From Chiloscyllium plagiosum (lineage: Eukaryota), in the NCBI RefSeq assembly GCF_004010195.1, contig NC_057718.1, forward strand, positions 40,707,563 through 40,727,562: DNA of 20,000 nucleotides, given 5' to 3'. The notes under the pieces are model-generated. The model searched no databases. It had not been told where the DNA came from and worked only from the letters and a program-made list of their open reading frames with translations. Both the position numbers and the translations under genes were made by a program. Positions 1 through 20,000 of the stretch are shown piece by piece; position 1 is the first letter of the stretch; each line of letters begins with the position of its first letter.

Positions 1-134
1 ATGTCACCTCCCTGCAGTATGGAGCAACCTGTAAGCAAAAATGTTCAGGGGATTGCTGATCTTGAGAATCACATAAAGCTCTGTCCTTGCTCTGGTTTGA
101 GGGTCAGTGATTGCAGTGATCTAACTTGGAGATG

Positions 135-1015
135 CATAGAATCATAGAAAACGGGGAGGGGGTGTGGGGTGTGAATAGTCCATTTAGCCCTTTATTCTGC
201 TACACCTTCAAAATAATCATGGCTACTCATCCAACTCAGTACACTGCTCCCATTTTCTCCCCATACCCTTTGATCCCTTAAGCCTTAAGAACTATATCTA
301 ACTCCTTCTTGAAAACATGCAATATTTTATCCTCTACCATTTCCTGTGGCAGAAACTTCCACAGGCTCACCACACTCCAGCAGAAGGCCTTTCTCCTCAT
401 CCCTGTCCTAAATGGTGTACTCCATGCCTTCGACCTTGGGTTTTCGAATACCCTGTCATTGAGAACATGCTTTGTGCATTTACCCTGTCTAAACCTGTGA
501 GAATTTTGTAGCTTTTTATGAAATCTTCCTTCGTTCTTCTAAACTCCAGTGAATACAGTCCTAATCGATCCCGTCTCTATTCATATGTCAATCCTGCCAT
601 CCCAGGAATCAGGCTGGGAAACCTTTCTTGTAGTCTCTCCATAACCAGAACATCCTTCCTCAGCTAAGGAAGCCATAACTTCGTACAAAACTCCTCAAGG
701 CCATGTACACTTCCAGCAAGACATCCCTGCCCCTGTTCTTGAATCCTTTCACTAAGAAAGCCAATGTATCATTTACTACTTCACCTTCTGCTGCAGCTGC
801 ATGCTTACCTTCAGTGTCTGGTGTATGAGGACACCCAGGTCTCATTGCACCTCCCAATGTTCTAATCTGTCATCATTCAGATAATAATCAGTCTGCCTAA
901 TTTTGCTACCAAAGTGGATAATGCACGTTATACTTCATCTGTCCATTATCTCAACTTGTGCAAGCCACACTGAAACATTTATGCATTCTTCTCAGACTTC
1001 TTCTTCCCACCCAGC
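135..1015 (-). mobile_element. Decayed CR1-clade LINE 3' fragment (RT C-terminus and 3' UTR)
   Basis: Starts with catagaatcatagaa, the reverse complement of the CR1 (TTCTATGA)n tail. The minus-strand peptide GFKNRGRDVLLEVYMAL (ORF 660..857) resembles the post-RT CR1 motif 'xSREVLLxLYKAL'. Many indels; inner boundary approximate. Confidence 0.8.
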
Positions 1016-2507
1016 TTTGTGTCTGGGCTACATTATTTCCCACTGAAGTTAAGCTGCTGAATTGCTCCTTAGTGACTTCCCGTCTAAATTCTTAGTTTCT
1101 CCCTCCTCCCAGCTGTTCCTGCTCTCACCTGTCTTTTTGGATGATCCCCACATTCTGAAGTCCCAGACATAGATATACTAGACCACACATTACAGCGCTG
1201 AAATGCTTTCGCATGCAGATAAAATCAATGCACCACTAGGAAAACATTATCACAAGGGATCTGTAACCAGTTGAGAAATTAGGCAAGAACATACACAGAT
1301 TATATCTAGCAGGTTAACAGAACAACAGCAGTAAGCCTGAATGAAACAAATGTGGTCAAGTAGTGTTGTTGAAATGTCCTTCCATTTGTTCACACCATGA
1401 GATGTGAATGAGTTTATTGAAGCTGAGACAAGTTCTGGGGTAGCACAATAACATGAAGATGTCCTGTGAAAAGCCAGTAATACTGGAAAATGAGAGGTAC
1501 AGGTCTGGCTAATTTTGTACACTTCAAGAACACTCATTTCGCAGTATTAGTAATTTTTTAAACTTCCTCTTTTCTCTCTGAGCTACCAATGAAAGAACAT
1601 TATTTAGATATTTAAAGAGTTGTTCAATACTGTTGGTAGTTGTCTAAGTCAGTCTATGGAAGGACACAATCCAATATATACTTACCAGTGTGGAATGAGT
1701 TCTTACACTCTGTCTATCATTATGGAATTTCAGATAAGGTAAATGTATTTCACAATGGATTTCTACAGCCAGATCAACTTAACTGTTTTAATTTATTGTA
1801 CTTTAACACATCCCATGGTTTATAATCCCACAGTGTTACCATTTGCATTTTATGCTTGGTTTGAACAACATAAGTTATACATGTGTTAAAGCAATCCTGC
1901 AGTTCAGTGTGCTTACAAACCTTTTAAACTTTTCTTGCTTGGGGATCTCTGGCACTATCGTCAGTGCAATTTGAAATTTGCTACATTGCTTTATCTTACA
2001 TTTCTATTTTTGCATTTATACTGGATTTTGAATGCAAAGTATTTAGGTTTTTACCTTGTACACTCAAACTCATAATTCCACACTAACCAAACTTTAAAAT
2101 TATTTAAGACTTAATTAGCAAAACAGGCCCTTGAATGTATGAAAGGAATTTACACACAAATTAATGTCCAGATACAACAACAGTGACAGGATATCTGTTA
2201 ATTTTTCCACAGAGGCTTGTTATCTGTTGAAGAAAAATATCTTACTTTAAAGATCTGACTGATATGAAAGAGAATTTTAGGCAGATGAAAAAGACTGTGG
2301 TTTGCTGACTAGACATTGTTTTTCCCTCCTCTTCAGCAGCTTGCTTTATTTTGATATTTATGATTCAAAACGTTGAGCCAAGAATACATCTACTTCATGT
2401 CATGTAAATGCCAGTCTATGACCATTTCAATAAGAGAAATAATGACATTCAATAGCATCATCACTGGATCCTCCATCAATCAGAAATATTAACCAGCCAG
2501 CCATATA

Positions 2508-3133
2508 AAAATTGTGGTTACAAGAGCAGGTCAGAGGCTAGGAATTTTGCGAAAGAAGGGTTATACTTGAAATGTTGACTTCTTCACCTCCTGATGCTGC
2601 ATGACTTGCTGTGTTCTTCCACCATCCTGCTAGTTTATCTAATGTGAATATTCTCTATTTGCCTGGCTGAATGCAGCTCCAACAACACTTAAGAAACTAT
2701 ACATCATCCAGGATATCCCATTTCATCAGCACTCTATCTGCCACCTTGAGTATTAATTCGCTCTACTACTAAATACAGCAGCAGCACTGCGTACCATTTA
2801 TGAGATGATCTACTACAATTTACAAGCATCCGTTAACAACACCATCCAAACCTCCGATCTGAACCATCTGAAAGAACAAGGACAGCAGATGCATGGGAAT
2901 ACCATTGTCTGCAACTTCCCCTCCAACTCACGTACCATCCTGATTCGGAACTCTGTCACCATTCCTGCACTATGGCTGGATCATAATGCTGGAACTCACT
3001 GTAGTATTACTGTGCGTGTAGCTACACCTCATGTACAGCAACAGTTCAAGAAGGCAGCTCACACCCACCTTCTCAAGGGCACTTTGGAATAGCCAGCAAA
3101 GATTGACCTCATATCCCAACAATAAATGAAAAA
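2508..3133 (+). mobile_element. Decayed LINE (CR1/L2 group) 3' fragment, interrupted at about 2551-2640
   Basis: attgtggttacaagagcaggtcagaggctaggaattttgcg encodes IVVTRAGQRLGILR, an RT C-terminal motif. The 3' UTR (cagttcaagaaggcagctcacacccaccttctcaagggca...aaatgaaaaaa) resembles 16945-17120. Confidence 0.7.
2551..2640 (+). mobile_element. Penelope-type terminal-repeat fragment with degenerate hammerhead-like head
   Basis: gaaagaagggttatacttgaaatgttgact...gatgctgcatgacttgctgtgttcttcc has the same layout as 18398-18496 and 13990-14062. Confidence 0.6.
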
Positions 3134-4781
3134 AGGCTTCTCTAATTTTACATTCAAAAAATTGCTTGGACACTTGCTAAAAAGAATTTGGCAGTGAACT
3201 GATTCTTTGTACACATTGTTACATTTAATGGAGATGTTTTCAGTCCTTTGTCCATAAGACCTTGAACTCAGATCGTCAAATTAACTCCTATGCTTTATTG
3301 CCAACTTTGCATTTCAGCAAAGCAGCAATTGTTCCACATTAATTTGAAAATAATGACAGAGTGGCAGTCTTACTTGAAAAGGGAAATTGATTTAAATTGG
3401 ACTGCAAGTGCAAACTAAACCACCAGATGCCACACTTTGACAAGCTGAGCAGGGTAGTTAAAAAAAAATCTACTTATCATTGTTCTTAATTAGATTCTCT
3501 CAGTAACACCTGTAACACATCCAAACATTGAACACTGTTCAGGAAATTGCAATCTTAAGTAGTATGTGGTATTATATATTAAGAGAGTGCTGTTTGAATT
3601 GCATCAAAACCATATAATTCTTTCTATCCCATGACTGCACGTATTTGTTTCTTTGTTGTGAAAGCACATTCCATGGGACGTAAAAGGCCATACTAATGAA
3701 TGTATCCAAGAGCATCTCAGTCACAATATATGCTTTCTCCTCCTTGTCTTTAGTCCGGCATTCCAATGCAAAGTCTTGCTATTGGTTACATTGAGCAAAG
3801 TGCCGAAGTTAACAATATTGAAAACTTCTAGGGATATAGCAAAGCTACTTTTGTGTGGCCCGAATACAAAAACATTGCCTGAGCACTCCAAATGTTAACT
3901 GGAAGAGCACCATCATCTGGCACAGATGTCTTTATGCATGCACAGTTTCAATATAAAACTGGAATTTGAATAAATCAGCATAGTTCTGAACTTTTGAATG
4001 TGAACAAGCATGGTTTTGAGTTGGCTCATGTGAGGATGCACATTTTTCTGTTCAAGAACAAGGATTATTAGGAGGCACACGAATTTACCTATAGTTACCT
4101 GGAAGTCTGAGGCTTAGTGCATTGGTCCTCAATTAATTCTAAGAACTTATTTCTCATGTGACTTATTGGTTGTGTTACCATTGTAATGGGAGGAAGTTGC
4201 GGGCGATCAAGTTCCACAATTCCATACTCTTATAAATGTTGTGATTCAATCACCAAAACGGTCAATTGTTTCCCTTTTGCTGTCCAGAGTAAAAGACACT
4301 TTTGTCAGGCTTCTTTAATCCCTTTACCACATGACATACCTCATTCTTAAATCAAATGGCAAAACTGGGTTATATCTGAAATTAGAACGAAGACACACAC
4401 AAGTTAACAAAGACATTGCAGAGGCGATATTCCAAAAAGTGTAAAAAGAAAACACATGAATCATCCAATGGTTTGAAAACTATAAGGTACAACTTGATGA
4501 ATTCTCATAGTCCACTAGGATTCTCTTCATGAAACTGAATTGTTGAGAGCCATAACTTTAGAACATCTTCCAATCAAGGCTTCGGTTTGGATGGAAATCA
4601 GGCTGAATCTAAATTTTTGGTTGGTTACCATAGTTCAGCTTTCCATGGTTTACAAGGTAATCAAGTTACCAAGATGTGGAAACTCCCTCAGATTCCCAAG
4701 GAAGAAAGGGAATTATAGCCTTATAGCAGTTTTGAAGATTTTCTTCTGTTTGACCATATATTTAAAACTGTTTAATTTATT

Positions 4782-5680
4782 TGTTATATATTAATACCAA
4801 TTTTGGAATTTTGATTTTAATATTAAGTCATATGGGTGATAGTTACTTTTGTGAAAAGTGTTCTTTAAAGGAAAAACTCAGTGTCCTTCTGAAACAGTGA
4901 CCAAATTAAGTACGTGTCAGAGAACAGGTGACTGTTAGGAGAGGCCTTGAAGTGTTAACAGAAATTGTTTATATTGTAGTAATTTACAACATGGGAGGGT
5001 AAACATTGAAGGTTGTTAGCTTGTTTTTCATTCAGAACAATCAATTAATCATTCATAACAATGATTTTTGTTTAGAAAACCGAGAAATTGAAAGTTTTGA
5101 AGCAAGTTTGGAAGAGGCTTGACTGGGATCAGAAACAATTATAATTTTCTCTCATTAAAGAATTAGAGGATGGTTGAGGGAAAACACAGTCACCTCAGTA
5201 CAAAACCTTCATTTTTGCAGTGACCAAACACAGGGTTTGGTTAGAAAGCTGCAGGTTATTAGAAGCTGGGAAAATCTAAGCTCTCAGATTGTGCATACTT
5301 TTGGAAGAATATGCCACAGCTCACAGCAAACAAACTGGGTGAATCAGTTGCATAACATTTAGCATGTTAACAGAGAGGTGTAATTTCTCTTTTTTTAAAT
5401 CCCTGAAATGGAGTGCAGGGTAATAGGTTGAAACTTGGTTTTAGTGTATGCTTAAGATATTTCAGTGTTCAATATTTTGATAACTTGGTTTTTACTTATT
5501 TTATGTTGTGTAATAAACATTTTTTTTGTGTTGTTGGAAAAATTCTGTGGTCTTGTGTGACTCTGTTTCTGTGACTGTCCACCACTACAAATAAACTAAT
5601 TTTAAAAAACACATGATATATCAAGCCTGATTTCATTCAGGAAATTGACCTGTTCAGTAGTCCAGCTGGTATCCAAGGTG
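4782..5680 (+). mobile_element. Possible old solo-LTR-like repeat
   Basis: AATAAA at about 5511, followed by atcaagcctgatttcattcaggaaattgacctgttcagtagtccagctgg, which I recall as the end of a shark LTR-like repeat. Boundaries are uncertain. Confidence 0.3.
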
Positions 5681-6300
5681 TATGAAACAGAAATCAAATC
5701 CAAAAAGGTAGCTAGGCAACCATCAGTACAGGGATCCCCTAGTTTCTTCCAAAGCTAGCTTTTCCAGTTAGTAAGGACAATAAATCACATTTCTTATGTC
5801 CCTGAAAGCTTTGCTGGGCTATTTTTCCAAAGTCACTTGACTGTAATTAGCAGCTGAATCAAATTCATATTAAATTGTTGATCTCATTTCAAAGACTATT
5901 TCATGGCTTCCCTTCAAACTTTGGTAGAAATGCTATTTAATTCAGGAAGTGTCAAAATATTTCAATAGTTTCCAGTTTTTTATATAGTTCACAAGTATTC
6001 CCAACAGAAGTTGGATTCCATTTCTTTCCTCAAATCCACTGTTATCTGTTTTCACGTTGTCTATCTGCTATCATCATTTGGTCATCAACAACATCATAGG
6101 TGTCAATTGTTACTGCACCCACATAGCTGCTACCATATTGGAAAGTGTAAATGCCAACTCACAAAATCTTCAGCTACACCAAGGAAACAATGTTGCTACC
6201 CAAAATTTGGTTATACTCCCCAAACTGAAATGAGGATCATAACCTTTAATTGTCTACTGTCTTAAAAAAATGCTTACACAATGAAGACGAGCTCAGCTAT

Positions 6301-6695
6301 TCAAGATGGCAGCACCGGCACTGTATACCTGTCCGGTCCAGGCTAGACATACTCATTATCTCTCCTTTTGTCTTTTAAGCTTTTCTTCTGCTTTTATTCA
6401 ATTTCCTGATATTACGGGGAGGCTGGAGCAGAGGTGGTTTTGACTGGAATGGGGACTCATTGCTCCGAAAGTCCGATGTATGACCTTCTGGGTTTGGCGA
6501 AGAGATGTTGGCTGCAGCAATGGCAGACCATGGCTCTGGGCGGTCTAGAGCAGAGACTTACAGAGACCTTGCATAGGTCCTGGAGCTATGTTTGGGACCT
6601 GGCTGATTCTTCTGTACTTCAAAATGGCGCCAGATTATGGTGATAGAACACTTTTCACTGTATCTCCCGAGAATTATGTGACAATAAATCATTCA
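6301..6695 (+). mobile_element. Unclassified short non-autonomous retroelement
   Basis: Begins caagatggc and ends tgtgacaataaatcattca. Its 3' part (ttcaaaatgg...tgtga...aatcattca) resembles 15244-15547. Confidence 0.45.
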
Positions 6696-6996
6696 AGCAA
6701 GTACTTGATTTACAAAATCATATTTTATAAGGAGAATTAATCTTCATTTGACACATAATGAGATTCAATGCCTGCCTTTTGACCATAGTAAAGTTAAAGG
6801 GTTTGAATGAACGGTGAATGGACTGTTCAAAGATGATCAGTCATGAGTAACAAATAATATTACTTGTTAAAGAGCAGACTTTCTGCCAGATGCTATCTGT
6901 GTACAATACATTGTTGAAGTAGACATTAAGAAATTATTCAGCCATTGGATATATAGCAGTACTTATGTTTCCTCTATATACATATTGGGGTGGTCC

Positions 6997-7030
6997 TATA
7001 TATATATATTATATATACATGTGTGTGTAT
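6997..7030. repeat. (TA)n/(TG)n microsatellite
   Basis: tatatatatatatattatatatacatgtgtgtgtat seen directly. Confidence 0.85.
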
Positions 7031-7879
7031 AAATATATTTGACATGAGCACATATGACCCCATACCAGATGCTGGCACTGGGCCGGTGCTCAGTCTTCCA
7101 GTCTTCTTGGTTTTTCTTCATTTTCTGCCAACTTGTGGATGTGCAATGTGACAGGTCTGCAATGGAAAGGCTGTACAGTTTTAAGGTCCCAACTGTTCCC
7201 ACAAAAGCATGTTTGACAAGCTCAGTCCAGATGCACACAAGCAAGTTAATAAATCCTCAGGGTTTAGGATTCTCACAGCTTTGGCCATTAACAATCTCAA
7301 CACTTTCCAAGCCAGAGGAAACCAGCAGTAGGTGAGAATAATAGTCTTCATAGAAATTGGGAACAATATCATGCTTGGAGTTTCTTTAACTGTGCTCTCT
7401 GTTTACTGACATCCAATCACTGAAAGTACAAAAACACTGCCTGCAACAGGGCAGGGAGATTCTCAGCCTATGACTCCTCACAAATTTACTCACTTCACCT
7501 TTTTAGTAATCACTTCCACCATGAGCAAAATATGGACCTATGAGAGACACTTAAATGCATCACTCCTTGTAGATATTAAAAGGTTAACTGCTGTTAAGAG
7601 TACATCTCAGAAGACATTACTAGGTGAAATTAAAAAAGTACATCAGTGGCAACTTTAGAAATCAGTTACATAGTATTTCAGATGTTATCTCAGATCCAGC
7701 TTTAAGGAGCTTAAGTGCCAGTCAAGAGATTAGAATATGGAGCCAGAGGATTTGCTAAGATCTCTGTGCCATTCAGTTTAAAGGTGATTATGGAAATTTG
7801 CTTCAAAGGCAATGCTGTCTGATTGTCTAGGAACTCGGTGTAGATGGTCTTGGGAAATCCACAGAGTAATTAAAAAAGT

Positions 7880-8460
7880 GAAAAGCAATTTCACATGCTG
7901 GAAATCTGAAATAAAAGCAGAAAATGATGGAAAACCTTTGCAGGCCGGACACTATTTGTGGAGGGAGACACAGAGTTCAGGTCAGTGAGCTTTCATCAGA
8001 ATTAAGGCAAGTTAGAGTCGTGTTTGGCTTTAAGCGAATGAAGGGGGAATGATGAAGAAAAATGCTAAAGGGGAGATTGTGATAACAGGAAGTGCAGGAG
8101 CAGTGACAAAAGAGTTGGTGGTGCAACACCAAAGGGATTGTTAAATGGGCAAGGAATAAGTGACGTTTCTAGAGGAGCAAATTAGTGTAGATGCTGGAAT
8201 CTGTACGAAAACAAAAATGCTGGAAATCACAGCAGATTAGGCAGCATCCGTGGATTGAGAGCAAGCTAATGTTTCAAGTTGAGATAACTCCTCATCCTAC
8301 TTCTCGAGAGGAGTGTGAATGGCAAAATGGTGGATAGCTGCTCTCCAAAAGAGAAAACAGAAACAAGAGAACAACCAAAACCAAAAACGAAGACAACATG
8401 GCAAGAGAGGTTATGTGTGATATAGTTGAATGCTGTGTTGAGTTCAGAAGAGCACCTCGT
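7880..8460 (-). mobile_element. Penelope-like element 3' fragment (GIY-YIG tail remnant and terminal repeat)
   Basis: Minus-strand SSELNTAFNYI (about 8420-8455) resembles the PLE GIY-YIG end 'PxGLNxEFxxF'. It is followed by a pyrimidine-rich UTR and tctgatgaaagctcactgacctgaactctg, homologous to 13991-14027. Confidence 0.6.
8178..8300 (-). mobile_element. Nested Penelope-type terminal-repeat fragment with hammerhead-like head
   Basis: Minus strand reads ggatgag-gagtt-atctc-aactt-gaaacatt...gatgctgcctaatctgctgtgatttccagca. Flanks ttctagaggag (8167-8177) and ttctcgagaggag (8301-8313) are a possible target-site duplication. Confidence 0.55.
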
Positions 8461-8564
8461 CAAAGTAATTTACCTGCTGCATAAGAATGGAACAGAAATA
8501 CAATTTCATTTAATTACTGGAGAGTGAATTACAATAAGTACATTGAATTAGAATTTTCTTTACG

Positions 8565-9203
8565 ATTTCAAACAAGTATGCTGTTTTGAAAAATGTAGGG
8601 GGTGATGGATTCTCAGTGGAACATAACACGAACAGCCAACTTTCTGGTATTGAGACTGGCTCTAAAGCAATGAGGGATACCTCAGGTTCCAAGAGATCAA
8701 TTGTGTTAGGGGATTCTCTAGCCAGAGGTACAGACAGATGTTTCTGTGGCCAGCAGCAAAAAAACAGAATGGTGTGTTGCTTCCCTGGTGCCAGGATCAA
8801 GGATGTCTCAGAGAGGGTGCAGAATGTTCTCAAGGGGGAGAGGGGTCAGCAGGAAGTCATTGTCCACATTGGGACCAATGATATAGAAGGGAAAAAGGTT
8901 GAGATTCTGAAGGGAGAGTACAGAGAGTTAGGCAGGAATTTAAAAAGGAGGTCCTTGAGAATAGTAACATCTGGATTACCCCCAGTGCTATGAGCTAGTG
9001 AGGACAGGAATAGGAGGATACAGCAGATGAATTCATGGTTGAGGAGCTGGGTGTGTGGGAGAAGGATTCACATTTTTGGATCATTGGAAGCACTTTGGAT
9101 AGAAGTGACCTGTACAAGAAGGATGGTTGCACTTAAATTGGAAAGGAACTAATATACAGGCAGGGAAATTTGCTCGAGCTGCTCGAGAGGGTTTAGATTA
9201 GTA
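8565..9203 (+). pseudogene. CR1 ORF1 remnant, SGNH/GDSL esterase domain
   Basis: Motifs VLGDSLARG, CFPGARIKDV, VHIGTND and DLYKKDG.HLNWKG (about 9106-9148). In-frame stop at 8991-8993 and frameshifts downstream. Confidence 0.88.
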
Positions 9204-9822
9204 AGGCGGGTATGGCGGCCCAGAGAGATAGTGAGGGAAGCGATCAATCTGAAACTGGTGCAGTTGAGAACAAAGGTGAGTCAAACAATCAGGGCAGGCA
9301 GGAACAAAGCAGAGAACAAGGTTGGACTGATAAATTAAATTGCCTTTATTTCAATGTAAAAGGCCTAATAGGGAAGGCAGATGAACTCAGGGCATGGTTA
9401 AATACATGGGACAGGAATATCATAGCAATTACAGAAACATGGCTCAGGGATGGACAGGACTGGCAGCTTAATGTTCCAGGTTCCAAAGCTACAGGAAGAA
9501 CAGAAAGGGAGGCAAGAGAGGAGGGGGAGTGGCATTTTTGATAAGGGATAGCATTACAGCTGTGCTGGGGGAGGATATTCCCGGAAATATATTCAGGGAA
9601 GTTATTTGGATGGAACTGAGAAATAAGAAAGAGATGATTACCTTATTGGGATTGTAGTATAGACCCCCTAATAGTCAGAGGGAAATTGAGAAACAAATTT
9701 GCAAGGAGATCTCAGTTATCTGTAACAATAATTGGGTGGTTATGGTAGGGGATTTTAACTTTCCAAACCTAGACTGGGACTGCCATAGTGTTAAGGATTT
9801 AGATGGAGAGGAATTTGTTAAG

Positions 9823-10136
9823 ATTAGATTAGATTTGTCTACTTATAGTGTGGAAACAGACCCTTCGGTCCAACAAGTCCACACCGACCCTCTGAAGAGC
9901 AACCCACCCAGTCCCATTCTCCTATGTTTACCCCTGACTAATGTACCTAACACTATGGGCAATTTAGCATGGCCAATTCACCTACACTGCACATCTTTGG
10001 ACTGTGGGAAGAAACCAGAGTACCCAGAGGAAACATACGCAGACACGGGGAGAACGTGCAAACTCCACACACACAGTTGCCCGAGGTGGGAATTGAACCC
10101 GGATCTCTGGCACTGTGAGGCAGCAGTGCTAACCAC
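9823..10136 (-). mobile_element. HE1-like V-SINE inserted antisense in CR1 ORF2
   Basis: Minus strand shows a tRNA-like head (cagtggttagcactgctgcctcacag; B box ggttcaattcc), a V-domain (gtgtggagtttgcacgttctccccgtgtctgcg), a LINE-derived tail and a (TAATC)n end. It splits the ORF2 peptide EEFVK|CVQE. Confidence 0.92.
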
Positions 10137-11732
10137 TGTGTACAAGAAAAATTTCTGATTCAGTATGTGGATGTACCGACTAGAGACGGTGCAAAACTTG
10201 ACCTACTCTTGAGAAATAAGGCAGGGCATTTGTCTGAGGTATCAGTGGGGGAGCACTTTGGGGCCCGCGACCATAATTCTATTAGTTTTTAAATAGTGAT
10301 GGAAAGAGATAGACCAGATCTAAAAGTTGAAGTTCTAATTTGGAGAAAGGCTAATTTAGATGATAATAGGCAAGAACTTTCAAAAGCTGAATGGGGGAAG
10401 ATGTTCGCAGGTAAGGGAATGGCTGAAAACTGGGAAGCCTTCAGAAATGAGATAACGAGAATCCAGAGACAGTATATTCCTGTTAGGATGAAAGGAAAGG
10501 CTGGTAGGTATAGAGAATGCTGGATGACTAAAGAAATTGAGGGTTTGGTTAAGAAAAAGAAGGAAGCATATGTAATGTATAGACAGGATAGATTGAGTGA
10601 ATCCTTAGAAGAGTATAAAGACAGTAGGAATATACTTAAGAGGGAAATCAGGAGGGCAAAAAAGGGGACATGAGATAACTTTGGCAAATAGAATTAAGGA
10701 GAATTCAAAGGGATTTTACAAATAGATTAAGGACAAAAGTGTAACTAGGGAGAGAATAGGGCCCCTCAAAGATCAGCAAGACGGCCTTTGTGTGGAGCCA
10801 CAGGAAATGGGTGAGATACTAAATGAATATTTTGCATCAGTATTTACTGTGGAAAAGGACATGGAAGATATAGAATGTATGGAAATAGATGGTGACATCT
10901 TGAAAATTGTCCATATTACAGAGGAGGAAGTGTTGGATGTCTTGAAATGCATAAAAGTGGATAAATCCCCAGGAACCAAACAGGTGTACCCTAGAACTCT
11001 ATTGGAAGCTAGGGAGTGATTGCTGGGGCTTCTTACTGAGATATATATATATCATCGATAGTCACAGGTGAGATGCCGGAAGACTGGAGGTTTGCTAACA
11101 TGGTGCCACTGTTTAGGAAAGGTGGTAAATGAGCTTGATATCGGTGGTGCATAAGTTGTTGGAGGGAATCTTGAGGGACAGGATGTACATGTATTTGGAA
11201 AGGCAAGGACTGATTAGGGATAGTCATCATGGCTTTGTGCATGGGAAGTCATGTCTCACAAACTTGATTGAGTTTTTTGAAGAAGTAGCAAAGAGGATTG
11301 ATGAGTGGCAGTATGGACTTCAGTAAGGCGTTTGACAAGGTTCCCCATGGGAGACTGGTTAGCAAGGTTAGATCTCATGGAATACAGGAAGAACTAGCCA
11401 TTTGGATACAGAACTGGCTCAAAGATAGAAGACAGAGGATGGTGGTGGAGGGTTGGTTTTCAGACTGAAAGCCTGTGACCAGAAGGATCAGTGCTGGGTC
11501 CACTATTTGTCATCATTTATATAAATGATTTGGATGTGAGCACAAGAGGTATAGTTAGTAAGTTTGCAGATGACACCAAAATTGGAGGTGTAGTGGACAG
11601 CGAAGAAAGTTACCTCAGATTACAATGGGATCTTGGTCAAATGGGTCAATGGGCTAAGAAGTGGCAGATGGAGTTTAATTTAGATAAATGTGAGGCGCTG
11701 CATTTTGGGAAAGCAAATTTTAGCAGGACTTA

Positions 11733-11866
11733 NNNNNNNNNNNNNNNNNNNNNNNNNNNNNNNNNNNNNNNNNNNNNNNNNNNNNNNNNNNNNNNNNNNN
11801 NNNNNNNNNNNNNNNNNNNNNNNNNNNNNNNNNNNNNNNNNNNNNNNNNNNNNNNNNNNNNNNNNN
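11733..11866. other. Assembly gap (N run)
   Basis: Run of N within CR1 ORF2. Confidence 0.99.
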
Positions 11867-12520
11867 AAGATGTTGACAGGGTTGGAGGATTTGAGCTACA
11901 GGGAGAGGCTGAACAGGCTGGGGCTGTTTTCCCTGGAGCATCGGAGGCTGAGGGGTGACCTTATAGATGTTTATAAAATCATGAGGGGCATGGATAGGAT
12001 AAATAGACAAAGTCTTTTCCCTGGGGTGCGGGTGTCCAGAGCTAGAGTGCATAGGTTTAGGGTGAGAGGGAAAAAGATATAAAAGGAACCTAAGGGACAA
12101 CATTTTCATGCAGAGGGTGATACGGGTATGGAATGAACTGCCAGAGGAAGTGGTGGAAGTTGGTACAATTGCAACATTTAAAAGGCATCTGGATGGGTAT
12201 ATAAATAGGAAGGGTTTGGAGGGATATGGGCTGGGTGCTGGCAGGTGGGACTAGATTGGGTTGGGATATCTGGTCGGCATGGACAAGTTGGACCGAAGGG
12301 TCTGTTTCTGTGCTGTACATCTCTATGACTCTATGACTCTATATCTTCACTTTCTTGAACTGTCATGGATCACCAGTAAATCGAAGAGATTTCCCTCACT
12401 AAATGATTGAAGTAATTTCCAGGCTTGCTGTAATTTTGTTCTCTCATTTAGAAGTTGAAGCAGAGGTCAAATGCTCTCAATAGATGGGTACATGAGCCTC
12501 AGTTATAGGCATAAGATATA

Positions 12521-12617
12521 CACAGAGGAGCCTCGATTATCCAGCATTTGATTAACCAGATTTTGGATTATCTGAACAAGATCGTGAGGCCCTGATGCTT
12601 GGCTAACTATGTTATCC
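12521..12617 (+). mobile_element. Left end of a Tigger/pogo-like (Tc1-mariner) MITE, truncated by a Penelope insertion
   Basis: cagaggagcctcgattatcc just after TA resembles Tigger-type TIRs. Internal gattatc/gattaacc subrepeats are present; no right TIR was found. Confidence 0.5.
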
Positions 12618-12619
12618 AT

Positions 12620-13123
12620 GGAGAAAGTGAGGACTGCAGCTGCTGGAGATCAGAGTCGAGAATGTGGTGCTGGAAACGCACAGCCATTCAGGCAGCATCC
12701 GAGGAGCGGGAGAGTTGACGTTTCGGGCATAAGCTGTTCATCACAAATGAGGCTTGTGGGTGGGGGCTGAGAGATAAGTGGGAGGGGGTGGGGTTGGGGG
12801 GAAGGTAGCTGGTATGAAANNNNNNNGGGTTGGGGGGAAGATAGCTGGTATGAAAGTGAGGGAGAGGGTGACAGGTCAGAGGGGGCAGTCATGGATGGGT
12901 CTGGAGGGTGGTGCCGAGTTGGAGGCTTGGGATTGTGGGGGGGGGGGAGGGAAAAGCTGCTGAAATCCATATTCCTCCTGTGTGGTTACAGGGTCCCAAG
13001 ACGGAATATAAGGCCTTCCACCTTCAGGCATCGAGTGGTAACGGTTTGGCTGTGGAGGAGGCCCAGGACCTCCCCCCACATTATCCCAACCTCAAGCCTC
13101 CAACTCAGCACCACCCTCCAGAC
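12620..13123 (-). mobile_element. Penelope-like element 3' end: GIY-YIG C-terminus, UTR, hammerhead-bearing terminal repeat and inverted 5' piece
   Basis: Minus strand 13069->12953 translates VLGLLHSQTVTTRCLKVEGLIFRLGTL*PHRRNMDFSSF, matching the PLE GIY-YIG end 'E..LI..LGTL.P.G.N'. Terminal repeat at 12620-12750. 13093-13123 is a 30/31 inverted copy of 12899-12929. Confidence 0.85.
12717..12744 (-). ncRNA. Minimal type-I hammerhead ribozyme-like motif (degenerate)
   Basis: Minus strand gTGATGA-acagc-ttat-gccc-GAAACGTC. The 3' half (GAAAC and GUC) is intact; the first core C and the left arm of stem II are mutated. Confidence 0.6.
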
Positions 13124-13159
13124 ACAGGTTCCTTTTTATACTTTTAACAGAGGCAGAGG

Positions 13160-13455
13160 AGAAGCAATAGGGCGGACAGCATAGAGACCCTGTGCAAACG
13201 ACATAGGGGTTGTTAATAGTGGAGAAAGAAAACAAACATAAAAGGGGTGGGGCAGGGGTAAATTAAGGTGTGAAAGAGAGAGATTTGGCCCTTGCTTCTG
13301 AGCACAAAGTAAGCAAGATACAAACATGAGATAGGTGGGGGGCAAGTGGGGCTGGGGGCTAGGAGAAATGAAGGGCATAAATAGTGGTCACGTTTAGAAG
13401 TTGTTAAATTCAAAGTTGACACCTCCAGGCTGTAGAGTCCTTCAACTGGAAATTG
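13160..13455 (-). mobile_element. Second Penelope-like 3' fragment (GIY-YIG C-terminus and UTR)
   Basis: Minus strand 13438->13394 translates TLQPGGVNFEFNNF*, followed by a C/T-rich UTR. Confidence 0.7.
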
Positions 13456-13465
13456 TTAAATCTCG

Positions 13466-13730
13466 ACAGTGCAGGAAGCAGCCATTTGTCCATTGAGTCT
13501 GCACTGAACCTCTGTAGAGCATTCCACCCTTCCCACTCTAGCCCCGTATCCCCGTTTTTACTATGGCCAATCGACCTAACCTGCACATCTTTGGACAGTG
13601 GGAGGAAAGCGAAATACCCAGCAGAACGAAAACAGGGAGAACGTGCAAGCTCCACACAGTCACCCAAGGCTGGGATCGCACCCATGTCACTGGTGCTGTG
13701 AGGCAGCAGTGCTAATCACTGTACCACCCT
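13466..13730 (-). mobile_element. Older HE1-like V-SINE
   Basis: Homologous to 9823-10136 (ctgcacatctttggac..gggagaacgtgcaa..ctgtgaggcagcagtgctaa) but more diverged. Confidence 0.85.
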
Positions 13731-13948
13731 GTGAAAATGTAGTATTGGCCCTTGTGTTTGAGTTGTGCTTTGTTGGAAAATTACAAGCTCTCATGCAAAC
13801 ACTTCTGTCTTGGGCATGTCCTGAGAGCTTTGGAATAAATAAACCAACACTAACAGAGGCTTTGCTGAAGATAACAGAAGCAGCAGCGGAACTGAAGCAG
13901 GAGCCATGGAGTTAAGGAGGTAGAAGTGAACATTTCAGTAATGGTGCG

Positions 13949-14062
13949 AAAACAGAAATTGTTGGACAAACGCAGCAGGTCTGGCAGCACCTGAAGAAGG
14001 ATCTTTGGACCTGAAATGTTAACTCTGCTTCTCTCTCCACAGATGCTGTCAAATCTGCTGAG
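13949..14062 (+). mobile_element. Penelope-type terminal repeat with an inverted 3' piece in front
   Basis: 13973-13989 is a 14/17 inverted copy of 14044-14060. The sense part starts at ctgaaga (13991). Confidence 0.65.
13991..14020 (+). ncRNA. Minimal hammerhead ribozyme-like motif (degenerate)
   Basis: CTGAAGA-aggatc-tttg-gacct-GAAA-tGTT. Both core boxes are intact; GAAAT probably derives from GAAAC by CpG decay. Confidence 0.55.
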
Positions 14063-15243
14063 GAAGTAAGCACAGAAATTGCTGGAGAGTGCATTTGGGA
14101 CTGGAAGCTCATCTCAGGATCCAGTGCAACACCATGGTGGTGCACTGAAGTGAGAGTGAAACAATGCTGTACTGTGATCATAGCAATTATGCGAGGAGCC
14201 TCCACTGCTAACCCTGCTTCATTTTACGAGGTTGGAACATGGTTCTTGTGTTCAATTAGGACGCTGGTCACCTGCTCCACCATTGGCACAATTTGGATCT
14301 CAACTTGATTTAAAATTCTAGAATCCCTGGAGTAAGCTGTTGTGTTGGTTCTCCCGAGAAAGAATCTTTGTAATGAACCATTGACAAATCGGAAGGGGTC
14401 CAGATTGTAACTTGGCTTAATTCCTCAGTTACATCCCAAACATGTATCTCATCGCACTCACCAAACAGGCTACTAAGCTGCCATTTGCGAATTAAGAAAT
14501 TGAGGATGTTGGTACTGTCAGCATAAGGTTTGGTTTCACCTTAAATCCTCTAAAGCTATGGATCTTTAAGGGATAAGCAGATAATCCAGTATTGGTAAAG
14601 TCTATTAAATCACCAAACCTATGCCAAAATGTGATGTTTCTTGATTCTGGTCTGTTTCCCAGCCACTCTGTTACATTCCAGTTGGAGATGCAAATGGTTT
14701 GTGCTGGAATGGCCAGGAATTTGGGAAACAGTCTAATTTTGTTGAGGAATAATCCTTGAACCCAGAAGCAGCCATTTTTGTTTAAAGATAGCATGAAGCA
14801 GGATGGCCAAGTCTGTACCTTTGGATATGTGCTGCTCCTCTTTCACTTGTTGTCATGACCATTTCCAATGTAGAAATTTTCTTATAGAGTCATAGAGATC
14901 TACAATACAGCAAAGGCTCTTCAGTCCACTGCACTGGTGGAAAACAACCAGCTAAATATTTTCATCTCATTTCCAACACTTGGCCCATCACCTTGTATGC
15001 TTTGGTGTCACATGTATACATCTAAATACTTCTTAAATGTCATGAATTTAAAATTTCTACCTCCATCATCCGTACAGGCAGTGAGTTCCAGATTCGCAGC
15101 ACCATCTGTTTGAAAAAGTTTTCTCACATACCCAGTCAGCCTTCTGTCAGTTCCCTTATATCCATGTGCCCGGTCATTGACCCTCCTCCAAGGGGAAAGG
15201 TTACTTCTTGTTTCCTCTATCTAGTCCTGTCATAATTTTGCAC

Positions 15244-15547
15244 AGACTTTGATATTGGTTAGAGGCAGTGGTGAGGCCCAATGGTGAATGCTGGCACTTG
15301 AGGATGGACTACTTCAACGTTGGTTGTGTCTGACTGCGAGGCAGTGGAGGATGGATGGCGGTGCAGGCCCCACCGATGTTGATGATCTGGCTCAGGACTG
15401 ATGGACTGTCTTTAGGCTAATCTTTCCTTTTTTCCCTCACCCTCAAATTGTTCAAAATGGTGTTGAACTGTGGTAACAAATGAGAGCTTTTTGTTGAATT
15501 TTATTCTATTCTTATCAAAACATACATGTGATATTCAATCATTCATT
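15244..15547 (+). mobile_element. Unclassified short retroelement nested in CR1
   Basis: Interrupts CR1 homology and ends catgtgatattcaatcattcatt, like 6301-6695. Confidence 0.45.
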
Positions 15548-15765
15548 GGCTAATTGAGGCAAGAATTCCATATGATTTCTTAACCACTTTATCTCCCTGT
15601 CCTGAGGGACCTGTGGATATGTAGCCCAAGGTCCCTTTGATCCTCTGTGCTTCCCAGGGTCCTATTGTTCATCATGTATTGCCTTGTTTGTCTTGCACAA
15701 ATGCATCACCTCACATTTATCTGGTTGAACTCCATTTGCCACTGATCAGCCTGTTTGACCAGCCC

Positions 15766-16011
15766 CACATTCTCCCCGTGTCTGCGTAGGTTTCCTTCGG
15801 GTGCTCCAGTTTCCTCCCACAGTCCAAAGAATGTGCAGGTTAGGTGAATTGGCCATGCTAAATTGCCCGTAGTGTTAAGTGAAGGGGTAAATGTAGGGGA
15901 ATAGTTCTGGGTGGGTTGCTCTTCAGAGGGTCGGTGTGAACTTGTTGGGCTAATGGGCCTGTTTCCACACTGTAAATAATCTAATCTAATATAATCTAAT
16001 GTAACCTAATC
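15766..16011 (+). mobile_element. 5'-truncated HE1-like V-SINE nested in CR1
   Basis: V-domain cacattctccccgtgtctgcg...cccacagtccaaag, tail gggcctgtttccacactgta and (TAATC)n repeats. Confidence 0.9.
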
Positions 16012-16944
16012 TCTTGTCATTCCAGCCTACCCTCCTTACTATTTACCACTCCACCAATACTTGAATCATCCGCGAATTTAGTGATCAACCCCCCCTATGT
16101 TTGAGTTTCAACCATTTATATAGACCACACAAAGCCCCCAACACTGATCCCCATGGAACTCCAGCAGGCACAGGCTCCAGTCACAAAAGCACCTATCAAC
16201 CATCACCTTCTGCTTCCTGCCACCCAGCCAGTTCTGGATCCAATTAGCCAAATCTTGCATCAAATGGCTCATACCTTCACCATCAGTCTCCCGTGAAGGG
16301 CCTTATCAAAAGCCTAGCTGAAGTCAAAGTTGACCACATCAAATGCATTGCCATTATCTACATATTTGGTTACCTCTTTGAAAAATCCAATCAAGTTGGT
16401 CAGATATGACTTCCCCTTAACAAAACCTTGCTCACTGTTCTTGATTAATCACTGCCTCTCCGAGTGAAGAATAATTCTGTCCCTCAGAATTGCTTCCAAT
16501 AGTTGCCCCACTCCCAAGGTTAGACTGACTGGCCTATAGATTCCGGGTTTATCCCTTGATCCCTTCTTGAACAATGGTACCAGCCTTGCTGTTCACAATC
16601 CTCTTCCTAAACAGCAATGTGTGTCATTAAGTATGAGCCTTAGACTGAAAGATATGACTGGGGTAATCTGTAAATTAATACCTAATACCCTTCTTGCTCA
16701 GCTAAATGCTTAAAATGGGACTGCTGCAACATTCCCTAGTCCTTCTGCTCTTCTTGTTTAAGAATAGAAGCAACAGAAATAAAAATAGAAGTCTTAATCC
16801 AAGGGCTGAGCAGTATTTTGCGAGTGAACTGTGTGTGTATAGGGGAAAGGGAGCTTCATGTGGAAGGAAGCAGAAGGTAATCATTGGTGTCCATGACATC
16901 GGTTGTGTTTACTTTGCTGCCTTTACTTACACCAGTACTTTAGA

Positions 16945-17120
16945 GTCATTTAGTAATCACTGGGTCAAACACCGAAACTCCCTTCCTAACACTGTGGGTG
17001 TATCTACATCAAAATAGACTGCAGGGGTTCAAGAAGTTTTCTAACCACCTCCTTAATTAGGGATGGGCAACAAATGTTGGCTTTGTCACAGATGCTCATC
17101 TCCCATTGAATAAGCAAAAT
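16945..17120 (+). mobile_element. LINE 3' UTR fragment
   Basis: Homologous to about 2950-3133; ends aattagggatgggcaacaaatgttggc...ctcccattgaataa. Confidence 0.7.
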
Positions 17121-17375
17121 TGATATAATTGCCCCTGAATCTACCCCAGTGATCTATGAGAATTCACAATGTATTACTATCTGGCACACCAATAGATTAA
17201 TAATGCTATTTGTCATGTTGCAATTTTGGTGCAACTCCTGTTTTTTTTATCACAATCAAATGTCAATCCTTTTGCTGCTTTGAAAAGCAGCGTTATAGGT
17301 CTGTGCTGTTTGATGGAAGTGGCTGGAATAAGTTCAAGGGACGGAGCCTTATGATTTTTTTTGGCTGAGTCTGAG

Positions 17376-17678
17376 CTATGTCAAGTTTTTTTTTGTGAGG
17401 CCTTAGTGAGTTCTGTATCTGACCAAACCCACCTCTTTAAGTATTTACCCCACCCCTATAGCTTTTCCCACATCCAATTCCAGCTTCACTGTTCTACACA
17501 GCATATCCAGAATAGCTCTCCACTCACCTATGTCAAGTTTTTTTTTGTGAGGCCTTATTGAGTTCTGTATCTGACCAAACCCACCTCTTTAAGTACTTAC
17601 CCCACCCCTATAGCTTTTCCCACATCCAATTCCAGCTTCACTGTTCTACACAGCATATCCAGAATAGCTCTCCACTCA
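17376..17678. repeat. Tandem duplication, period 152 bp, two copies
   Basis: 17376-17526 versus 17528-17678; I count only two substitutions (ttagtg/ttattg and tattta/tactta). Confidence 0.95.
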
Positions 17679-18367
17679 AGAGATGTGCCATCTTTAAAAG
17701 CTGCTGTGTAAGGTAAAGAGGGTAAATGAGGTTGCACAAGGCAAAGTGTCCCACGCTTCTCTTCGCTTCCTCACACTCATTCTGGATCTGCTACTGCATC
17801 CACCTCCCACCAAGGCTCACATTCTGCCACTCTTACTGCAGCGTCTGACTTCACTTGCTCTCACCATCACCACTTGTTCTTGCACACCACTAATCCTGCA
17901 TGCTCTTTGCACTGCCTTCTCACTCCTCCGGGACACGCCACCCCAGCTTTCCCCTACCCCACCTCTCACTAACACCCACATTAATCACACTCAAATCACC
18001 TGTGTTTCTCATTGGAGGAGAAGACAGCCCAAAGCAGAGCCCATTGGGTCAGAAGGTGCCTGACATAAGGCTTCTTGCCTTTTTTCTATGCGTTCATAGG
18101 ATGAGGATGTCGCTGGCATTTATTGCCCATCCCTAATTGCCACTGAGGTCTACCACACTGGAGTGGGTGTGGAGTTCCCATGTGGGCCAGACCAGGTAAA
18201 GATGATCATCCCCTCAAGGCCATTAATGAACTAAATGGGTTTTCCAAACAGTCGGCAATGGATGCATTGACACTATTAGACTCTCATTTCCAGAGTTTTA
18301 TTGAATTCACACCATCTACCAAGACACAATTCAATCCCAGAACTTTACTTGGGTCTCTGGATTATTA

Positions 18368-18496
18368 GGAGAAAGTGAGGACTGCAGGTGCTGGAGACAT
18401 TCCTGATGAAGGGCTTATGCTTGAAATTTTGATTCTCCTGTGCCTTAGATGCTGCCTGATCTTCTGTGCTTATCTGGCGCCATACTTTTCACCTCT
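18368..18496 (+). mobile_element. Penelope-type terminal repeat with inverted 3' tip
   Basis: 18368-18397 matches 12620-12649 in the same orientation (29/30), while 18398-18496 matches about 12655-12749 in the opposite orientation. Flanked by duplicated ctctggatt (18355-18363 and 18493-18501). Confidence 0.8.
18403..18430 (+). ncRNA. Minimal hammerhead ribozyme-like motif (degenerate)
   Basis: CTGATGA-a-gggc-ttat-gctt-GAAA-tttt. The 5' half is intact; the cleavage triplet region has decayed. Confidence 0.6.
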
Positions 18497-19514
18497 GGAT
18501 TGATTGTTCAGCAGCAATACCACTGGGCCATCATGTCCACTGGGGAGAGAATCCTGGCTTTTGCAGGACAAGACTGAGATTATTCTTGTGGGCATGTAGA
18601 GACATCCATGTATCTTTATGTGAGTAGGTACCACCCAAGCACACCACCCCTACCTTCCCCCTGCCCAACCCCCCCCCACACTTGGCCATTCATTCCAAAG
18701 ACGGTCAACATAAGTTTCCCCTCTAGGCTCACCTAATCAAACATCCACGAGCAATGGGCTCCACTGCTGAGAAGGTTAACTCCACCCTAGCAGAACAGGG
18801 AGTAGACTGAGATATAATGAGGGGGGAGAGGAGGATGAAGGAGACTTTGGTGGCAGGGGTAAGTAATTTTGCACTTTTTAAAAATAAATATCACCGACTT
18901 AATCTGTTAGTCTCTCTGTGTAAGCCTGAGTGGCTTGGTGACAGCAACAGGCATGACCTTACAGCCACAGCTGAAGGTCCATGGATGGACATCCTTGCTG
19001 AGAGGTTGGTAGCACGAGGAACAAGACGTATTCAAGTCTTGGCTCATCCTTGTATAACATCCCTATCCTTTCTCTGCCTCTGTATCCAGAAGTGGACCCG
19101 TCAATGAGTTGTTCAGCAATGTCTCTGGCAGAAAGGTACAGTACACAAAGGGGGACAGTGCATCAGGACGTCCAGGGGATATGCAAGTCTGTGAAATGCA
19201 CAGTAGATGGACCGGGTGCATGCTCCTTCCATTTAAAAGTCCTAATAGCATTGTGTTCTGCAGCCCCATCCCTCACAGTCCGAGTCACTTACCCTGCTCA
19301 CTCTCACTGTGGGTGTAATCACTTTTTTCCCCTTTGAGTCCTTTCAATTTGCTGCACAATGGAAGATGACGGCCAGTGCTTCCTGGTCAATGACTTGCAG
19401 CCTCTACTGGGATGTATGGGTGAGCTGCAGCACATCCAGATCCCTAGGTCTCTCGGCAACCCAGTTGCATGCACCTGTCCACCTTTCCCACTCAGTCCCT
19501 GGCATCTGTGGTGA

Positions 19515-20000
19515 CAATGTCAGCTGAGGGCCACACTCTATCAGAATTGCAAAGGGCCCACTCTGTACTACATCCTCAGGAGAATTCATAGTCTCAACAA
19601 ACAGTGTTTCAATTCCATCTCAAACATCAAAAACTGTAAGTACAACAAACTTTTATCCACCCACCTCCATAACCAGCGCTCCTCAAACATTCCAGAAGAT
19701 TCCCCTGGCCTCGGAACCTATTCCGCCATTAGCCATGCGGCTGATGCAGCTGCCACCCCCACGCTGATTGATGATGTCACTTCCGCCCCCATCATGGACA
19801 CTCCCACAGCCACTTCCTGCCCTCACATCATCGCTGATGCCACATGCTCAGTGACTTCTGCCACCCCTACTGCCGTTGTCACCACCACTTCCACCCCCAC
19901 CAGCGCCACTCACTTGCATTCTGCTGACACGCCCCCCACAGACACTATCCCCACCCCCCAGAACCCCGAGGGGAACACTACCCACTGTCACTATCCCCAC
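19515..20000 (+). mobile_element. Open frame running off the window, probably the N-terminal part of a Penelope-like ORF
   Basis: 162 stop-free codons: QLRATLYQNCKGPTLYYILRRIHSLNKQCFNSISNIKNCKYNKLLSTHLHNQRSS, then a T/P/A-rich linker. The family assignment rests on recalled similarity only. Confidence 0.55.

Follow-up and report, generated by a model that had tools for sequence, protein, structure and literature searches.

The question raised by this locus is what the six short motifs resembling minimal hammerhead ribozymes (min-HHRs), dispersed over 20,000 nucleotides of Chiloscyllium plagiosum DNA (the whole stretch analysed, hereafter the window), represent: functional RNAs, accidental likenesses or debris of mobile elements. 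According to an earlier note they head Penelope-type repeats. All six were registered where that note had placed them, with C3 at 2550(+), 7999(−), 8298(−), 12744(−), 13991(+) and 18403(+), two of these C3 positions being one base outside the ranges given. The copies are called below 2551, 7970, 8265, 12717, 13991 and 18403, in the same order. We consider it highly probable that they are mutated homologous min-HHR copies located at or close to the start of short repeats. These repeats likely represent 5′-truncated 3′ ends, made up of pLTR and tail, from several families of Penelope-like elements (PLEs); they were likely brought in by reverse transcription, and the motifs are predicted to be dead here.

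Search for the core boxes alone was of little help. The pattern CTGANGA-N8-30-GAAA has five matches in the window versus 1.93 expected (five or more were found in 8 of 200 shuffles), and two of these five belong to the six sites; a strict box-stem-box scan of the window returned 18403 as the sole match, and Rfam covariance models, proposed earlier as a check, detected no hammerhead family there at E up to 10. At the level of sequence the boxes by themselves are thus weak evidence, and it is homology that makes the six-site set real. A leave-one-out nhmmer profile, built each time from the other five copies, recovered 5 of the 6 with 29.3–42.5 bits (31.3 for 2551, 36.1 for 8265, 42.5 for 12717, 32.4 for 13991 and 29.3 for 18403), while the best score in 20 shuffled windows used as background was at most 9.8 bits. 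Copy 7970 was not recovered by the profile of the other five and is tied to the set, as judged from sequence likeness, through related contigs: its tail agrees with the loose-end consensus of contigs lying on the 13991 copy at 18/19 and 22/30 letters (letter count). The set of six was accepted as real because of this homology, given by the profile for five copies and by the contig tie for 7970. The related gatgctgc-type segment said to follow most copies is indeed there, GATGCTG being exact in five of the six and degenerate in 7970. The view of the six motifs as homologous relics of min-HHRs, carried by short ends of PLE type, is thereby supported; stem II and the downstream sequence place them in at least three lineages.

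The features assigned to these sites are as follows.

2545–2631 (+): PLE-type 3′ stub with a degenerate min-HHR and downstream segment, C3 at 2550, position 17 at 2576, two changes in box 1; found by nhmmer.
7885–8003 (−): PLE-type 3′ end, box 1 exact, stem II 4/5 paired, tail resembling the 13991 family.
8004–8165 (−): stretch rich in pyrimidines (0.71), located upstream of the core of 7970 and likely the pLTR of this copy (inferred assignment).
8168–8177 (+), other copy 8304–8313: candidate target-site duplication of the 8265 stub, a 9/10 direct repeat.
8178–8303 (−): short stub plus tail, starting 5 nt before C3 (8298); C3 and U4 changed, stem II 5/5 paired.
8314–8420 (−): another stretch rich in pyrimidines (0.70), which likely continues the pLTR of 8004–8165 upstream.
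8419–8541 (−): possible, very decayed endonuclease C-terminal remnant resembling that at 12950–13072.
12620–12649 (−): 30-nt 3′ tail of the longest copy, with the sharp family 3′ end at 12620 given by contig loose ends.
12650–12749 (−): min-HHR plus downstream segment, C3 at 12744, position 17 at 12717; C3>G, two stem II pairs broken.
12750–12949 (−): pyrimidine-rich (0.75), pLTR-like stretch by base composition, with a short run of N inside.
12950–13072 (−): remnant of 41 codons, interrupted by one stop, that likely represents the C-terminus of a GIY-YIG endonuclease of PLE type.
13087–13126 (+): inverted partial copy of 12896–12935 at the 5′ junction, 40 nt, 90% identity.
13949–13990 (−): inverted 3′ piece joined straight to C3 of the 13991 copy, from the profile and contig joints.
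13991–14058 (+): stub with C3 as its first base; both boxes are exact, stem II is 4/5 paired, 15.2/16.2 is altered and helix I lacks its 5′ strand.
14059–14088 (−): further short inverted piece, weakly resembling the family 3′ part.
18355–18363 (+, left copy) and 18493–18501 (right copy): candidate target-site duplication, an exact 9-nt direct repeat.
18368–18397 (−): inverted 30-nt tail, 29/30 identical to 12620–12649.
18398–18497 (+): stub from 5 nt upstream of C3 (18403), in which both boxes are exact and the palindrome is lost; its end coincides with the tail start.

The catalytic core of these copies is heavily damaged. The C3–A9 box is exact in three of the six and GAAA is kept in five. 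The CTGANGA-hairpin-GAAA-like motifs described previously hold as homologous relics at all six sites, with both boxes intact in two. None of the six has the full published minimal-hammerhead consensus. G10.1–C11.1 is kept by no copy, four having G-U instead, one A-U and one C-C. Watson-Crick pairing survives at the 15.2/16.2 palindrome in a single copy and at the first pair of helix I in 3/6. Of helix I, expected to comprise 2–5 pairs in a PLE min-HHR, three of the first four pairs form in 12717 and 18403, and in the remaining copies this helix is poor or absent. The two CG steps, at 11.1–12 and 15.2–16.2, have mostly become TG or CA. U16.1 is present in all five copies still holding the cut site, which, together with GAAA, is gone from 7970. 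All six copies are therefore predicted to be catalytically dead here, none of them representing an intact ribozyme.

Better preserved is stem II, which is paired at 20 of 24 first-four positions versus 5–11 when the strands are slid, and which shows two-sided changes between copies at 10.4/11.4 and 10.2/11.2. The pairs were counted in register by a script because MAFFT left stem II out of register. The proposal that this stem stays paired and covaries is to this extent borne out, its basis being six decayed single copies and not subfamily consensuses. Folding energies gave no copy of the six clearly better than its shuffles (z from −1.5 to +1.05), and RNAalifold of five of the six downstream segments produced an unconvincing 7-pair hairpin at −0.04 kcal/mol.

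An idea of the less decayed state comes from related contigs of the 12717 family, which originate from three organisms. The CUGANGA box is present at the family level, the window copy differing from it at C3 alone; this copy carries the extra A, C11.1, GAAA, CG and UC, and the family majority adds G10.1. At all three core/helix positions listed the majority departs from the decayed copy towards the published consensus. In three DNA runs C3 at 12744 makes up 94%, 95% and 91% of the depth of the contigs, and 125 of 135 RNA reads have it too; for G10.1 at 12736 the values are 90%, 90% and 95%, with 304 of 327 RNA reads, and position 12745 is C in 78–87%. The variant evidence comprises 40 of 160 rows, with none among them for 12735, 12716 or the 13991 stem, and therefore gives no full family consensus; among the listed variants of the 13991 family there is one loop variant. 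Summed contig depth, although no measure of copy number, shows the 12717 family to be highly abundant. The family has a sharp 3′ end at 12620, which is 97 nt beyond the predicted site of cleavage; loose ends at this position with unrelated AT-rich flanks were found in 1912, 579 and 1301 contigs (agreement 0.34–0.35). A loose end in RNA at 12734 (267 reads, agreement 0.49) was considered as proof of copies starting at the hammerhead and rejected, because a sister family with different upstream sequence fits it equally. For cleavage, a single-cell poly(A) run offers a weak test; no RNA-end pile-up was listed for it, and about 2% of one poly(A) run contained next to no RNA reads from the unique flanks of the window.

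Several traits of the insertions are those of PLEs. Inverted 5′ pieces adjoin three of the six copies, and comparable joints occur in other contigs; the opposite-strand joints 13993/14030 were registered in 6, 2 and 4 contigs of three runs. The 18403 insertion has its 30-nt tail at one end only, and the last 5 nt of the 18398–18497 stub are common with the target duplication. Candidate target duplications of 9–10 nt appeared at two of the six copies searched, each near the 3–5% chance level in windowed tests (the direct repeat of 8265 was equalled by 8/150 random window pairs and that of 18403 by 5/150), while the same windowed search found none for 2551, 7970, 12717 and 13991. This layout, with tail, inverted 5′ pieces and short target duplications, fits PLE 3′ ends. 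The 8265 stub likely sits inside the pLTR belonging to the 7970 element.

The link to a PLE protein is less firm. Two copies had been described as lying directly downstream of GIY-YIG remnants, which found no database support: neither remnant holds the GIY-YIG motif, and each lies 120–210 nt upstream of the nearest core. An endonuclease remnant at 12950–13072 is nevertheless plausible, and presumably it is of the GIY-YIG kind. Of four majority differences listed in its frame two are synonymous and two give Glu, which is a coding-type pattern. Among 1992 six-frame pieces its best non-self match is 8419–8541 (score 41, the next being 38), a score reached by 1 of 2000 shuffled queries. The latter is a weak candidate, probably part of the element that bears 7970; this element appears to have been the insertion target of 8265. 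Protein searches with 12950–13072 gave no true match and one spurious repeat protein, and neither a Pfam family nor a viral-contig locus was found for it. It was not scored by a profile of Poseidon-type endonucleases, made from 16 of 20 proteins after the four without the motif had been dropped; its clade is therefore probably another one, which may be Neptune-like. No PLE reverse transcriptase (RT) for these families was found within reach of the remnant. Comparison of six short peptides with the supplement of PMC8557442 gave one match of little weight. Thus, of the suggestion that at least three ribozyme-bearing PLE subfamilies have spread here as short pieces, the lineages (at least three) and a 12717 majority with C3 and G10.1 stand, while a confirmed RT/GIY-YIG link and an intact copy are missing.

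Pattern scans of other collections yielded one and zero matches in viral contigs (the single one due to chance), no relatives in GTDB genomes and no match in plasmids. From metagenomes 30 loci were obtained, and blastn at 1e-5 showed no similarity of any of them to the window; ten of them represent a min-HHR family of another eukaryote, and one of these ten, L024, is situated downstream of a Pfam GIY-YIG ORF and serves as a positive control for the architecture only.

Occurrence of min-HHRs in pLTRs of metazoan PLEs, truncated elements included, is already published (Cervera and De la Pena 2014, PMC4209133). The window copies share with them CUGANGA, one extra base, a short helix II, GAAA, the two-base palindrome and UH, as well as several stem II families per genome and mostly single motifs on truncated elements, but differ in being decayed. 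Abundance here may be far above the 4,000–9,000 motifs reported for coelacanth and Xenopus (PMC4209133), as summed depth, which does not count copies, hints; none of the shark, skate or chimaera terms looked for occurs in the text-searchable supplement of that paper. As in Poseidon PAc of Anolis carolinensis (Frangieh et al. 2024, PMC11167929), the hammerhead lies in the pLTR, copies span the cut site, an optional tail lies between two start sites and targets are AT-rich; the fixed RT start is roughly 85–92 nt past the cut site in PAc (PMC11167929) versus 97 nt here. In contrast to PAc, neither a full ORF nor activity is seen here, and the remnant escapes the Poseidon-type profile. With EN+ PLEs (PMC3846280, PMC8557442, PMC2377424) they have in common 5′ truncation, an adjacent inverted 5′ copy, solo pLTRs, a 30–40-nt tail at one end and target duplications of 8–10 nt, whereas the pieces here are far shorter, mostly 70–130 nt, and one inverted part is the tail alone.

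Animal non-LTR retrozymes (PMC7229834; 10.64898/2026.07.22.740005) are likewise non-coding, hammerhead-bearing and PLE-related, and one can imagine the stubs as a separate non-autonomous family, SINE-like or retrozyme-like, which derived from a PLE pLTR, has its own short transcript and is mobilised in trans by PLE enzymes. At least three of the six copies (2551, 13991, 18403), and probably 8265, begin within about 5 nt of C3; summed depth drops 15- to 24-fold from bins 12692–12742 to 12743–12793 in all four runs; and animal retrozymes were reported as PLE derivatives, one chondrichthyan included (10.64898/2026.07.22.740005). Nonetheless we find this unlikely. The depth drop starts inside the motif, where the 12717 copy has mismatches, so its position is imprecise; the 5′ extents differ, with one copy continuing into the endonuclease-like frame, and the window contains no tandem array of the unit. 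Retrozymes have canonical type I hammerheads in tandem repeats giving rise to circular RNAs (canonical HHRs in PMC7229834), while the window copies are dispersed, minimal and non-tandem.

That hammerhead likeness is fortuitous, the sites being ends of an unrelated repeat containing two short boxes, is very improbable, even if the box pattern by itself exceeds chance only about 2.6-fold, Rfam gave no match and the PLE protein is unconfirmed: the spacing, the additional base, a stem II in register and U16.1 all match the published consensus, towards which the 12717 family majority shifts at three listed core/helix positions. That the host has retained some copies as functional self-cleaving RNAs is hardly credible. 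Conservation of both boxes in two copies and location of 7970 and 8265 on the same strand about 300 nt apart might speak for it, but the full consensus occurs in 0/6, these two neighbours do not have complementary essential parts, and the unique flanks are almost devoid of RNA reads in the 2% or so of the poly(A) run that was covered.

Under the preferred reading, that of decayed PLE 3′ ends, the course of events may be modelled on PAc, where the endonuclease nicks AT-rich DNA and RT has a fixed internal start about 90–100 nt past the hammerhead on uncleaved RNA (PMC11167929). Here, too, a nick in AT-rich DNA would be followed by synthesis from a fixed internal site on uncleaved RNA, and copies would span the cut site because this start lies downstream of the hammerhead. 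Most cDNAs would end after 70–130 nt, in many cases where the hammerhead begins, and to some of them a second piece, inverted and primed from the opposite DNA end, would be attached. After insertion the copies presumably decay, as the change of CG steps to TG or CA suggests. For the motif of the parent element to cleave, dimer formation or the assistance of a protein would be required (PMC4209133).

Geometry of the 18368–18497 insertion resembles twin priming. As in L1 (Ostertag and Kazazian 2001, via PMC2246262), the distal part of the RNA appears copied inward from one break end and the preceding part attached at the other end in opposite orientation; unlike in L1, the template is of PLE type without poly(A), and the insertion is one only. 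The tail could be copied from one DNA end and the adjoining part from the other via the 5-nt match, with one base skipped and synthesis halting 5 nt before C3. One may tentatively go further, to a view we would sooner doubt than adopt, that the stubs are not random truncations but a systematic by-product of PLE replication, with RT from a fixed site of the upstream pLTR, run-off or a barrier just before the hammerhead and two RT start sites acting as twin primers.

The published class of min-HHRs on truncated PLEs is thus extended to very abundant families in this cartilaginous-fish genome. In annotation the pieces of 70–130 nt have to be masked as repeats and not mistaken for ribozymes of the host. 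Of wider reach is the geometry of junctions, which could test the origin of PLE tails and inversions; if it is general, very many insertion junctions would be available to read how both are formed.

All six minimal hammerhead ribozyme (min-HHR) motifs claimed in the earlier note, 2551(+), 7970(-), 8265(-), 12717(-), 13991(+) and 18403(+), were confirmed by their direct location in the window. The set is real because the copies are homologous, and not because of the boxes: the two boxes on their own gave 5 matches in a pattern scan of the window vs 1.93 expected, which is barely more than chance, a strict scan detected one copy, and the comparison with a hammerhead covariance model, one of the checks named in the earlier note, returned no hammerhead in the Rfam search of the window. 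When a profile of five copies was used to seek the sixth, it succeeded in 5 of 6 trials (29.3-42.5 bits, with shuffles giving at most 9.8). Over the first 68 nt, the five copies other than 7970 share 44-50 letters in nine of ten pairs and 42 in one, while for 300 random pairs the median is 33 and the maximum is 43. The weakest copy, 7970, has 36-45 letters in common with the others and was not recovered by the leave-one-out profile; in its tail, however, 18/19 and 22/30 letters agree with the loose-end consensus obtained from contigs aligned to the 13991 copy (hand count). The feature is genuine, and every copy in the window is decayed.

Each copy was scored against the consensus in the PMC4209133 supplement. 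The CUGANGA box (C3-A9 in hammerhead numbering) is exact in three copies of six, GAAA in five and both in two; G10.1-C11.1 is kept in none, one copy has a Watson-Crick palindrome at 15.2/16.2, and the complete set of consensus features is absent from all six. Mutations are concentrated at both CG steps of the motif (11.1-12 and 15.2-16.2). Positions 11.1-12 read TG in 5/6 copies, of which the T of 7970 may be original, since it stands opposite an A; at 15.2-16.2 the six copies read TG, TG, CA, TT, CG and a deletion. Such damage fits methyl-CpG decay, which would have followed insertion. Stem II forms 20 of 24 pairs in register, whereas shifts of -2, -1, +1 and +2 leave 10, 11, 10 and 5; at 10.4/11.4 and 10.2/11.2 both sides have changed. 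The pairing behind the earlier claim of covariation stands, but its compensatory pattern is suggestive rather than a covariation statistic, because the copies are few and related.

Other members of the 12717 family (relatives of that copy) were surveyed by aligning four runs, three of DNA and one of RNA, to 12590-14110 at 80% likeness; majority letters, taken from 40 of the 160 variant rows, represent a partial family consensus. The repeat is common to the DNA runs of three organisms. C3 is the majority letter at 12744 (94%, 95% and 91% of depth in the DNA runs; 125/135 RNA reads), as is G10.1 at 12736 (90%, 90% and 95%; 304/327 RNA reads) and C at 12745 (78-87%). The family 3' end is sharp at 12620, 97 nt beyond the predicted cut site at position 17, and the flanks beyond it are unrelated and AT-rich (1912, 579 and 1301 contigs in the three DNA runs). 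Summed contig depth in run X1, which is not equal to copy number and is locally reduced where the 12717 copy diverges, was 1.4-2.7 million on the end module (the short 3' repeat headed by the motif), 64 thousand in the next upstream bin and 0.8-8.9 thousand over the endonuclease-like stretch; the unique flank had about 10. No pile-up was registered among the RNA ends listed for one poly(A) single-cell run, sampled at about 2%, and almost no reads of this sample fell on unique flanks.

As evidence for the link to Penelope-like elements (PLEs), non-coding architecture is stronger than endonuclease-like remnants. The layout includes a 3' end that is fixed, a tail of 30 nt on one side only and short target duplications, and the 12717, 13991 and 18403 copies have inverted 5' pieces; all four are described as traits of PLEs with GIY-YIG endonuclease in PMC3846280 and PMC8557442. 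In the insertion at 18368-18497 the inverted part corresponds to 12649-12620 and the forward part to 12749-12651, 12650 alone being missing; the arms break at the tail boundary, and the final five bases of the forward part also belong to the target duplication. As read from its sequence, this arrangement, found in one insertion only, matches the twin-priming geometry described in PMC2246262. A literature search, with most subscription journals outside its range, gave no paper devoted to twin priming in PLEs. A fragment at 13915-13938(-), which closely precedes the inverted piece in the 13991 insertion, matches the 2551 copy from GAAA on (22/25, E 0.002) and is perhaps a seventh remnant.

Upstream of 12744 there are 200 pyrimidine-rich nt and then a 41-codon frame with one stop, which we read as the C-terminal part of a GIY-YIG endonuclease from a PLE. 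Four majority differences listed for it, two synonymous and two leading to Glu, would fit a former coding sequence. Its top non-self match in the window, 8419-8541(-) (score 41, next 38; equalled by 1 of 2000 shuffles), is a weak candidate for a second endonuclease. Of the assertion that two copies lie downstream of GIY-YIG remnants, the coding-type frame near 12744 is plausible; protein, Pfam, viral-contig and Poseidon-type profile searches confirmed neither remnant. The 8265 stub probably resides inside the terminal repeat of the PLE-type 7970 element, to which 8419-8541(-) would belong, because it is bounded by a direct repeat (9/10 letters) with pyrimidine-rich sequence on both sides. The longer copies are preceded by sequence with 70-75% pyrimidine (8004-8165, 8314-8420 and 12750-12949 (-)). 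An intron of D. virilis Penelope terminates at helix I, so a splice acceptor may stand directly 5' of the hammerhead in the longer copies.

The rest of the window contains a decayed LINE at 8547-12340(+), presumably of CR1 type, with an esterase-like ORF1 and pieces of endonuclease and RT (three of the six tested frames had Pfam hits, to OSK/GDSL-like, Exo_endo_phos_2 and RVT_1). It is broken by an N run (11733-11866) and a SINE-like insert, one of three copies of an abundant repeat:

9821-10140, SINE-like repeat, the insert in the LINE
13557-13722, SINE-like repeat, with very high run depth
15766-15997, SINE-like repeat

Repeats of these LINE and SINE-like kinds would point to a shark-like host. 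Fragments of a second LINE copy in opposite orientation lie at 15687-15722 and 16273-16499 (-), and a 152-nt tandem duplication (17371-17678, copies 97-98% identical) is either recent or an assembly artefact. Pattern scan of metagenome contigs revealed that another eukaryote has a min-HHR family in a good state of preservation (L002, L005-L008, L017, L022, L024, L027, L030), with a pyrimidine run and CAG before C3, some copies head to head and, in L024, a GIY-YIG ORF upstream.

Insertion would likely proceed by target-primed reverse transcription of uncleaved RNA, start at a fixed internal site, halt early and on occasion join an inverted piece; inserted copies would then decay neutrally. The 5' start is within about 5 nt of C3 in 3/6 copies, probably in 8265 too, and two copies reach further upstream. 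Copies span the predicted cut site, as is expected of unprocessed templates according to PMC11167929, where the cut site of an Anolis element lies 26 nt into the ORF and the RT start at 111-118 nt, a spacing like the 97 nt found here. By analogy with PMC4209133 and PMC11167929, the parent-element motif would require a dimer or protein help. No paper devoted to shark-type stub families emerged from the literature search, with most subscription journals and Repbase, possible sources of such families, beyond its reach; according to a 2026 preprint (10.64898/2026.07.22.740005), one chondrichthyan has repeats that bear HHRs and derive from PLEs. Min-HHRs on truncated PLEs, with several families per genome and thousands of copies, are already described in PMC4209133, and the families found here are further members of this known kind.
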